A stretch of 64,000 bases of DNA from Nitrososphaerota archaeon (GCA_033581555.1 JAVQSZ010000003.1:10654-74653), one strand, 5' to 3'. Numbered from the stretch's first letter, positions 1 to 64,000 are shown. Notes: a model not told the origin generated them from the sequence alone. A program made the numbers and translations.

Positions 1-359
1 GCATGAGGGCCCTCAAGAACGCCCTCGTCTCAGGAGGCAAGGTGGGGCACTTCGGGAACTTCGCGATCGCGACGTTCCTCCTCTCGATAGGCTGGACCGT
101 TGAGGACGTGATCGGCATCTACGCCCAGAGGGCAGACTTCAACGAGAGGATCGCCCGCTACCAGACCGAGCACATAGCGGGGCTGCGGGGCTCGAGGACG
201 AAGTACTCAGTTCCCTCTTGCCAGACGATGAGGGCCCATGGGCTGTGCGTCGAGCAGGGGAGGCTCTGCCCTTCGGGCATCAAGAACCCGAGGCAGTACG
301 CGAGGCTCCTTGGGGCGGCGAGGAGGTCAGCCGGAGAGGCCGCAGGTAGCGTCACCTGA
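1..359 (+). CDS. priL: DNA primase large subunit, C-terminal part (truncated by window start)
   Basis: H-x-G-N-F...YQTEHIAG...YSVPSCQTM...GLC...C Fe-S domain pattern of PriL. Confidence 0.88.
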   Translation, partial: MRALKNALVSGGKVGHFGNFAIATFLLSIGWTVEDVIGIYAQRADFNERIARYQTEHIAGLRGSRTKYSVPSCQTMRAHGLCVEQGRLCPSGIKNPRQYARLLGAARRSAGEAAGSVT

Positions 360-2823
360 AGTCGTGCACATACCTGTAGAGCTCAAGGACCTTCGGGTCG
401 GCTCTCCCTTCCCTCACCATCTCCTCTAGCTCATCAGGGCTGCTCCCCAGGACCAGGTTGATCGTCGTAAGGGCGGTCTCGTTCTCCATCTCTGCAGCCG
501 CGAAGAGGAGCCTCGCGTTGTGCTGGACGTACCTCGGCGATGTGATCAGGGCCCTCAAGAACTCCATCACGAGGGGCGCCCTCGACCTGTCGAACCTGGG
601 CGCGTTCGCGACCACCTCCCTCTTGGCCTCCTCGAGCACTACGCCGAGCTTCTCTGAGACCTGCTTAGCTGCTTCTTCGGCGCTCAACTCCGCGAACGGC
701 CCGGAAGCGTACGCCCTCCTCAGGACCTCCTTCACCCTCGAGACGAGCTCCGGCTCGGCCCTGCCCTTCAACGACTTTACGACCCTCTCAGCGGCGATCG
801 AGTCGAGGTCGTCGTAGAAGGCCCGAGTCCACTCGTAGTGGAGTTCCCAGACCTTCCTGAAGAGCGTCTCGTCGAACCTCGTCCCCTTGGGGACTTGCTC
901 GACCCTCCTCGCTAGCACGACGCCGTCCTTCGTCCTCTCCGGCCCCAGGAGGTAGCCGTCCCTCGTGACCCGGGCGCCGTTCCTGTAGAGCGACCAGAGC
1001 CAAGCCGTGAAGATCCTGTAGGTCGCGAGGTCGTTCATGAAACGCTGATTCAGCTCGTAGTCGTCGATGGCCGCCGCGAGGTTTCCGTTCAGGATCTGGA
1101 AGGCGTAGTTCGCGGCCATGTAGAAGGCGTGCTGGATGTGCTCCACCGTGATCTCCCCCTGGGGGATCGAGTAGAGGGCCTCCCAGAGCCCCTTCCCTCC
1201 CCACAACCTCTCCGAAAAGAGGTCCTCTGGCCTCGAGAGGTCGGACGCCCTGACGGTCCAGGGCTTGATCTTCCCGTCCTGCGTCAGCAGTCCCAGCTCC
1301 GCGAACCTCCTCCTCTCCTCAGGGGTGAGGCCGCTCCCCGGCGCAGGCAACCTCTGTCCCTCGACCTCGACGTACTCGACCGGCGCGTCGATCAGTCCCT
1401 GCAGCTCCTCGAGCCTCGCCCTCAGCGGGGCGTTCCCTGCGGCCACGTACTGCTCCTCCTTCGTCGCAACCCAGCTCTGCCTGAAGAGGTCGTAGAGCCT
1501 CCCCCTATATCTCCCCTCCAGTACGTCCCTCAAAGTCACGACGGCGCCCTCCGGCAGGTCCTCGGCGACGAAGATCAGACCCGTGAGCCTCTCCCTGAGC
1601 TTGTCGATCCAGATCCCCCTGATCGCCCTCGCGTTATACCTGTGGCGTCCGTAGTAGTCTGTCTGCGGGTAGAGCATGACGGCCGCCATTCCGCCGACCG
1701 GTGCGGCGCGGGCCTCTCCGTCCGTCATGCCAGCCATCAGCATGAGGAGCGCGTTGTACCTCTGATAGACCATCATGTTCGGAGAGGTCATCGTGACGTT
1801 CTGCGGGTCCGGGAAGACCGACTCGTCCTTCCACATCTCGATCAGCGACCCGAGGTAGTCCCAGCGGCCGTTGCTGGACTTGATTAGCCTCTCCCTCCAT
1901 ATCCAGAGAATCACGGGGAGGTAGAGCCCAGCCATCCCCTCCTCGTAGAGCATAGCGACCTTGATCTCTCCGGTCCTGAGCCCCGCGGCCCGCTCAAGCG
2001 ACCTGAGCATCCTCTCGACGACTAGCGCCTCCTCCGGCGTCATCACCTTCGGTACGTAGAAGTAGACTCCAGAGCCAGCCCTCCTCAGCGCGTCGTAATT
2101 GTTCAGAAGGTAGACCGTGGCCGAGACAACGATCGCAGGGGCCGGTCTGCCGTCGACGAGGACGTAGTGGTCGAGGAGGTGGATTCCTGGGAGCCGATGG
2201 AAGACCGCGGGCCACTCTGACCTGGGCTTCCTGATCTCGTAGGACTTCCCTCCCTCGAAGTAGGGCTTAGGGACCGACTCCGAGAGGACCAGCTTCACGT
2301 TCCGCCTGCCCTCCCAGACCGCGGGGCACCTCCTCCCGGACCCCCGGGGCACGAACCAGGCCGGCGACGCGTCCTCCTCGTCCTCGAACGCGGTCACGAC
2401 GTCGGCGTTGATCTGGTGGATCGCCCTGCTGAGCGGATACCAGGGTCCGGTGAGCTCGAGGCCCGCCCTCCTGACGGGGTCGATCTCGTCTGGGACCGGC
2501 ACCCGGTCGTTCAGCCTCCAGGCGAGCTCGGTCCTCCGGCCGTGGAAGTTGTCGATCAGCCCCTGGACGATCTCCCTGAACGTCCAGACGTTGCCGTCGG
2601 CGTCCGCAAAGCGCTCCTCCCACGACGGGAACCTGCCCTTCGACCTGAGGGGCGACCTGTCGTCGAGCCACCTCCTCCTCGCGGCGACCGCTGCGTCCAG
2701 CTCCGGTCTAAGGGAGACGGTCAGCTCGCCGATCGTTCGCTCCACGTTGAGCGTCCTCGCGTTGATTACTTTGTCGCCGAGGAGCTCAGGGTACTCGTCG
2801 CGGCAGAGAATCTCAACACGCAC
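352..2823 (-). CDS. aceB: Malate synthase, long archaeal type
   Basis: GLELTGP, DEEDAS, YFYVPK, MLYEE, NGRWDYLGS, GGMAA and MNDLAT motifs of malate synthases. Confidence 0.85.
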   Translation of the reverse strand: MRVEILCRDEYPELLGDKVINARTLNVERTIGELTVSLRPELDAAVAARRRWLDDRSPLRSKGRFPSWEERFADADGNVWTFREIVQGLIDNFHGRRTELAWRLNDRVPVPDEIDPVRRAGLELTGPWYPLSRAIHQINADVVTAFEDEEDASPAWFVPRGSGRRCPAVWEGRRNVKLVLSESVPKPYFEGGKSYEIRKPRSEWPAVFHRLPGIHLLDHYVLVDGRPAPAIVVSATVYLLNNYDALRRAGSGVYFYVPKVMTPEEALVVERMLRSLERAAGLRTGEIKVAMLYEEGMAGLYLPVILWIWRERLIKSSNGRWDYLGSLIEMWKDESVFPDPQNVTMTSPNMMVYQRYNALLMLMAGMTDGEARAAPVGGMAAVMLYPQTDYYGRHRYNARAIRGIWIDKLRERLTGLIFVAEDLPEGAVVTLRDVLEGRYRGRLYDLFRQSWVATKEEQYVAAGNAPLRARLEELQGLIDAPVEYVEVEGQRLPAPGSGLTPEERRRFAELGLLTQDGKIKPWTVRASDLSRPEDLFSERLWGGKGLWEALYSIPQGEITVEHIQHAFYMAANYAFQILNGNLAAAIDDYELNQRFMNDLATYRIFTAWLWSLYRNGARVTRDGYLLGPERTKDGVVLARRVEQVPKGTRFDETLFRKVWELHYEWTRAFYDDLDSIAAERVVKSLKGRAEPELVSRVKEVLRRAYASGPFAELSAEEAAKQVSEKLGVVLEEAKREVVANAPRFDRSRAPLVMEFLRALITSPRYVQHNARLLFAAAEMENETALTTINLVLGSSPDELEEMVREGRADPKVLELYRYVHDFR

Positions 2824-2854
2824 GGCGTCACGACAGACGGGCGGGATATATCTC

Positions 2855-4402
2855 TCAGCAGGGCTCGATCGTGCTCGGCGGCTTGCTGCTGACTGCGTAG
2901 CAGACCATCGCGACGCCCGGGACCTCGTTGGTGATCCTCCTCGATATCCGGTCGAGCAGGTCGTGGTCGAGCCTCATCCAGTCGGCGGTCATCCCGTCCT
3001 CGCTGGTCACGACCCTCACGATCACGATCCTCCCCTCCTCGCGCTCGTCGCCCTTCACCCCGACCCACCGGTCGTCACCGACGGCTGCAAACGCCTGCCA
3101 GACCTGGTCGTAGAGACCGGCCCTCGTCAGCTCTTCCTCCACGATCGCGGAGGCCCTCCTGCAGACCTCGAGCTTCTCCTCGGTGACCTCGCCCATCACC
3201 CTCACCGCAAGACCGGGGCCCGGGAACGGGTGCCTCCTCACGACCGACTCGGGGACTCCGAGGGCCCTCGCGACCTGTCTCACCTCGTCCTTATAGAGGT
3301 CCTTGAGCGGCTCGATCAGACCGAGCCCCAGCTCCCTAGGGAGGCCTCCGACGTTGTGGTGGGACTTGATCACGCTCGTGGCGGTCCCCGTAGCACCGCT
3401 CTCGACCCTGTCCGGGTAGATCGTGCCCTGCGCGAGATACTCGATCCTCCCGATCCTCGAGGCGACATCCTTGAAGACCTCGACGAAGAGCGCTCCGATC
3501 GCCTTCCTCTTCTCCTCCGGGTCCCTCAACCCCCTTAGCGCGTTCATGAACCTAGACCTCGCGTCGACGAAGTGGACGTTCTTCAACCCCATCGACCTCA
3601 GGACCTCGAGGACCTCCTCGGCCTCGCCCTCCCGCATCAGCCCGTGGTCGACGAAGACGACGTGGAGCCTGTCGCCGACCGCCCTGTGGAGGACAACGGC
3701 AGTCGTAATGGAGTCGACGCCTCCGCTGACGCCCAGCAGGACGCCCGCGCCTTCGGGGACCGACCTCCTCACCTCCTCTATGACCTCCGCGACCCTGTCG
3801 AGCGGGTTCCACCTCTCCCTCAGCCCCGCGCCCCTCCTGAGGAAGTTCTCGAGGACCTTCGTCCCGTGCTCGGTGTGCCTCACCTCCGGGTGGAACTGGA
3901 CCGTGAAGACGGGCAGCTCCTTCGACTCCATCGCCGCGATCAGGCCGTACTCGGACCTCGCCACGACCCTAAAGCCCTCGGGGGGCCGCACGACGACGTC
4001 TCCGTGGCTCATCCAGACGACCTGCTGTCTCGGGAGGTCCGCGAAGAGGACGCTCTCCTCGTCCTCGACGATGACCCTGGTCCTCCCGTACTCCCTCCTC
4101 TCGGACCTCATTACCTCCCCGCCGAGCGCCTTCGCGATCAGCTGGTGGCCGTAGCAGATTCCGAGGACCGGTATGCCCGCGCCGATCACAGACGGGTCGA
4201 GTTGCGGCGCGCTTGGCTCGTAGACCGATCTCGGTCCTCCAGAGAGGATCAAGGCCGAGTACTCCGCCAGCGGGACCTCCCTCAACCTCGAGTGGTCGAC
4301 GATCTCCGAGTAGACTCCGAGCTCCCTGCACCTCCTCGCGATAAGGTGGGTGTACTGGCCTCCGAAGTCCACTACCAGGACCTTTTCCCTGACCGTCGAC
4401 AC
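2855..4402 (-). CDS. guaA: GMP synthase (glutamine-hydrolysing), fused
   Basis: DFGGQY, GICYGHQ, QFHPE, SGGVDS, IKSHHNVGG, HPFPGPG and KPPSTIE motifs. Confidence 0.97.
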   Translation of the reverse strand: MSTVREKVLVVDFGGQYTHLIARRCRELGVYSEIVDHSRLREVPLAEYSALILSGGPRSVYEPSAPQLDPSVIGAGIPVLGICYGHQLIAKALGGEVMRSERREYGRTRVIVEDEESVLFADLPRQQVVWMSHGDVVVRPPEGFRVVARSEYGLIAAMESKELPVFTVQFHPEVRHTEHGTKVLENFLRRGAGLRERWNPLDRVAEVIEEVRRSVPEGAGVLLGVSGGVDSITTAVVLHRAVGDRLHVVFVDHGLMREGEAEEVLEVLRSMGLKNVHFVDARSRFMNALRGLRDPEEKRKAIGALFVEVFKDVASRIGRIEYLAQGTIYPDRVESGATGTATSVIKSHHNVGGLPRELGLGLIEPLKDLYKDEVRQVARALGVPESVVRRHPFPGPGLAVRVMGEVTEEKLEVCRRASAIVEEELTRAGLYDQVWQAFAAVGDDRWVGVKGDEREEGRIVIVRVVTSEDGMTADWMRLDHDLLDRISRRITNEVPGVAMVCYAVSSKPPSTIEPC

Positions 4403-4481
4403 CTCACTGGTCCCTTAGGCCCGGCGCTATTAATCGGAGCCTCCGGGCTTAGAATAAATACGCCCCGTGACTCCGAGATTG

Positions 4482-4573
4482 GGGGCCGTGGTCTAGCGGT
4501 CATGACGCCGCCCTTACGTGACCGACGTCAGGGGACACGGCGGAGGTCGCCGGTTCGAGTCCGGCCGGCCCCA
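4482..4573 (+). tRNA. tRNA-Val with a 19-nt intron in the anticodon loop
   Basis: Acceptor GGGGCCG/CGGCCCC-A, anticodon stem CCGCC/GGCGG around a 26-nt loop, T-arm GCCGG-TTCGAGT-CCGGC; A/T-rich box about 25 nt upstream. Confidence 0.93.
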
Positions 4574-4608
4574 CCTCGCATCCACCGGATCTCCCTCGAA
4601 ATGCCTTA

Positions 4609-5241
4609 ATGACAAGGGCTCGGACTGACGGTGGAGTGCACCCTTCGGCGCTCATCGTCACGGAGTTCAGGCAGATAGGTGGCTCGAGGAGGGGCCTGGT
4701 GAGGCTCCATGACAAGCCGCTGATCCAGTACGTCATCGAGTCGATACCGGACGAGGTCGAGGAGCTCGTGGTCTCGGTCGCGAGCGAGTCGGAGGCCGAG
4801 GACTACAGGGAGCTCGTGGAGCAGTACATGGGCCGGTTCGTGATCTCCTCGAACAACCCTTTGCCCCAGGTCCTCCACGAAGTCCTCTCGGAGGGTGAGA
4901 CCGACAGGCTGCTGGTCCTCCCCTGTGACGCTCCGCTCCTCACGATTGAGTTCACCTCGATGCTCCTGGACCTCACGAAGAGGTTCAACGCGGCCGTGCC
5001 GACCTCCTCCGACGGCGAGAGGAACTTCCTGTTCTCGGCCTACAGGGTCGAGGAGTACGTGAGGGCCTACGGGGCCGCGAGGTACAGGACTTCGATGAAC
5101 GAGGTCGTGGGATCGATGAGGAACGTGATCTACGTCAACTATAGGGCTCTCAGGTCGCTGGACCCCAGGCTCGCGTTCCTACTGAGGGTCAACAGCCCCG
5201 AGGACCTGAGGAGGGCGGAGCTCTTGATGCAGAGGAGGTGA
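4609..5241 (+). CDS. mobA: Molybdenum cofactor guanylyltransferase-like NTP transferase
   Basis: KPLIQYV, VLPCDAPLL, RVNSPEDL; the N-terminal LAGG loop is degenerate. Confidence 0.7.
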   Translation: MTRARTDGGVHPSALIVTEFRQIGGSRRGLVRLHDKPLIQYVIESIPDEVEELVVSVASESEAEDYRELVEQYMGRFVISSNNPLPQVLHEVLSEGETDRLLVLPCDAPLLTIEFTSMLLDLTKRFNAAVPTSSDGERNFLFSAYRVEEYVRAYGAARYRTSMNEVVGSMRNVIYVNYRALRSLDPRLAFLLRVNSPEDLRRAELLMQRR

Positions 5242-5305
5242 AGAGGGGACGAGGGCGCTCGACAGCTCGAAGATCCTAGAGGCGCTCGGCATCGACTACT
5301 ACGTC

Positions 5306-8300
5306 GTGAGGAGAGAGGGCTCGAGGCCGAAGAGGGTCGAGGTCAGGTTCAGGGACCTGTTGCCAGAGCTCGCGGAGAGGGGACTCGAGATCGCGGAGAA
5401 GCAGCTCTACGTCCACCAGATGAGGGCCCTGATCGCCCTCAATTCCGACAAGAACCTCATCTTGAGGTCGGGGACCGGCTCCGGGAAGACCGAGGCCTGG
5501 TTCGTCTACGTCGCGAGGAAGAGGCTCAAGGCGATGGCCGTCTACCCGACCCTGGCCCTCGCGAACGACCAGATCAGGAGGCTCAAGAGCTACTGTGAGG
5601 CGCTGGGGATGAAGGCGACGATAGTCGACTCGCCGACGGTCAAGGAGTACGCGAAGTCGTCGGGGACGAGGGCGCTCAGGTATGAGATCTCAGGGAGCGA
5701 CGTCGTGATCACGAACCCCGCCTTTCTCCTCAACGAGCTGAAGAGGATCGGGACCGACCGGCCGCCCTACACGCGGAGCTTCCTCGAGAACTTGGACCTC
5801 CTGGTGATCGACGACCTCGACTTCTACAACCCGAGGAGCCTCGCGATAATGCTCGCGATGATGGCGATCCTTCGTGAGGAGGTCTCCCCGAAGGTGAGGT
5901 TCGTAGTCCTGACAGCGATGCTGAAGGACCCCACCGGGCTCGCCGAGTACGTGAGGCGGATCACGGGGAAGGAGGTGGAGGTGATCGACGGCCTCCCGTT
6001 CAGCGCGGAGAATTACACCTACGTCGTCTTCGGGAAGGACCTGAGGAGGCTCTGGGAGGGGCTGAGGGGCGCTAGGCCTGTCATCGAGGCTGCGGGCGCG
6101 GGGCGCGACGCCCTTCAGGCCCTCGAGGACTTCCAGAAGTTCAGGGCGTCGCTCTTCAAGGTGATGGAGGTCGCGAGGGCGGCTGGCATCGAGGTCCCGG
6201 AGGACCTGGGGCTCAACCCGGTTGAAGTGTTGGAGAGGTACGTGGAGGACGAGGGGATCACGCTGGTCTTCACCAAGAGCATCGCCAAGGCCGAGGAGGT
6301 CGCGAGGGCCCTGAGGGAGAGGGTCGGGGACGCGGTAGCCTCTCATCACCACCTCCTCGAGAAATCGCTGCGGGCCGAGGTAGAGGAGAGGGCCAGGAGG
6401 GGCGAGGTGAAGATACTGGTCTCGCCGAGGACGCTCTCCCAGGGGATAGACATCGGGCAGATCGTAAGGACGGTGCACATCGGGCTCCCCGACAGCCTGA
6501 GGGAGTTCCTCCAGAAGGAGGGGAGGAAGGGGAGGAGGGAGGAGGTCGAGCGGACCGAGACCCTGATCTTCCCTTCCTCGGGCTGGGACTACAACCTCCT
6601 GAGGAGGGGACCTTCGGCGCTCCTGAAGTGGCTCGAGCTCCCGAGGGAGATTCTGGTCATCAACCCGGAGAACAAGTACGTGGTGCTGGTGAAGGGCCTG
6701 ATTAGGCTCTCGAACCCGAACAGGGCCGTGAACGCGTCTCCGGAGGAGCTGGAGCTGCTGAGCAGGCTCGGGCTGAGGGACGGCCTCCAGCTCAACGACC
6801 GCGGAAAAAGGGCGCTCCTCAACCTGAACTTCTACGAGTTCGCGCCACCCTACGGTATCAAGAGGATAAGGAGGACCAAGGAGTCGGAGAAGTACCTCGA
6901 GGAGATCTCGCATGCGGACCTCGTCGAGAAGTTCCAGATCGGGTGCATCGACTACACCTCCGACGGCGTCGTGACCGCGTTCAGAAAGACGGACTCGAAG
7001 GGCAGGGTGGTGACCGGGGTGATAGTGGAGGACATCGCGGAGCACGTGCTAAGGAGGCACGACCCGCTCGCCTACGTCCTCGAGGAGTACTACGCCTTCG
7101 CGAGGAGGTGGGGCGTCACGCCGGACATCAGGAGGGACTACAGGGCCGGGCTGATCCACAGCGACGTCATATGCGTCGTGAGGCCCCCTGAGGGCTTCGA
7201 GCGCTATGTGAAGATCCCCAACAGGACGATCTGGACCGTGATGAGCAGGGTGCCGAAGGTAGTCGTGGTGGGGGACGGGAAGACGGTCGTCATGAGGGAG
7301 GCGAAGAGAATGGCCGTGCCCGCGATCACGGACGGAATCTACACGGACTTCTCATACGGAACTATGGTCGAGCTTGACCCGAGGACCGAGCCTGACCTCG
7401 CGAGGCTCGGGGCGGCCTTCATCGAGCTGGTGATGCGGAGGGCCCTCTCGATCCCGTTCTGGACTATAGCGTACGACGTCCTCGTGATGGGCGAGAGGAA
7501 GTTCCTCACGGTCCACGAGCCCGATTCGGCGGGGCTGCTGGAGGGGATGGATTGGGTGAAGCTCAGGGAGATTGTCGCGACCTACAACCCCGACGAGCTG
7601 GACGAGGCCCTCCTCGAGAGCGTGAACGAGCTCGGCTACTCGGCCCTGGTCGCGAAGGGGATGGACTGGGAGGTGGCCAGGCACTACGCGCTCTCGATCA
7701 TCGACCGGTTCATCGCCCGAGAGAGGATCAGGGTCGAGTTCAGGGGGAAGGAGCTGATGCTGCCTAAGCCCTCGAGGGCCCTAAAGAGGGCCGCGATGCT
7801 GGTCTACACCCTATCGGTCGGAGAGCGTTCGGTCCTGACGGGGTCCTCCGAACAGCAGGACGAGCTATACGCGGTCGCGGTCTTCGACGGCGAGTCGCTG
7901 AAAGTCCCGGTTGGTGTGTTCACGCCAGAGGGCCCTGACGAGGCCTACCTCGAGTCCTCCGCCTACGTCTCGAAGCTCGTCGACCAGGAGTTCACCATAT
8001 ACACCTACGACGTCGAGTCCCTGGAAGCCGCCCTGACCAGGCTCAAGATGAAGTCCCTAAAGGCGAAGCTCGCGGGCCTTCAGGGCGAGAACCTCCTGAT
8101 CGACCTCTCGCCGCACGCCTCGAGGCTCCTTGGGCCCGACCACACCTTCAGGGACGTCGTCGAGTCCTTCGTGGGGTTGGCCGAAGGTCGGGTCGTCACG
8201 CCGATAGACGTCCTACTCCGGGGGATCAGGGTCCAGACCTCCCGAAGGGGATGGAGGGAGAAGGCGGTTAACGCGGTCGCGCCGGCTTTAGAGAAGCTCG

Positions 8301-8368
8301 CGGAGGTGGAGCTGACCGCGCTCTACCTCCTGAGCCTCATCGTGGACCCAAGGAGGGACGCTGGGTGA
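5306..8368 (+). CDS. SF2 DEAD/DEAH-box helicase, Hrq/MrfA(SftH)-like, with long C-terminal extension; true start probably upstream
   Basis: LYVHQ, SGTGSGKT, YPTLALANDQ, TNP, IDDLD, LTA, LSQGIDIG and QKEGRKGR motifs. Confidence 0.85.
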   Translation: MRREGSRPKRVEVRFRDLLPELAERGLEIAEKQLYVHQMRALIALNSDKNLILRSGTGSGKTEAWFVYVARKRLKAMAVYPTLALANDQIRRLKSYCEALGMKATIVDSPTVKEYAKSSGTRALRYEISGSDVVITNPAFLLNELKRIGTDRPPYTRSFLENLDLLVIDDLDFYNPRSLAIMLAMMAILREEVSPKVRFVVLTAMLKDPTGLAEYVRRITGKEVEVIDGLPFSAENYTYVVFGKDLRRLWEGLRGARPVIEAAGAGRDALQALEDFQKFRASLFKVMEVARAAGIEVPEDLGLNPVEVLERYVEDEGITLVFTKSIAKAEEVARALRERVGDAVASHHHLLEKSLRAEVEERARRGEVKILVSPRTLSQGIDIGQIVRTVHIGLPDSLREFLQKEGRKGRREEVERTETLIFPSSGWDYNLLRRGPSALLKWLELPREILVINPENKYVVLVKGLIRLSNPNRAVNASPEELELLSRLGLRDGLQLNDRGKRALLNLNFYEFAPPYGIKRIRRTKESEKYLEEISHADLVEKFQIGCIDYTSDGVVTAFRKTDSKGRVVTGVIVEDIAEHVLRRHDPLAYVLEEYYAFARRWGVTPDIRRDYRAGLIHSDVICVVRPPEGFERYVKIPNRTIWTVMSRVPKVVVVGDGKTVVMREAKRMAVPAITDGIYTDFSYGTMVELDPRTEPDLARLGAAFIELVMRRALSIPFWTIAYDVLVMGERKFLTVHEPDSAGLLEGMDWVKLREIVATYNPDELDEALLESVNELGYSALVAKGMDWEVARHYALSIIDRFIARERIRVEFRGKELMLPKPSRALKRAAMLVYTLSVGERSVLTGSSEQQDELYAVAVFDGESLKVPVGVFTPEGPDEAYLESSAYVSKLVDQEFTIYTYDVESLEAALTRLKMKSLKAKLAGLQGENLLIDLSPHASRLLGPDHTFRDVVESFVGLAEGRVVTPIDVLLRGIRVQTSRRGWREKAVNAVAPALEKLAEVELTALYLLSLIVDPRRDAG

Positions 8369-8818
8369 TCAGGACCGCTTCCAGAGCTGTAGCCCCCCTA
8401 GTCTCCTCATGACCTCGTCTGTGAACGCGGAGACCTCGGACCACTCGACGCCACGGGACTTCAGCAGCCCGGCGATCTCCCTCTCGACCAGCCTGTAGCT
8501 CTTCAGCCGCTCGTTCAGGGTTCGCCACCTCACGTCCTTCAGGGGCTCTGCGATCCTCTCATCGTAGGGAAGGACGCCCCTAACCATGAGGTACGCGATG
8601 ATCGGGTAACCCACGTAGTTCCTGAAGACGGTACCGTTGTCGTCGGAGCTCGCCTCGCCCGTGTTCAGGTCGACCCTCACCGTGTAGACCCTGTCGCCCT
8701 CAGACGCGGCCACCCTGCACCCGTTCTCGGCGACCTCGGTGACCCTTCCTCCCGCGACCGCGCCCAGCGCCTCGAGGACTTTGACCCTCGGAGGGAGCGA
8801 GAGGACCGTTCTGTCCAT
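8369..8818 (-). CDS. Conserved hypothetical protein
   Basis: 149-aa ORF with host codon usage; PPRVKVLEALGA...SDDNG...YVGYPIIA. Confidence 0.7.
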   Translation of the reverse strand: MDRTVLSLPPRVKVLEALGAVAGGRVTEVAENGCRVAASEGDRVYTVRVDLNTGEASSDDNGTVFRNYVGYPIIAYLMVRGVLPYDERIAEPLKDVRWRTLNERLKSYRLVEREIAGLLKSRGVEWSEVSAFTDEVMRRLGGLQLWKRS

Positions 8819-8841
8819 CCCATCCTTCCCGGTGCCCGTCG

Positions 8842-9573
8842 TTAATCAACGATGAGTAGCTCCGGCCTCGAGTTGACCCTGACCTGGTGGAACATCTGCC
8901 CGATCCCCCTCGAGACGTAGAGCCTCGCGCCCCTCAGCTCGTAGAGCCCCCTGTTGTACCTCGAGTTGGTGAGCAGGGTCAGGCCTCCGACCACGAGGCC
9001 CCCGTGGGTGTGTCCAGCGAGCACAAAGGCCCCGCCCGACACGCTGTCCGCCACGTTCGGGTCGTGGGCTAGAACCAGACCGTCCGTGACCACCCGCGCG
9101 TACCTCCTGTCCTCCCTCCAGTCGTAGCCGAAGACCCTCCCGAACGGGGTCTCCGCGAACCGGTCAACTAGGACCTCGAACCCCCACCTCCTCAGAGCAT
9201 TCGCCGTCTCCGAGGCCCGCCCGCTCCAATACTCGTGGTTCCCCAGGACCGCGAGTTTGACCCGAGCCTCTGTCCTCCGGAGGACCGAGTCGAGGCCCTC
9301 CATGTCCTTCGTCTCCTCATCGACGAGGTCGCCCGCGATCACCACCGCGTCCGGGTCTAGGCGCTCGAGGGCCTTGAGGGCGCCATCGACGTGGGCCTCG
9401 CCGCGGAAGTGGTAGTGGACGTCGGGGAGGAACGCGACCCTTCCCCCCAGTCCCACCTCGAGCTTCGTGACCTCCAGCCCGTAGTCGATCGAGCCGAGTG
9501 CGATCGAGCCGACCGCGGCGAGGGAGCCGAAGAGAGTCGCGGCTAGGGCCTTCCTCCTCGAGACCCCGGGCAA
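8842..9573 (-). CDS. Calcineurin-like metallophosphoesterase (YkuE-like) with N-terminal signal/TM segment
   Basis: DVH, GDLVD, GNHE, AHDP, GHTHGG and SRGIG motifs. Confidence 0.9.
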   Translation of the reverse strand: MPGVSRRKALAATLFGSLAAVGSIALGSIDYGLEVTKLEVGLGGRVAFLPDVHYHFRGEAHVDGALKALERLDPDAVVIAGDLVDEETKDMEGLDSVLRRTEARVKLAVLGNHEYWSGRASETANALRRWGFEVLVDRFAETPFGRVFGYDWREDRRYARVVTDGLVLAHDPNVADSVSGGAFVLAGHTHGGLVVGGLTLLTNSRYNRGLYELRGARLYVSRGIGQMFHQVRVNSRPELLIVD

Positions 9574-9574
9574 C

Positions 9575-11071
9575 TCATCCCTTCACTACGCCGATCGGAA
9601 CTAGCCTCGCGACCTTCGTGCTCATCCCGACGCTGTGCGCGACCTCGACGACGTCGTCCGGGTTCTTATAGGCCTCGGGGACCTCCTCGACGATCGTGTC
9701 CATCGTGTCACCCTTGACGTAAATCCCTCTGCTCTCGAGGGCCCTCACGACCTGGTCGCCCCTGTACGCCCTCTTCGCACCGGCCCTGCTCATCTGCCTC
9801 CCCGCGCCGTGGACGCTGCTCCCGAACGTGATCTCGAGCGAGTTCCTCTGGCCGAGGAGGACCCAGCTCGCGGTCCCCATGCTGCCGGGCACGAAGACCG
9901 GCTGGCCGAGGTCCCTGTAGGTCTCCGGGATGTGGTCCGAGTAGGGCGGCGCGTTGCCGGGGTAGCTCCTCGTAGCTCCCTTCCTGTGGACGAAGACGTC
10001 CCTCGTCTCGCCGTCGACCTTGTGCTTCTCGAGCTTGACGATGTTGTGGCAGACGTCGTAGACTATCTTCAGGCCCATCTCCTCAGCAGGCCTCTTGAAG
10101 ACCTGCTCGAAGCTCTGCCGTATCCAATGGCTGATCGCCTGCCTGTTAGCGAAGGCGAAGTTGACCGCGCACCCGAACGCCTTGAGGTACATGGTGGCCT
10201 CGGGGCTGCTTGCGGGAGTGCAGGCCAGCTCCCTGTCCGGGAGCCTGATGTTGTACTTCATCACCGCCCTCTCCATCACCCTGAGGTAGTCGCTGCAGAT
10301 CTGGTGGCCGTAGCCCCTGCTTCCGCAGTGGATGAGGATCGTTATCTGGCCCTCCTCGTAGATACCCATCCTCTTCGCAGCGACCGGGTCGAAGATCTTC
10401 TCGACCTTCTGGATCTCGAGGAAGTGGTTCCCGCTCCCGAGGGTCCCGATCTGATCGAGTCCCCTGTGCTTCGCCTCGTTCGAGACCACGCTCGGGTCCG
10501 GGTCCGGTATGTCCCCGGTCTTGTACCTCGGGTACCTGCCCTCCTCCTCGATGTGCTTGTAGTCCTCGTGCCACCCGAGCCCGTACTTATCGATGATGTA
10601 ACGGGCTCCCTCTGTCGCGACCCTGTCGAGGTCGGACATCGAGACGACGAAGTCCCTCCTCCTCGACCCGAGGCCCGCGGGGACGTTCCTGAAGATCACG
10701 TTCACCAACTCAACGATCTTCAGCCTGACCTCCTTCTCTGTGAGGTTGGTGACCATCAGCCTGACCCCGCAGTTTATGTCATATCCGACCCCTCCGGGTG
10801 AGATGACGCCCTCGGTCGCGTCCATCGCGGCCACCCCTCCGATCGGGAAGCCGTAACCCTCGTGTGCATCGGGAAGGACGGCGACGTGCTTCTGGACCCC
10901 GGGTAGGGTCGCGACGTTGACCCCCTGAATCAGGGTCCTGTCGGTCCTCATCTTCTCGAGGAGCTTCTCGGAGGCGAAGACGTAGACCGGTACCCTCATG
11001 TCGTGTCTGAAGGTCTTCGGGATCAGCCAGACGCTCGGCGCCACCTTCTGCAGCGGAACTGAGGCGCTCAT
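9575..11071 (-). CDS. rtcB: RNA-splicing ligase RtcB
   Basis: PDAHEGYGFPIGG, GYDINCG, GSGNHF, HRKGAT, PGSMG and HGAGR motifs; no intein. Confidence 0.97.
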   Translation of the reverse strand: MSASVPLQKVAPSVWLIPKTFRHDMRVPVYVFASEKLLEKMRTDRTLIQGVNVATLPGVQKHVAVLPDAHEGYGFPIGGVAAMDATEGVISPGGVGYDINCGVRLMVTNLTEKEVRLKIVELVNVIFRNVPAGLGSRRRDFVVSMSDLDRVATEGARYIIDKYGLGWHEDYKHIEEEGRYPRYKTGDIPDPDPSVVSNEAKHRGLDQIGTLGSGNHFLEIQKVEKIFDPVAAKRMGIYEEGQITILIHCGSRGYGHQICSDYLRVMERAVMKYNIRLPDRELACTPASSPEATMYLKAFGCAVNFAFANRQAISHWIRQSFEQVFKRPAEEMGLKIVYDVCHNIVKLEKHKVDGETRDVFVHRKGATRSYPGNAPPYSDHIPETYRDLGQPVFVPGSMGTASWVLLGQRNSLEITFGSSVHGAGRQMSRAGAKRAYRGDQVVRALESRGIYVKGDTMDTIVEEVPEAYKNPDDVVEVAHSVGMSTKVARLVPIGVVKG

Positions 11072-11134
11072 TCCGTACCCATGGGTGAGGCGGGGAATAT
11101 TAACGTAGACCTAAATCGCGAGTCTCCGGAGAGG

Positions 11135-13339
11135 TCAGGAGATGTACGCCATCTGGGTCTTCATCCGCTCCTCGATCCTCTCGTAGGCGGTCCTCAGCTC
11201 CTCGCTGATGCTGGGCTTGACCTTCTCGAAGGCCCTCTCGAAGTGCCTCCAGGAGACCTTCAGCTTCTCGAGCTCCTCCTTCCTCTGCTTCGACGCAGCG
11301 ATCAGCGACGAGTGCTCCCTCGCGGCGTTTAGGGCCGCCTCCCTGCAGAGCGCCTCGATGTCGGCACCGGTGTAGCCCTCCGTGAGCCTCGCGAGCCTCT
11401 CGAGGCTGACGTCGTCGTCGAGCGGCATCCCCCTCGTGTGGACGTTGAGGATCTCGAGCCTCGCCTTGTAGTCAGGTATCGGGACCCTGATCACCCTGTC
11501 GAACCTCCCGGGCCTGAGGAGGGCTGGGTCCAGCAGGTCGGGCCTGTTCGTCGCGCCTATCACTACAACCCCAGTGAGTGCCTGAATTCCGTCCATCTCG
11601 GTCAGCATTTGGTTCACGATCCTGTCCGTGACGCCCGCGTCGGTGTGCGTCCCCCTCCTGGCCGCGATCGAGTCGAGCTCGTCGAAGAAGACGATGCACG
11701 GCGCGGTCTCCCTCGCCTTCCTGAAGATCTCCCTGATCGCCTTCTCCGACTCTCCGACCCACTTGGAGAGGACCTCGGGGCCCTTGACGCTGATGAAGTT
11801 CGCCTCAGACTCGGTCGCGACCGCCTTCGCGAGCAAGGTCTTTCCAGTCCCGGGCGGACCGTAGAGCAGGATCCCCTTCGTCGGCCTGATCCCGAGCCTC
11901 TTGAAGAGCTCCGGGTACCTGAGCGGCCACTCGACGGCCTCCCTCAGCTCCTGTTTGACCTCGTCGAGGTCGCCGACCATGTCCCAGGTCACGTTCGGGA
12001 TCTCGAGGACAACCTCCCTAAGGGCAGAGGGCTGAACGACCTTCAGGGCCTGCATGAAGTCATCCCTGGTCACCTTCAGTTGCTCGAGGACCTCCGCAGG
12101 TATCACCTCCCTCTCGAGGTCGATCTTCGGCAGGAACCTCCTCAGCGCGTTCATCGCCGCCTCCCTACAGAGCGCGGCTATGTCGGCGCCCGTGAAGCCG
12201 TGGGTGACGTCGGCCAGCTCGTCGATATTGACGTCCTCGGCGAGCGGCATCCTCCTGGTGTGTATCTGGAAGATCTCCTTCCTCCCGTTCCTATCCGGGA
12301 CGCCTATCCTGATCTCCCTGTCGAACCTCCCGGGCCTTCGGAGCGCCGGGTCGACCGCGTCGATCCTGTTCGTCGCGCCGATCACTACCACCTGTCCCCT
12401 AGACTTCAGGCCGTCCATGAGCGTGAGGAGCTGCGAGACCACCCTCCTCTCCACCTCGCCAGTCACCTCGCTCCGCTTCGGGGCGATCGCGTCCAACTCG
12501 TCGATGAAGATGATGCTGGGGGCGCTCTTCTCGGCCTCGGCGAAGATCTCCCTGAGCCTGGCCTCGCTCTCTCCGTAGAACTTGCTCATGATCTCGGGGC
12601 CGTTGATGCTGAAGAACCTAGCCCCGGTCTCGTTCGCGAGGGCCTTCGCTATCAGGGTCTTCCCGGTCCCCGGAGGTCCGTAGAGGATGACGCCCTTGGG
12701 AGGTTCGATCCCGAGGTGCCTGAAGAGCTCAGGGTGTTTCAGGGGCAGCTCGACCATCTCCCTGATCCGCTGAAGCTCGTTCGCGAGGCCTCCGATGTCC
12801 TCGTACGTGACCCCTCCGACCTCCTCGGTCCTCGCGACCGGAGAGGTCGAGACCTCGATAACAGTGTCCTCCGTCACGAAGACGTAGCTCTTCGGGACCG
12901 TGTGGATGACCTTCAGCTCGAGCCCCATCCCCAGTATCGGGATCACGACCGTGTCACCCTTCGCGACCGGGAGGTTCATCAACTGCTGCTTGACGACCCT
13001 CGAGATGTCGCCGATGAAGGGGAGCTGCTCGTAGGGCGCGAGGACCACTTTCGTACCCCTGACGGTCTCGGCCTTGGCGACGGTAACGTAGTCCCCGACG
13101 TTCACGCCCGCGTTCCTCCTGATCTCGCTGTCGATCCTGATCAGCCTCTGGCCTTCGTCCTCCCTGTAGGCTGGCCACGCCCTCGCGACCGTCGACTTCT
13201 TTCCGGTCACCTCGACGAGCTCGCCCGGGGAGACGTTCAGCTCCCTCAGGACCGAGTTGTCGATCCTCGCGATCCTCATGCCGATGTCCCTCTGGCGCGC
13301 CTCTGCGACGCGCAGCTGGACGCCCCGCTTGTGGGACAT
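11135..13339 (-). CDS. cdc48: Cdc48/VAT AAA+ ATPase
   Basis: N-domain plus two AAA modules (GPPGTGKT twice, DELD, RPGRFDR). Confidence 0.97.
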
Positions 13340-13445
13340 GCCGCCGACTCAGGGTCCGTCCCGGTAATTAAGAGATTCCGAGCGATCAGTGAGCGGTGCC
13401 CCCGCCTCGCTCAAACTTAAAAATGGACGCGGGATCCTCAGCGCC

Positions 13446-13724
13446 GTGAAGGTCCCCGAGGTGATCAGCACCTACTGCCCAAAGTGCAACGCCCACACAG
13501 AGCACAAGGTCTCGCTCTACAAGAAGGGGAAGGAGAGGGCGCTGGCGATAGGCGCGAGGCGGCACGAGAGGGAGCTGCACGGGTACGGAGGCCAGAAGTA
13601 CCCGATACAGAGGAACAAGGCCAAGACCACCGATAAGAAGACGCTCGTCCTGACATGCAACAAGTGCGGGAGGAAGCTGCTGAGAAAGGGGGTTAGGCTC
13701 AGGAAGCTCGAGATCGTGAGGTGA
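13446..13724 (+). CDS. rpl44e: Ribosomal protein L44e (eL42)
   Basis: TYCPKCNAHTEH, GYGGQ, CNKCG. Confidence 0.95.
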   Translation: MKVPEVISTYCPKCNAHTEHKVSLYKKGKERALAIGARRHERELHGYGGQKYPIQRNKAKTTDKKTLVLTCNKCGRKLLRKGVRLRKLEIVR

Positions 13725-13731
13725 AGCGACG

Positions 13732-13935
13732 ATGTCGCGGGTCGAGATCGAGGGGATGATACCACAGCCGAGGTCGCGGTTCCTCCTGGTCTCGTGCTTG
13801 AGCTGCGGCAACAAGCAAGTGGTCTTCGACAGCGCGAAGACGGTCGTGAGGTGCGCGGTTTGCAGGGAGGTGCTCGCGGTCCCGAGGGGCGGGAAGTCGA
13901 AGGTCCTGGGGAAGGTGGTTGCGGTCCTCACTTGA
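13732..13935 (+). CDS. rps27e: Ribosomal protein S27e
   Basis: PRSRFLLVSCLSCGNKQVVF...CAVC...PRGGK; follows rpl44e. Confidence 0.95.
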   Translation: MSRVEIEGMIPQPRSRFLLVSCLSCGNKQVVFDSAKTVVRCAVCREVLAVPRGGKSKVLGKVVAVLT

Positions 13936-13938
13936 GCC

Positions 13939-14922
13939 TCAGAGCAGCCCCCTCTCCCTGAGGGACCTCCCGACGGCCTCGATGGGGTGGGCCTCTACCT
14001 CGGACATCAGCCTGTTCAGCTCCTCGTAGGCCTTAGGGTTTCCGGTCCAAGTCCTCTCGAACTCGCCGCTCCTGATCGCTCTCAGGGCCTCCCTCATCCT
14101 CTGCTTGACCTCCTCGTCGATCACCTTGGGCCCGACGGTGAGGCCTCCGAACTTCGCGGTGTCCGATACCCCCCTCAGCATCCCGGTCAGGCCGCCCGAG
14201 TAGATCAGGTCGACGATCAGCTTCAGCTCGTTGCAGACCTCGAAGTAAGCCAGCTCGGGCTGGTAACCGTTCTCGACGAGGACCTCGAACCCCTTCTTGA
14301 TCAGCTCCATCACGCCGCCGACCAGGACCGTCTGCTCTCCGAAGAGGTCGGTCTCAGTCTCCTCCGCGAACGTCGTCTCGATGACCCCCGCCCTCGTGCA
14401 TCCTATCGCCTTAGCGATCGCTAGGGCGATCGACTTCGCGTCGCCCGTGGCGTCGTTGTGGACCGCGACGAGCGCGGGCACGCCCTTCCCCTCGACGAAC
14501 TTCTGGCGGAGCAAGGCACCTGGCGACTTCGGAGCGACCAGGACCACGTTGACGTCGGGCGGCGTCTTGATCCTCCCGAAGTGGACGTTATAGCCGTGGG
14601 CGAAGACCAGCGTCTTCCCGCGGCGGAGGTGCGGCTCCACGTGTCTCCGGTAGACCTCGGCCATCGGGACGTCCGGGATCAACATCAGTATCACGTCGCC
14701 GGCCCTTGCTGCCTCTTCGATCGGGACAGGCTCGAAACCGTCGGCCCGCGCCTGCGCGTAGCTCCGGCCCTCGCCCCTCAGTCCGAGGAGAACCCTGATC
14801 CCCGAGTCACGGAGGTTCAGCGCCTGAGCCCTCCCTTGACTCCCGTATCCGATCACGGCGACCGTCTTGTCCTTGATCGGGTCGAGGGAAGCGTCCGGGT
14901 CGTAGTGAACCTTAGCCCGCAT
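13939..14922 (-). CDS. ilvC: Ketol-acid reductoisomerase
   Basis: [31 protein letters not shown]. Confidence 0.96.
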
Positions 14923-15046
14923 CTCGAGCTGAGCCGGAGGTCCCACTAAAAACGTTTCCACGGCCCACAGAGTCGGGAAGGGTTGCGATGTCGCGTCGAG
15001 CTCGAGGCGACAACTATTATAGGACCGGGAGTCGGGGTGAAGGGAG

Positions 15047-15778
15047 ATGGCAGCCCTAGGGATGGCAGGCGCGTACGACAGGGCGATAACGGTCTTCTCG
15101 CCGCAGGGCAGGCTCTACCAAGTAGAGTACGCGCTTGAGACGGTGAAGTCGGGCTCGAGCTCAGTCGGGATCAGGGTGGAGGAGGGCGTGGTGCTCGCGG
15201 TCGAGGAGAGAGCCCACAGCAAGCTACAGTCGCCGACGTACTCCCAGAAGCTCTTCCAGGTCGACCTCCACATAGGGGCCGCAGCCTCGGGCCTGATCTC
15301 CGACGCCAGAGTCCTCGTCGACAGCGCGAGGATCTTCGCTCAGAGCTACAGGCTCACTTACGACGAGCCACCATCCGTCGAGAGCGTCGCCAAGAGGGTC
15401 GGAGACTTGATGCAGCTGTACACTCAGCACGGCGGGGTGCGGCCGTTCGGCGTGGCGCTCCTGATCGGCGGCGTCTCGGTCGACGGGGCGAGGCTCTTCT
15501 ACACCGAGCCCAGCGGGGTCGTGATGGAGTACAACGCCTGGAGCATCGGGAGAGGAGCCGAGAAGGTCAAGGAGGTCCTCGAGGCGTCCTACGACCCGAT
15601 GATGCCGCTCGAAAGGGCTAAGGCCCTCGCGATCACGTCGCTGGTGAGGTCGGTCGACAAGATCGAGGAGAACTGGATGGCGAGGATGGTCGTGATACCC
15701 GCGGACACGAGGAGCTATACGCCCGTCCCGGTCGAGGAGGTCAACAGGCTGGTCAAGGAGGCCCTTCAGTCGAGGTAG
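15047..15778 (+). CDS. psmA: Proteasome alpha subunit
   Basis: [20 protein letters not shown] and RPFGVALL. Confidence 0.96.
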
Positions 15779-15780
15779 CC

Positions 15781-16806
15781 CTAGGGCGTTATCAGGACCT
15801 TCATCCCGTCTCCGGACTCGAAGACCCTCAGCGCCTCCTCGAACCTCTCGATGGGGAACCTGTGAGTTATCAGCCTCGATGCCCTGACCCTGCGCTCCTC
15901 TAGGATCCTGATGGCCTCGACCATCTCCTCCTCGGTAGCGGCGTTGGATGAGATCAAGCTCACCTCCCTGACCAATAGCTCGCTGAAGTCCTGATCGACC
16001 TTCGTCCCCCTCGGCGGCAGCCCGAAGAGGCAGACCGTTCCGCCGTTCCTAGTCGACCTGATGGCCGTGACGATCGCCGCTGAGCTGCCCGTCGCGATGA
16101 TCGAGAGGTCGGCTCCCCTCCCTCCACTCAGCTCCCTCACCTCGCGGTCTACATCAGCCCTCGAGGCGTCCAAGGCCCTCACGCCCAGCGAGTCCGCGAA
16201 CCTGAGCCTCGACTCCTTGACGTCGACCGCGACGGCCTCGCAGCCGAGCGACCTCAGGAGCTCCAGGAAGATCGCGCCCATCGGGCCGACCCCGAAGACC
16301 GCGACTGTCCAGCCCTGCCTCACTCCGGATCGCTCGAGGGCCCTCAGGCAGCAGGCCAACGGCTCAGTCAGCGACGCCTCTTCTAGCGAGAGGCCACCGG
16401 GGACCTTATAGATCGCACCGCGCCTCACGATGAACTCGGGGACCCTGAAGTACTCCGAGAACCCGCCGGGGTCGAAGTGGTGCCTCCTGTACTCGGGGCA
16501 CATCGTCGGGCTCCCGTTGAGGCAGTAGTAGCAGTCGCCGCAGTTAGTGTGGTGGTGCGGGACTACCCTGTCGCCCCTCCTGAGCCACTCCACCCCTTCA
16601 CCCACCTCCTCGACGACCCCGGAGGCCTCGTGCCCGATCACCTGCCTCCCCGCGGTGTATCCTCCCCTGATCCGCTCGACGTCGGTCCCACAGAGGCCGC
16701 AGGCCGCCAGCCTCACTAGCACCTCCCCCTTCCCGATCTTGGGCCTCTCGACCTCGAGGACGACTGCCCTCCCCCCCTCGACGAGGACCGCCTTCACGCG
16801 GTTCAC
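15781..16806 (-). CDS. Zn-dependent medium-chain dehydrogenase (sorbitol/threonine dehydrogenase-like)
   Basis: CGLCGTD, GHE, CGDCYYC...C and GVGPMG. Confidence 0.92.
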   Translation of the reverse strand: MNRVKAVLVEGGRAVVLEVERPKIGKGEVLVRLAACGLCGTDVERIRGGYTAGRQVIGHEASGVVEEVGEGVEWLRRGDRVVPHHHTNCGDCYYCLNGSPTMCPEYRRHHFDPGGFSEYFRVPEFIVRRGAIYKVPGGLSLEEASLTEPLACCLRALERSGVRQGWTVAVFGVGPMGAIFLELLRSLGCEAVAVDVKESRLRFADSLGVRALDASRADVDREVRELSGGRGADLSIIATGSSAAIVTAIRSTRNGGTVCLFGLPPRGTKVDQDFSELLVREVSLISSNAATEEEMVEAIRILEERRVRASRLITHRFPIERFEEALRVFESGDGMKVLITP

Positions 16807-16885
16807 TGCTGAGACCTCTGATTTACGTCTCACGCGCTTGGTCGGAAACCCTTTTCACCGGACGTACGGAACGTGTGTCAGAGCG

Positions 16886-17326
16886 ATGGCCGACGAGTGC
16901 GTCTTCTGCAGGATCGCCTCAGGCGAGGAGTGGGGCGCGATCGTCTGGGACGACGGCGAGTACGTCGCCTTCATGGACAAGTACCCGGTCTCGGTGGGCC
17001 ACACGCTCGTGGCGCCGAAGTTCCACAGGTCCGACGTCCTCGAGATGTCCTTCGAAGAGGCCGGGAGACTCTTCTCGCTCGCGGCGAAGGTCGCGAGGGC
17101 GATCAAGGCCTCCCTGAACCCCGACGGCATCAACATCCTTCAGAACAACGGCGCCGCCGCAGGGCAGGTGATCTTCCACGCCCACGTCCACGTCATCCCG
17201 AGGTACGCCGGACACCATGGGAACCCGTCCAGGCCACTGAAGGGGATGAGGCTCAGCGTCACAGAGGAGGAGCTCCTGAGGGTCGCTGAGAGGATCGGTG
17301 AGGCCATGCGAAGGCTTCAGGGTTGA
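16886..17326 (+). CDS. HIT family nucleotide hydrolase
   Basis: CVFCRI, GHTLV, QNNGAAAGQVIFHAHVHVIPR. Confidence 0.95.
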   Translation: MADECVFCRIASGEEWGAIVWDDGEYVAFMDKYPVSVGHTLVAPKFHRSDVLEMSFEEAGRLFSLAAKVARAIKASLNPDGINILQNNGAAAGQVIFHAHVHVIPRYAGHHGNPSRPLKGMRLSVTEEELLRVAERIGEAMRRLQG

Positions 17327-17676
17327 GCCCTGGGCCTGCTCTCCAGCCCGCTGTACCTCCTCACCGCGTCGACGAAGCTCTCCGGATCGGTCACCGATAG
17401 CACGAGCCTCCTCCAGAAGCCCGCATTCTTCCTCACCTCGACGCAGTTTCGCCTGCGAGCGACGACGTAGAGCGTCCTGCTGATCGGGTAGGGCTCAATC
17501 CCCCTTCCGACGTACCACGGGATCCTCTCGACGACGCCTACCCACTCCAGCTCCGGGTATGGAATCTCGATCGTGAAGAGGAGGGTCTTCACCTCCATCC
17601 GGTCCCAGCGAACGCGTGCCCATACCTTGAACGGGAAGAGGTCGATGTAGTCGGAGTGGAGGGCCTCCTCGGTCAC
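17317..17676 (-). CDS. Hypothetical protein, possible bacterial-PH-like domain
   Basis: Beta-rich 119 aa ending LSVTDPESFVDAV; overlaps the stop of the upstream gene (GTGA). Confidence 0.6.
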   Translation of the reverse strand: MTEEALHSDYIDLFPFKVWARVRWDRMEVKTLLFTIEIPYPELEWVGVVERIPWYVGRGIEPYPISRTLYVVARRRNCVEVRKNAGFWRRLVLSVTDPESFVDAVRRYSGLESRPRAQP

Positions 17677-17993
17677 CGGCGCCGCCTCAAGAGCGTGGCC
17701 GCGGCCCCGAGCGCCGCGACGAAGACCAGCGCGAGCCCCAGCACGACTATTGGGTTGAGGAGGGTGGAGGCGGCGATCCCAAGTCCTGCAGCTAGGGCGA
17801 CCCCTCCCCAGAGGAGGTAGTAGAGGGGGTCCCTGGACGCGGCCCCGTAGGCGACGGTGTAGACCCCGAAGACCGCCACGACGACCCCGACGGCGGTGAA
17901 GGGGTCGACCCTCAGCAGGCCCGCCCCCGATAGAACTAGCAAAGCCCCCGTCGATGCCACGATCGCTATCAGGGCTCCGGCGCCGTAACTCAT
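17673..17993 (-). CDS. Small 4-TM membrane protein
   Basis: Four hydrophobic segments, basic RRRR tail; ATGA overlap with the SPFH gene. Confidence 0.75.
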   Translation of the reverse strand: MSYGAGALIAIVASTGALLVLSGAGLLRVDPFTAVGVVVAVFGVYTVAYGAASRDPLYYLLWGGVALAAGLGIAASTLLNPIVVLGLALVFVAALGAAATLLRRRR

Positions 17994-19048
17994 GTCACCC
18001 TCGCACCGCACTCGGGGCAGAACTTGGACCCCGGCGCTACCCTGTGTCCGCTCGGACAGGTCAGGGCCATCGGAGCTCCGCACTCCGGACAGAACTTCGA
18101 TCCAACCGGGACGCTGTGACCGTTGGGGCAGGTCGTCGTCTGAGGTTGCACCGGCGCCTGTTGCTGTGGAGGCGGCCCAAGGGGCTTGCCGCAGCTCCCG
18201 CAGAACCTCACGCCCTGAGGGTTCTGGAACCCGCAGTGCGGACAGACCACCAGCACAGTTTGGGGCTGCTGGGCCGGATGCTGGAAGAGGGGCGGGATGA
18301 TCGCGATGCCCGCGCCGACAGCTGCTCCCGGGCTCTGTCCGAGGGCCTCCGCGGTCTTCGTCACGGTCTGCATCCTGAGGACCTCAGCGGCCGAGACTCC
18401 CTGCCTGAGGAAGAAGATCCTGTCCCTCCACTCCGGCGTCGTGTCAATCCCCTCGAACTTGACGTCGATCAGCTCGAGCCCTATCCTCCTGAAGGCCGCG
18501 CCCACGACGTTCTTAGCGAGGAAGCTGGTCTCGTCGAGCTTGCCGTAGACCTCGGTTATGCTGTGCTGGCTCAGCTCGTCGATTAGGGCCTCGTTGAAGT
18601 ATCCCCTGAGGAAGTCCTGGAGCTGCTGGGTGCTGTAGGCTCCCTGCGACCCCACGACCTCCTGGACGAAGAGGTTCGGTTCCTCGACCCTGAACCAGAA
18701 GCCCCCGAAGAACTTCAGGGGTGCGAGCTCCTTCGTCTGGCCCTGCGCCCCGAACTTCCCCTGGAACTGCTTCAGCGAGACGAAGATCACGGTCGCCCTG
18801 AACGGGACCCTGTCGAAGCCCGCGACCCTCGAGAGGACCTTCGTCAGGAGCGGCAGGTTCGCGGTGGTGATCACGTGCCTCCCGGCCCTGAAGACGTCGT
18901 AGGCCTTCCCGTCCCTGAGGAAGACCGCGGCCTGCGCCTCCTCGACGATAAGGTTGCTCCCCCACTCGATCTCGTCCACCGGGTACCTCCAGACGATGTC
19001 GCCCTCCCTCGCGCCGACCCACTGGATCACCTTAGGCAACCTTCCCAC
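17990..19048 (-). CDS. SPFH/band-7 domain protein with C-terminal zinc ribbons (YdjI-like)
   Basis: IVWRYP...GSNLIVEEAQAAVFLRDG...GRH...TANLP; C-terminal CPHCG..FCGSCG, CPNGH..FCPECG, CPSGH..FCPECG. Confidence 0.9.
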   Translation of the reverse strand: MGRLPKVIQWVGAREGDIVWRYPVDEIEWGSNLIVEEAQAAVFLRDGKAYDVFRAGRHVITTANLPLLTKVLSRVAGFDRVPFRATVIFVSLKQFQGKFGAQGQTKELAPLKFFGGFWFRVEEPNLFVQEVVGSQGAYSTQQLQDFLRGYFNEALIDELSQHSITEVYGKLDETSFLAKNVVGAAFRRIGLELIDVKFEGIDTTPEWRDRIFFLRQGVSAAEVLRMQTVTKTAEALGQSPGAAVGAGIAIIPPLFQHPAQQPQTVLVVCPHCGFQNPQGVRFCGSCGKPLGPPPQQQAPVQPQTTTCPNGHSVPVGSKFCPECGAPMALTCPSGHRVAPGSKFCPECGARVT

Positions 19049-20279
19049 CTCCCTTGCTCCTTCTGGGAATCCAGGGCCTCTGCCCAGCTATAACGTTGCC
19101 AGTCGAGCCCGAGACGACCACCATGAACTCCCTGCCCGACATCTCGTACTTCACGAACCACCAGGGGTCGTAGACCAGCTCAGGCTCGCCTGCCTCGAAA
19201 GCGCTGACGTCGAACTTCCTCAGCGTCGTGTACCTGGACCTGATAGTCTCTAAGGCCGTGCCTTTGGCAAAATTGACGGCCTCGGCCTCGTCCATCTCCG
19301 CGTTCAGGACTTCGTCGCCGGTCCTCCTGAAGGGCAGCTTCCTCTCAAGGGGGACCCTGAAGGCCTCCGGGTCTGGCTGGTAGGCCGCAGACCTCCTCGC
19401 CACGACCGGGACTTGCATGAGCTCATCGACCGTCTCCTTCCTTTCCCTATCCGCGATCGTCCGCCCGGCCTTCCCGCCGAGTGCCGCTCCGAGCAGCTCG
19501 AGCCCGATCTCTTGGGCCACCTTAGCGACCTCGCTCTTCGTCTTGACGAGGCCCCTTTCGCCGATCACCTCACCCCGAACCCTAACCGGGACCACCCATA
19601 TCGGGACGTACGCAGACCAGATCTCTCCCCAGCTCGCCCTCTCGACCATTCCCTTGGTGACAAGTATCCCCTTCGCGGCGAAGTCCTGCGCGATCCTCAT
19701 CGCGGCGCTCCCGTCGACGGACATCGGGACCATCGACATCCTCGGAGGCTTCTCGCCGGTCGGGTTGTTCGCGTAACCGCAGTACCCGCATATGACGAGG
19801 ACCTCCTCTGGGTCGTAGGTGAGTGGCGCTCCGCAGTGTAGGCACGCCTCTAGACGGGGGCGCTGTGTCGGTCGGGCTTGTCGAACCGGCAGTTGAGGCT
19901 GGGAGGACTGGGTCGGCACCGTCGTCTGAGGCGTTCCGAACAGCTTCCCCAGGGGGGTCGAGCTGAGCATCTCCAGCGCCTCTCGGGCCTCAAGCTGCCT
20001 CCAACCCACGATCGCCGACGGGTTAGCGCAAGACTCCATGAGCGCCTGGTCCACCAGGTCCTTCAGCTCTTCAGGCCCCTCGACATCCACCCTCAGCTCC
20101 TCCGGCGACCCGCCAGCCCTTATCGTCCCCTTCTTCATGAAGCCCCTGCTCACCTCGACGAGGAGGCTCCTCTGCCCCGGCAAGTGCTTGTTGACCTTCC
20201 ATCCCGACCTCTGGAGGATCTCGATCAGATTTCGCTGAAAGGCGGTCATGTCTACCCCGGCGTTCCTGTACGTCGGCAT
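19032..20279 (-). CDS. Zinc-ribbon protein (YdjG-like), soluble, with extra N-terminal domain
   Basis: CLHCGAP..CGYCG; YVPIW and YDPWW...VVSGSTG repeats. Confidence 0.75.
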   Translation of the reverse strand: MPTYRNAGVDMTAFQRNLIEILQRSGWKVNKHLPGQRSLLVEVSRGFMKKGTIRAGGSPEELRVDVEGPEELKDLVDQALMESCANPSAIVGWRQLEAREALEMLSSTPLGKLFGTPQTTVPTQSSQPQLPVRQARPTQRPRLEACLHCGAPLTYDPEEVLVICGYCGYANNPTGEKPPRMSMVPMSVDGSAAMRIAQDFAAKGILVTKGMVERASWGEIWSAYVPIWVVPVRVRGEVIGERGLVKTKSEVAKVAQEIGLELLGAALGGKAGRTIADRERKETVDELMQVPVVARRSAAYQPDPEAFRVPLERKLPFRRTGDEVLNAEMDEAEAVNFAKGTALETIRSRYTTLRKFDVSAFEAGEPELVYDPWWFVKYEMSGREFMVVVSGSTGNVIAGQRPWIPRRSKGGGKVA

Positions 20280-20282
20280 CAG

Positions 20283-20816
20283 CTAACCCACCTCCGCCAG
20301 GCCCTTCAGGATCTTCGTCCTCTCGTCGATCAGCTTGTCGAACTCGGAGACCGCCGCCCTCACCTCTGAGAGCTTGGCCTTCCACTCGTCCGTCCCGGGT
20401 TCCCTGCCCATCAGCTCGGCGACCGAGGACCTGATCGACTCAGCCCTCTCGATCAGCGAGAGGTCGTGCCTGATCACCGCGTCCAGCTTGTCCTCCTTCA
20501 CCTTCACCGCGTCGAAGAGGCCCGCGTAGCCTGCGACCGCTTTGTCGATCCTCTGCGTCACCCTGTCCAGCTCGGCCCTGAGGTTCTCGAAGAGGAACTT
20601 GGAGTCCTGGTCGTACGCGAGCTTCCTGGCTGCAGAGGGCGAGAGCGGGGAGCTGAGGGACGCCCTGGCCTCCGAGAGCAGCGAGCTGACCTTCCTCCTC
20701 ACCAGGACGTCGGTCTCCCTCCTGACCTCCTTCTCCTTGTACCCCCTGTAACCGGGGACGTAGGAGATGATCCTCTCGAGGAGGCCCATCTCCCTCCTGA
20801 CGCGCTCGACGTCCAT
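20283..20816 (-). CDS. Conserved alpha-helical/coiled-coil hypothetical protein
   Basis: LERIISYVPGYRGYKEKEVRRETD, GYAGLFD; heptad-rich. Confidence 0.75.
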   Translation of the reverse strand: MDVERVRREMGLLERIISYVPGYRGYKEKEVRRETDVLVRRKVSSLLSEARASLSSPLSPSAARKLAYDQDSKFLFENLRAELDRVTQRIDKAVAGYAGLFDAVKVKEDKLDAVIRHDLSLIERAESIRSSVAELMGREPGTDEWKAKLSEVRAAVSEFDKLIDERTKILKGLAEVG

Positions 20817-20888
20817 TCGAGCCCTGTCATCAACCTACCGATATAAGGCCTACACCGACGAGCAGGCCGAACCTCTAAAAGGACCGAG

Positions 20889-21899
20889 TCACGTCATATC
20901 CCTCCTGTAGATCCTCTCGATCAAGCCCGGTTTCCTCCGCCCCTCCGTGACCGGCTCGTGGGCCTTCGCTGGTGCTAGGGCGGCCCTGGCGTAGTAGGCG
21001 GAGGCCGTCGCCATACCGGCAAGCGCGGTGACGGCCGTCAACCAGCTCGAACCCCAGATGACCGCAGCGAGCGTTATCCCCGCGACCAAGTGCAGCGCGG
21101 ATATGCCGAGGTAAGCTGCCCTCTCGGCGACCTCGGAGGGATACGTCGCGAGGATCACCCTCGACGACGATGCATCGATCATGGCCCTGTACTTCTTGCC
21201 CCGGAACTCATAGGTGACGTCCCAGACGGGGACGTAAACCAGCGAGAGCTCCCCGACCGAGATCTCGTCGGACCTGGACCTAACCTCGACGACCTCCCTC
21301 GAGATGAGCCTCGTCAGCTCCGCGGCGGCCGCCCTCTCTGCGGCCCTCCTCGCCTCTTCCCTGCTCACTGTGGCGCCGTGAAGGACGCCTCCGTGCCTCC
21401 TGACGTACTCGTGGCTGAAGTAGAGCCTCGCCCTCGAGACCGCGACCATCTCCCCCTCCACTGGAACCTCTCCGCTCGCGGGGACCGCGAACTCGATCAG
21501 CCTCTCGAAGCTCCCGGACTCCTCCCTCCGGATCAACTTGACGGTCCTGAAGCCCTTGCCGTCCGGATTCGAGTACTCCGCGTCCTCCCCGAGCCCGGTG
21601 AAGGCAGTCGAGGCACGGACGGTCGCGACCCAGAACGGATAGAAGTGGAGGCTCACTTCCCTGAGGACCATCTCCCTCGGGAGCGACTCGTCGTAGAGGT
21701 GCTGCTTCTCGGCCCAAAGCAGGAAGTTCTCTAAGGCCTTGCTGCTGTCGTAATGGACAGGTAGGACGTACCTCTTCTCCTCCTCGAAGGTCCTGAAGGT
21801 CACGCCGCAGTAGCCGCACCTGATCGCGACGTCTCCCTCCCTCACCTCGTGGGACGCGCCGCAGTTCGGGCACCGGTAAGTCCCAGCGACGCCGCTCAT
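20889..21899 (-). CDS. Zinc-ribbon protein (YdjG-like) with C-terminal TM pair
   Basis: CPNCGA..CGYCG; FYPFW and YVPVW...IDASS; two hydrophobic helices. Confidence 0.78.
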   Translation of the reverse strand: MSGVAGTYRCPNCGASHEVREGDVAIRCGYCGVTFRTFEEEKRYVLPVHYDSSKALENFLLWAEKQHLYDESLPREMVLREVSLHFYPFWVATVRASTAFTGLGEDAEYSNPDGKGFRTVKLIRREESGSFERLIEFAVPASGEVPVEGEMVAVSRARLYFSHEYVRRHGGVLHGATVSREEARRAAERAAAAELTRLISREVVEVRSRSDEISVGELSLVYVPVWDVTYEFRGKKYRAMIDASSSRVILATYPSEVAERAAYLGISALHLVAGITLAAVIWGSSWLTAVTALAGMATASAYYARAALAPAKAHEPVTEGRRKPGLIERIYRRDMT

Positions 21900-22897
21900 C
21901 CCTCGAGCACCCTCACGTCCTCCTCCTTCGAGAGCCTCTTCAACCTCTGGATTGCGGTCGCGGACCTCGCGGAGAGGTAACCCCAGAGCGCCGCTAGACC
22001 GGGCGGTAGGGCTAGGAGGATCAGCTTGGCTTCTAGGCTGACGTCCTCGTAGAGGAGGGGCTCGATGACTGGTCCCAGCGCAGCGGTGGCGAGCACCGCA
22101 CCTGCTCCTACGAGCATCCACTTCGCCCTCCTCAGCAGGCTTACCGGAGCCTCCGCCTTCAGCACCTTCACCCCACCCTCCGCGCCGTCGACGCAGAGCC
22201 TGTAGGACTTCCCTCGGGACTCGTACCGGGCCTCGACCACTGGGTAGAGGACGAGCCTGATCGAGGAGCGGTCCGTCTCGGTGTAGCAGTCGAAGACCTT
22301 CGTCGCCATCGACTCAACCCTCGACCTGTGCGCGTCGGCGGCCCCTACCTCGGCGGATTTCCAGGCCTCCTCTTCGGTGAGCTCGGATCCCAAGACCTCC
22401 CAGCCCCTCAGCGCTCCTGGGTCGAGCCCTCCAGCGGCTTCGTAGCGCGTCAGCGCGCTCCACTTCACCGCCCCGAGCCCGAATATCGACTCGAACTTCC
22501 TCCCGTAAACCGCGACCGCGAGCCTCTCGTCGAGCGTGCCCGTCACGGGATAGTAGACCTTATAGACCGTCGTTCTGCGTCCAGTGGATCTGGTCTTGTG
22601 CTCGACCTTGTACCCGTTGTAACGGGTTCTCGCCCTCAGCTCCGCCACCCAGACCGGGACTGCGACGAACCTGACGTCCCGTATCGAGGCCCCCTTTCCT
22701 CCCTCCTTACGGACCGCGCGCTCCACGAAGTCCCTCAGCTCCTGAGCGCGGGCCGGACGGACCATAAGGGGGCTGGCCCCCAAGGGGAAGGAGGACTCGA
22801 CGTGGCCGCAGTAAGAGCAGACGGAGACGACCGTGTCGGGAGAGAGCTCGATGGGGGCCCCGCAGTTCTGGCACCTGTGAGCGGCCTCCGTCAGCAT
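21896..22897 (-). CDS. Zinc-ribbon protein (YdjG-like) with C-terminal TM pair
   Basis: CQNCGAP..CSYCG; AVPVW and LYPVV...VDG; two hydrophobic helices. Confidence 0.78.
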   Translation of the reverse strand: MLTEAAHRCQNCGAPIELSPDTVVSVCSYCGHVESSFPLGASPLMVRPARAQELRDFVERAVRKEGGKGASIRDVRFVAVPVWVAELRARTRYNGYKVEHKTRSTGRRTTVYKVYYPVTGTLDERLAVAVYGRKFESIFGLGAVKWSALTRYEAAGGLDPGALRGWEVLGSELTEEEAWKSAEVGAADAHRSRVESMATKVFDCYTETDRSSIRLVLYPVVEARYESRGKSYRLCVDGAEGGVKVLKAEAPVSLLRRAKWMLVGAGAVLATAALGPVIEPLLYEDVSLEAKLILLALPPGLAALWGYLSARSATAIQRLKRLSKEEDVRVLEG

Positions 22898-22943
22898 CCC
22901 AGTCGGATCGGGGCTCGCAGCACTTATGGTTTAGGGCAGGGTG

Positions 22944-23492
22944 TTAGACCACGTTGACCCCGAACTCCGACCTGACGAACTCGATAGCCTCCTCCTTCGT
23001 CGGCCTGTGGGACCTCGGGATCCTGGACCTCCTTATCCTCCTGTTCTGGACTCTCAGGCCGGGCCTCGAGAGGTGGACGATCACGTCGAACCCGATCATC
23101 CCGAGCTCCGGGTCGTATCTCGTCCCGGGGACGTCGAGGTGCTCCTTGATCCCGAACGCGAAGTTCCCGTGCTCGTCGAAGCTCTCGGACCCGAGGGTGT
23201 TCTTCACCGCGTCCAGAGCCCTCCTCAGGAACTCGAGGGCCCTCTCGCCACGCAGGGTCACCATTACCGCGATCGGCTCGCCCTTGTGTATCCCGAAGCC
23301 CTTGATCGTCTTTTTCGCCTTCCTGACCGACGGCCTCTGACCGGTGAGCGACTCGACGATCTTCGCGGCCCTCTCGAGCCTGACGCCGGACTCGCCGACG
23401 CTGCAGTTCACCACCACCTTCTCCACCCTCAGCCTCCTCATCGGGTTCAAGGGGCTAGGCGCCTCTGTGCCCGTCACGGGAGCTTCAGCCAA
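22944..23492 (-). CDS. rpl5: Ribosomal protein L5 (uL5)
   Basis: NPMR...EKVVVNCSVGESG, VTLRG, GNFAFGIKEH. Confidence 0.96.
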   Translation of the reverse strand: MAEAPVTGTEAPSPLNPMRRLRVEKVVVNCSVGESGVRLERAAKIVESLTGQRPSVRKAKKTIKGFGIHKGEPIAVMVTLRGERALEFLRRALDAVKNTLGSESFDEHGNFAFGIKEHLDVPGTRYDPELGMIGFDVIVHLSRPGLRVQNRRIRRSRIPRSHRPTKEEAIEFVRSEFGVNVV

Positions 23493-24193
23493 GGCTCTCC
23501 CTCACCCACCGGCATGACGTAGTCGAGGACCGTGGATATCGTTCCCTCCGAGGTCTGGACGGTCACCAGCTGCTTCGCCGGGTACCGCCTCACCTCTTCG
23601 TAGCTGAGGATGGGGCCGTGGAGACCGCTCCTCGAACCCCTGAAGATCAGGCCGTACTTTCCAGGGGAGAACTTCAGGTGCGCTAACACCTTCCCGGAAG
23701 GCAACTCGACCTTGAAGACGTCGTGGGTCATGATCGACCGCTCCCTCTCGGTCGGGTCCTTGAGGAGGACGTTGCGGCCGTCGTGGAGGGTGAATTGGAG
23801 GGCCCCGCCCTTAACGTGCTGCTTCCTGACTATCAGTCCGAGCTTGAACCCTGACTCCCTCCCGTCGATCTCGAGGAGCCCCAGTCCCTTCCGGTAAAGC
23901 GGGAGGACCCGGTAATTCTCTCCGGTCTCGGGGAACGTGAGGACGTCCATCAGCCCAACCGGGAACCTGGGCTCCCTGACGGTCCTGCCGTCGACCGCGA
24001 TCTTCCCCGACTTGACGATCGTCTCGGCCTCCCTCGCGGTCGACGCCCTACCGAGCCAGTCCCTGATCACCACCAGGATCGGGACGCTGTACTCCTTCGG
24101 GTGAGGCCCAGGACTCGGGACCGGTGCCCACTTCTTCTCCTTGACCGGGATCCTGAAGGTGACCGGTGCGGCGTACCTCCTGAGGTGCGTCAG
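23474..24193 (-). CDS. rps4e: Ribosomal protein S4e; conserved N-terminus extends to a CTG at 24193
   Basis: Manual translation upstream of the ORF track start gives LTHLRRYAAP...PSPGPH; FPVGLMDV and HDGRN motifs. Confidence 0.93.
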   Translation of the reverse strand: MTHLRRYAAPVTFRIPVKEKKWAPVPSPGPHPKEYSVPILVVIRDWLGRASTAREAETIVKSGKIAVDGRTVREPRFPVGLMDVLTFPETGENYRVLPLYRKGLGLLEIDGRESGFKLGLIVRKQHVKGGALQFTLHDGRNVLLKDPTERERSIMTHDVFKVELPSGKVLAHLKFSPGKYGLIFRGSRSGLHGPILSYEEVRRYPAKQLVTVQTSEGTISTVLDYVMPVGEGEPWLKLP

Positions 24194-24588
24194 CCCTCTT
24201 CACCCTTCCAGGCCCTCAGCGCATCCCTGCCCTCCTCAAGTAGCTTCCTGCGGTATTCGTCGCCCAAGTCGAGACTCACCAGCATCACGTTGGAGACGTG
24301 TACCGGGACGTTCACGTTCGTACCGTCGGCCTTCTTCCTAGTGACGTTCTCGAGGTAGACGAACTGCCTCCGCCTGTCGACCCTGATCACCTTCGCCGTG
24401 ATGCCCCTGTACTCTCCCCTCAGGACCTTGACCGTGTCTCCGACCCTCACAGGGACCGAACGCCTCCCGTACTTCTCCCTCAACTCCTTGGAGAGGTGGG
24501 CCGCCATCAGCTTGCTCGGGCTCTTGACAGCCAGCAGGGCCCTGAGCTTCCTCTGCTTCGAGGGCTTGGACGAGAGCATCGCCACCAC
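24190..24588 (-). CDS. rpl24: Ribosomal protein L24 (uL24)
   Basis: SSKPSKQRK, LSKELREKYG, GDTVKVLRG, HVSNV. Confidence 0.95.
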   Translation of the reverse strand: MVAMLSSKPSKQRKLRALLAVKSPSKLMAAHLSKELREKYGRRSVPVRVGDTVKVLRGEYRGITAKVIRVDRRRQFVYLENVTRKKADGTNVNVPVHVSNVMLVSLDLGDEYRRKLLEEGRDALRAWKGEEG

Positions 24589-25023
24589 CTAGACGATTAT
24601 CGAGGCGAGGTTCGCTATTTTCGGCCACCTCTCAGCGGCTTCCTTCGCGACCGGCCCCCTGATCTCCGTCGCCTTCACGTCGCCCTCCTTCGTCACGACG
24701 ACCGCGGCCGTGTCCTCGAAGGAGATCCAGGTCCCGTCGGGCCTCCTGTAGGGCTTCCTCTGCCTCACGATCACTGCGTAGAGGACCTTCTTCCTCAGCT
24801 CCACGTCGCCCTTCTTCACCGTCACGGCAACGAGGTCCCCGACGCAGGCGGCGGGCTGCCTCCTCAGCCTCTGCTTGATGCCGATCACGTTGATCACCTT
24901 TAGGACCTGTGCGCCCGAGTTGTCGGTGCAGTTGACGTAGGACCCGACGTTGATGGTCCTCGGTATGTTGGGCTTGACCAGCAGCAGGCCTACCTCGGCA
25001 ACCGCCCTGGACCTACGCGCCAA
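24589..25023 (-). CDS. rpl14: Ribosomal protein L14 (uL14)
   Basis: DNSGA, RQRKPYRRPDG, GPVAKEAAERW. Confidence 0.96.
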   Translation of the reverse strand: MARRSRAVAEVGLLLVKPNIPRTINVGSYVNCTDNSGAQVLKVINVIGIKQRLRRQPAACVGDLVAVTVKKGDVELRKKVLYAVIVRQRKPYRRPDGTWISFEDTAAVVVTKEGDVKATEIRGPVAKEAAERWPKIANLASIIV

Positions 25024-25360
25024 CCGCTCCTCCCCTCCTGCTCAGGTTCTCGATCACGACGAAGCTCTTGGTCTTGGAGATCGGCCTGCACTCCGCGAAC
25101 CTAACCGTGTCGCCGACCTCGACCTCGATGCACGGCGGCAGGTGGACCGAGATCCTCTTCCTCTTCCTCATGTACCTCTTGTACTTCCTGATGTAGATCG
25201 TGATGTCCCTCTCGACGACCACGGTCTTCCTCATGTACTTCTTGAAGACCCTGCCCTCGAGTATGATCCCCCTAACCTTCAGGTGCCCGTGGAAGGGGCA
25301 CTCCTCGTCGTCGCACTCCCTCGCCGGCGGCGTGACGTCTATCCCGATGTCCCTAGTCAT
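25013..25360 (-). CDS. rps17: Ribosomal protein S17 (uS17)
   Basis: CDDEECPFHG, KYKRY, ECRPISKTK. Confidence 0.96.
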   Translation of the reverse strand: MTRDIGIDVTPPARECDDEECPFHGHLKVRGIILEGRVFKKYMRKTVVVERDITIYIRKYKRYMRKRKRISVHLPPCIEVEVGDTVRFAECRPISKTKSFVVIENLSRRGGAVGA

Positions 25361-25553
25361 CTCCGATCTGGTAACCGGAACTAGTACCACTTTAATAACC
25401 ATGAGCGCGTTGCCTGCTCCTCCGATGCGCCGGGCGCGTGGCCTTCATCCGTCAGGCCGATCGGACCGCAGGGGCCGTTCAACCCGGGACGCCAGCCCAC
25501 CGCGTCGCAAACGCGCCGAGTGTCCTTAAATCGATGAGGTCGCGGCTCAGCGA

Positions 25554-26069
25554 GTGCGAGAGGTTCCTTGGGAAGGAGAGGGGCCTTACTTCGAGGACTT
25601 CAAGCCCGGCATGCGGATAAGGTCCTGGCCCGGCCGGACGTTCAGGGAGTGCGATAATCACCTATGGCTCTCAATCACCGGCGACTGCGTACCCCTCTAC
25701 GTCGACAGCGAGTTCGCCAAATCAACGGAGTTCAGGGGCACCGTCATCCATCCACTGATCGTCCTGAATGCGGCGATCGCCTTGAGCATAAAGGACACGA
25801 GCGTCAACAGCATCGCCTTCCTCGGTGCGGAGTACATGAGGACGCACAAGTACCTACGGCCGGGCGACACGCTCTACGTGGAGACCGAGGTGGTCGAGGT
25901 CCGCGAGTCGAGGTCGCGCCCTGAAGCGGGGATCGTGACGTGGATACACCGCGGCTACGACCAGAGGGGAGACTTGGTCTGCGAGGTCAAGAGGACCAAC
26001 TTGGTTTACAGGAGGGCCCACTCGCCTTGGAGGCGTTACCTCAGGGAGGCAGGGGTGGCGGGAAAGTGA
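25554..26069 (+). CDS. MaoC family dehydratase (hot-dog fold)
   Basis: GPYFEDFKPG...GRT...PLYVD...GDTLYVETEV...RESRSRPEAGIV. Confidence 0.88.
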   Translation: MREVPWEGEGPYFEDFKPGMRIRSWPGRTFRECDNHLWLSITGDCVPLYVDSEFAKSTEFRGTVIHPLIVLNAAIALSIKDTSVNSIAFLGAEYMRTHKYLRPGDTLYVETEVVEVRESRSRPEAGIVTWIHRGYDQRGDLVCEVKRTNLVYRRAHSPWRRYLREAGVAGK

Positions 26070-26566
26070 GCGAACACCTCGGCTACCAAGGGCTATTCTT
26101 CGAGGACCTGAAGAGCGGGCAGGTGATAGTTCACAGGCGCGGGAGGACGGTGACGTTCCAGGACAACCTGCTGCTCTCTCACCTCCTCCTCAACGCCTCG
26201 CCCCTTCACTTCGATGGCGAGTACATGGAGTTCACGGAGTTCAAACGACCGCTCCTCGTGATGACATTAGTGCTCGGGGTGACCGTCGGGATCGCCTCAG
26301 AGGACCTCAAGAACGTCGCGAGGGAGGTGGAGATCCGCGACCTGAGGATGACAGCCCCTGTCTTCGACGGAGACACCCTGCACGTCATCACAGAAGTGCT
26401 CGAGAGGCGCGAGGTGTCCGACAGGGTCGACGTCGGCGCGGTCGTGGTGCATCACAGGACCTACAAGGACGACTACTCGACGCTGGTGATGCAAGTCGAC
26501 CGAGAGCTGCAGATCTACCGAAAGGGGTGCCGTCCCGCGTGGCGACCCGAGCCTTCCGGCCCCTAA
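26066..26566 (+). CDS. MaoC family dehydratase (hot-dog fold)
   Basis: GLFFEDL...GRTVT...NASPLHFD...PVFDGDTL; GTGA overlap with the previous gene. Confidence 0.88.
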   Translation: MSEHLGYQGLFFEDLKSGQVIVHRRGRTVTFQDNLLLSHLLLNASPLHFDGEYMEFTEFKRPLLVMTLVLGVTVGIASEDLKNVAREVEIRDLRMTAPVFDGDTLHVITEVLERREVSDRVDVGAVVVHHRTYKDDYSTLVMQVDRELQIYRKGCRPAWRPEPSGP

Positions 26567-26653
26567 TACGTGGCACTCGAGCTCAGCTGTCCGGTCGGTG
26601 CCGAATTCGAATGAGGGTTCCGGTCGCGATGGTCGATCAACAGACGAGGGCAG

Positions 26654-26956
26654 TCAGTCGGGCTTCTCCCAGCCCCTTCTCTGCCTCTTCAGCCTCTCCG
26701 CAGGAGTGCCTAAAAGCCTGCGCCCCTCCGTCCTGATCCTGGTGCCGTCGCCGAGCTCTAACACCAGCTTCTCGCAGTTCGATTTGATCAGCCTCACGAC
26801 GTTACCATCGACCGTCCTCAGCGTGATGAGGTTCGCCGACTCGTCCACGATCACGCCCTCGAAGGTGCGGCCTCTCACTTTCGCGGTCGCCCTGTAGCCC
26901 AAAAGGGTAACAGGTGCCCTGAGCCGCTCACTTCCTCCGCGCGGCCTCCGACCCAA
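26654..26956 (-). CDS. rnp1: Ribonuclease P protein component 1 (Rpp29/POP4)
   Basis: LLG...EGVIVDES...EGRRLLGTPAERLK; conserved position after rpl29. Confidence 0.85.
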   Translation of the reverse strand: MGRRPRGGSERLRAPVTLLGYRATAKVRGRTFEGVIVDESANLITLRTVDGNVVRLIKSNCEKLVLELGDGTRIRTEGRRLLGTPAERLKRQRRGWEKPD

Positions 26957-27149
26957 CCCTCCTCTCCTGCAGGATCGTGAGGGCCCTCGCGAGGCTCCTC
27001 CTGAGGTTCCTGAGCCTCATGGGGTTCTCGACACGGCCTCCGGCCTCGATCTTCGTCCTGAGGGACCTGAGCTCGGTCTTGATCTCAGAGACCTCCTCGA
27101 GGAGCTCGGCGTCGGTCTTCTTCCTCAGCTCTTCCACTTCACGCACCAA
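26928..27149 (-). CDS. rpl29: Ribosomal protein L29 (uL29)
   Basis: ELR...ENPMRLRNLRRSLARALT. Confidence 0.93.
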   Translation of the reverse strand: MVREVEELRKKTDAELLEEVSEIKTELRSLRTKIEAGGRVENPMRLRNLRRSLARALTILQERRVGSEAARRK

Positions 27150-27753
27150 CCCTCTCCTCGCCCCCCTCGACTTTGACCTCCTCGACCAAGGGCTCGGTCG
27201 GCGGGTAGATCAGCACCTTGACGCCAAAGATCCCCGCCGGCAGCTGGACGTGCGCGACGCCCTTCCTCACCTTGGTCGCGTAGTACCCGGACTTCGGGAT
27301 CAGCCCGGCCGTGTACTTCTCGGACCTAGCCCTCGCAGAGGTGAGCTTCCCGCTGATGACGATCTCGGCACCCCTCGCGCCGGCCTCCATGATCCTCCTG
27401 AGGGCCCAGAACGCGATCCGCCTCCACCTTATCCCCGCGGCCATCGCCTGCGCGATCCTCTTCGCCATGATGTTCGGGTCCAGCTCGGGCGCCTCGACCT
27501 CCGAGACGACTATCTGCATGTTCTCGAGCTTGAACCTCTGCTCGAGCTCGGTCTGGAGCGCCTTGATCCTCTTCCCCCTCGGGCCTATCACCAGCCCAGG
27601 CCTCATCGTGTAGATGGTGACGGTCGTCCAGATCGGCGTCATCACGATGTCCACCTTCCCGATGAACGCGTCCTTGAGGTAGTTCCTCACGAACTCCTCT
27701 ATCTCCGCCTTGACCCTCGACCGGTTCAGCAACCTCTTCGTAGCAGCGTCCAA
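27139..27753 (-). CDS. rps3: Ribosomal protein S3 (uS3)
   Basis: RPGLVIGPRG, GARGAEIVISGKL, GIFGVKV. Confidence 0.96.
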   Translation of the reverse strand: MDAATKRLLNRSRVKAEIEEFVRNYLKDAFIGKVDIVMTPIWTTVTIYTMRPGLVIGPRGKRIKALQTELEQRFKLENMQIVVSEVEAPELDPNIMAKRIAQAMAAGIRWRRIAFWALRRIMEAGARGAEIVISGKLTSARARSEKYTAGLIPKSGYYATKVRKGVAHVQLPAGIFGVKVLIYPPTEPLVEEVKVEGGEERVGA

Positions 27754-27817
27754 CCCCGCGCACCTTCGGGCTCCGTCGCTATAAAGGTGTAAGGAGCGTG
27801 CCCAGCGGTGCCGGTGT

Positions 27818-28135
27818 CTATTTCTGCTTGGTCGCGACCTCCGCGCGGACCTGCCCTACCGCAGCCTCGACCGAGGTCCTCAGTGAAGAGGCCAAGTCCC
27901 TCAGCCTAGAGAGCCCCCTCTGCAGCACGGACCGGACCTCGTGCCCCGGCTTGACCCTCAGGACGAACCTGAGCCTCTGGTGAAGCGGATGGATGAGCGC
28001 GGTTCCCGCGTACTCGACCTCATCCATTCCGTTCAGGACTTCCTGAAGGGAGTCCAGGACGCTGAAGTCGACGCCTTCGACCTCGAGGACGAGGTGAAGG
28101 TCTGACCTCTCCACTACCTTGACGGTGATCCCCAA
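27818..28135 (-). CDS. rpoL: RNA polymerase subunit L (Rpo11)
   Basis: LEVEG...L...VEYAG...HPL; follows csl4; TTG start chosen manually. Confidence 0.85.
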   Translation of the reverse strand: MGITVKVVERSDLHLVLEVEGVDFSVLDSLQEVLNGMDEVEYAGTALIHPLHQRLRFVLRVKPGHEVRSVLQRGLSRLRDLASSLRTSVEAAVGQVRAEVATKQK

Positions 28136-28137
28136 AC

Positions 28138-28719
28138 TCAGCGCACCTGGACCATCGCGGCCGCCGGGAACATAAATAGCAATTTCCCGAAGTTCCGGTA
28201 GAGCGTCGAGACCTTTTTCCTGTACGTCCTCCTGCAGTTCCCGCAGTTCAGGAGGTTGACCCGCTCGACGAGAGGACTCCCGCAGACGTCGCAGAACCCC
28301 AGGACCAACCCGAGCTCCTTCCCCTCCACCGAGAGCGTGTAGGTGCCGAAGGTGTCGTCGACGACCTTCGCCACGACTAGGTCCCCGACGTTGTAGTCGA
28401 GGAGCTTCGAGGTCCTCAGTATCGCGCCGCTGTACCGCAGCACCTTCTTCGTCCCGGCCACGCCGAGGATGTCGCACCACATCACCTTGTCCTGGAGTTC
28501 CCTGACAGCCGCGAGCACGATGTCGCCGGGCCTCGGCTTGGCGTCCCTCGTTAGGGGCCTCAGGGAGACCTCGTGCTGCCTGAGGTCGTAGTGCACCACT
28601 CCAGCCCTCTTCGCCAGTATCTCGCCCCTCCTGTTCGCCCAGAGTCCGTACCTGTGCACGAACTCCTCGATCACGCCGACCCTATCGCCGGGCAGCACCA
28701 GTCTCTTCTCCGCCACCAT
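28138..28719 (-). CDS. csl4: Exosome RNA-binding protein Csl4
   Basis: VLPGD, PRPGDIV, LGLV...CDVCG...CGNC...RKK. Confidence 0.9.
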   Translation of the reverse strand: MVAEKRLVLPGDRVGVIEEFVHRYGLWANRRGEILAKRAGVVHYDLRQHEVSLRPLTRDAKPRPGDIVLAAVRELQDKVMWCDILGVAGTKKVLRYSGAILRTSKLLDYNVGDLVVAKVVDDTFGTYTLSVEGKELGLVLGFCDVCGSPLVERVNLLNCGNCRRTYRKKVSTLYRNFGKLLFMFPAAAMVQVR

Positions 28720-28828
28720 TCCGGTTCACAATCACCTCACGGCTATTATGGTTATCCCGGCACAAGTTTGAGCTCGCGTTGCAGACCTGAGAGAAACGCA
28801 GGGCCAGTTCCGAGTCCTGGTCGCTCCT

Positions 28829-30328
28829 TCACCCGAGCACAATTCTGTAGTAAGGCCTCATCGGGCCATGCTGGCTGTCGAGGTAGATCCCCTTGATCTC
28901 CAGGTAGTGCTCTATCGCGAGGACGGTGTTGTTCCTGCCGATCCCGGACTGCTTGAATCCTCCCCACGGCATCTCCACCGGAAGCGTGTAGTAGGTGTTT
29001 ATCCAGACGGCCCCCGCCTTCACCCGTTCCGCGACCCTAAGGGCCTTGCCGAGGTCGGAGCTCCAAACGCCGGCCGCGAGCCCGTAGACGGTCTGGTTCG
29101 CTAGCCTGACGGCCTCGTCCTCGTCGCTGAACTCTGTGACGGTCAGGACCGGTCCGAAGATCTCCTCTTGGAAGAGCTTGCTCTCGGGGGGCACGTCGTC
29201 GACCACGGTCGGCTGCATGTAGTTCCCCCTGGAGTAGATCCCGTCGGTGAGCCTGTTGCCTCCGTACGCGACCTTCAAGCCCTCGGACTCGGCCGCCGCG
29301 ACGTACTCCATCACCTTCTCCAGCTGGCCCCTGCTGACCAGCGGACCGACGTCGCTGCTCTCCTCGAGCTGGTAGCCGACCCTCAGCCTGCTAACCCTCT
29401 CCACGACCGCCCTCACCAGCTTTTCCTTGACCCTCGAGTGGACCAGTAGCCGCGAGCCCGCAGCGCACGACTCGCCGTTGTTGGCGTAGGCGCCGTATGT
29501 GACAGCGTTCGCGGCCCTCTCGAGGTCAGCGTCGTCGAAGACGATGTTCGGGTTCTTCCCCCCAAGCTCCAGCACTACCCTCTTCAGGGTCCTCGATGCC
29601 CTCTCGAGTATCCACTTGCCCGTGGTGGTCTCGCCCGTGAAGTTGATCGCGTCGACCTTCTCGTTCGCTATCAGCGCGCCACCCACCGTCTCGCCCCCGC
29701 CGGTGACGACGTTGAAGACGCCCTTCGGTGCGCCTGCCATCGAGAGGATCTTCGCGAGCTCGACCGCGGAGGCCGACGTCAGGGACGACGGCTTCGCGAC
29801 CACGGTGCACCCCGCTGCTAAGGCCGGCGCGACCTGTCTGCATAGGATGAGGAAGGGGAAGTTCCACGGCGTGATGGCGGCCACGACGCCCACCGGCTGC
29901 TTCACGACCGCCACCAGGTCCCCGGTCCTGTGGATTTGGCCAGTTCCGAGCACCTTGTCTGCCAGCCCCGCGTAGAACTCCATGATCTCGGCCGCTCTGG
30001 GTATGTCGCTCGTCCGACTGGTCCTTATCGTCTTCCCGGAGAAGAGGCTCTCGAGCCTCGCGAGCCTCTCGAGGTCCTCACGTATCAGCTCCGCGGCCTT
30101 GAAGAGCACCCTAGCCCTCAGTCTGTAGTCGGAGACCCAGCCGCCGGCGTTGTTGTCGAAGGCCCTCCTCGCGGCGTCGACCGCGGCGCCCACGTCCCTC
30201 GACCCGTCAGCGACGAGACCTATCGTACGACTCTCGTCGCCCGGGTCAGTCCGAGGGATGTACGAACCGGACGAGGGCTCGACCTCCTGGCCCTCTATGA
30301 AGAGGTTGATCCTCAGCACGGGCTCCAT
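28829..30328 (-). CDS. NAD(P)-dependent aldehyde dehydrogenase
   Basis: PWNFP, KPS, FTGE, LELGGK, GESC, EEIFGP and GGFKQSG motifs. Confidence 0.96.
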   Translation of the reverse strand: MEPVLRINLFIEGQEVEPSSGSYIPRTDPGDESRTIGLVADGSRDVGAAVDAARRAFDNNAGGWVSDYRLRARVLFKAAELIREDLERLARLESLFSGKTIRTSRTSDIPRAAEIMEFYAGLADKVLGTGQIHRTGDLVAVVKQPVGVVAAITPWNFPFLILCRQVAPALAAGCTVVAKPSSLTSASAVELAKILSMAGAPKGVFNVVTGGGETVGGALIANEKVDAINFTGETTTGKWILERASRTLKRVVLELGGKNPNIVFDDADLERAANAVTYGAYANNGESCAAGSRLLVHSRVKEKLVRAVVERVSRLRVGYQLEESSDVGPLVSRGQLEKVMEYVAAAESEGLKVAYGGNRLTDGIYSRGNYMQPTVVDDVPPESKLFQEEIFGPVLTVTEFSDEDEAVRLANQTVYGLAAGVWSSDLGKALRVAERVKAGAVWINTYYTLPVEMPWGGFKQSGIGRNNTVLAIEHYLEIKGIYLDSQHGPMRPYYRIVLG

Positions 30329-30632
30329 GCGCTGAAGGGCTATCTCTGGGACGCTTTATATCCTATCCGAGCGAAGAGGAGTTGAGTCTGTTCGCGGGAG
30401 GAGCAGGGCGCGTGGAACTTGATGCGCTATCCGCAGGGATCTTCGGACTTCGCGCCGACCATTTGGATTCATCCGTGCGTCCGAGGGCCTCGCCCTCTCA
30501 CCTTACAGACACCTCGAGCCCTAACCGACTCGTAGGCGTCTATACCCGCGTATATCCCGTAAGTACAGGTCATGGTGGTCGGTGTCGAATATACGGACCT
30601 GCTAAATACGCCCCGGGCCGGCCACCGGCGGA

Positions 30633-31115
30633 ATGAGCGGGCTGGAGGGTCGGGCGAAGTGGGTCGGGACCGAGCAGGTGCAGGCGAGGCCGATCGTCGT
30701 GCCGATATTCGAGGGCGTCGACCCGAGGAGGGCGGTAGAGGTCGCGGCAGAGGAGGCGGCGGCTTCCGGTCAGGAGGTCCTGCTGGTCGCGGTCGTCAGG
30801 AGGCCGAAGTCCTTGCCGAGGGGCTTCAACGAGTACGCGAGGGCCGAGTGGAAGGGCGAGAGCCCTTGGTGGCTCTACGTCAGGCTCCTGGGTGAGCAGA
30901 CGCTCAGGCCTCACCTCGATTACCTCAGGTCGAAGGGAATAAGGTGCGACTACCTCGTCGAGACGACGGAGAGCGTGAAGTACGCCATCGCGGATCTACC
31001 GGTCGGGCCGTCGAAGGTAGTCGTGGCCTTGCCCTCTAGGAGGGCCGACAGGGAGTTCAGGAGGCTGGTCGAGGTCCTCGAGAGCCTCAGGGTCCCCATT
31101 CTCATCACGCCCTGA
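30633..31115 (+). CDS. Hypothetical protein, universal-stress-protein-like
   Basis: IVVP...AVEVAAEEA...VLLVAVV...LRVPILITP. Confidence 0.55.
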   Translation: MSGLEGRAKWVGTEQVQARPIVVPIFEGVDPRRAVEVAAEEAAASGQEVLLVAVVRRPKSLPRGFNEYARAEWKGESPWWLYVRLLGEQTLRPHLDYLRSKGIRCDYLVETTESVKYAIADLPVGPSKVVVALPSRRADREFRRLVEVLESLRVPILITP

Positions 31116-31165
31116 GCCGTCGGGGAACCCTTAATCCGATGCGTCTCAGAAGCTCTCGGTGACCC

Positions 31166-31816
31166 GTGAGCAAGGCGAGGTGGTTAGCTGAGCGGCGGGG
31201 CGACCCGTGGCACAGGAGGGCGATGGCCGAGGGTTACCCATCGAGGGCCGCCTACAAGCTCCTCTACATCCAACAGAGGTACGGGATACTCGAGAGGGGA
31301 GACGTCGTCGTCGACATCGGGTCCTGGCCGGGAGGGATGCTCAAGGTCGAGTCCGAGATCGTCGGGCCCGAGGGCCTCGTCGTCGCGGTCGACCTGAGGG
31401 AGCCGGTCTTCAGGGCGGAGAACGTCAGGTTCCTGAGGATGGACGTCGAAGACCCGAGGGCGACCGATGCGATCCTGGACGCGTGTGGCGGCGAGAGGTG
31501 CGACGTCCTCGTCTCCGACGCTTCCCCGAAGTTCACCGGCGCGAAGGACGTCGACGCCTTCAACCAGCTCCTTCTGACCGTCAGGGCGGTCGAGGTCGCC
31601 GACGTCGTACTGGCGTGGGGCGGAAACGCCGTCTTCAAGGCCTTCGACTGTCCCGAGCTCCCGGTCGTGGAGCAGAGGCTGAGGAGGTCCTTCCGGGCCT
31701 ACAAGAGGGTGGTGACGCCACCGACGCTGAGGAAGAGGTCCTCGGAGGTCTACATGGTCTGCATAGGCAAGGCGAGGGAGGGCGTCAGCGAGGGGCTGAG
31801 GGAGCTCGTCGTCTGA
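31166..31816 (+). CDS. rlmE: 23S rRNA Um2552 methyltransferase RlmE/FtsJ
   Basis: YPSRAAYKL, DIGSWPGG, SDASP, SSEVY. Confidence 0.93.
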   Translation: MSKARWLAERRGDPWHRRAMAEGYPSRAAYKLLYIQQRYGILERGDVVVDIGSWPGGMLKVESEIVGPEGLVVAVDLREPVFRAENVRFLRMDVEDPRATDAILDACGGERCDVLVSDASPKFTGAKDVDAFNQLLLTVRAVEVADVVLAWGGNAVFKAFDCPELPVVEQRLRRSFRAYKRVVTPPTLRKRSSEVYMVCIGKAREGVSEGLRELVV

Positions 31817-31863
31817 AACCCCTTCACCGCTTTGAGATATTTTAGGAGAGCCTGAGCATCGCG

Positions 31864-32136
31864 ATGGGGTTGCGGGAGCTCACGGCCTACCTCGTGAAGG
31901 CAAGCATAGGCGTCCTCGCGGGCGCGGCCTCGGCGTACGTCTCGGTCCTCGCCCACTGGGCCCTCACGATCCCGCTGGCAGCCGGCGTCTACTTGCTGGT
32001 GACGTACGCGACGCTCGGCCTGATCCGCAGGGACAACCCGCACCTCACGGGGAGGAGGGCCTGGACGCTGGCCGTGGGCGCGTACTCGACCGTCTGGTTG
32101 ACCTGCTGGCTGCTCTTCTACAACCTAATCGCATGA
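31864..32136 (+). CDS. Small 3-TM membrane protein
   Basis: Hydrophobic 90-aa ORF ending WLTCWLLFYNL. Confidence 0.7.
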   Translation: MGLRELTAYLVKASIGVLAGAASAYVSVLAHWALTIPLAAGVYLLVTYATLGLIRRDNPHLTGRRAWTLAVGAYSTVWLTCWLLFYNLIA

Positions 32137-32148
32137 CGCAGACTTCCG

Positions 32149-32526
32149 TCAGGACGGGCCGGCCTCTGCCCTCTTCCTGTACCTGTCTGGCTCCGGCAGC
32201 TTGTCGAAGTTCCTCAGGATCGCCTCCCACACCTCCATGACCTCAGACGCCTCCTCGAGGGTACCGTTCGCCTCCCTCATCGACTTCAGGTACTCCTCTA
32301 GCTCGGACTTCGGGTCCTCGGCGGTGAAGGCCCTGAAGACTAGCGACGCGGCGTCGTCAGTCGTGTAGGAGAGGTGGATCCCCCTGAGGACCCTCGCGAC
32401 CTTGAGCTCCGAGTCGGACTTCGCTCGACTCTCCAGGGACTCGATCATCCTCTCCGCGTCCGAGTACCTCCCCGAGAAGAGCGTCTTGACGAACTTCACC
32501 ACGGCCTTCTCGAGCCTCTCGTCCAC
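32149..32526 (-). CDS. Hypothetical helical protein, directly downstream of radA
   Basis: Host codon usage; 3-nt gap to radA. Confidence 0.65.
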   Translation of the reverse strand: MDERLEKAVVKFVKTLFSGRYSDAERMIESLESRAKSDSELKVARVLRGIHLSYTTDDAASLVFRAFTAEDPKSELEEYLKSMREANGTLEEASEVMEVWEAILRNFDKLPEPDRYRKRAEAGPS

Positions 32527-32529
32527 GCC

Positions 32530-33555
32530 TCACCGCCTCCTTAGCTCCTCCCTTTCGGACTCCTCGACGTCCTCGATGCCGTTCTGAGTTATTTTGATCA
32601 GCACCTCGCCCTCGGGGAGGTAAGGGCTCGAGACGAGCCTGACAATCCTGAGGTTCTTCCCCGCTGTCTTCCTGACGAATAGCCTCGTGTGGCTCGTGTG
32701 CCCGACTATGTGTCCGCCGACCGGGGCGACGACCATCGGCGAGAAGAACTCGTCGGGCCTCGCCATCACCTGGTTGGTCACGACCGCGGCCGCATTGAAG
32801 GCCCTCGCGAGCCTCAGGAGCCTGTGCATGTGCTTGTTCAGCTTCTGCTGCCTCTCCGCGAGCATCTCCCTCCCTATGTATTCGCTCCTGAAGTGGGCCG
32901 TCAGGGAGTCGACGATGATCAGCCTGACGTTGTTCTCTTTGATGACCCTGTCGGCCTTCTCGAGGAGGAGCATCTGGTGGTCGCTGTTGTAGGCCTCCGC
33001 GTAGACGATCCTCTCGAGCACGCCGTCCGGATCGAGGCCCAAGTTCTTGGCCATCGCCTCGATCCTCTCGATCCTGAACGTGTTCTCGGTGTCGATGTAG
33101 AGGGCCGCGCCGTTCAGGCCCCCGCGCTCCTCAGGGAGCTGGACGTTAACCGCCAACTGGTGGCAGAGCTGCGACTTCCCGGACCCGAACTCGCCAAAGA
33201 ACTCCGTGATCGACATGGTCTCGATCCCACCGCCTACCAGCCCGTCGAGCGCCCTGCTCCCGGTGGTGATCCTCCCGATCGAGCTCCTGTACTTGATCAG
33301 CTCCTTCGCGGTCACCCAGGAGATCTCTATCGTCTCCCTCGCGAGCTCTATCAGCTCCTGTGCCTTCTTCTCGCCGATCCCCGCGGCCTCCAGCTCGCTC
33401 ACCGTCGCGGTCGCTAGGGCCTCGACGGTCGAGAACCCGATCTCCCTCAGCTTCTCCGCGGTCGCAGGCCCGACTCCCGGGAGCTCCGAGATGTCGGTGA
33501 AGGCCGGGACCTTTTCCCTCTCCTTCTGCTGCTTCGCCTTCTCCTTCTGCGGCAT
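32530..33555 (-). CDS. radA: DNA repair and recombination protein RadA
   Basis: Hh[33 protein letters not shown]; no intein. Confidence 0.98.
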
Positions 33556-33738
33556 CCCGATCGGACGACTGTCTCACCCCGATATAAGGGCGAGACGAAG
33601 TGGCCACGAGAGCGTCCCTGTGTTGACCCTCGAGGCCGCCGGCTGATCGTGAGGCTCGGGACCTCAGCGTGCTCGCCGTCAGTCCGCGCGGCCCTCCGGC
33701 CGGACTACCCGTCTCAGAGCCGATCCGAGGGGTGCCAA

Positions 33739-33750
33739 TTTTTATAAAAA
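33739..33750. promoter_or_regulatory. Palindromic TATA element TTTTTATAAAAA, possibly bidirectional
   Basis: Perfect 12-bp palindrome about 22 nt upstream of the DUF61 start. Confidence 0.6.
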
Positions 33751-33771
33751 ACGTACTCGAAAAAGAGCTCG

Positions 33772-34185
33772 GTGTCGTCGGAACCGATCGACGAGGCGTT
33801 CATCGAGACCCACGCGAGGAGGTTGAGGGACATCCTCCCGGCGCGGAAGGCATCGCTCGAGGAGCTGATCAACTCCCCTGACCCGCACGTCGAGACGCTC
33901 GGAGGAGGGCTCCACAGGTTCAGGAGGGAGGACCTGCTCGGGGCGGACAGGGTCCTGGCCGGCGAGCTGAGGCGGGCTCCCGTCTTCCCGATAACATTCT
34001 CGTCAGGCGACGAGTTCGGCAAGGGCGTCGTCCTCCTGAGGAGCAGGGCCGAGGCGGCCGTCTACAGGGCGCTGATGGGGCTCCAGTTCGTCCCCGAGAC
34101 GCCCGAGGGGTACGCCTACACCTACAAGCCCCTCGTCGCCGAGTTCTTCAGGAGGTTCCCCTCGCTGGCCGTCATCTCCGCCTGA
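33772..34185 (+). CDS. DUF61 (UPF0216) family protein
   Basis: LPARKASLEEL...PHVETLGGGLHRFRREDL...PI. Confidence 0.75.
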   Translation: MSSEPIDEAFIETHARRLRDILPARKASLEELINSPDPHVETLGGGLHRFRREDLLGADRVLAGELRRAPVFPITFSSGDEFGKGVVLLRSRAEAAVYRALMGLQFVPETPEGYAYTYKPLVAEFFRRFPSLAVISA

Positions 34186-34237
34186 TCGATCCGGTCAACG
34201 TTTTAGTCGTGCCGGTCGCGCTGACCCCCGAGCGGTC

Positions 34238-35659
34238 TTGGGGTCCCGAGAGGACCTCCTCAGGCAGAGGGAGAAGGCGAGAGATCTGACCCTGAAGATC
34301 GTTGAGGCGCTCGCGGAGAGGGAGAGGGTGGTGGCCGAGATATCGAGGCTGAAGTCCGAGCTCGGAGTTCCAGAGTTCGTCCCCGACGTCGAGAGGGAGC
34401 TGAGGGCGGCCGCGCTGAGGAGGGCCGCGGAGCTCGGGGTGGACCAGGACCTCGTGAGGAGGGTCCTGACGCTGGTCCTCAGGAGCTCTGTCAGGGCCCA
34501 GGCCTCGACCTCAAACCCGAACAGGGTGACCCACATGGACCTCATGCGGGCCGCGAAGAGGATGGAGCGGAACGGAAGGGAGGTGGTCCACATGGAGGTC
34601 GGGGAGCCGACGCTCGGTGCACCTCCGGAGGTCGCGAGGGAGCTGAGCGACGCGGCCCTGAGGGGCTACGCCTTCTACGGTGAGGCTGCGGGCCTGCAGG
34701 AGCTGAGGTCCGCGATCGCGGAGGACCTGAAGGAGAGGTTCGGGGTCGACGTCAAGCCGGAGAACGTCGTGGTCACGCAAGGCGGCAGGTTCGGCGTCTA
34801 CCTCGTAATGGCGTCGATCCTCTCGGTCGGAGACGAGGTCCTCGTGATAGACCCTTCGTGGCCCCATTACAAGCAGACCGCTGAGTCGATCGGGTGTAGG
34901 CCGGTCGTCCACAGGACCTCGCTGGAGGGCTCCTGGACCCCGGACCCCGCGGAGATGGAAGGCCTTGTCAGCGACTCGACGAGGCTGATCGTGATCAACT
35001 ACCCGAACAACCCGACCGGCTCGGTGATAAGCGAGGGCATGATGCGCGAGCTGGTCGAGCTCGCGGAGAGGAGCGGGGCCTACCTCCTCAGCGACGAGGT
35101 CTACATGGACTACTCCTTCGGCGAGCACGTCACCGCGCTGGCCTCTGGCTCCGAGAGGGTCGCGATGCTGATGTCCTTCTCTAAGAGCTGGGGCATGACC
35201 GGCTACAGGATCGGGTACGTCGTCGCGCCCAAGGAGGTCGCTGAGAGGGCTGCCCGGATTCAGGGGTCGCTCCTGACCTGCGTCCCAGAGTTCATCCAGA
35301 TGGCAGCCCTGAGGGCTCTCTCCGACAGGGAGACGCCGAGGAGGTACAGGGAGCACATGATGAGGGGGATCGAGGTCATCTGCTCGCACCTGGACCGGGT
35401 CGGCGCCCGCTACGTTAGGCCCGGCGGAGGGATGTACGTGTTCCCCCAGCTCCCGGTGGAGGACTCGATGGGGTTCGCCCTCAGGCTCCTGGAGAGGAGG
35501 GGGGTCGCGATCGCGCCCGGCCAGGTCTTCGGGAACTATCAGGGCTTCGTGAGACTCAGCGTCGGCGACTCCCTCGAGAAGATCGAGAAGGGGATGAGGG
35601 CGTTGGCCGAGGAGCTCTCCGACGGCCGTGCCACGGGTCCCGGGGAATTCCCAGGATAA
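34238..35659 (+). CDS. Chorismate mutase (AroQ) fused to a class I/II PLP aminotransferase
   Basis: N-terminal LAERERVVAEISRLK...VERE; NYPNNPTG, SDEVY and SFSKSWGMTGYRIGY. Confidence 0.88.
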   Translation: MGSREDLLRQREKARDLTLKIVEALAERERVVAEISRLKSELGVPEFVPDVERELRAAALRRAAELGVDQDLVRRVLTLVLRSSVRAQASTSNPNRVTHMDLMRAAKRMERNGREVVHMEVGEPTLGAPPEVARELSDAALRGYAFYGEAAGLQELRSAIAEDLKERFGVDVKPENVVVTQGGRFGVYLVMASILSVGDEVLVIDPSWPHYKQTAESIGCRPVVHRTSLEGSWTPDPAEMEGLVSDSTRLIVINYPNNPTGSVISEGMMRELVELAERSGAYLLSDEVYMDYSFGEHVTALASGSERVAMLMSFSKSWGMTGYRIGYVVAPKEVAERAARIQGSLLTCVPEFIQMAALRALSDRETPRRYREHMMRGIEVICSHLDRVGARYVRPGGGMYVFPQLPVEDSMGFALRLLERRGVAIAPGQVFGNYQGFVRLSVGDSLEKIEKGMRALAEELSDGRATGPGEFPG

Positions 35660-35753
35660 TTCGCCGGAGAAGTCCAGCCGAATAACTCCGAGCGCACGGA
35701 CTCCAACATTTATATCAAATGAAACTTGATCGGGATAGAAGCGTGGTGGGGAA

Positions 35754-36614
35754 ATGGCGGTATTAGGTAGGGTCGTCTGCCCGCACTGCGGAAAGCTCAC
35801 GATCAAGGGGAAGTTCTGCATGAATTGCGGAAAGGAGCTCGAGGCGCCGGCAACCCAGCCTCCCGTTCAGCCCAGGCCGACGCCCCCGCAGCCCGGCGCC
35901 CCTACGCCTCCTACGATTGAGCTGGCAGCGCCTCCTGCTGAGCAGCAGGCCCCGCCCGAGGCCCCGAAGGAGGTCCAACCCGAGGAGCTCACGGAGGAGA
36001 GGAGGCTCGTCGAGCAGCTCTCGAAGCTCTACAACTGGCAGCTCAGGCTGGTCGACCTCTTCCTCGACGGCGAGGCCACGTTCGACGCGTTCTCCGAGAT
36101 CTACACTGACTACGAGTCCCGGATAGCGACGCTCAACCAGAAGAGGCTCGAGATGATCAGCAGGTACGAGGAGAGGATCAAGGAGCTGACCCAGAGGCTC
36201 GACAACCTGAAGCTCCGGCATGAGGTCAGCGAGATCACCGACAGGGAGTACATCAGGCAGAAGATCGAGATCGACCGTGAGATCTCGAAGCTGAGGCCGA
36301 AGCTGACGATCCTTCAGAACCCGATCGAGATCAAGATCGGCGACATACCGAGGTTCAGGTCCGATATACAGGAGAGGATGGAGAGGGTGAAGAGGCAGGC
36401 GAAGGACCTGAACATGCCCGAGGAGTGGGTCCAGAGGGTCGTGAACAACCTCAGGGTCCTGTTGGACGCGATAGGCGAGCTGGTCAAGCAGTACGAGAGG
36501 ATAAAGGCGGAGATGGTGAAGTTGGAGCTCAGGTACAAGGTTGGGGAGCTGAAGCACGACGACTACATGTCCCAGAGGCAGAGGTTAGAGAGGCAGCTGG
36601 AGCTCACCTTCTGA
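35754..36614 (+). CDS. Double-zinc-ribbon, Pro-rich linker and CdvA-like coiled-coil protein
   Basis: CPHCG..FCMNCG; PPVQPRPTPPQPGAPTPP; repeated LRHEVSEI..Y and LRYKVGEL..Y helices. Confidence 0.7.
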   Translation: MAVLGRVVCPHCGKLTIKGKFCMNCGKELEAPATQPPVQPRPTPPQPGAPTPPTIELAAPPAEQQAPPEAPKEVQPEELTEERRLVEQLSKLYNWQLRLVDLFLDGEATFDAFSEIYTDYESRIATLNQKRLEMISRYEERIKELTQRLDNLKLRHEVSEITDREYIRQKIEIDREISKLRPKLTILQNPIEIKIGDIPRFRSDIQERMERVKRQAKDLNMPEEWVQRVVNNLRVLLDAIGELVKQYERIKAEMVKLELRYKVGELKHDDYMSQRQRLERQLELTF

Positions 36615-36617
36615 GGG

Positions 36618-39281
36618 TCAGGCCGTAAGGCAGGCGGACCATCCGCAGTCCAAGCAGGTCGCGCATCCCTCCTGATGGGCTATCCTCTTTCCCCCGCAGC
36701 TCGGGCACCTCTCCGCGTGTAGCCCTCCGGTCGCCGACCTCTCTTCGACCTCAGTCTCCGCCTCTTCGCCAACTGCCACCTTGAGGATGAGCTTGGGGGC
36801 TGCCTCCTCGTGGGCGGGAGCCGACTCGACGGCCACCTCGATGCCCAGCGCCCTCATCATCTCCAGCGTGTTGTTCTTCACCGGTGTGAAGTACTGCCTT
36901 GTCCTCTGGCTCGGGGTCACCAGGACCTGCGAGCTCTTCGACTGGTCCCTGTAGATCGTGATGCCCTTCAGGCCGAGCTTATAGGAGAAGAGGTACGCGT
37001 TCTTGACGTCCTCCGCCGTCACCCAGTTGGGCATGTTGATGGTCTTGCTGACCGAGGCGTCCACCCACAGCCCGACGTGGTACTGGGCCCTGACGTGGTC
37101 CCACCAGGGGATGTCGTAGGCCACGACGAAGACTTTCCTCGCCTCTTCGTCGAAGAGTTCCTCGAGTCCCTGGATCGACCCGCCGTTGTCCGAGACCGCC
37201 TTGAGGACGTCGTCCCTCTTCATCCCCTTCTCCTCGAGGTACCTCTCGAACTCGGGGTCGATGTAGTAGAACGTGCCCACCGTGACCCTCTTCTCGTAGA
37301 CCAGGGCGAAGACCGGCTCTATGCCCGAGCTCGTGTCGACGAGCATCGAGATGCTTCCCGTGGGCGCGACGGAGAGGACGAAGCTGTTCCTCATCCCGTT
37401 CGCCCTGATGTGCCTGATCAGCGAGTCCCAGTCCATCGTCCAGAGCTCCCTGTGGTAGTACCCCTCTAAGGGCAGCTCGCCCTTCGGGTACCCGCTCTGC
37501 CAGTAGAGCGGGAACGGCCCCCTCTCCTTCGCCCTCCTCGCGCTCTCGAAGTACGCGTGCCACGCGATGAACTCCGAGACCCTTTGCATCAGCGCGAACC
37601 CCTCTTCGCTATGGTAGGGTATCCTCAGGGCGAGCAGCATGTCGGCGAGGCCCATGAACCCGAGCCCCACCCTCCTAGTCCTTCGGGCCATCTCGTCGAT
37701 CTCCTTCAGGGGGTAGTTGTTCACGTCGATCACGTTGTCGAGGAACCTGTACGCGGTCCTCACCGTCTCCGCGAGTCCCTCCCAGTCTATCACCGCCTTC
37801 CCGTCGACCCTCTTGACGAAGGCGTAGAGGTTCACCGAGCCGAGGTTGCAGACCTCGTACTCGTAGAGCGGCTCCTCCGCGCACGGGTTGGTCGCCCTTA
37901 TCTCCCCGAGGGCCTCCCTGAGTATGTTCCTCCTGTTGATGTTGTCGAGGAAGAGGACGCCAGGGTCCGCGGTCTTCCAAGCTGCCTCGGCGATCATGTT
38001 GAAGAGCTGACGCGGGTTCACCGTCGACCAGACCTTCCCGTCCCTCGGGTTGACGAGCGGGTAGGGCTCGTTCCTCTCGTAAAACTCCCAGAACTTGGGC
38101 TCGATCATCACGCTGATGTTGAAGTTCTCGAGGAACCCTGGCCTCTCCTTCGCCCTAATGAACTTCTCAACGTCTGGGTGCCAAGACTCAAGGATGCCCA
38201 TGTTAGCGCCCCTCCTCTTCCCGCCCTGCTTAACGACGTCTGTCACGGTGTCGATGATCCGCATGAAGGTGACTGGACCTGAGGCCACCCCGGAGGTCGA
38301 GGCTACTATGTCGCCCTCAGGCCTGAGCTTGGAGTAGTTGATCCCGATGCCCCCGCCGCTCTTGAAGATCATCGCGGCCTCGTACGCCGACCTCATGATC
38401 GACTCCATGTTGTCCTCGATCGGGAGGACGAAGCAAGCGGAGAGCTGCCCGAGCCTAGCGCCGGCGTTGAAGAGGGTGGGGCTGTTGGGCATGAACTTCT
38501 TCTCGGCCATCATCGAGTAGTAGGCGAGGTAGTCCCTCGCGTGGTCGTCGAACTCTCCCCTCCGGATCATCTCCACCACCTCCGAGAACCTGACCTTCAT
38601 CGCGCCCTCCGAGTTCAGCCTGTCGTAGAGGGCCTTCATCCTCTCTAAGTGCCACCTGTTCCAGGTGAAGAGCAGCTGGCCGTCGGGGCCCCTGAGCCCC
38701 ATCTTCCCCGACCACAGGTCCGGGTCGAAGCCCTCGGTGGGGTTGACCTTCTGGGACCTGCTGACGTCGAAGACCTTCGGGTCGTAGAGGACGTCGGGGA
38801 TCACTATCAGCGCAGCGACCCTCTGGAACATCTGCTTCGGGCCCTCGATCAGCTTCCCGGTCTCTGGGTCCCTCAGCAGGTACCTCGCCGCCATCAGCCT
38901 TAGCGAGTTGACCGAGAAGGACTTGTCGACCTCGTCGAGGTAGTCCCTCTCCAGGATCCGCATCTTCTCCTTCCTTATCCGCTCCCTCTCCTTCCTGTAC
39001 AGGATGTACGCCTTCGCGACCTCGTAAAGGTCGAACTTGACCAGCGAGAGCTCCACGAGGTCCTGGACGTCCTCGACGTGTGGGATCCTCGTCTCACCGA
39101 ACTTCTCCGCGACGAGGTTCAGGACGTGCTCCGTCACTTTGTCGAGGAGCTGCTCGTCGAGCTTGTTGGTCGCGATCATCGCCTTCCTTATCGCGTTCCT
39201 TATCCTCTCCGGGTCGAATTCGACGACGCGGCCGTCACGCTTCACGATCCTCTTGACCGGATACGAGTTCGCACCCGTCAT
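36618..39281 (-). CDS. nrdJ: Adenosylcobalamin-dependent (class II) ribonucleotide reductase with ATP cone
   Basis: IVKRDGR ATP cone, PNSPTLFNAG, LSACFV, QGGKRRGA, TNPCAE, CNLGS, APTGSIS; C-terminal Cys ribbon. Confidence 0.95.
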   Translation of the reverse strand: MTGANSYPVKRIVKRDGRVVEFDPERIRNAIRKAMIATNKLDEQLLDKVTEHVLNLVAEKFGETRIPHVEDVQDLVELSLVKFDLYEVAKAYILYRKERERIRKEKMRILERDYLDEVDKSFSVNSLRLMAARYLLRDPETGKLIEGPKQMFQRVAALIVIPDVLYDPKVFDVSRSQKVNPTEGFDPDLWSGKMGLRGPDGQLLFTWNRWHLERMKALYDRLNSEGAMKVRFSEVVEMIRRGEFDDHARDYLAYYSMMAEKKFMPNSPTLFNAGARLGQLSACFVLPIEDNMESIMRSAYEAAMIFKSGGGIGINYSKLRPEGDIVASTSGVASGPVTFMRIIDTVTDVVKQGGKRRGANMGILESWHPDVEKFIRAKERPGFLENFNISVMIEPKFWEFYERNEPYPLVNPRDGKVWSTVNPRQLFNMIAEAAWKTADPGVLFLDNINRRNILREALGEIRATNPCAEEPLYEYEVCNLGSVNLYAFVKRVDGKAVIDWEGLAETVRTAYRFLDNVIDVNNYPLKEIDEMARRTRRVGLGFMGLADMLLALRIPYHSEEGFALMQRVSEFIAWHAYFESARRAKERGPFPLYWQSGYPKGELPLEGYYHRELWTMDWDSLIRHIRANGMRNSFVLSVAPTGSISMLVDTSSGIEPVFALVYEKRVTVGTFYYIDPEFERYLEEKGMKRDDVLKAVSDNGGSIQGLEELFDEEARKVFVVAYDIPWWDHVRAQYHVGLWVDASVSKTINMPNWVTAEDVKNAYLFSYKLGLKGITIYRDQSKSSQVLVTPSQRTRQYFTPVKNNTLEMMRALGIEVAVESAPAHEEAAPKLILKVAVGEEAETEVEERSATGGLHAERCPSCGGKRIAHQEGCATCLDCGWSACLTA

Positions 39282-39493
39282 CCAAAACCACCCATACGCT
39301 TAGGCTGCAGATAATTCAATCGGCTCCACCGGCCCACTCATTCTATCCACCCAGTCATAAAAGCGTGATCCACTTCCGCCTGCATCGGATTTGAAAGGGC
39401 CGCCCTAGGCTCCACTCTTTGGCCATTAGCGGAGGCCGTGCCGCATCACGTTTTTAAACAGGTAATACGCATAGTCACATTCAGCGCGAGAGC

Positions 39494-40045
39494 ATGTTTT
39501 ATCTCGTCACGATCGAGGACGTCATAGGCATAGAGCCGAGGGAGTTCGGCGGCCCGTTGAAGGAGATCGCGATGGAGAAGCTGATCTCGATGTACGAGGG
39601 CGTCGTGGACGAGGAGCTGGGGTACGTGATCACGGTCACAGACGTGGAGGTCGACGAGGTCGGGTTCCTACTGCCAAGGGATCCGGCGTCATACCACAAG
39701 GTCAGGTGCACGCTGCTCACCTACATGCCGATGCTGCAGGAGGTCGTGGAGGGCGAGGTCGTGGACGTAACGGAGTTCGGGGCCTTCGTGAGGGTCGTGA
39801 CGATAGACGCGCTGCTGCACCTCTCCCAGATCATGGACGACTACGTCTCCCTCGACAAGAAGAACATGACGTTGGTGGGGAGCAAGACCGGCCTCAAGCT
39901 CGGGGTAGGGGACAAGGTGAGGGCGAGGGTCGTCGCGGTCTCTATAAGCGGCGGGAAGGTCGGGCTCACGACACGCCAGCCCTACCTCGGGAACCTCGAG
40001 TGGATCGCGCAGCAGGTCGCACCGAAGCCCGCGGCCAAGAGGTAG
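39494..40045 (+). CDS. rpoE1: RNA polymerase subunit E' (Rpo7)
   Basis: EVVEGEV, FGAFV, LLHLSQIMDD, RQPYLG. Confidence 0.95.
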   Translation: MFYLVTIEDVIGIEPREFGGPLKEIAMEKLISMYEGVVDEELGYVITVTDVEVDEVGFLLPRDPASYHKVRCTLLTYMPMLQEVVEGEVVDVTEFGAFVRVVTIDALLHLSQIMDDYVSLDKKNMTLVGSKTGLKLGVGDKVRARVVAVSISGGKVGLTTRQPYLGNLEWIAQQVAPKPAAKR

Positions 40046-40240
40046 ATGAGCTTGCCGAGGGAGAGGGCGTGCAGGGTCTGCAAGGCGATAACCTCTGAGG
40101 ATAAGTGCTGGAACTGCGGCTCCACCGACCTCTCCACCTCCTTCTCCGGCATGGTGGTGATGCTGGTCCCAGAGGAGTCAGAGATCGCGAGGGCGCTTGG
40201 TATCACGAAGCCTGGCAAGTATGCGGTCAGGGTGGAGTGA
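40046..40240 (+). CDS. spt4: Transcription elongation factor Spt4 (RpoE'')
   Basis: ACRVC...CWNCGS...SEIA...PGKYA. Confidence 0.95.
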   Translation: MSLPRERACRVCKAITSEDKCWNCGSTDLSTSFSGMVVMLVPEESEIARALGITKPGKYAVRVE

Positions 40241-40793
40241 GCTCTTCCGGGGCGGCGCGCGGGCGCTGGTCCTGACGGAGGCCCAGAGGGAGATCCTGAG
40301 GAGGCCGATCGGCGATCTGATCCCCGGAAGCCCGGTGGAGACGAGGGAGGCGCTCCGCGGGTTGCTCGGGGAGGGCACGGCGCTCGTCGTGGCGGTGGGC
40401 GACGTGGTCTCCGCGGAGGTCAGCGCGATCATGCCGAAGAGGGTCGTCTACGTGACCGACGACAGGAGCAGGAGGACCCCGAGCACCAGGGTCGAGCTCC
40501 AGGTCGAGGAGGAGATCCGGTGCGCGAACCCAGCGGGCTCGGTCACGAGGGAGAGCTTCGAGGCGCTCGAGGCGGCGATCCTCAGGGCCGGTAGGGTGAG
40601 GGTGCTCGTGGAGGGAGAGGAGGACCTCCTAGCGCTCGTCGCGGTCTACCTCGCTCCGACCGGGTCCCTGGTCCTCTACGGCCAACCTTCGGAGGGCTTG
40701 GTGGTGGTCGAGGTGAACGAGGAGAGGAAGAGGTTCGCGTACCTCATCTTCTCCGGGGCTGTGCCGGTGCGCGAGGCGCCTCCTTCTGCTTGA
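40197..40793 (+). CDS. GTP-dependent dephospho-CoA kinase (DUF359); start uncertain
   Basis: VGDVVS, NPAG, GEEDLL, YGQP..G. Confidence 0.9.
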   Translation: MVSRSLASMRSGWSELFRGGARALVLTEAQREILRRPIGDLIPGSPVETREALRGLLGEGTALVVAVGDVVSAEVSAIMPKRVVYVTDDRSRRTPSTRVELQVEEEIRCANPAGSVTRESFEALEAAILRAGRVRVLVEGEEDLLALVAVYLAPTGSLVLYGQPSEGLVVVEVNEERKRFAYLIFSGAVPVREAPPSA

Positions 40794-40965
40794 AGATCGT
40801 GTGGTGGCACCTGCCGCAGTAGTACCGGTCGCCGTGGTCGGCCATCAGGTAGCCGGTCCCGCAGACGGGGCAGTAGATCGTCCTCCTGACCAGCTTGCCT
40901 TCCTTAGCGACCTCGTAGAGCTTGTAGAGCGGCCTGACGCCGCCTCGTGCCATGCCCGTCCTCAT
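40744..40965 (-). CDS. rps27ae: Ribosomal protein S27ae (eS31)
   Basis: CPVCGTGYLMADHGDRYYCGRC. Confidence 0.92.
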   Translation of the reverse strand: MRTGMARGGVRPLYKLYEVAKEGKLVRRTIYCPVCGTGYLMADHGDRYYCGRCHHTIFKQKEAPRAPAQPRRR

Positions 40966-40989
40966 CAGGCTGGCTCTAATAAACCCGAG

Positions 40990-42234
40990 TTAGACGTACT
41001 CGCGGCCGATGAGCCTCCTCGCGATGATCAGCCTCATCATGTTCTCGGTCCCCTCGGCCCCGAGGACGTAGCTGAGGGCTCCGAGCCAGGCCCTGACGAT
41101 CGGCGTCTCCTTGTAGTAGGCCGCTCCGCCGAACCACTTCATCACCTCGTGGCCTATCTCGACGGCCAGTGCGGCGCACTTCAGCTTCGACATCGCGCCG
41201 TAGAGCGCCACGTCTCCTAGGTCGACGCTCCCGTCCCTCTCGACGTAGTACTTGTCGGCGACCCAGGCGGCCTTGTAGCAGAGGAGCCTCGCGGCCTCGA
41301 GCTCTTTAGCGAGGTCCGCGAACCTGAAGCTGATGGCCTGGTAGCTGGCTATCGGCTTGCCGAAGACCACCCTCTGCTTGATCCACTCCCTCCCGGCGTC
41401 GAGCATCCACCTGGCGGACCCGACCGTGATCGCACCGATCATGGACCTGGCGAGGTTGAAGCCCTCCATCGCGATCCTGAACCCTCCGTTGACGTCGCCG
41501 ATCCTGAAGGCGTCGGGGACTCGGGTCCCGTTGAAGGTCACGACCGACGTGTCGAGCCCCTTCCTCCCGATCTCGGTCCAAGGCCTGAAGCTTATGCTTC
41601 CGTCCCTGACCCCCTTTCTCTTCATCAGGACGAGGAAGTCGGTGATCGTGTTGTGCTTCGCCCTCGGGTCGCCGGTCCTAGCGATCGTGAACCACCCACC
41701 TCCCCACGGCAGGGACTCGATGACTCCCGGGAGCGAGACCATGCTCTTCTCGCCCGTCACGACCCACTCGTCGCCTTCCCTCACCGCCAGGAGCCTGACG
41801 TCGGAGACGTCGCTGCCGCCGTGCGCCTCGGTGCTCGCGATCCCTATCGCCGCCCTTCCCCTCGCGACCTCTGGGAGCACCTCGGACCTCGCCTCGTCGG
41901 ACCCGTAGAGCTGAAAGACGTAGGGCCATGAGGACTGGATGATGAAGAGGACCGCGAGCGACAGAGCCGGTGCGTGGTAGGCCAGCTCCTCGCCCGCGAT
42001 CGCGGCCTCGGTGAAGGTCCCTCCCTGCCCGGAGTACTCCTCCGAGAGGGTGAGGGCGTAGATCCCGTTCTCAGCCATCCTGCGGACCAGATCGGGGTCG
42101 ATGACACCGCTCTCGTCGATCTCGATCCAGACCGGCTCGACGTAGCGCTTGCAGAACTCCCTCACCGACTCCCTGAAGACCCTGTGGTCGGGAGACTCCG
42201 AGAAGTCCACGGCAGCAGAGCTTAACCCAATCAC
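40990..42234 (-). CDS. Acyl-CoA dehydrogenase
   Basis: TEAHGGSD, GEK, RVVFGKPIASYQ, EGTENM. Confidence 0.93.
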   Translation of the reverse strand: MIGLSSAAVDFSESPDHRVFRESVREFCKRYVEPVWIEIDESGVIDPDLVRRMAENGIYALTLSEEYSGQGGTFTEAAIAGEELAYHAPALSLAVLFIIQSSWPYVFQLYGSDEARSEVLPEVARGRAAIGIASTEAHGGSDVSDVRLLAVREGDEWVVTGEKSMVSLPGVIESLPWGGGWFTIARTGDPRAKHNTITDFLVLMKRKGVRDGSISFRPWTEIGRKGLDTSVVTFNGTRVPDAFRIGDVNGGFRIAMEGFNLARSMIGAITVGSARWMLDAGREWIKQRVVFGKPIASYQAISFRFADLAKELEAARLLCYKAAWVADKYYVERDGSVDLGDVALYGAMSKLKCAALAVEIGHEVMKWFGGAAYYKETPIVRAWLGALSYVLGAEGTENMMRLIIARRLIGREYV

Positions 42235-42277
42235 ATAAACGTGTGACCTGGACTCTCAAATAGGCCTCCGGACCTGT

Positions 42278-43198
42278 GTGATGGGCTTGATGATGAGGTT
42301 GACCTTCGTCGGGACCGGAGGAGGCATGCCGACCCCCGAGAGGGCGCTTCCCTCGCTGGCTGTGAGGTTCGCGGGGAGCCTCCTGATTTTCGACTGCGGC
42401 GAGGGGACGCAGAGGCAGCTCCTGAGGGCGGGCCTCGGGTTCCCGGAGAGCACGCACGTCTTCGTCACGCACCTCCACGCGGACCACTACCTCGGCCTCG
42501 CGGGCCTGATCGCGACGATGGACCTCCTGAGGAGGGAGGCGCCGCTCTTCGTCTATGGCCCCGAAGGGATCGGAGAGTCCCTGGAGATGATCCTGAAGGG
42601 CGCGAGGCTGAACCCGGGATTCGACGTGGTCGTGAAGGAGGTGGGCGAGGGCGAGGTGATGAGCGCGAGGGACTTCGTCGTCGAGGCGATATGGTCGAGG
42701 CACACGGTCCCCTCGCTCTCTTACAGGATCAGGGAGCGTGACAGGCCCGGGAAGGTGAACGTCGAGCTCCTCGAGTCGATAGGGCTCCCGAGGGGCCCGC
42801 TCTGGGGCGAGCTTCAAAGGGGGAGGGCGGTCCTGCACGGCGGGAGAACGATCAGGCCCGAGGAGGCCGTCGGCCCTCCGAGGAAGGGGAGGGTGGTGGT
42901 CTACTCCGGTGACTCGGCGCCCTTCGAAGGGATGGTCGAGTTCGCGCGGGGGGCCGACGTCCTGATCCACGAGAGCACCTACGACAGCAGCCTCAAGTCT
43001 AGAGCCGAGGAGGACCTCCACTCGACCGCAGCCGATGCTGCGACGATCGCGCTGAGGGCAGGCGCGAAGCTGCTAGTCCTCTACCACCTCAGCTCGAGGT
43101 ACAGGGGGAGGTGGAACCTGCTCCTGGAGGAGGCGAGGTCGATCTTCCCGAACGTCATCTTACCAGAGGACCTCCAGTCGGTCGAGGTGAAGCACTAG
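42278..43198 (+). CDS. rnz: Ribonuclease Z
   Basis: DCGEGTQ, THLHADH, exosite GP, SGD, IHEST, HLSSRY. Confidence 0.96.
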   Translation: MMGLMMRLTFVGTGGGMPTPERALPSLAVRFAGSLLIFDCGEGTQRQLLRAGLGFPESTHVFVTHLHADHYLGLAGLIATMDLLRREAPLFVYGPEGIGESLEMILKGARLNPGFDVVVKEVGEGEVMSARDFVVEAIWSRHTVPSLSYRIRERDRPGKVNVELLESIGLPRGPLWGELQRGRAVLHGGRTIRPEEAVGPPRKGRVVVYSGDSAPFEGMVEFARGADVLIHESTYDSSLKSRAEEDLHSTAADAATIALRAGAKLLVLYHLSSRYRGRWNLLLEEARSIFPNVILPEDLQSVEVKH

Positions 43199-43665
43199 AG
43201 CTGCCTCGGGCCGCCAGGCTGAAGCGTGAAGGCCTTCGGCGGCCAGACCGAGAGGTCGATGTAACCCTTCAACACCGAGAGCAGGTCGTAGGTCCTCAGA
43301 GTCCTCGGCGGTGATCCGTCCGCCTCCCTCACGACTGACCAGTCCTGCTTGACGATCAGGTGGGAGTCGTCGGGGTCAGCCGCGTCGACTGATATCCTGG
43401 ATCCTGGGGAGGCCCTGACCGCGATCGCGTCCGGAGGCAGCGATCCCACGCCCTGCCTCGCGACGACCAGCCACCGCTCACCTGAGTTCGGGGGGATTGA
43501 GCCGAGGATCCCGTCAGTCGACGAAATCGGGCCCATCGGCCTCTCGCCTGCGAGCACGGCGCCGCATGCCCTGCACCTCCAGGCCTCGAGGACTTTCAGG
43601 AGCTCCTCGCCGACGAGGACGTTGCACGCTCCGATGTAAAGGTAGTCGTGGGTCTCGCAGCCCAT
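43195..43665 (-). CDS. Hypothetical protein with CxxC (possible Zn ribbon)
   Basis: ATG 2 nt after the MBL-gene stop; MGCETH...WRCRACG; C-terminal part of the listed 483-aa ORF. Confidence 0.65.
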   Translation of the reverse strand: MGCETHDYLYIGACNVLVGEELLKVLEAWRCRACGAVLAGERPMGPISSTDGILGSIPPNSGERWLVVARQGVGSLPPDAIAVRASPGSRISVDAADPDDSHLIVKQDWSVVREADGSPPRTLRTYDLLSVLKGYIDLSVWPPKAFTLQPGGPRQL

Positions 43666-43667
43666 CC

Positions 43668-44345
43668 TCAACCCTCCGGCTCCAGGATCTCGACCCTCAC
43701 GCCCGCGAGGGACTTGAACCTCTCCGCGTCCCTCGAGGTCCCGACGATCTCTCCGAAGTGCATCGGGATCGCGAGCTTGGGCATGATCGCCTTCGCGGCC
43801 TCGGCGGCCTCCTCCGCGGTCATGACGTAGGTCCCGCTCACAGGGAGGAGCGCGACGTCGACGCCCTTCAGCTGAGCGAGCTCGGGGACGTTGTCCGTGT
43901 CTCCCGCGTGGTAGACCCTCACGCCAGCGAGTTCGATCACGTAGCCCACGCCCCCGTACTCCCTCGGGTGGAAGGGGACCCCAGGCGCCCTGAACTTGTT
44001 GACGTTGTAGGCGGGCACGGCCCGATACCTGACGCCGGCCTGCTCGCCAAAGCTCCCAGGCTCGACGAACTCCTTGACCCTGCACTTGAGGTCCCTGAGT
44101 GCCCCAGAGCAGTTCTTCGCCGCGACGATTGCGGTCCTCTCCCTGTCGACGAAGGGCTCGAGGTCCTTCAGCGAGCAGTGGTCGAAGTGGTCGTGGGTGA
44201 CGAATGCGACGTCGGCCTTCACCTGCCTCTTCGGTCTGACGTTGTACGGGTCGATGACGACCGTCTTTCCGGCGCCGGTGAGGAGGAAGCCGTCGTGGCG
44301 CAGCCACGTGACCGTGAGCTCCCCGAAGGTGACGCTGGACGGCAC
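43668..44345 (-). CDS. MBL-fold metallo-hydrolase (UPF0173-like)
   Basis: IDPY, THDHFDH, YHAGDT, IPMH. Confidence 0.92.
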   Translation of the reverse strand: MPSSVTFGELTVTWLRHDGFLLTGAGKTVVIDPYNVRPKRQVKADVAFVTHDHFDHCSLKDLEPFVDRERTAIVAAKNCSGALRDLKCRVKEFVEPGSFGEQAGVRYRAVPAYNVNKFRAPGVPFHPREYGGVGYVIELAGVRVYHAGDTDNVPELAQLKGVDVALLPVSGTYVMTAEEAAEAAKAIMPKLAIPMHFGEIVGTSRDAERFKSLAGVRVEILEPEG

Positions 44346-44375
44346 ACAGATTTTCCTTGAGCCCCAGATAAGAAC

Positions 44376-44657
44376 TTAGCCGCGAAATTGGACCCAACCG
44401 AGCCTTGCGAGCCGACTCTGCAACGTCTCCTCGAGCCTCTTTATCCGCCTGAAGCCGTCGTCGGACCCGAAGAGGAGCTCGTTGAACCCAACGAGGAACC
44501 TCACGACCCTCACCCTGGGCTCGGCCCTCGCGACCCTCCTCAGGGCGCAGGAGACGTTCGAGCAGAGGGCCTCCGCGACCCCGCTCAGGACGACGAGCTC
44601 GACGTTGTCGGGTGAGAGGACGTTGCCGCAGGCGCAGACGGGCCACCCGTCGCTCAT
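44376..44657 (-). CDS. Small hypothetical Cys-containing protein
   Basis: CACG...CSNVSC; TATA-like ATAAATTAAA upstream. Confidence 0.55.
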   Translation of the reverse strand: MSDGWPVCACGNVLSPDNVELVVLSGVAEALCSNVSCALRRVARAEPRVRVVRFLVGFNELLFGSDDGFRRIKRLEETLQSRLARLGWVQFRG

Positions 44658-44693
44658 CGGCCGGCCGCGATGACGGTTTAATTTATAGGTGCC

Positions 44694-45449
44694 ATGTTCG
44701 CGGTAGCGTTGCTGGTCGACGTCCATGCCCACCTCACGGACCCGAGGCTGATCGCAAGGCTGGGGACGGTGCTGGCTTCCGCGGCCGCCGCGGGGGTCTG
44801 GAGGGTCGTGACCTGCGGGGTCGGGCCCGAGGACTCCGAGAGGGCCCTTGAGATCGTCGACGGGCGCGTCAGGGCGTCGCTGGGCGTCGCGCCCTACGAC
44901 CTCAGGGGGTACGAGCAGGTGATCCGGCTGATCGAGCGGAAAGCCGGCGAGGTCGACGCGGTCGGCGAGGTCGGTCTGGACCTCTACAGGGGCTCAAAGG
45001 AGACGTTGGGGGAGCAAACGAGGGTCTTCAGGGAGTTCATCCGGCTCGCCAAGGAGCTCGACAAGCCGGTCGTGGTCCATAGCAGGAACGCCGGTAAGCT
45101 CGCGATCGAGGTGCTCCTCCATGAGGGCGCGGAGAGGGTCGTGATGCACGCCTACGACGGCGACGTCTCGGCCGCGAGGAGGGCCGCGGAGAGGGGCTTC
45201 AAGTTCTCGATACCTCCGAGGATCGCCGAGTCGGAACAGAAGAGGTCGCTGGTTCGGAGGCTTCCGCTCGAGGCCTTGCTCCTGGAGACCGACTCGCCCT
45301 GGCTCGGGCCCTCGAAGGGCTCGCTCAACGAGCCGAAGAACGCCTGGATCTCGGTCGAGTGGATCGCGAGGGTCAAGTCGGTCCCGCCGCAAAGGGTCGT
45401 CGAGGCCACTTATCGGAACGCGCTGGAGACCTTCGGCTGGACGGACTGA
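44694..45449 (+). CDS. tatD: TatD family nuclease
   Basis: DVHAH, GEVGLD, HSR, LETDSP, NEP. Confidence 0.93.
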   Translation: MFAVALLVDVHAHLTDPRLIARLGTVLASAAAAGVWRVVTCGVGPEDSERALEIVDGRVRASLGVAPYDLRGYEQVIRLIERKAGEVDAVGEVGLDLYRGSKETLGEQTRVFREFIRLAKELDKPVVVHSRNAGKLAIEVLLHEGAERVVMHAYDGDVSAARRAAERGFKFSIPPRIAESEQKRSLVRRLPLEALLLETDSPWLGPSKGSLNEPKNAWISVEWIARVKSVPPQRVVEATYRNALETFGWTD

Positions 45450-45500
45450 CCGATCTAAGCCTTCGCCGCGAGCCGCGCTCAGTTCTGGGTGGCAAATCTT

Positions 45501-45515
45501 ATCTATTGGATAGAT
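45501..45515. promoter_or_regulatory. Inverted repeat ATCTAT-TGG-ATAGAT, candidate operator of the ABC transporter operon
   Basis: Perfect 6-3-6 palindrome 12 nt upstream of ATG 45528. Confidence 0.5.
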
Positions 45516-45527
45516 CGACCAGACCTG

Positions 45528-46808
45528 ATGTCCCAGACGGGTTTCGTTGGCAAGACCTCCCAGACCGTGGCAGCGGTGCTGATCGCGGTCTCGCTGATCA
45601 CGGGGTTCGTGTTCGGCGCAGCGGCCGCACCGGCGATCTTCCCGCCACCTACCCGGACTCAGACCGTCACACAGACCGCGACGCTGGCGACGACGGTGGT
45701 CCGGACGACCCAAGTGGTAACGACATCCCTCGTGGTAACAACGTCGCTCGTCACGGTAACGCAGCGGGTCGAGGTCGTCGAGCCTCCGGTCAAGTACGCG
45801 AAGCTCTTCAGCATCGAGAGGAGGGACGGGTTCACCGTCCTCAGGGACGGGGTCAACAGGACGATCCTTCTGGTGCCGAAGGGCAGGACCGCGCCCGACA
45901 TAAAGGCGGACCTCGTCGTGACGGTTCCGGTCGAGCGGATGGTCCTGATGTCAGCGACCCACGTGGCGCTGATCGAGAGGCTGAGGGAGTACGCGCCCGA
46001 CTTGCTGACCAGGGTCAAGGGAATAATGTGGGGGAACTCCTATCGGTGGTTCTTCCCGGAGATCGATAAGGCCCTGAAGGACGGCAGGATCGCTGACGTC
46101 GGGGCCGCGTTTTCGCCGAACTACGAGGCGATCGTCGCGCTGAGGCCCGACCTGGTCATGATCTACACGTACCCCGGCGACCCGATACCGTCGAAGCTCG
46201 CTGAGCTGAAGCTGCCGTACGTCGTCAACAGCGAGTACCTTGAGGACACGCTGCTCGGGAGGTTCGAGTGGATCAAGTTCGTCGGCGCGTTCCTCGGGTT
46301 GGACGAGGAGGCCAGGACCGTCTTCAGGTACGTCGAGGCGTCCTATCAGCTGACCGTTGAGAAGGTGGCTGGCGCGATCGACGCGAAGCTGGCGACCCCG
46401 AAGAAGATCGTCTGGTTCTCGGTCTTCAGGGGCACGGTCTACGTCGCGGCCGGAGGTAGCTACGTCGCCAAGGCGATCGGCGACCTCAAGGGGGTCTACG
46501 CCTTCTCGGACGTCAGGGGGACCGGGAGCGGCACCGTGACGATGGAGGAGCTGGTGAAGCGGGCCGCTGACGCGGACGTGATCATGCTCTCGACCGACCT
46601 GGTGGCGTCGCTGGACGCGCTGCTGGCTGAGGTTCCTGGCCTCGCTGGGTCGAAGGCGGTGAGGGAGGGCCGGGTCTTCAGGTACAACTCGAACATCTTC
46701 CAGCTCGGCTACTACGACACTGAGGGTTGGTTCAGGGACCTTGCGGCGGTCCTCTACCCGGAGCTTTTCAAGGACCACCAGCTGAACTACTACGTTAGGC
46801 TCCGGTGA
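45528..46808 (+). CDS. Fe-siderophore/cobalamin ABC transporter substrate-binding protein with Thr-rich stalk
   Basis: YAKLFSI, VPVERMV, EAIVALRPDLV, LGRFEWIKF; N-terminal TM followed by Thr-rich linker. Confidence 0.88.
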   Translation: MSQTGFVGKTSQTVAAVLIAVSLITGFVFGAAAAPAIFPPPTRTQTVTQTATLATTVVRTTQVVTTSLVVTTSLVTVTQRVEVVEPPVKYAKLFSIERRDGFTVLRDGVNRTILLVPKGRTAPDIKADLVVTVPVERMVLMSATHVALIERLREYAPDLLTRVKGIMWGNSYRWFFPEIDKALKDGRIADVGAAFSPNYEAIVALRPDLVMIYTYPGDPIPSKLAELKLPYVVNSEYLEDTLLGRFEWIKFVGAFLGLDEEARTVFRYVEASYQLTVEKVAGAIDAKLATPKKIVWFSVFRGTVYVAAGGSYVAKAIGDLKGVYAFSDVRGTGSGTVTMEELVKRAADADVIMLSTDLVASLDALLAEVPGLAGSKAVREGRVFRYNSNIFQLGYYDTEGWFRDLAAVLYPELFKDHQLNYYVRLR

Positions 46809-47818
46809 CCCGATTTTTGAGGCACTGGCCGCTCCCGCTCCTCGGAGCCTCTTTATTCGGTTCCTTGCTCCTCTCGGTCTCGACGGGGACGGTCAGGATA
46901 CCCTTTGAGGTAGCGGTCGCCCACGTCTTCGGGCTTAGCTCCGCCGACCGCGTCACCGCGGCCGTCCTCGACATCAGGACGCTGAGGGTGTTGGCGGCGG
47001 CGATCACCGGCGCGTGCCTCGGCGCCTCCGGGGCCCTGCTCCAGTCGCTCTTCCGAAACCCCCTCGCGGACCCGTTCGTCCTCGGGATATCGTCGGGCTC
47101 GTCGCTCGCGATCGCGCTGACGCTGGTCTTCGGACTCGGGGGCGGCCTGATCTCCCAGTACGACCCCTATGCCCTTTACGCGGCAGGAGCGGTCGGCGCC
47201 CTCCTCACGTCGCTCCTGGTCATCTCGCTCTCGTCGGTGGTCCAGTCGGTCTCCTCGATCGTCCTCGTCGGCGTGATGATCGGGTACCTTAACTCCGGGC
47301 TTACCGCCCTCGTGGTCTTCCTCTCGGAGGTCGAGAGGGCCAGGGCCTTCAGCTTCTGGACGCTCGGGAGCTTCGGGGCCGCGAAGTGGTCGATCCTCCT
47401 CCCGCTCCTTCCGGTCTCGGTCGCGACGCTCCTCACTATGCTCCTCATGGCGAAGCCCCTGAACGCACTAGCTTTCGGGGACGAGACCGCGGTCTCGATG
47501 GGCGTGAGGCTCAGACTAACGAACGTCGCGACGGTCGCGGTGGCGGCCTCTGCGCTCAGTGCCTCGACGTTGATCGCGGGGCCGATCGGCTTCATCGGGC
47601 TCGCCTCCGCCCATATCGTGAAGCTGACCCTTGACACCTCCGACAACAGAGTCGTGATCCCGCTCTCTGCGGTCGTCGGCGCGACGGTCGCGATCCTTTC
47701 CGACCTCGCCGCGAGGTCGCTGTTGGCTCCGCTCGACCTCCCGGTCACGGCGGTCACCTCGATCTTCGGCGCTCCGCTCCTCGTGTTCCTGGTCCTCAGG
47801 AGGAGGGCGTGGAGTTGA
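46805..47818 (+). CDS. FecCD/BtuC family ABC permease
   Basis: FRNPLADPFVLGISSG, GPIGFIGL, FGAP. Confidence 0.93.
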   Translation: MTRFLRHWPLPLLGASLFGSLLLSVSTGTVRIPFEVAVAHVFGLSSADRVTAAVLDIRTLRVLAAAITGACLGASGALLQSLFRNPLADPFVLGISSGSSLAIALTLVFGLGGGLISQYDPYALYAAGAVGALLTSLLVISLSSVVQSVSSIVLVGVMIGYLNSGLTALVVFLSEVERARAFSFWTLGSFGAAKWSILLPLLPVSVATLLTMLLMAKPLNALAFGDETAVSMGVRLRLTNVATVAVAASALSASTLIAGPIGFIGLASAHIVKLTLDTSDNRVVIPLSAVVGATVAILSDLAARSLLAPLDLPVTAVTSIFGAPLLVFLVLRRRAWS

Positions 47819-49032
47819 TCGAGGCCAGGGCGCTCTCGGTGGGGTACGGCGCGAAGGTCGTGTTGGGTAATGTTGAGCTCGAGGTGCGGCCCGGCGAGCT
47901 GACCCTTCTGATCGGGCCCAACGCTTCTGGCAAGTCGACGCTCCTTAAGACGCTGGCAGGCGTCCTGAAGCCGGTCATGGGCGCGGTCTACGTCTCGGGC
48001 TCTGAGCTCCATGGGCTATCGCCCCGGGAGAGGGCGAAGAAGGTGAGCGCGGTCTTCACGGGCAGGCCCAATTTAGGCGCGATGACCGTCGAGGAGGTCG
48101 TCGCGATGGGGAGGTACCCGTGGACGAACCTGGCCCACCTCCTCTCCGAGGAGGACAGGAGGGCCGTAGAAGGGGCGATGAAAGACGTGGGGGTCCTCCA
48201 GCTGAGGCGCAGGAAGGTCTCTGAGCTCAGCGACGGCCAGTTCCAGCGGGTCATGATCGCGAGGGCCCTCGCCCAGTCTCCCCGGTGCCTCGTCCTCGAC
48301 GAACCGACGACCCACCTCGACGTGAGGTCCCGCCTGGAGGTGATGGGGCTGCTCCTCAGGCTCACGAGGACTAGGGGGATCGCCGCGATCGCCTCGACCC
48401 ACGAGCTAGAGCTGGCCCTTAGGTTCGCCGACAGGATAGTCGCGATCCTCGACGGTTCGATCGTGGTGAGGGACGACCCCGAGGACCTCCTCAGGGAAGA
48501 GGCGTTCCTGAGGGGCTTCGGGCTGAACGGAGAGCTCACGATCTCCCCAGCGACCCTCTCGGTCGAGTTCAGGCGCGGCTCTTCGCAAGGCTCTCCGCGG
48601 GTCTTCGTGATCGCGGGGGCCGGGACCGGCTCAAGGGTCTTCAGGGCCTTGACCAGGAGGGGCGTCAGGGTCCTGACGGGCGTCCTGCACCGGAACGACG
48701 TCGACCACCACGTAGCGGCGTCGATGGGGATAGAGGTGATCTCGGAGGAGCCCTTTCACCCGATCAGTGAGGCGAGCTACTCGGCTGCGCTCTCGACCGC
48801 CCTCGGGTCAGACGCGGTCGTCTACGCTTCGCCCCCCATCGGCCCGTTGAACAGGAGGAACGTCGACCTCGCGAAGGAGCTGGTCAGAGCGGGCAGGAGG
48901 GTCCTGGTGATGCCCGGGGTCTCGTCGGGACTTGTGAGGGGCGCGGAGGAGGTGGAGGGCGTGGGGAGGCTGATCGAGGAGCTCGTCGGGGCCGGGGACA
49001 GGGTTAAGTGGGCTGAGGCCCGGTCAGGCTGA
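47809..49032 (+). CDS. ABC ATPase (FepC/BtuD-like) with C-terminal extension
   Basis: GPNASGKST, LSDGQFQR, LDEPT; extension VFVIAGAGTG...GVLHRNDVD. Confidence 0.92.
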   Translation: MELIEARALSVGYGAKVVLGNVELEVRPGELTLLIGPNASGKSTLLKTLAGVLKPVMGAVYVSGSELHGLSPRERAKKVSAVFTGRPNLGAMTVEEVVAMGRYPWTNLAHLLSEEDRRAVEGAMKDVGVLQLRRRKVSELSDGQFQRVMIARALAQSPRCLVLDEPTTHLDVRSRLEVMGLLLRLTRTRGIAAIASTHELELALRFADRIVAILDGSIVVRDDPEDLLREEAFLRGFGLNGELTISPATLSVEFRRGSSQGSPRVFVIAGAGTGSRVFRALTRRGVRVLTGVLHRNDVDHHVAASMGIEVISEEPFHPISEASYSAALSTALGSDAVVYASPPIGPLNRRNVDLAKELVRAGRRVLVMPGVSSGLVRGAEEVEGVGRLIEELVGAGDRVKWAEARSG

Positions 49033-49683
49033 GTGAGCGGGCTGCCGCGGCACTACGTCGGGTTCTTCGAGCTCGTCCAGGGGGCGCTCTCGAGGCTCGT
49101 GAGGCTGGAGCACCTCCACGTCTCAGGACCGGTGAGGGTCTGCGCCGCCGACGCCTCGTACTCTGACGGGGTGGGGAGGGCCGGGTGCGTGGTGGTGAGC
49201 CTGCCCGACTGGAGGGTCATCGAGGAGAGGTCGGCTGAGCTGGAGGTCCTCTTCCCGTACGTTCCAGGCCTCCTCTTCCTCAGGGAGGGGCCCTTAGTCG
49301 TCGAGTGCGTCAGCGGACTGAGGGAGGAGTTCTCGGTCCTCGTGGTGAACGGCCACGGCGTCGCACACCCAAGGCGCGCTGGGCTCGCGTCGGTCGTAGG
49401 GCTGCTCCTCTCGGTCCCGACCGTCGGCGTCGCGGGTTCCCTGCTGGTCGGAGAGGCGAGGTGGAGGGGCTCGGTGGGCGACGTGGTCCTAAGAAACGAG
49501 GTGGTCGGCAGGTGCTACAGGACGCCGGGAGGAGAAGAGTACTTCGTCAGCCCGGGCCACCTCACGGACCTCGAGACCGTCGACGAGCTATTGGACCTCA
49601 CTGGGATGAGGCTTCACGAGCTGGTGGGACTGGCGGACCTCATCGCCTCTCGCCGGAGGCCCTCGCGACCAGCTGGGGCTTGA
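49033..49683 (+). CDS. nfi: Endonuclease V
   Basis: ADASY, PYVPGLLFLRE, NGHGVAHPRRAGLAS, VSPGH. Confidence 0.9.
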   Translation: MSGLPRHYVGFFELVQGALSRLVRLEHLHVSGPVRVCAADASYSDGVGRAGCVVVSLPDWRVIEERSAELEVLFPYVPGLLFLREGPLVVECVSGLREEFSVLVVNGHGVAHPRRAGLASVVGLLLSVPTVGVAGSLLVGEARWRGSVGDVVLRNEVVGRCYRTPGGEEYFVSPGHLTDLETVDELLDLTGMRLHELVGLADLIASRRRPSRPAGA

Positions 49684-50617
49684 GTTGCCCGAGCTTCACG
49701 CCCTCCACGAACCTCACCGCCTCAAGGGCCGCCATGCACCCGAACCCCGCCGCGGTTATCGCCTGCTTGTACTTCTTGTCATGGACGTCGCCCGCCGCGA
49801 AGACCCCGTCGACGCTCGTCTTGACGAATTCCCTCGTTACGATGTAACCCTCCTCGTCGAGCTCGACCCAGCCCCTCAGGAACTCGGTGGCCGGCGCGTG
49901 TCCGATCGCGACGAAGACCGCGTCGCACTCGATCACGCTGGTCTCTCCGGTCTTCACGTTCCTCACCCTCACGGCCCTCACCTTCACGTCCCCGAGGATC
50001 TCCTCGACGACGCTGTTCCACACGAATGATATCTTCGGGTTGGCGAAGGCCCTGTCCTGCATCGCCTTCGAGGCCCTCAGCCTGTCCCTCCTGTGGATAA
50101 CCGTCACCCTCTCGGCGAGGTTCGCGCAGAATAGGGCGTACTCCATGGCCGAGTCGCCCCCGCCCACCACCACTATGTTCTTCGCGCCCTTGAAGAGCGG
50201 GGCGTCGCAGGTCGCGCAGCTCGAGACTCCCCTCCCGATGAACCTCTTCTCGGACTCGAGGCCGAGCCACTTGGAGGCCGCTCCGGTCGCGACGACGATC
50301 GAGAGCGCCGAATACTCCGAGTCTCCGGCGTAGACCTTGAACGGGTACGTCGAGAGGTCCAACGCCCTCACGTCCTCGTAGACCACCTCCGCGCCAGCCC
50401 GTTCCGCCTGTTCCCTCATCCTGTCCATCAGGTCCGGCCCGTTCACGCCATCTGGGAATCCCGGGAAGTTCTCGACTACCGTCGTGAGCATCAGCTGGCC
50501 TCCAGGGGTCACGCCCGCTATCATCAGCGTCTTCATTCCGGCCCTTGCGGCGTAGATCGCTGCCGTGCAGCCCGCGGGCCCCGACCCGATCACGACGACG
50601 TCGTAGGGCTCGGTCAC
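49640..50617 (-). CDS. trxB: Thioredoxin reductase
   Basis: GSGPAG, CATCD, GGGDSA, HRRD, GDV...QAITA. Confidence 0.96.
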   Translation of the reverse strand: MTEPYDVVVIGSGPAGCTAAIYAARAGMKTLMIAGVTPGGQLMLTTVVENFPGFPDGVNGPDLMDRMREQAERAGAEVVYEDVRALDLSTYPFKVYAGDSEYSALSIVVATGAASKWLGLESEKRFIGRGVSSCATCDAPLFKGAKNIVVVGGGDSAMEYALFCANLAERVTVIHRRDRLRASKAMQDRAFANPKISFVWNSVVEEILGDVKVRAVRVRNVKTGETSVIECDAVFVAIGHAPATEFLRGWVELDEEGYIVTREFVKTSVDGVFAAGDVHDKKYKQAITAAGFGCMAALEAVRFVEGVKLGQLKPQLVARASGERR

Positions 50618-50816
50618 CGGGCCGTCACCGTCCCGTGGGCTCTATTAAACCTCCTCAGGGCCGTCCGGTGCGGTACATACGACGCGGTCCCTGTTGAGCG
50701 CGTGTCCGGCTCACCGCGGCGATGGCGGGCGCCCGGTCAGGAACCCTGGCCAGCGTAGGAAGGCGATGCGGAGCCGCTCATCGCTGTCAGAAGTCTTATA
50801 ATTCCATGGTTCCCGA

Positions 50817-51134
50817 GTGTTCGGAATGACTCCCCAGGGAGGAGTGGTCGATCCAGGGCTGGTGGCCTCGATCATTTGGTTCGCGATCGGGTTCGGGGCG
50901 GGGATGTTCGTCATCCGCTTCTGGGCGGTGGTGCTGGCCGCGATAATCGTGGCGCTGATAGCCCCTCTGATCCTCGCTCCCCTCGGCGTCACCCTAAGCC
51001 CCGAGCTCGTAATAGGCACGGCGGTCGGCGGCGTCGAGTGGTTCGCGAGGTTCCTGGTATCCAGGGCGCCGATGTTCGCCGGGTTCATCGTCGGGCTGGT
51101 CCTGAGTCTGTTCCTAAAGTTCCTCAGGGGCTGA
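50817..51134 (+). CDS. Small membrane protein
   Basis: Three to four hydrophobic segments; TTATAA upstream. Confidence 0.7.
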   Translation: MFGMTPQGGVVDPGLVASIIWFAIGFGAGMFVIRFWAVVLAAIIVALIAPLILAPLGVTLSPELVIGTAVGGVEWFARFLVSRAPMFAGFIVGLVLSLFLKFLRG

Positions 51135-51210
51135 GCGGGCAGGAAGAGGTCGGGGCTGAGTCTCAACCCGGCTGAAGACGTTTAATGTGGGTCCATGCGG
51201 CGAAGAGGGG

Positions 51211-52143
51211 ATGAGGTGCGTCCGCTGTGGCAGCGAGGGTGCGAGGTACGCGCTCTCCTTCGCGAGGGCAGCGTTCTGCAGGGAGTGCTACGTCTCCCGC
51301 TTCGAGAGGAAGCTGAGGTCGACGGTCCTGAAGTACGGCATGCATAGGGTGATGAGGAGGACGCTGGTCGCGGTCTCAGGGGGGAAGGACAGCGTCGCGC
51401 TGCTCGCGGGCCTCAAGAGGGCCTTCGGGGACCTGGACCTGACCGCGCTCTACATCGACCTCGGCATACCGAACTACTCTGAGAGGTCAGAGGAGGTGGT
51501 GAGGAGGGTCTGCGAGCGGCTCGGCGTCCCTCTGATGGTTCACGAACTCAAGTCCTCCGAGGGCGTCTCTATACCCGAGCTCGCGGTCGGTAGGTTCAGG
51601 AGGAAGCCCTGTGCGGTCTGCGGGACCGTGAAGAGGCACGTCCTGAACAGGATCGCGGTCGAGAACGGGTTCGACACGGTCGCGACGGGCCACAACCTCG
51701 ACGACACGGTCGAGGTCCTCTTCGAGCTCTACAGGAGGGGCCTTCTGGAGGAGGCCGCGAGGCTGAGGCCGGTACTCCTGGGCAACGGAGCGAACCTCGC
51801 GAACAGGGTTAAGCCGCTCTTCGAGATGACCGACGAGGAGGACCTCTACTACGTCGACGCCCTCGAGCTGGAGCACGTCGACTCCTGGTGCCCTTTGGTC
51901 AGGGGATCCCGAATGGTCTCGAGGAAGCAGCTCGTCCTCGAGATCGAGTCCAAAATACCCGGGTTCAGGCACACCCTCCTCAAGGCACACGTCAAGAGGG
52001 TCCTTCCGCTCCTCGACGCGGCCGTCCCGAGGGTAGAGACTAGGCCCTGCAAGTCCTGTGGTCAGCCGACGACCTCCGACGTCTGTGCTTACTGCAGGAC
52101 GGTCACAGGCTTGAAGGCTAGGGCCCCTGGCCCTGGCGGCTGA
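51211..52143 (+). CDS. tRNA 2-thiolation protein, TtuA/Ncs6 family
   Basis: N-terminal CxxC..CxxC, SGGKDS, CAVCG, GHNLDD, CP, C-terminal CKSCG..CAYC. Confidence 0.9.
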   Translation: MRCVRCGSEGARYALSFARAAFCRECYVSRFERKLRSTVLKYGMHRVMRRTLVAVSGGKDSVALLAGLKRAFGDLDLTALYIDLGIPNYSERSEEVVRRVCERLGVPLMVHELKSSEGVSIPELAVGRFRRKPCAVCGTVKRHVLNRIAVENGFDTVATGHNLDDTVEVLFELYRRGLLEEAARLRPVLLGNGANLANRVKPLFEMTDEEDLYYVDALELEHVDSWCPLVRGSRMVSRKQLVLEIESKIPGFRHTLLKAHVKRVLPLLDAAVPRVETRPCKSCGQPTTSDVCAYCRTVTGLKARAPGPGG

Positions 52144-52606
52144 GCTGGGCGCTCGGGGAGACCAGCTGGTACCTCACCTCGGACTTGAGGACCCTCGTTG
52201 TGACGAAGACGTGGACCTCCCTCACCCCCTCGATCCTCCTGACCGCGCTCACCCTCCCCTGGAGGTCCTGCAGGTCGGTCCCGAAGACGACAGCGATCAG
52301 GTCGTACTCGCCGCTCAGCTGGTAGACGTTCGTGACCTCCCTCATGCCGATCAACCTCTCCGCGACCGACTCCAACCTCCCCGGCTCGACCTTGATCATC
52401 AGGGCCGCCGATACCGTCAGGCCTAGGGCCCTCGGGTCGAGCAGGACCGTGAACCTCCTGATCACGCCGTTCCTCATCAGCCTCCTGATCCTGTACCGGA
52501 TCGTGTTCTGGTGGACGCCAAGCCTTCGCGCAATCTCCGCCGCGGTCCTCCTCGAGTCCTCCTGGAGGGCGTCGATGATCCTCGCGTCGAGCTCGTCGAT
52601 CTTCAA
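52118..52606 (-). CDS. Lrp/AsnC family transcriptional regulator
   Basis: IDELDARII..LQEDSR HTH; SGEYDL. Confidence 0.93.
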   Translation of the reverse strand: MKIDELDARIIDALQEDSRRTAAEIARRLGVHQNTIRYRIRRLMRNGVIRRFTVLLDPRALGLTVSAALMIKVEPGRLESVAERLIGMREVTNVYQLSGEYDLIAVVFGTDLQDLQGRVSAVRRIEGVREVHVFVTTRVLKSEVRYQLVSPSAQLSRQGQGP

Positions 52607-52729
52607 CCCCGGACTGACTTCCGGCCGGCAGGATTTAGCTTCACGGACCTCCAGGAGCGCGATCGGCTCCGAGGAATGGGGCGCAGCGCGTCCTCAGGAT
52701 TTATATGGTGAGCGGATCCGGTGGGGCCG

Positions 52730-54136
<1,407 letters not shown>

Positions 54137-54146
54137 CCTCCGGGTT

Positions 54147-55397
54147 GTGCTGCTGCAGCTTACTCTCTCACAGAAGGAGACCAACCACGCCCGATACCAC
54201 GACCTGATCCTGTCCGCCGCGAAGTCCTGGAGCAGGGTCGAGGTCCACGCGGACGGCCATAGGGTCCCGGTGCAGTGGTTCCCAGAGGTCGAGTCCAGAT
54301 GGGCCCTGGTCACTCTCTACTCTAGGGGAGATCCGGTCAAGGTCACGGAGTCCGGCGTGGAGGTTGAGGTCTCGGCGAGGTATTCGGCCGAGGGCGTCGT
54401 GGACCCGAGCTCGAGGCTGAGGGTGAGCGTCACCAACGATGAGGTCACGGTCTTCACCGACCACCTGTCCACCGTGCCTTCGTTCGTCGCCGCGGGCGAG
54501 GTCCTTGGGCTGGTCATGTGGCCCCGGGCCTTGGAGGCGCGGTCCGTTCTGAGGTCGCCTCCCCGCTCTGTGCTGAGGCTGAGGCCGGACTCCGTGAGCT
54601 CGGTGACGGAGGGCTTACCGGAGCAAGGTGAGACGGCGACCGTGACGGCGCAGGGGTTGCTCGAGGCCATCGAGGACTCGGTCGTTCGGAACGTCGGAGA
54701 CCGGTGCGCGGTCGGGCTCTCGGGAGGGCTGGACAGCGGCCTCATCCTGAAGCTGGTCGCGGAGCGGAAGAGGGGCGCGGTCGCGGTGACCGTTGGAGTC
54801 AGGGGCTCGGAGGACCTCGAGAGGGCGAGGCGGGTCGCGGAGAAGCTCGGCGTCGATCACGTAACCCACGAGCTCTCTGAGGAAGAGGTCGTCGCGGCCG
54901 CGGCTTACGTCAGGCGGGCGATGGGCCTGAAGAGCCCGATGTGCGTCTCACTCGGCGTGATCAACCACGTCTGCGCCTCCCTCGCGAAGTCGCTGGGTAG
55001 GACTCAATTGGTAGTTGGGCAGGGAGCGGACGAGCTCTTCGGAGGTTACGCGAAGTACGTCGGGGCCCTCGAGGAGGGCGGATACCAGGCCCTGGACAGC
55101 GCGATGAGGTCGGACCTGAGGGAGCTCTGGAGGCAGGGGATCGTCAGGGACTACGTCTCCGCGGCGTTAGGTGGAGTCACGCTCACGGCCCCTTACCTCG
55201 ACCCTAGGGTCGTGGAGCTCGCGAGGGCGGCGCCGGCGGAGCTCAAGGTGAGAGGCTCGGAGAGGAAGGTCCTCCTGAGGGGGGCCGCGAGGCTCGCCTC
55301 CGTGCCCGAGGAGGTCTGGAGGGCCGAGAAGAGGGCCGCGCAGTACAGCACCGGCGTCGAGAAGGTCGTGAGGAGGTGGTTGAGGCGCACGGTTTAA
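54147..55397 (+). CDS. Asparagine synthase-like ATP pyrophosphatase with degenerate N-terminal amidotransferase domain
   Basis: LSGGLDSG, GQGADELFGGY, PYLD, KRAAQYSTG; no N-terminal Cys. Confidence 0.82.
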   Translation: MLLQLTLSQKETNHARYHDLILSAAKSWSRVEVHADGHRVPVQWFPEVESRWALVTLYSRGDPVKVTESGVEVEVSARYSAEGVVDPSSRLRVSVTNDEVTVFTDHLSTVPSFVAAGEVLGLVMWPRALEARSVLRSPPRSVLRLRPDSVSSVTEGLPEQGETATVTAQGLLEAIEDSVVRNVGDRCAVGLSGGLDSGLILKLVAERKRGAVAVTVGVRGSEDLERARRVAEKLGVDHVTHELSEEEVVAAAAYVRRAMGLKSPMCVSLGVINHVCASLAKSLGRTQLVVGQGADELFGGYAKYVGALEEGGYQALDSAMRSDLRELWRQGIVRDYVSAALGGVTLTAPYLDPRVVELARAAPAELKVRGSERKVLLRGAARLASVPEEVWRAEKRAAQYSTGVEKVVRRWLRRTV

Positions 55398-55421
55398 TTC
55401 GGGTCCCAATGGGTTCGGGGC

Positions 55422-55580
55422 GTGGAGCGGTTTGAGGACCCGCTGATCAGGAGGCTGAAGGGGCCTTCGCCGGTCTTGCCATCTGACATCGAGCTGCTAG
55501 TGAGGGAGGTCGCCGCGCTGAAGGAGGAGGTCAAGAGGATCAAGAGGGCGCTGGCCGAGGCGGGCATCAAGATAGACTAG
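55422..55580 (+). CDS. Small 52-aa coiled-coil protein (not in ORF track)
   Basis: Manual translation MERFEDPLIRRLKGPSPVLPSDIELLVREVAALKEEVKRIKRALAEAGIKID; TTTAAT about 25 nt upstream; host codon usage. Confidence 0.65.
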   Translation: MERFEDPLIRRLKGPSPVLPSDIELLVREVAALKEEVKRIKRALAEAGIKID

Positions 55581-56127
55581 GCAGGTCCGGGTAGAGCCGG
55601 TTGAGGAGCGTCCTCAGCCTCTTTGCCACCGAGAGCGTGAGCGAGACGTCCTCCCTGCAGTGCCTGAGTATCTTCGTCATGCTGGCCTTGTCCCCCAGTA
55701 GCGCCGCTTCGTAGAGGTAGGGGACGTCGGCGCCCGTAGTCGGCTCGGCCCGCCTCAACCCGAGGAACCGGGCGACGTTCGTGAGTGAGCTGTTGCTCAA
55801 CTTCATCTGTCTCTCGACCAGGTCGGCGAGGTCGATGTGCCTCGGGTTGTAGAGCGGCCCGGGGTCGACGCCCAGCTTGACCGCCCTAGAGGCGAGCCAG
55901 GGCACGTCGAACTCCCTCCCCCTCCAGGTGAAGAGCAGGTGCGCCTTGCCTAGGTCGGTCACGACCCTGCTCAGCACGGACTTCTCCTCCGCCTGCCTCC
56001 TGACCACGTAGGCCCTCAACCTCTCCGTCCAGTAGTCCCCGATTACCGCGCAGACCAAGTGCCCCTCGTCCGCGTGGAGCGACGTCGTCTCGATGTCCAG
56101 CGCGACGACGACCGGCCTGACCCTCAA
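55567..56127 (-). CDS. YprB/MrfB-like RNase H-fold (DEDD) exonuclease
   Basis: LDIETT, FTW.G..FDVP, HIDL, HCREDV. Confidence 0.85.
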   Translation of the reverse strand: MRVRPVVVALDIETTSLHADEGHLVCAVIGDYWTERLRAYVVRRQAEEKSVLSRVVTDLGKAHLLFTWRGREFDVPWLASRAVKLGVDPGPLYNPRHIDLADLVERQMKLSNSSLTNVARFLGLRRAEPTTGADVPYLYEAALLGDKASMTKILRHCREDVSLTLSVAKRLRTLLNRLYPDLPSLS

Positions 56128-56224
56128 CGCGGGCCGAAGGGCCCTGACTGATAATAAGGTTGGGGCGCCGGCCGTCGGCCGCCGCACCTGGTTCGCTCAA
56201 ATACCTCAAGTCGCCTCGAATCCG

Positions 56225-57220
56225 ATGCATCGGGGTCGTGACTTGGAACGGAGGGAGCTGAAGCTCTCGGTGGCGGGCGCCGCGGTCGCGGTAGCAATCC
56301 TCCTCGCGCTGGCGAGGGCCTCGGGCGTCGACCTCACGGACCTCTGCTCGGTCCCTCCGCACCTGCTCGGGTTCTCCGTCGCGGTCGCGGTCCTCAGGCT
56401 GGCTGCCCAGGGCCTCAGGTTCTACCTGGTGGTAAGGGCTGTCGGAAGGGTCGGCGTAGGCCTCAGGGAGGCGATCGTGATGAGGGGGGCGAGCGAGTTC
56501 TTCGCGCTCACGACCGTGCCCTTCGTCGCCGATGAGGTCGCAAGGGCCGCGATGCTCGCGAGGAGGGGCGAGAGGCCCGTGGCCGCGTTCTGGATCGCCG
56601 CCGCGGAGCTCGTCGTCGACGTCGCGGTCTCCGCGCCCCTCGCGGCGGTCGCGGGCCTTTACGCGGCCGCGGTCGGCTCGTGGGCGATCGCTTCGGCGGT
56701 CCTAGCAGTCTCGGTCCTGCAGCTCACGGGCGTCTCGCTGCTCACCTACTATGCGGGCAAGCACGGACAGGGCTCTCCCGGGAGGCTCTCGATCCTGTTG
56801 CCACCGGCCTTCAGGAGGCGGATGGGCGAAGGCGTCTCGGAGATGAGGCGAGTCTTAGGACCACTCGCTGACCCCGGCTTCCTCCCTAAGACCGCGGCCG
56901 TCGCGTTCGCTTCGTTGGCGGTCGCGACTCTCCCCTCCCTCGTCCTCGCGGCCCTACTGGGAGACCTCTCGGCTGAAGGGCTGACCAAAAGCCTCCTCTC
57001 GACGATGGCTGGGAACGCGTTGGGTGTCCTCCCGGTCTCGGTCGGTGGCGCTGGCGTGACGGAAGCGGGCGTCTTCCTCTACGCCTCTGGAGTCTACGGC
57101 GTCGGGGACTGGGAGGTGGTCCTGAGGTGGAGGCTCCTCACCTACTACCTCACGCTCGGGATGACCGGAGCTCTCCTCGCCCTGTACCTCCTCGGCCTGA
57201 GGAGGCTCGGTCGAACCTGA
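56225..57220 (+). CDS. Lysylphosphatidylglycerol-synthase-TM (UPF0104) flippase-like protein
   Basis: Polytopic; LPVSVGGAGVTEAG and WRLLTYY motifs. Confidence 0.8.
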   Translation: MHRGRDLERRELKLSVAGAAVAVAILLALARASGVDLTDLCSVPPHLLGFSVAVAVLRLAAQGLRFYLVVRAVGRVGVGLREAIVMRGASEFFALTTVPFVADEVARAAMLARRGERPVAAFWIAAAELVVDVAVSAPLAAVAGLYAAAVGSWAIASAVLAVSVLQLTGVSLLTYYAGKHGQGSPGRLSILLPPAFRRRMGEGVSEMRRVLGPLADPGFLPKTAAVAFASLAVATLPSLVLAALLGDLSAEGLTKSLLSTMAGNALGVLPVSVGGAGVTEAGVFLYASGVYGVGDWEVVLRWRLLTYYLTLGMTGALLALYLLGLRRLGRT

Positions 57221-58106
57221 CCCTCGAGTAGGACCCTTCGGGAGCGATGTCCCTTACGCTCTCGTTGTGGATCACCTCCGCGAGGACCGCTACGCCGTCG
57301 GCGATCGAGGGGCCATGTCCGCTGAAGTACCGCTTGGCGTCGACCGCGTAGACCTCCCCCTTCGCGTAGGCCGGGAGCCTCCTGAACCACTCGAGCTCTG
57401 AGAGCGTCTCCGCGTCCCTCAGCGATCTCTCGAGGTTGAAGCCGCAGGGACCGACAACAACGACCTCCGGCGCGAATCCCACCAGCTCCTCCGCCGAGAC
57501 CCTCCTCGAAGGCTTCCCCGGCTCACCGAAGTCGATGCCTCCGGCCATCCTCACCATCTCAGGCACCCAGTGGCCGCTGCAGAAGGGCGGGTAGAGCCAC
57601 TCCATGAAGAGCGTCCCCTTGACATCTAGGCCTGAGACGAGCTCCCTCACGAACTCCATCTTCGCCCTGAGGGCCTCGACCAGCTCCCTCCCCTCCCTCT
57701 CCCTTCCGGTCAGCCTGGCGACCTCGAGCATCGCGTCCAGCGCCTCGCTGAGGCTCTTCGGGGATATCGAGACGATCCCCGTCACGCCCTCGACGCTGAC
57801 CTGGGGGGTGGTGACGGCGCAGACGTGGCAGAGGTCTTGGACGAAGATCAGGTCAGGATCCAGCTCCGCGATCGCGTCGTAGTCGACGACGTAGAGGGGC
57901 TTGCCCGATGACAGGTGTTCCCTCACCGCCACGTCGATCTCCCACTGGCTCATACCATCTGTGTCGAGGACCGGACGGACCACTACCCTCCTGTGGTGGT
58001 TCGGGCTCGGGTTAGGGCAGGCGTAAGATATCCCTACGACCTCGTCGTGGAGCCCGAGCGCGTAAAGGGTCTCGGTTACGCTCGGCACCAGCGAGACGAT
58101 CCTCAT
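57150..58106 (-). CDS. BtuF-like cobalamin-binding protein, no signal peptide
   Basis: MRIVSLVPSVTE, QDLCHVCA, EW..P.FCSGHWVPEMV, PCGF. Confidence 0.85.
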   Translation of the reverse strand: MRIVSLVPSVTETLYALGLHDEVVGISYACPNPSPNHHRRVVVRPVLDTDGMSQWEIDVAVREHLSSGKPLYVVDYDAIAELDPDLIFVQDLCHVCAVTTPQVSVEGVTGIVSISPKSLSEALDAMLEVARLTGREREGRELVEALRAKMEFVRELVSGLDVKGTLFMEWLYPPFCSGHWVPEMVRMAGGIDFGEPGKPSRRVSAEELVGFAPEVVVVGPCGFNLERSLRDAETLSELEWFRRLPAYAKGEVYAVDAKRYFSGHGPSIADGVAVLAEVIHNESVRDIAPEGSYSRVRFDRASSGRGGTGRGELRSSRA

Positions 58107-58243
58107 CCGCGACTGTGGCCCTGCAGCGATATTTCACCGATTCGCGTCGACTTAGAGGCGAGGTATCGCGGTCAAAGCCCCGACATTCGCCCGAGCGTCG
58201 CAGGGCAACCCTATTTTAGAAGCCCCTTCACCGATCGGGAGGT

Positions 58244-58669
58244 ATGAGCGGGCTGGACGACTCGGAGCTCGAGAGGATCAAGATGCGGAAGCTGATGGAG
58301 CGGATGAGGACCCAAGCGACCCCGACGGAGCCGAGGGTTCAGGTCATCGACCACCCGGTGGACCTGACCGACGCGGACTTCGACGAGTTCGTCAGGTCGC
58401 ACGAGCTGGTGGTCGTCGACTTCTGGGCCGAGTGGTGCATGCCCTGCAGGTTCATGGCGCCGGTGGTAAAGGAACTCGCGAAGGAGATGGCCGGGAAGGT
58501 GGTTTTCGCGAAGCTCAACGTCGACGAGAACCCGAGGACCGCGGCCAGGTACGGGATAATGAGCATACCGACGTTCTTGGTCTTCAGGAACGGGAGGCCG
58601 GTCGACGCGATAGTCGGGGCGATGCCGAAGCAGAGGTTCAAGGCCCAGATCGAGAGGTACCTGAGTTAG
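58244..58669 (+). CDS. trxA: Thioredoxin with N-terminal helical extension
   Basis: DFWAEWCMPC, NVDEN, SIPT. Confidence 0.94.
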   Translation: MSGLDDSELERIKMRKLMERMRTQATPTEPRVQVIDHPVDLTDADFDEFVRSHELVVVDFWAEWCMPCRFMAPVVKELAKEMAGKVVFAKLNVDENPRTAARYGIMSIPTFLVFRNGRPVDAIVGAMPKQRFKAQIERYLS

Positions 58670-59178
58670 ACCCCCAAGAAGAGGTCCGGTTCGGTGATCC
58701 CTATTGAGTGGAAGACTTCAGCCTCGACCCTGCCCACCGCGCCCGGAGTCCTCGACTTGATTTCCTCGTACCTCCTGTAGAACTCGGCCCTGACCCTCTC
58801 GACCTGGGAGAAGAGCTCCTCGGCGTCCTTGTAGGTCGACCTCATCGTCCTTTGGCGCCTCGCGTTCCCGACGACCTCGACGAAGTAGGCCGTGACGGTA
58901 CCGCCCGACTTCATGTAACCTGCCTTCGTCCCCCTCCCTGACGCCCTCGCGACCGCCTCGACTAGGACCGAGACGAGCTTCGTCTCCCTGCCCGCATCGA
59001 AGGCCAGGTCCAGCGCGAACCCGCACCTCCCGAACCTCGCGTAGATCCTCTTCTCCATCGGGTAGTGCCTCAAGGTCGCGAGCCCCCTCAAAGACGGGTC
59101 GTTCAGCATCCTCACGATCTCTGAGGTTATTCGGTCGACCTTGGCTTGCCTAGCCGGCACGGCATGCCCAAGCTCCAC
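58666..59178 (-). CDS. Conserved hypothetical protein
   Basis: 170-aa ORF with host codon usage; CTTATA upstream. Confidence 0.7.
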   Translation of the reverse strand: MELGHAVPARQAKVDRITSEIVRMLNDPSLRGLATLRHYPMEKRIYARFGRCGFALDLAFDAGRETKLVSVLVEAVARASGRGTKAGYMKSGGTVTAYFVEVVGNARRQRTMRSTYKDAEELFSQVERVRAEFYRRYEEIKSRTPGAVGRVEAEVFHSIGITEPDLFLGV

Positions 59179-59213
59179 GAGGTATAAGAATGTTGATCAG
59201 GATGGACTGGAAA

Positions 59214-60182
59214 CTAAGAGGACCTGGAGAGGGCGTGGAGGCTCGCGAGGACCATCATGAACTGGACCTCCGGGGTGGCTCCCTGGGATATCCTGTAGTC
59301 GACCTCGCCGAGGAGGCTCAGGAGCTTGGCCCTGTCGGTCTCCTTAATGGGGACGTAAAAGGCCTCCGCGTACATCCTGTTGATGATCTCCCTCTCCGAG
59401 ACGCCATCGACATAGAGAGCCTGCCTGAGGATCCGCTTAGCCTCGTCGAGCTTCCCGTCCAACGCGAGCTCCATCATCCTCCTGACCTCCACCGCGCCCG
59501 CGAGCCCCGCGACCCTGTAGACGAGGTCGGCTGTGATGCTCCTCGAGTAGATCGAGGCGGTCTGGAGGACGTTCAGAACCTTCCTGAGGTCGCCCTCGGA
59601 GACGTCGTAAAGGGCTGCGACGGCCCGCTCCTCGACCCTGAGCCCCTCGGCCCCCGCGACCCGCTCGACCATCTGCCTAACCCCCGACTCGTCGATCGGC
59701 CTGAACCTGAAGACCGCGCACCTCGACTGGATCGGCTCGATGATCCTGTTCAGGTAATTGGCCGCGAGCACGAACCTACAGGTCCCTGAGAACTGCTCCA
59801 TCACCCTCCTGAAGGCGTGCTGGGCCTCCGCGGTCAACATGTCCGACTCGTCCAGGAGGAGGACCTTGAACCCCGGCCCAGCCATCGGTATCGTCCTCGC
59901 GAAGGTCTTTACCTTCTCCCTGATCACGTCGATCCCCCTCTCGTCGGAGGCGTTGATCTCGAGGAAGTGGCCGTCCTCTACGTACCTCTCCCCGAAGAGG
60001 TCTCTGGCGAGGGCGTGGGCGGTCGCTGTCTTCCCGACGCCCGGCGGCCCCGCGAAGATCATGTGGGGGACGTTCTTGGTCTCGAGGACGCCCCTCAGCG
60101 CCCTCACTATTTGCTCCTGGTCGATCACCTCGCTCAGCGACTTCGGCCTGTACTTCTCGATCCAGGGAATCCCCTCTGCCAT
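59214..60182 (-). CDS. rfcS: Replication factor C small subunit
   Basis: PWIEKYRP, GPPGVGKT, NASDERG, LDESD, QSRC, GDLR. Confidence 0.96.
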   Translation of the reverse strand: MAEGIPWIEKYRPKSLSEVIDQEQIVRALRGVLETKNVPHMIFAGPPGVGKTATAHALARDLFGERYVEDGHFLEINASDERGIDVIREKVKTFARTIPMAGPGFKVLLLDESDMLTAEAQHAFRRVMEQFSGTCRFVLAANYLNRIIEPIQSRCAVFRFRPIDESGVRQMVERVAGAEGLRVEERAVAALYDVSEGDLRKVLNVLQTASIYSRSITADLVYRVAGLAGAVEVRRMMELALDGKLDEAKRILRQALYVDGVSEREIINRMYAEAFYVPIKETDRAKLLSLLGEVDYRISQGATPEVQFMMVLASLHALSRSS

Positions 60183-60293
60183 CCCGTCCGGCCCCATCGA
60201 CGAACGCAATATTAGTTAAAGCTGGCTCGGCGTCGACCTCGACCCTGCGCAGCGTCTCCGGGAATCCTTTTTACTTCGAGGAGGCATCCGGTA

Positions 60294-60608
60294 TTGGGAA
60301 GGGCCTTGATCCAGGGCATGGAGTGGATAATCGTCCTCGCGGTGATCGCGATCCTCCTCCTCTGGGGGCCCGAGAAGATCCCGAAGATAGCCAGGGCGAT
60401 CGGTCAGGCGAGGAGGGAGTACGAGAGGGCCTCCAGGGAGATAACCGATGAGATAAGGACCGCGGTCTCGGAGGGCCCGACGTCGCCCAGCAGGCCCCAG
60501 CAGCCCGACGTGATCGCGATCGCTAAGTCCTTGGGCATCGAGACCGAGGGCAAGACCCGGGAGCAGATAGCCGACGAGATCGCTACCAAGCTCAAGGAGA
60601 AGAAGTGA
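60294..60608 (+). CDS. tatA: Twin-arginine translocase TatA
   Basis: TM helix, WGPEKIPKIARAIG amphipathic helix. Confidence 0.9.
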   Translation: MGRALIQGMEWIIVLAVIAILLLWGPEKIPKIARAIGQARREYERASREITDEIRTAVSEGPTSPSRPQQPDVIAIAKSLGIETEGKTREQIADEIATKLKEKK

Positions 60609-60865
60609 GGGGGTTGATATCGGTCTTCGAGGCGCTGCTGATCGCCGCGGTCCTGGTCTTCGTCTGGGTCCTCCTGAAGCCCGACGTGATCGTGAAGTGG
60701 GGGAGGACGCTCGGGAGGCTCAGGGCGGAGATGTCTAAGGGGGAGTCGGAGGACGAGGTTTACAGGATCGCCGAGCAGCTCGGCATCCCAACTGAAGGGA
60801 AGTCCAGGGAGGAGCTAATAGAGGCGATAAGGGCTAAGGCGAGGCGGGAGAACGACCGTCCATAA
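60605..60865 (+). CDS. TatA-like paralog
   Basis: TM helix, GRTLGRLR; C-terminal IAEQLGIPTEGKSREEL shared with tatA. Confidence 0.72.
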   Translation: MRGLISVFEALLIAAVLVFVWVLLKPDVIVKWGRTLGRLRAEMSKGESEDEVYRIAEQLGIPTEGKSREELIEAIRAKARRENDRP

Positions 60866-60870
60866 AAAAT
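60863..60870 (-). terminator. Oligo-T terminator candidate for the lysine-rich gene
   Basis: Minus strand reads ATTTTTTA about 30 nt after the stop. Confidence 0.45.
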
Positions 60871-60900
60871 CCGTTCCTTTCCGTTGAACCCCGTATGGGC

Positions 60901-61029
60901 TCAGGTCCCAGCGGTCTGCTGTCCCTGCGCCGGTGGCTTCTCCGGTGGCTTCATAGCCGGCTTCTTCTTAGCAGGGGCCTTCTTTGCTGCCTTCTTCTTC
61001 GTCGTCTTCTTAGCCTTCTTCGCTGGCAT
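60901..61029 (-). CDS. 42-aa Lys/Ala/Pro-rich basic protein, histone-H1-like (not in ORF track)
   Basis: Manual translation MPAKKAKKTTKKKAAKKAPAKKKPAMKPPEKPPAQGQQTAGT; TTTATA upstream, GAGTGA SD-like element, T-tract downstream. Confidence 0.78.
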   Translation of the reverse strand: MPAKKAKKTTKKKAAKKAPAKKKPAMKPPEKPPAQGQQTAGT

Positions 61030-61098
61030 CTTCCATCACTCATCAGATATTGTAATAGGACAGTATAAATATGTTACGTTCAGTGAGGTGAAAATGGA

Positions 61099-61689
61099 AT
61101 GAGGTTCGCAGCGGTGGTCCTGGCGGCTGGGCCGTCGAGCAGGATGGGGGGAAGGCAGAAGCTGGTGGAGGAGGTGGGCGGGAGGAGCGTGGTCAGGAGG
61201 GTGGCGGAGGCGGCCCTGGATTCGCGGTGCAGGCCGGTGGTGGTGGTCCTCGGGAACATGGCCGAGAGGGTGAGGGCGGAGCTACCTGGGGGCGTGGAGG
61301 CGGTCGTGAACCCGGACTGGAGGTCCGGGATGTCCTCGAGCATCAGACGGGGGGTCGAGGCTGTGGCGGGGAGGGCCGGCGGTGCGGTGATCTGTCCTGG
61401 CGACATGCCCTTCATCAGGCCGGAGACCCTGGACAGGCTGGTCGAGGCATGTGGCGAGGGCATCGCCTACTGCACCGTGACCGGGGAGGTCCGGAGCCCC
61501 GCGGCCTTCTCATCGGCGTTCTTCGGGGAGCTGATGGCCCTCGAGGGCGACAGGGGGGCTAAGGAGGTGGTCCTGAGGCATCTGGATCTCGCCAGGCCGG
61601 TGAGGGTCGACCCCGTTGAGCTGCTGGACGTCGACTCGCCGGAGGGGCTGGAGCTCGCCAGGAGCCTGGCGGCGAGGCTGAACCTCTGA
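61099..61689 (+). CDS. mocA: Molybdenum cofactor cytidylyltransferase-like NTP transferase
   Basis: VLAAGPSSRMG, NPDWRSGMSSS, GDMP, GDRGAK, DVDSP. Confidence 0.88.
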   Translation: MRFAAVVLAAGPSSRMGGRQKLVEEVGGRSVVRRVAEAALDSRCRPVVVVLGNMAERVRAELPGGVEAVVNPDWRSGMSSSIRRGVEAVAGRAGGAVICPGDMPFIRPETLDRLVEACGEGIAYCTVTGEVRSPAAFSSAFFGELMALEGDRGAKEVVLRHLDLARPVRVDPVELLDVDSPEGLELARSLAARLNL

Positions 61690-61700
61690 GCGTGCCCCGT

Positions 61701-62588
61701 TCAGGCCCTCCGGACCTCTAGGGCCCACCTCACCTCGGAGGCCCTCCGCCTTATCGCGTGGCCGTCGAGCCTGCCAGGCCCAAGCCTCACCACCCTCTCG
61801 GCAGAGGCGGAGAGCCCCAGCGCCGTTGCCTCGAGGACGTCCCCGGTCTCCATCAGCCCCACAAGGAAGGCCCCTCCGAAGACGTCTCCGGCTCCGGTCG
61901 AGTCCACCGGCCTCACCTCTGCCTTTCCCCTAACGAGGAGCTCGCCGTCAGAGACGCAAACTCCCTCCCTCCCGACGCTCACCGCAACGATCGACCCGGT
62001 CGAGCGGCTCAGGCCCACGGCGGCCTCTGTTGGGCCCTGGTAACCGAACGCCCTCGCCTCCTCCATCGCCAGCCTGAGCACCCTTATTCCCCTGATCTGG
62101 TCGAGGTCGACGGGCTCGACGGAGACCAGCTTCCCTCCCCCTCCGAACCTCCGCATCAACCCCTGCGGGTCCAGGGCAGACCACTTGAACGCCTTCGCCC
62201 CCTCCAGGAGCTCCGGCCCCACCTCCCCTGCGACCGGGCCGAAGTAGACGGCATCGAAGCCCTTCCCGAGCAGCTTGGCAGGGACGTCCGGCGCCCTCGC
62301 CGCCAGCCACATCTCCCTCGAATCGCCGGTGTAGACGATCCTGAAGCGGGTGGTTGCATCGCCCTCGACGACCGCTCCCTCCGTTCTCACCCCGAGGCCA
62401 CTCAGCGCCTCGAGCGCCCAGACGCCATCGGACCCCACTACAGTCACCGCTACCGGTTCGTGGCCCAACGCGGCGATCGAGAGCCCGGCGTACGTAGGTA
62501 CCCCTCCTATCGAGGTGTAGGTGCCCGAGGGCGTCACGACCTCGTCGATGACCAGGTGCCCGACGACCGCCACCCTGAAGCCCCTCAC
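61701..62588 (-). CDS. PfkB family carbohydrate/nucleoside kinase
   Basis: GHLVID, GG..Y, LDPQG, DSTGAGDVFGG. Confidence 0.9.
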   Translation of the reverse strand: MRGFRVAVVGHLVIDEVVTPSGTYTSIGGVPTYAGLSIAALGHEPVAVTVVGSDGVWALEALSGLGVRTEGAVVEGDATTRFRIVYTGDSREMWLAARAPDVPAKLLGKGFDAVYFGPVAGEVGPELLEGAKAFKWSALDPQGLMRRFGGGGKLVSVEPVDLDQIRGIRVLRLAMEEARAFGYQGPTEAAVGLSRSTGSIVAVSVGREGVCVSDGELLVRGKAEVRPVDSTGAGDVFGGAFLVGLMETGDVLEATALGLSASAERVVRLGPGRLDGHAIRRRASEVRWALEVRRA

Positions 62589-62992
62589 GTCAGGTCCCTC
62601 TGGGGGTACTTCACGCCCTTGCAGGGGATCCCGAGCTTCGCGGCCACCCTCCGGACCACCGAGTCGTCGGATAGGAGGACTACCTCGTTCCCCTCCTCGA
62701 GGAGCTGTAGGGCTAGGGCCAGGACCTCCACGTCGGCCCTTGAGGCGCTGAACTTCTCTTCCTTGCTCAATGACCCCCTGACCCTCTCGACGTAGGCCTC
62801 GGAGGGCTGGACGACCGCGAGGGACCCCGACTCCATCAGCGCCCTCACCCTGACCTCCTGGATCTCCCTCTTCGTCCGGAGCAGCTCCTCCATGACCGAT
62901 GGCGTCGTCACCGCGGCCCTGTCTCCGGAGGGCACGGAGGGGCTCACGATCACCGGCGTCGCGTCGAGGACGACGTACCTGCCCCTCCTCAC
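62585..62992 (-). CDS. nob1: Nob1-like PIN endonuclease lacking the zinc ribbon
   Basis: VLDAT, TPSVMEE, SRADVEVLALA, SDD; follows NAD kinase with GTGA overlap. Confidence 0.8.
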   Translation of the reverse strand: MRRGRYVVLDATPVIVSPSVPSGDRAAVTTPSVMEELLRTKREIQEVRVRALMESGSLAVVQPSEAYVERVRGSLSKEEKFSASRADVEVLALALQLLEEGNEVVLLSDDSVVRRVAAKLGIPCKGVKYPQRDLT

Positions 62993-63786
62993 CTGATCGT
63001 CCAACCCAGCCTCTTCCTCAGCCTCCGCTCGAAGAGGGGACCGACTCCAACCCTGACGATGACCGCGTAGTGCGGCGACCTGTAGAACTTCACCGCCCTG
63101 GAGACGTCCCGCCTCACGTAGCCGTCGCAGAGGACGGTAGCCCTCCCTCCCACCACCTCGACCTCGACGGACTTGAGCCCGGAGACCACGACGGGCCTGA
63201 AGTAGGTGATGGGGGCGACAGGGGCGGCGACGAAGCACTCGACCGAGTCGTCCACCGCAGGCCCTCCGCAGGAGAAGCTGTACGCCGTTGACCCGACCGG
63301 CGTCGAGACCACCAGGCCGTCGCTGACTATGCCGTTGAGGGAGAACCCGTCCAGCGAGATCGAGTACTCGATCACCTTCCCGGGCTCGGTAGCGGAGAGG
63401 TAAGCGTCGTTCACGACGTCCGCGACCCGGTCGCCGTCGGCCTCGACCCTCATCCTCATATGCCTCTCGGTGTAGAAGGACCCGCCGATCACCCGCTCGA
63501 GGGCCTCCTGCGCCGACTCAGGCCCCACCTCTGCCAGGTACCCTCCCCTTCCCACAGATATCGGGAGGACGGGGGTCTCTGGGTCCTCGAGGTGGTGGAA
63601 GGCCCTGAGGATGGTGCCGTCGCCGCCTATCGCGACGCCCAGATCCACGTCGAACCTCCTACCCTCCAGGGACTCGACGTCGAGCCTCGTGACGTGGTGC
63701 CCCGCTCCTTCAAGGAGGCCCTCGAGCCTGAGGGAGAGCCTCTCGCTCGCCTCCTTCAACCGCGTGTAGACTAGCAGAACCTCCAC
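62989..63786 (-). CDS. nadK: NAD kinase
   Basis: GGDGT, ND, DGLVVSTPVGSTAYSFSCGG. Confidence 0.93.
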   Translation of the reverse strand: MEVLLVYTRLKEASERLSLRLEGLLEGAGHHVTRLDVESLEGRRFDVDLGVAIGGDGTILRAFHHLEDPETPVLPISVGRGGYLAEVGPESAQEALERVIGGSFYTERHMRMRVEADGDRVADVVNDAYLSATEPGKVIEYSISLDGFSLNGIVSDGLVVSTPVGSTAYSFSCGGPAVDDSVECFVAAPVAPITYFRPVVVSGLKSVEVEVVGGRATVLCDGYVRRDVSRAVKFYRSPHYAVIVRVGVGPLFERRLRKRLGWTIR

Positions 63787-63854
63787 GCAAAACCACCAGC
63801 CCGGCGGTATAATGGTTTTGGTCCGGGGACGTTTAAATCGTGAGCGCAGGTCTA

Positions 63855-64000
63855 GTGTCGGCGTTGTTCAGGGAGATCGTCGAGGCGATGATCGAGTTCT
63901 CGAGGAACCACCTCCTCCACGTGGGGCCCTTCGGACTGGCCCTCCTCTCCTTCATCGAGGCGATCTTCTTCCCCGTTCCGCCCGACGCCCTCCTCGTGAC
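63855..64000 (+). CDS. YqaA/DedA (VTT) membrane protein, N-terminal part
   Basis: Manual translation ...LALLSFIEAIFFPVPPDALLV; TTTAAA upstream. Confidence 0.8.
   Translation, partial: MSALFREIVEAMIEFSRNHLLHVGPFGLALLSFIEAIFFPVPPDALLV

Follow-up and report, generated by a model that had tools for sequence, protein, structure and literature searches.

Known SPFH systems

SPFH proteins are universal, and their role is poorly understood. In the canonical systems they are expected to form an oligomeric scaffold beneath the membrane. The branch that carries the Band_7_1 domain and has no transmembrane (TM) segment has, to our knowledge, been studied in one organism only, and we know of no experimental study of an archaeal SPFH operon of the type described here.

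The closest described system is the SigW envelope-stress operon pspA-ydjGHI (pspA-samGHI) of Bacillus subtilis. According to the available portions of the published accounts, YdjI is an SPFH protein that has no TM segment and ends in a Zn ribbon (PMC11237479, PMC13713150), and YdjG consists of two Zn ribbons, a YpeB-related domain and a TM segment (PMC11237479). YdjI reaches the membrane only with YdjG and YdjH and is needed for the formation of PspA foci (PMC8581546, available part). SPFH proteins have been credited with the basket-like structures that line the inside of an archaeal membrane (10.1101/2025.11.06.686947, available part).

Organization of the locus

The window – a stretch of 64,000 nucleotides from a Nitrososphaerota archaeon – contains seven overlapping, co-oriented ORFs on the minus strand at 17317–22897, as listed in a first-pass annotation of this DNA; they are numbered g1 to g7 here in the order of transcription. 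The surrounding genes in the window are ribosomal and metabolic. The annotation had treated the seven ORFs as one cluster. All of them are present, but the conserved unit is only part of the set: among 80 related archaeal loci, the full seven-gene set was found only in the window and in one other locus, L001, and the recurring unit is a three-gene core (g3, g5 and g6) accompanied by a variable number of Zn-ribbon paralogs.

The g1 and g2 genes join in an ATGA overlap, g3 and g4 are separated by 3 nt, g4 and g5 overlap by 8 nt, g5 and g6 share another ATGA overlap that starts g6 at 17993, and g6 and g7 share a GTGA overlap. Because of the ATGA junction and ortholog lengths of 332–341 aa, the true start of g2 was placed at the ATG at 21902, and the longest-ORF start at 22121 was not used. 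The TTG start of g5 at 19039 gives a protein of 349 aa, the same length as its database twin, P0001. The only sizeable intergenic gap of the cluster, 72 nt, lies between g2 and g3. It contains a TTATAT box (20841–20846, minus strand) ca. 25 nt ahead of the start codon of g3 which, going by sequence only, is possibly an internal archaeal promoter for g3–g6.

Differences by codon position between the window and L001 indicate strong purifying selection on g1–g6, with values of 35/22/76 for g1 and 6/6/60 for g5. In g7 (119 codons, 17317–17676, minus strand, with a GTGA-overlapped start) the differences are flat over the codon positions, at 12/11/15. The first-pass annotation described g7 as a PH-like protein, which was not borne out – there was no match in Pfam or NCBIfam, and the only homolog among the 80 loci is the one in L001. 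It is a doubtful ORF of uncertain status, with no signature of coding selection, and lies outside the conserved system.

Conservation among archaeal loci

The 80 loci surveyed are from Caldarchaeales, Bathyarchaeia, Nezhaarchaeota and their relatives. Ample flanking sequence (at least 3.5 kb upstream and at least 0.6 kb downstream) was available for 59 of them. The g3 gene lies beside g5 in 77 of the 80 loci and in all 59 with ample flank; g6 lies beside g5 in 73 of the 80 and in 56 of the 59. The paralog family of g1, g2 and g4 is found in 46 loci (ca. 58%), with one to three members each, and in 35 of the 59. In the other 24 well-flanked loci no paralog gene was found nearby, and the adaptors are therefore not essential in cis. 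Co-location in other genomes, a prediction of the first-pass annotation, thus extends to g3, g5 and g6 and not to the seven genes as a set. The Zn-ribbon/TM family that it cast as adaptors is present but accessory, and the near-universal partners of the SPFH protein are g3 and g6.

Beyond the core, the neighboring genes vary between loci and are housekeeping genes. No match to TPM_phosphatase, PspA_IM30 or Snf7 was found in the seven proteins, the 63 ORFs of the window or the representatives of recurrent neighbor clusters, in agreement with the earlier statement that the locus has no recognizable PspA or TPM gene.

The SPFH protein

The g5 gene (17990–19039, minus strand) encodes a soluble SPFH protein made up of a Band_7_1 domain (PF13421, E 2.2e-28), a hydrophobic, conserved Gly/Ala-rich linker and three C-terminal Zn ribbons, which Pfam matches as Zn_Ribbon_1 in three stretches. 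The first-pass annotation had likewise described a soluble SPFH protein with three ribbon pairs. Across the 80 loci the protein is 64–96% identical, and the mean column identity of its alignment (A1) is 78%. The Band_7 family (PF01145) also matches g5, with E 2.8e-17, and it is this SPFH domain that g5 has in common with the stomatin/NfeD, HflK/C and flotillin systems. Unlike the proteins of those canonical systems, g5 has no N-terminal TM segment or hairpin. Unlike in the stomatin/NfeD and HflK/C systems, there is no NfeD or protease partner: neither gene was found near g5 among the seven proteins and the 63 window ORFs.

The size of g5 is within the range of a group of archaeal proteins with an MVP repeat, an SPFH core and a lineage-variable C-terminus, which are 317–396 aa long and, according to the available part of the report, found in all archaeal groups including TACK (10.64898/2026.04.01.715805). 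If g5, with its variable Zn-ribbon C-terminus and its lack of TM segments, were a compact protein of this kind, its assembly would be a vault-like cage in solution and not a membrane scaffold, with the neighboring genes encoding cargo or assembly factors. We regard this as improbable, since g5 had no Pfam match to Vault or MVP_shoulder at E≤1, its SPFH part had no match among PDB sequences, and the core contains a 4-TM protein (73 of the 80 loci), often together with TM-anchored paralogs.

The Zn-ribbon paralogs

The YdjG-like adaptor paralogs A and B are encoded by g1 (333 aa, 21896–22897) and g2 (337 aa, 20889–21902), both on the minus strand. In g1, an N-terminal Zn ribbon is followed by an alpha/beta core, and the C-terminal part has a pair of TM helices ahead of an acidic tail that is conserved; the core is built of two units, each a helix and a long beta-hairpin. 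The AlphaFold model of g1 (pLDDT 87.5, pTM 0.79) places the two TM helices at residues 254–281 and 288–315. The Pfam matches to its Zn ribbon are sub-threshold. In g2 the Zn ribbon and core are followed by C-terminal TM helices. Both thus have the Zn ribbon and TM helices that had been assigned to them. The third paralog, g4 (415 aa, 19032–20279, minus strand), is encoded between g3 and g5 and is longer and soluble. It has an extra N-terminal domain of ca. 140 aa, conserved in 16 loci, before the Zn ribbon and core; like g3 and g5, it has no TM segment.

The three proteins are 25–27% identical in BLASTP comparisons (E 7e-9 to 8e-14), and these matches and the family alignment (A3) support the earlier view that they are one family, g4 being its soluble member. 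In quick trees with SH-aLRT support, of which the second used groups defined from the first, g1 forms its own clade and g4 groups with a g4-type clade of Bathyarchaeia. The family is large – 8043 representative clusters at E≤1e-3 – and has no Pfam model of its own, Pfam matching its members on the Zn ribbon only. Matches of the family to PDB sequences were likewise at the level of the ribbon, and a search of PDB with the whole-chain g1 model, ribbon and TM parts included, returned 0 matches at E≤1e-3. NTF2/PepSY and TBP-like are the two candidate folds for the core; PepSY (YpeB-type) matches were found in 8 of 41 family members, all of them sub-threshold (best E 0.01). The g1 fold is also common to two giant-virus proteins.

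Bacterial counterparts

Members of the paralog family are also found beside Band_7_1 genes in bacteria. In three of eight plasmid or chromid loci picked by a match to the SPFH protein, a paralog-family gene is directly downstream (E 1.3e-28 to 1.1e-35), and in all three loci picked by a match to the paralogs a Band_7_1 gene is directly upstream. Archaeal and bacterial paralog proteins align collinearly, with common motifs and invariant Zn-ribbon cysteines. In Enterococcus gallinarum, a paralog-family gene lies between an SPFH gene (Band_7_1 plus a double Zn ribbon, DZR) and a TPM gene; judged by gene order and domain content, this is the YdjI/YdjG/YdjH gene set. The protein in the YdjG position matches the paralog profile with E 4.2e-25 in a collinear alignment. 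Relatives of the family in Clostridia have two ribbons and PF08271. These observations suggest that g1, g2 and g4 belong to a family of YdjG-type partners, the link running through the Enterococcus gene order and the Clostridia relatives rather than through B. subtilis YdjG itself.

The archaeal locus and pspA-ydjGHI probably have a partner family in common, by way of the Enterococcus set. Both have a TM-less band-7 SPFH protein with C-terminal Zn ribbon(s), and an adjoining partner in which one or more N-terminal ribbons precede an alpha/beta domain and the chain ends with TM. They differ in that the archaeal locus lacks PspA and TPM (YdjH) genes, has three adaptors with one ribbon each where B. 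subtilis has one adaptor with two, carries three ribbons on its SPFH protein, and has as near-universal partners g3 and g6, which were without a match in all 11 bacterial loci examined. The first-pass annotation's proposal of a YdjGI-like system accordingly holds for the TM-less Band_7_1 protein with its ribbons and for the paralog family beside bacterial Band_7_1 genes, but does not extend to g3 and g6.

A two-gene pair was found in Proteobacteria and Actinomycetota (Vibrio, Paracoccus, Pseudorhodobacter, Comamonas, Tsukamurella), with profile E-values of 1.7e-19 to 1.1e-35. As in the archaeal loci, a Band_7_1 SPFH protein comes first and a protein with Zn ribbon, core and TM segment follows; where g5 carries its Zn ribbons, the SPFH proteins of these bacteria have GYF_2 or HTH_17 at the C-terminus, and their loci had no match to g3 or g6. 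The Band_7_1 branch and a YdjG-like partner are thus common to Archaea and several bacterial phyla.

The C-terminal modules of bacterial Band_7_1 proteins are swappable, with HTH_17, GYF_2 and the double Zn ribbon as alternatives, and in the available part of one report SamI is proposed to regulate SamGH activity (PMC13713150). Both would fit a complex that is mainly a signaling or regulatory device, in which the SPFH protein restrains a membrane sensor, as has been suggested for SamI and SamH, and the Zn ribbons bind nucleic acid or regulators. That reading has little probability for the archaeal locus: the recurrent neighbor clusters beside the core include no TPM sensor, kinase or transcription factor, and the Zn ribbons of the locus are short and generic, with matches in solved structures that cover the ribbon only.

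An antiviral or other conflict system acting on membranes, which the first-pass annotation had included among the possible roles, is very improbable. The SPFH/paralog pair of Vibrio coralliilyticus is near a TIR-domain gene, and the giant-virus occurrence of the g1 fold could be read in the same direction. Against this, PADLOC gave no credible match: five of the seven proteins had no match, and the two matches of g2 (E 0.012 and 0.053) were confined to the range of its Zn ribbon. The genes around the locus are the ribosomal and metabolic ones noted above, and the level of SPFH identity reported above is maintained across classes in a syntenic core, unlike the patchy distribution of defense genes.

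The core partners g3 and g6

The most constant neighbor of the SPFH gene, g3 ('CC', 177 aa, 20283–20816, minus strand), had been called a coiled-coil protein. Its AlphaFold model (pLDDT 82.9) is all-helical, with four long helices, so that the helical character stands and helical-bundle partner is the closer description. The family is uncharacterized and has no Pfam model. It has a distant match to NCBIfam LIMLP_15305, and 71 of 71 members match NF047596, all below its cut-off. No homologs were found on plasmids. An identity with PspA or ESCRT-III was considered and rejected: neither was among the 18 matches of a profile search against PDB, and Foldseek returned CdvB2 at a probability of only 0.14 and 0 PDB matches at E≤1e-3.

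The sole membrane protein of the conserved core is g6 ('TM4', 106 aa, 17673–17993, minus strand; alignment A4), in which the four hydrophobic helices described earlier were recovered. In Caldarchaeales it is found downstream of the SPFH gene and in Bathyarchaeia upstream of g3, and its association with the SPFH gene is kept although its position flips between lineages. No Pfam family was assigned to g6, and NfeD_membrane was matched by only 4 of 47 homologs, at E≥0.085.

Relation to archaeal ESCRT neighborhoods

The first-pass annotation knew of no characterized archaeal example of such a system. This needs qualification, since archaeal proteins that combine SPFH, coiled coil and Zn ribbon had been noted computationally before, in the 'Meth_adaptin' ESCRT neighborhoods (PMC11188069, available part). 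By description, those neighborhoods also hold an adjoining protein of g4-like architecture, with an uncharacterized N-terminal domain, a Zn ribbon and a further, appendage-like region. They differ from the present locus in containing Vps4, ESCRT-III, GOLD and ProX genes, none of which is found here.

The likeness raises the possibility that the SPFH assembly is a recruitment platform for ESCRT-III/Cdv proteins encoded elsewhere and acts in membrane remodeling or division-linked scission, in parallel with the recruitment of PspA by YdjI, on which PspA depends (PMC8581546, available part). A Methanobacteriota cluster among the Atlas neighbors of g3 (score 0.94) is a further lead, and only that. 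We consider such a platform unlikely, though the least unlikely of the alternatives. No Snf7/ESCRT-III, Vps4, CdvA or PspA was found among the 63 window ORFs, and none of them in the representatives of 50 recurrent neighbor clusters (6 + 44 scanned). In the PDB search with the whole g1 chain, ribbon and TM parts included, no adaptin chain, and with it no adaptin appendage, was among the matches listed.

Proposed role

The locus probably specifies a scaffold complex, built around the SPFH protein and associated with the membrane, that has a housekeeping role in Thermoproteota-type archaea. As other members of its family do, g5 would assemble as an oligomeric ring or basket beneath the membrane, to which g6 and the TM-bearing paralogs g1 and g2 would tether it; g4 and the Zn ribbons may serve as protein-protein connectors. 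The g3 protein would be an obligate regulatory or structural partner, in the place that PspA has in Bacillus. Recruitment of the SPFH cage to the membrane by adaptors, as the first-pass annotation envisaged, is an analogy with the published work on B. subtilis, and physical binding between g5 and its partners is inferred. The complex would serve to organize, monitor or repair the cytoplasmic membrane and would not act in defense.

In a more specific form of this scaffold reading, the g3/g5/g6 triad would be a previously unrecognized machine by which Bathyarchaeia, Caldarchaeales and Nezhaarchaeota maintain their membranes independently of ESCRT-III, with g3 as a soluble helical effector that, in PspA's stead, is held by the SPFH basket at damaged membrane and released onto it, and with the YdjG-like paralogs as interchangeable tethers. 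Were the Band_7_1 proteins also the compact MVP proteins, this reading would tie vault-type and flotillin-type cages to one ancestral membrane module common to Bacteria and Archaea. All this is speculative, and we rate it as distinctly unlikely. In uncultured Thermoproteota, g5 ranks with the best-conserved proteins outside the housekeeping set, and it is tied to two unstudied partners. The three proteins are a defined minimal set for biochemical reconstitution, and the locus is a starting point for comparative work on the coupling of soluble SPFH cages to membranes in the absence of PspA.

Two further family assignments were considered. In 13 Bathyarchaeia loci a gene of cluster c14, for a protein of 232 aa, lies upstream of g6; it was tried as a divergent paralog of the Zn-ribbon family and rejected (hhalign E 0.3, no Pfam match). 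DUF350 (YjfL-like) was rejected as an identity for g6, at an hhalign probability of 0.1; a gene of the DUF350 family does lie beside Band_7_1 in Ralstonia.

Conservation of the cluster in archaea

The seven minus-strand ORFs at 17317–22897 (g1 to g7 in transcription order) had been described in the first-pass annotation as one gene cluster. Six of them are real genes – g1–g6 form a three-gene core (g3, encoding a helical bundle, g5, an SPFH protein, and g6, a four-TM protein) with accessory YdjG-like genes (g1, g2 and g4, encoding Zn-ribbon paralogs), and are under purifying selection. Differences per codon position between the window and its closest relative, locus L001, are 35/22/76 in g1, 33/27/66 in g2, 11/10/29 in g3, 52/50/127 in g4, 6/6/60 in g5 and 11/4/26 in g6. 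The seventh ORF is doubtful: its differences are flat (12/11/15), its only homolog among 80 loci is in L001, where the g5 relative is 96% identical, and it has no family match in Pfam or NCBIfam. Judged from its sequence, g7 may not be a functional gene.

Genomes were scanned with an alignment of 12 g5 homologs, and 271 stretches matched, 147 of which encode relatives. The best 80 of the 147, with up to 10 kb of flank on each side, made up the survey set; all 80 are archaeal, with a g5 identity of 64–96%. Neighbours were counted by profile searches of six-frame translations, taking same-strand matches close to the SPFH gene, and 59 loci were well flanked (at least 3.5 kb upstream and at least 0.6 kb downstream). 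The homologs had been expected to be co-located in other genomes, and beside the SPFH gene this was so for g3 (77 of 80 loci, 59 of 59 well-flanked) and g6 (73 of 80, 56 of 59), but the paralog family was found in only 46 of 80 (35 of 59) and g7 in one. The three loci without g3 are all cut within 1.4 kb upstream. Paralog copies in the well-flanked loci numbered none in 24, one in 10, two in 23 and three in 2. An independent BLAST clustering of 81 loci, including the window, gave the same picture, with g3 in 76, g6 in 66, and 71 paralog proteins in 47.

The g6 gene lies 3’ of the SPFH gene in Caldarchaeales and 5’ of g3 in Bathyarchaeia, and the association has therefore outlasted rearrangement. 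Other neighbours are lineage-specific and housekeeping, including class I LysRS, an FAD oxidoreductase, an AAA_33 kinase, thymidylate kinase, an SMC-like ATPase and methylmalonyl-CoA mutase.

Two further genes recur near these loci. In 14 loci (including L013, L019, L028, L033–L035, L044, L047, L074 and L079) an opposite-strand gene beside the SPFH gene, such as L073:1872–2471 (minus strand), encodes a protein of ca. 200 aa with Arrestin_N (E 9e-10) and a C-terminal Zn ribbon; it has no homolog in the window. A RAMP-superfamily (CRISPR-type) gene, not seen in the window, is near the cluster in four loci, L035 and the Caldarchaeum loci L006–L008; in the latter three it directly follows the cluster, downstream of the g6 homolog (e.g. 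L007:6451–7386), and is lineage-specific.

Gene arrangement and genomic setting

The g1 and g2 genes share an ATGA overlap, and for this reason the g2 start was placed at 21902; the resulting 337 aa are consistent with the 332–341 aa of its orthologs. A gap of 72 nt with a TTATAT box (20841–20846), a putative internal promoter ahead of g3, follows g2, g3 and g4 are separated by 3 nt, and g4 overlaps g5 by 8 nt. The g5 start is a TTG at 19039, giving 349 aa, the same length as the identical database protein P0001. An ATGA overlap joins g5 to g6 (start 17993, 106 aa) and a GTGA overlap joins g6 to g7.

Upstream, 46 nt away on the same strand, is the gene for ribosomal protein L5, the last of a run S17-L14-L24-S4e-L5 (22944–25402, minus strand). 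Archaeal ribosomal operons usually run on past L5 with S14, S8 and L6; the 63 window ORFs scanned include none of these. At its far end the cluster is tail-to-tail with a HIT-family gene. The window is housekeeping throughout, its G+C is even (0.60–0.67), and the sole RNA gene found is a tRNA (4482–4573). A CDC48/VAT-type double AAA ATPase is encoded ca. 4 kb downstream of the cluster (11135–13339, minus strand); it is not a conserved neighbour in other loci.

Proteins of the core

In Pfam searches the g5 protein hits Band_7_1 (PF13421, E 2.2e-28) and Band_7 (E 2.8e-17) and has three Zn ribbons in its C-terminal part. No TM segment is predicted in it. The Gly/Ala-rich hydrophobic stretch linking the SPFH part to the ribbons is invariant across 12 aligned homologs, and homologs in Candidatus Caldarchaeum, Bathyarchaeia, Nezhaarchaeota and related MAGs are 65–82% identical. 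In the C-terminus (17990–18230) the first knuckle of ribbons 2 and 3 is C-x3-H in the window and its Caldarchaeales relatives, and C-x2-C in Bathyarchaeia. Some Caldarchaeum homologs have 315–322 aa (92% query coverage), and one ribbon may be missing from them.

The g3 model, built from a 71-sequence alignment (pLDDT 82.9), shows four long helices in a bundle. In the PDB nothing matches it at E≤1e-3, and the list is headed by designed bundles, talin rod and IncA. All 71 g3-family members match NCBIfam NF047596 (LIMLP_15305 family), all below its cut-off (best E 3.3e-16); in print, the name was found in one paper, only as an RNA-seq table entry. PspA/ESCRT-III was also considered for g3, and no such chain was among its 18 profile matches. 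A tblastn search with g3 against the plasmid collection found no match, and atlas neighbours of g3 offer leads to similar clusters in Methanobacteriota and Chloroflexota.

The product of g6 is a membrane protein of four helices, for which Pfam has no family. Its conserved residues (Y3, Y45, Y58, W62 and G63) group on one face, predicted to be cytoplasmic by the positive-inside rule.

The Zn-ribbon paralogs

The g1, g2 and g4 proteins are mutually paralogous (BLASTP E 7e-9, 8e-14 and 4e-12; 25–27% identity over ca. 270 residues), each with a single Zn ribbon followed by a core of ca. 220 aa. TM helices end g1 and g2; g4 has none, and carries an additional N-terminal domain of ca. 140 aa. Quick ML trees of the core (75 rows, SH-aLRT support only, with the groups of the second run taken from the first tree) placed the g1-type, g2-type, g4-type, 250-aa soluble Bathyarchaeia type and bacterial proteins in separate groups with 98–100% support each. 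The window's three paralogs therefore represent old lineages rather than recent copies.

The predicted g1 structure (41-sequence alignment, pLDDT 87.5, pTM 0.79) consists of the ribbon, two units of a helix and a long beta-hairpin, and two TM helices. No PDB structure matches it at E≤1e-3, and PDB sequence matches are confined to the ribbon. Pfam searches of 41 family members listed 25 families, all Zn-ribbon models except PepSY, which matched 8 of the 41 below threshold (best E 0.01). These matches are consistent with the YpeB-related domain described for YdjG (PMC11237479).

Orthologs of the g1 type have a conserved acidic tail beyond the second TM helix, E-x-D-[ILV]-x-V-[LM] (21896–21930), modelled as short strands; it may act as a docking peptide. 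In BFVD the g1 model has just two viral fold matches at E≤1e-3, both to giant-virus proteins that carry the name ‘DnaJ-like subfamily C member 3’ (Yasminevirus, E 8.1e-6; Edafosvirus, E 5.2e-5, TM 0.41), suggesting that a YdjG-like fold may exist in Klosneuvirinae or their eukaryotic hosts. Atlas neighbours of the family offer leads to similar clusters in Chloroflexota and Bacillota.

Relation to bacterial YdjG/YdjI modules

Against 1.84 billion representatives, the paralog-family profile matched 8043 clusters at E≤1e-3, 3481 at ≤1e-10 and 184 at ≤1e-30. A tblastn search with g5 against plasmids and chromids matched 156 records, of which eight were examined. In three the gene directly 3’ of the Band_7_1 gene matches the profile: Vibrio coralliilyticus (E 1.3e-28), Paracoccus versutus (E 1.1e-35) and Pseudorhodobacter turbinis (E 8e-31). 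Matches in the remaining five were weak (E 1e-5 to 1e-3) or absent; the weak ones, such as those of a Ralstonia DUF4178 protein and a Bacteroides ribbon-TPR protein, are presumably to the Zn ribbon. In Burkholderia (L084) the ORF that follows the Band_7_1 gene has a similarly weak match. In Ralstonia (L088 5522–9129) the Band_7_1 gene lies between DUF350 and DUF4178/Zn-ribbon genes, beside speD and an aminopropyltransferase – the polyamine-linked context described in PMC11237479, and a different neighbourhood from the YdjG-like one.

The Paracoccus protein matched 12 records by tblastn, and three more were examined. Comamonas encodes Band_7_1+HTH_17, then a ‘TFIIB-type zinc ribbon-containing protein’ matching the paralog profile (E 6.4e-31), and Tsukamurella encodes Band_7_1+GYF_2, then a homolog (E 1.7e-19). 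The Enterococcus gallinarum order is Band_7_1 with a double Zn ribbon, a homolog (E 4.2e-25; two ribbons, PF08271, a single C-terminal TM) and a TPM_phosphatase protein, which is the YdjI/YdjG/YdjH set published for Bacilli (PMC8581546, PMC9239133, PMC11237479). Across these 11 bacterial loci no match to g3 or to g6 was found.

Archaeal and bacterial family members align collinearly, with four invariant ribbon cysteines and common motifs, one Y-V-P-x-W-like and a C-terminal one ending N/D-G-x-T-G-x-V. A Clostridia relative, P0378 (361 aa, two ribbons, one TM, E 2.3e-33), groups with the Enterococcus protein in the quick tree; PF08271, the domain reported for YdjG, is the sole annotation of its relatives in Lachnospiraceae and Eubacteriales. 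The last step to B. subtilis YdjG runs by gene order and family through the Enterococcus and Clostridia proteins rather than by direct alignment. The YdjG/YdjI-like reading of the cluster was right in kind, but what is conserved is a simpler and different system, the g3-g5-g6 core with variable YdjG-like adaptors.

No description of this triad or of archaeal YdjG-like paralogs was found in open-access papers and bioRxiv, though the supplementary material of PMC11237479 and PMC11188069 may already list these families. Proteins combining SPFH, coiled coil and Zn ribbon are described from methanogen ESCRT loci, with YdjI cited (PMC11188069). Also described are pan-archaeal ‘MVP repeat + SPFH + variable C-terminus’ proteins similar in size to g5 (10.64898/2026.04.01.715805), Asgard MVP homologs (PMC12962969) and SPFH-like baskets on an archaeal membrane (10.1101/2025.11.06.686947).

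Possible function

Family membership, protein architecture and the conserved core with its accessory genes are direct observations, and the statements on homology are much firmer than those on mechanism. A membrane-associated SPFH scaffold with g3, g6 and YdjG-like adaptors is moderately probable. [quoted passage not shown] As it has no anchor of its own, the conserved g6, and g1/g2 where present, would tether it there, and soluble g4 and the ribbons would connect the components. The g3 protein would be an obligate partner in the place held by PspA in Bacillus. The cluster had been described as lacking a recognisable PspA or TPM gene, and indeed no PspA, Snf7, Vps4, CdvA or TPM was found in the seven proteins, the 63 window ORFs or representatives of 50 recurrent neighbour clusters.

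An antiviral role, raised in the first pass, found no backing: PADLOC gave nothing credible for the cluster proteins, and the window is housekeeping. Conservation this high, in a housekeeping context, speaks for a constitutive role in membrane organisation or integrity rather than defence.

Elsewhere in the window, a 286-aa protein (35754–36614, plus strand) combines a Zn ribbon at its N-terminus with a long coiled coil. Its match to a CdvA-like coiled coil is sub-threshold (E 0.0019), and it also weakly matches the SPFH alignment, presumably through the ribbon.
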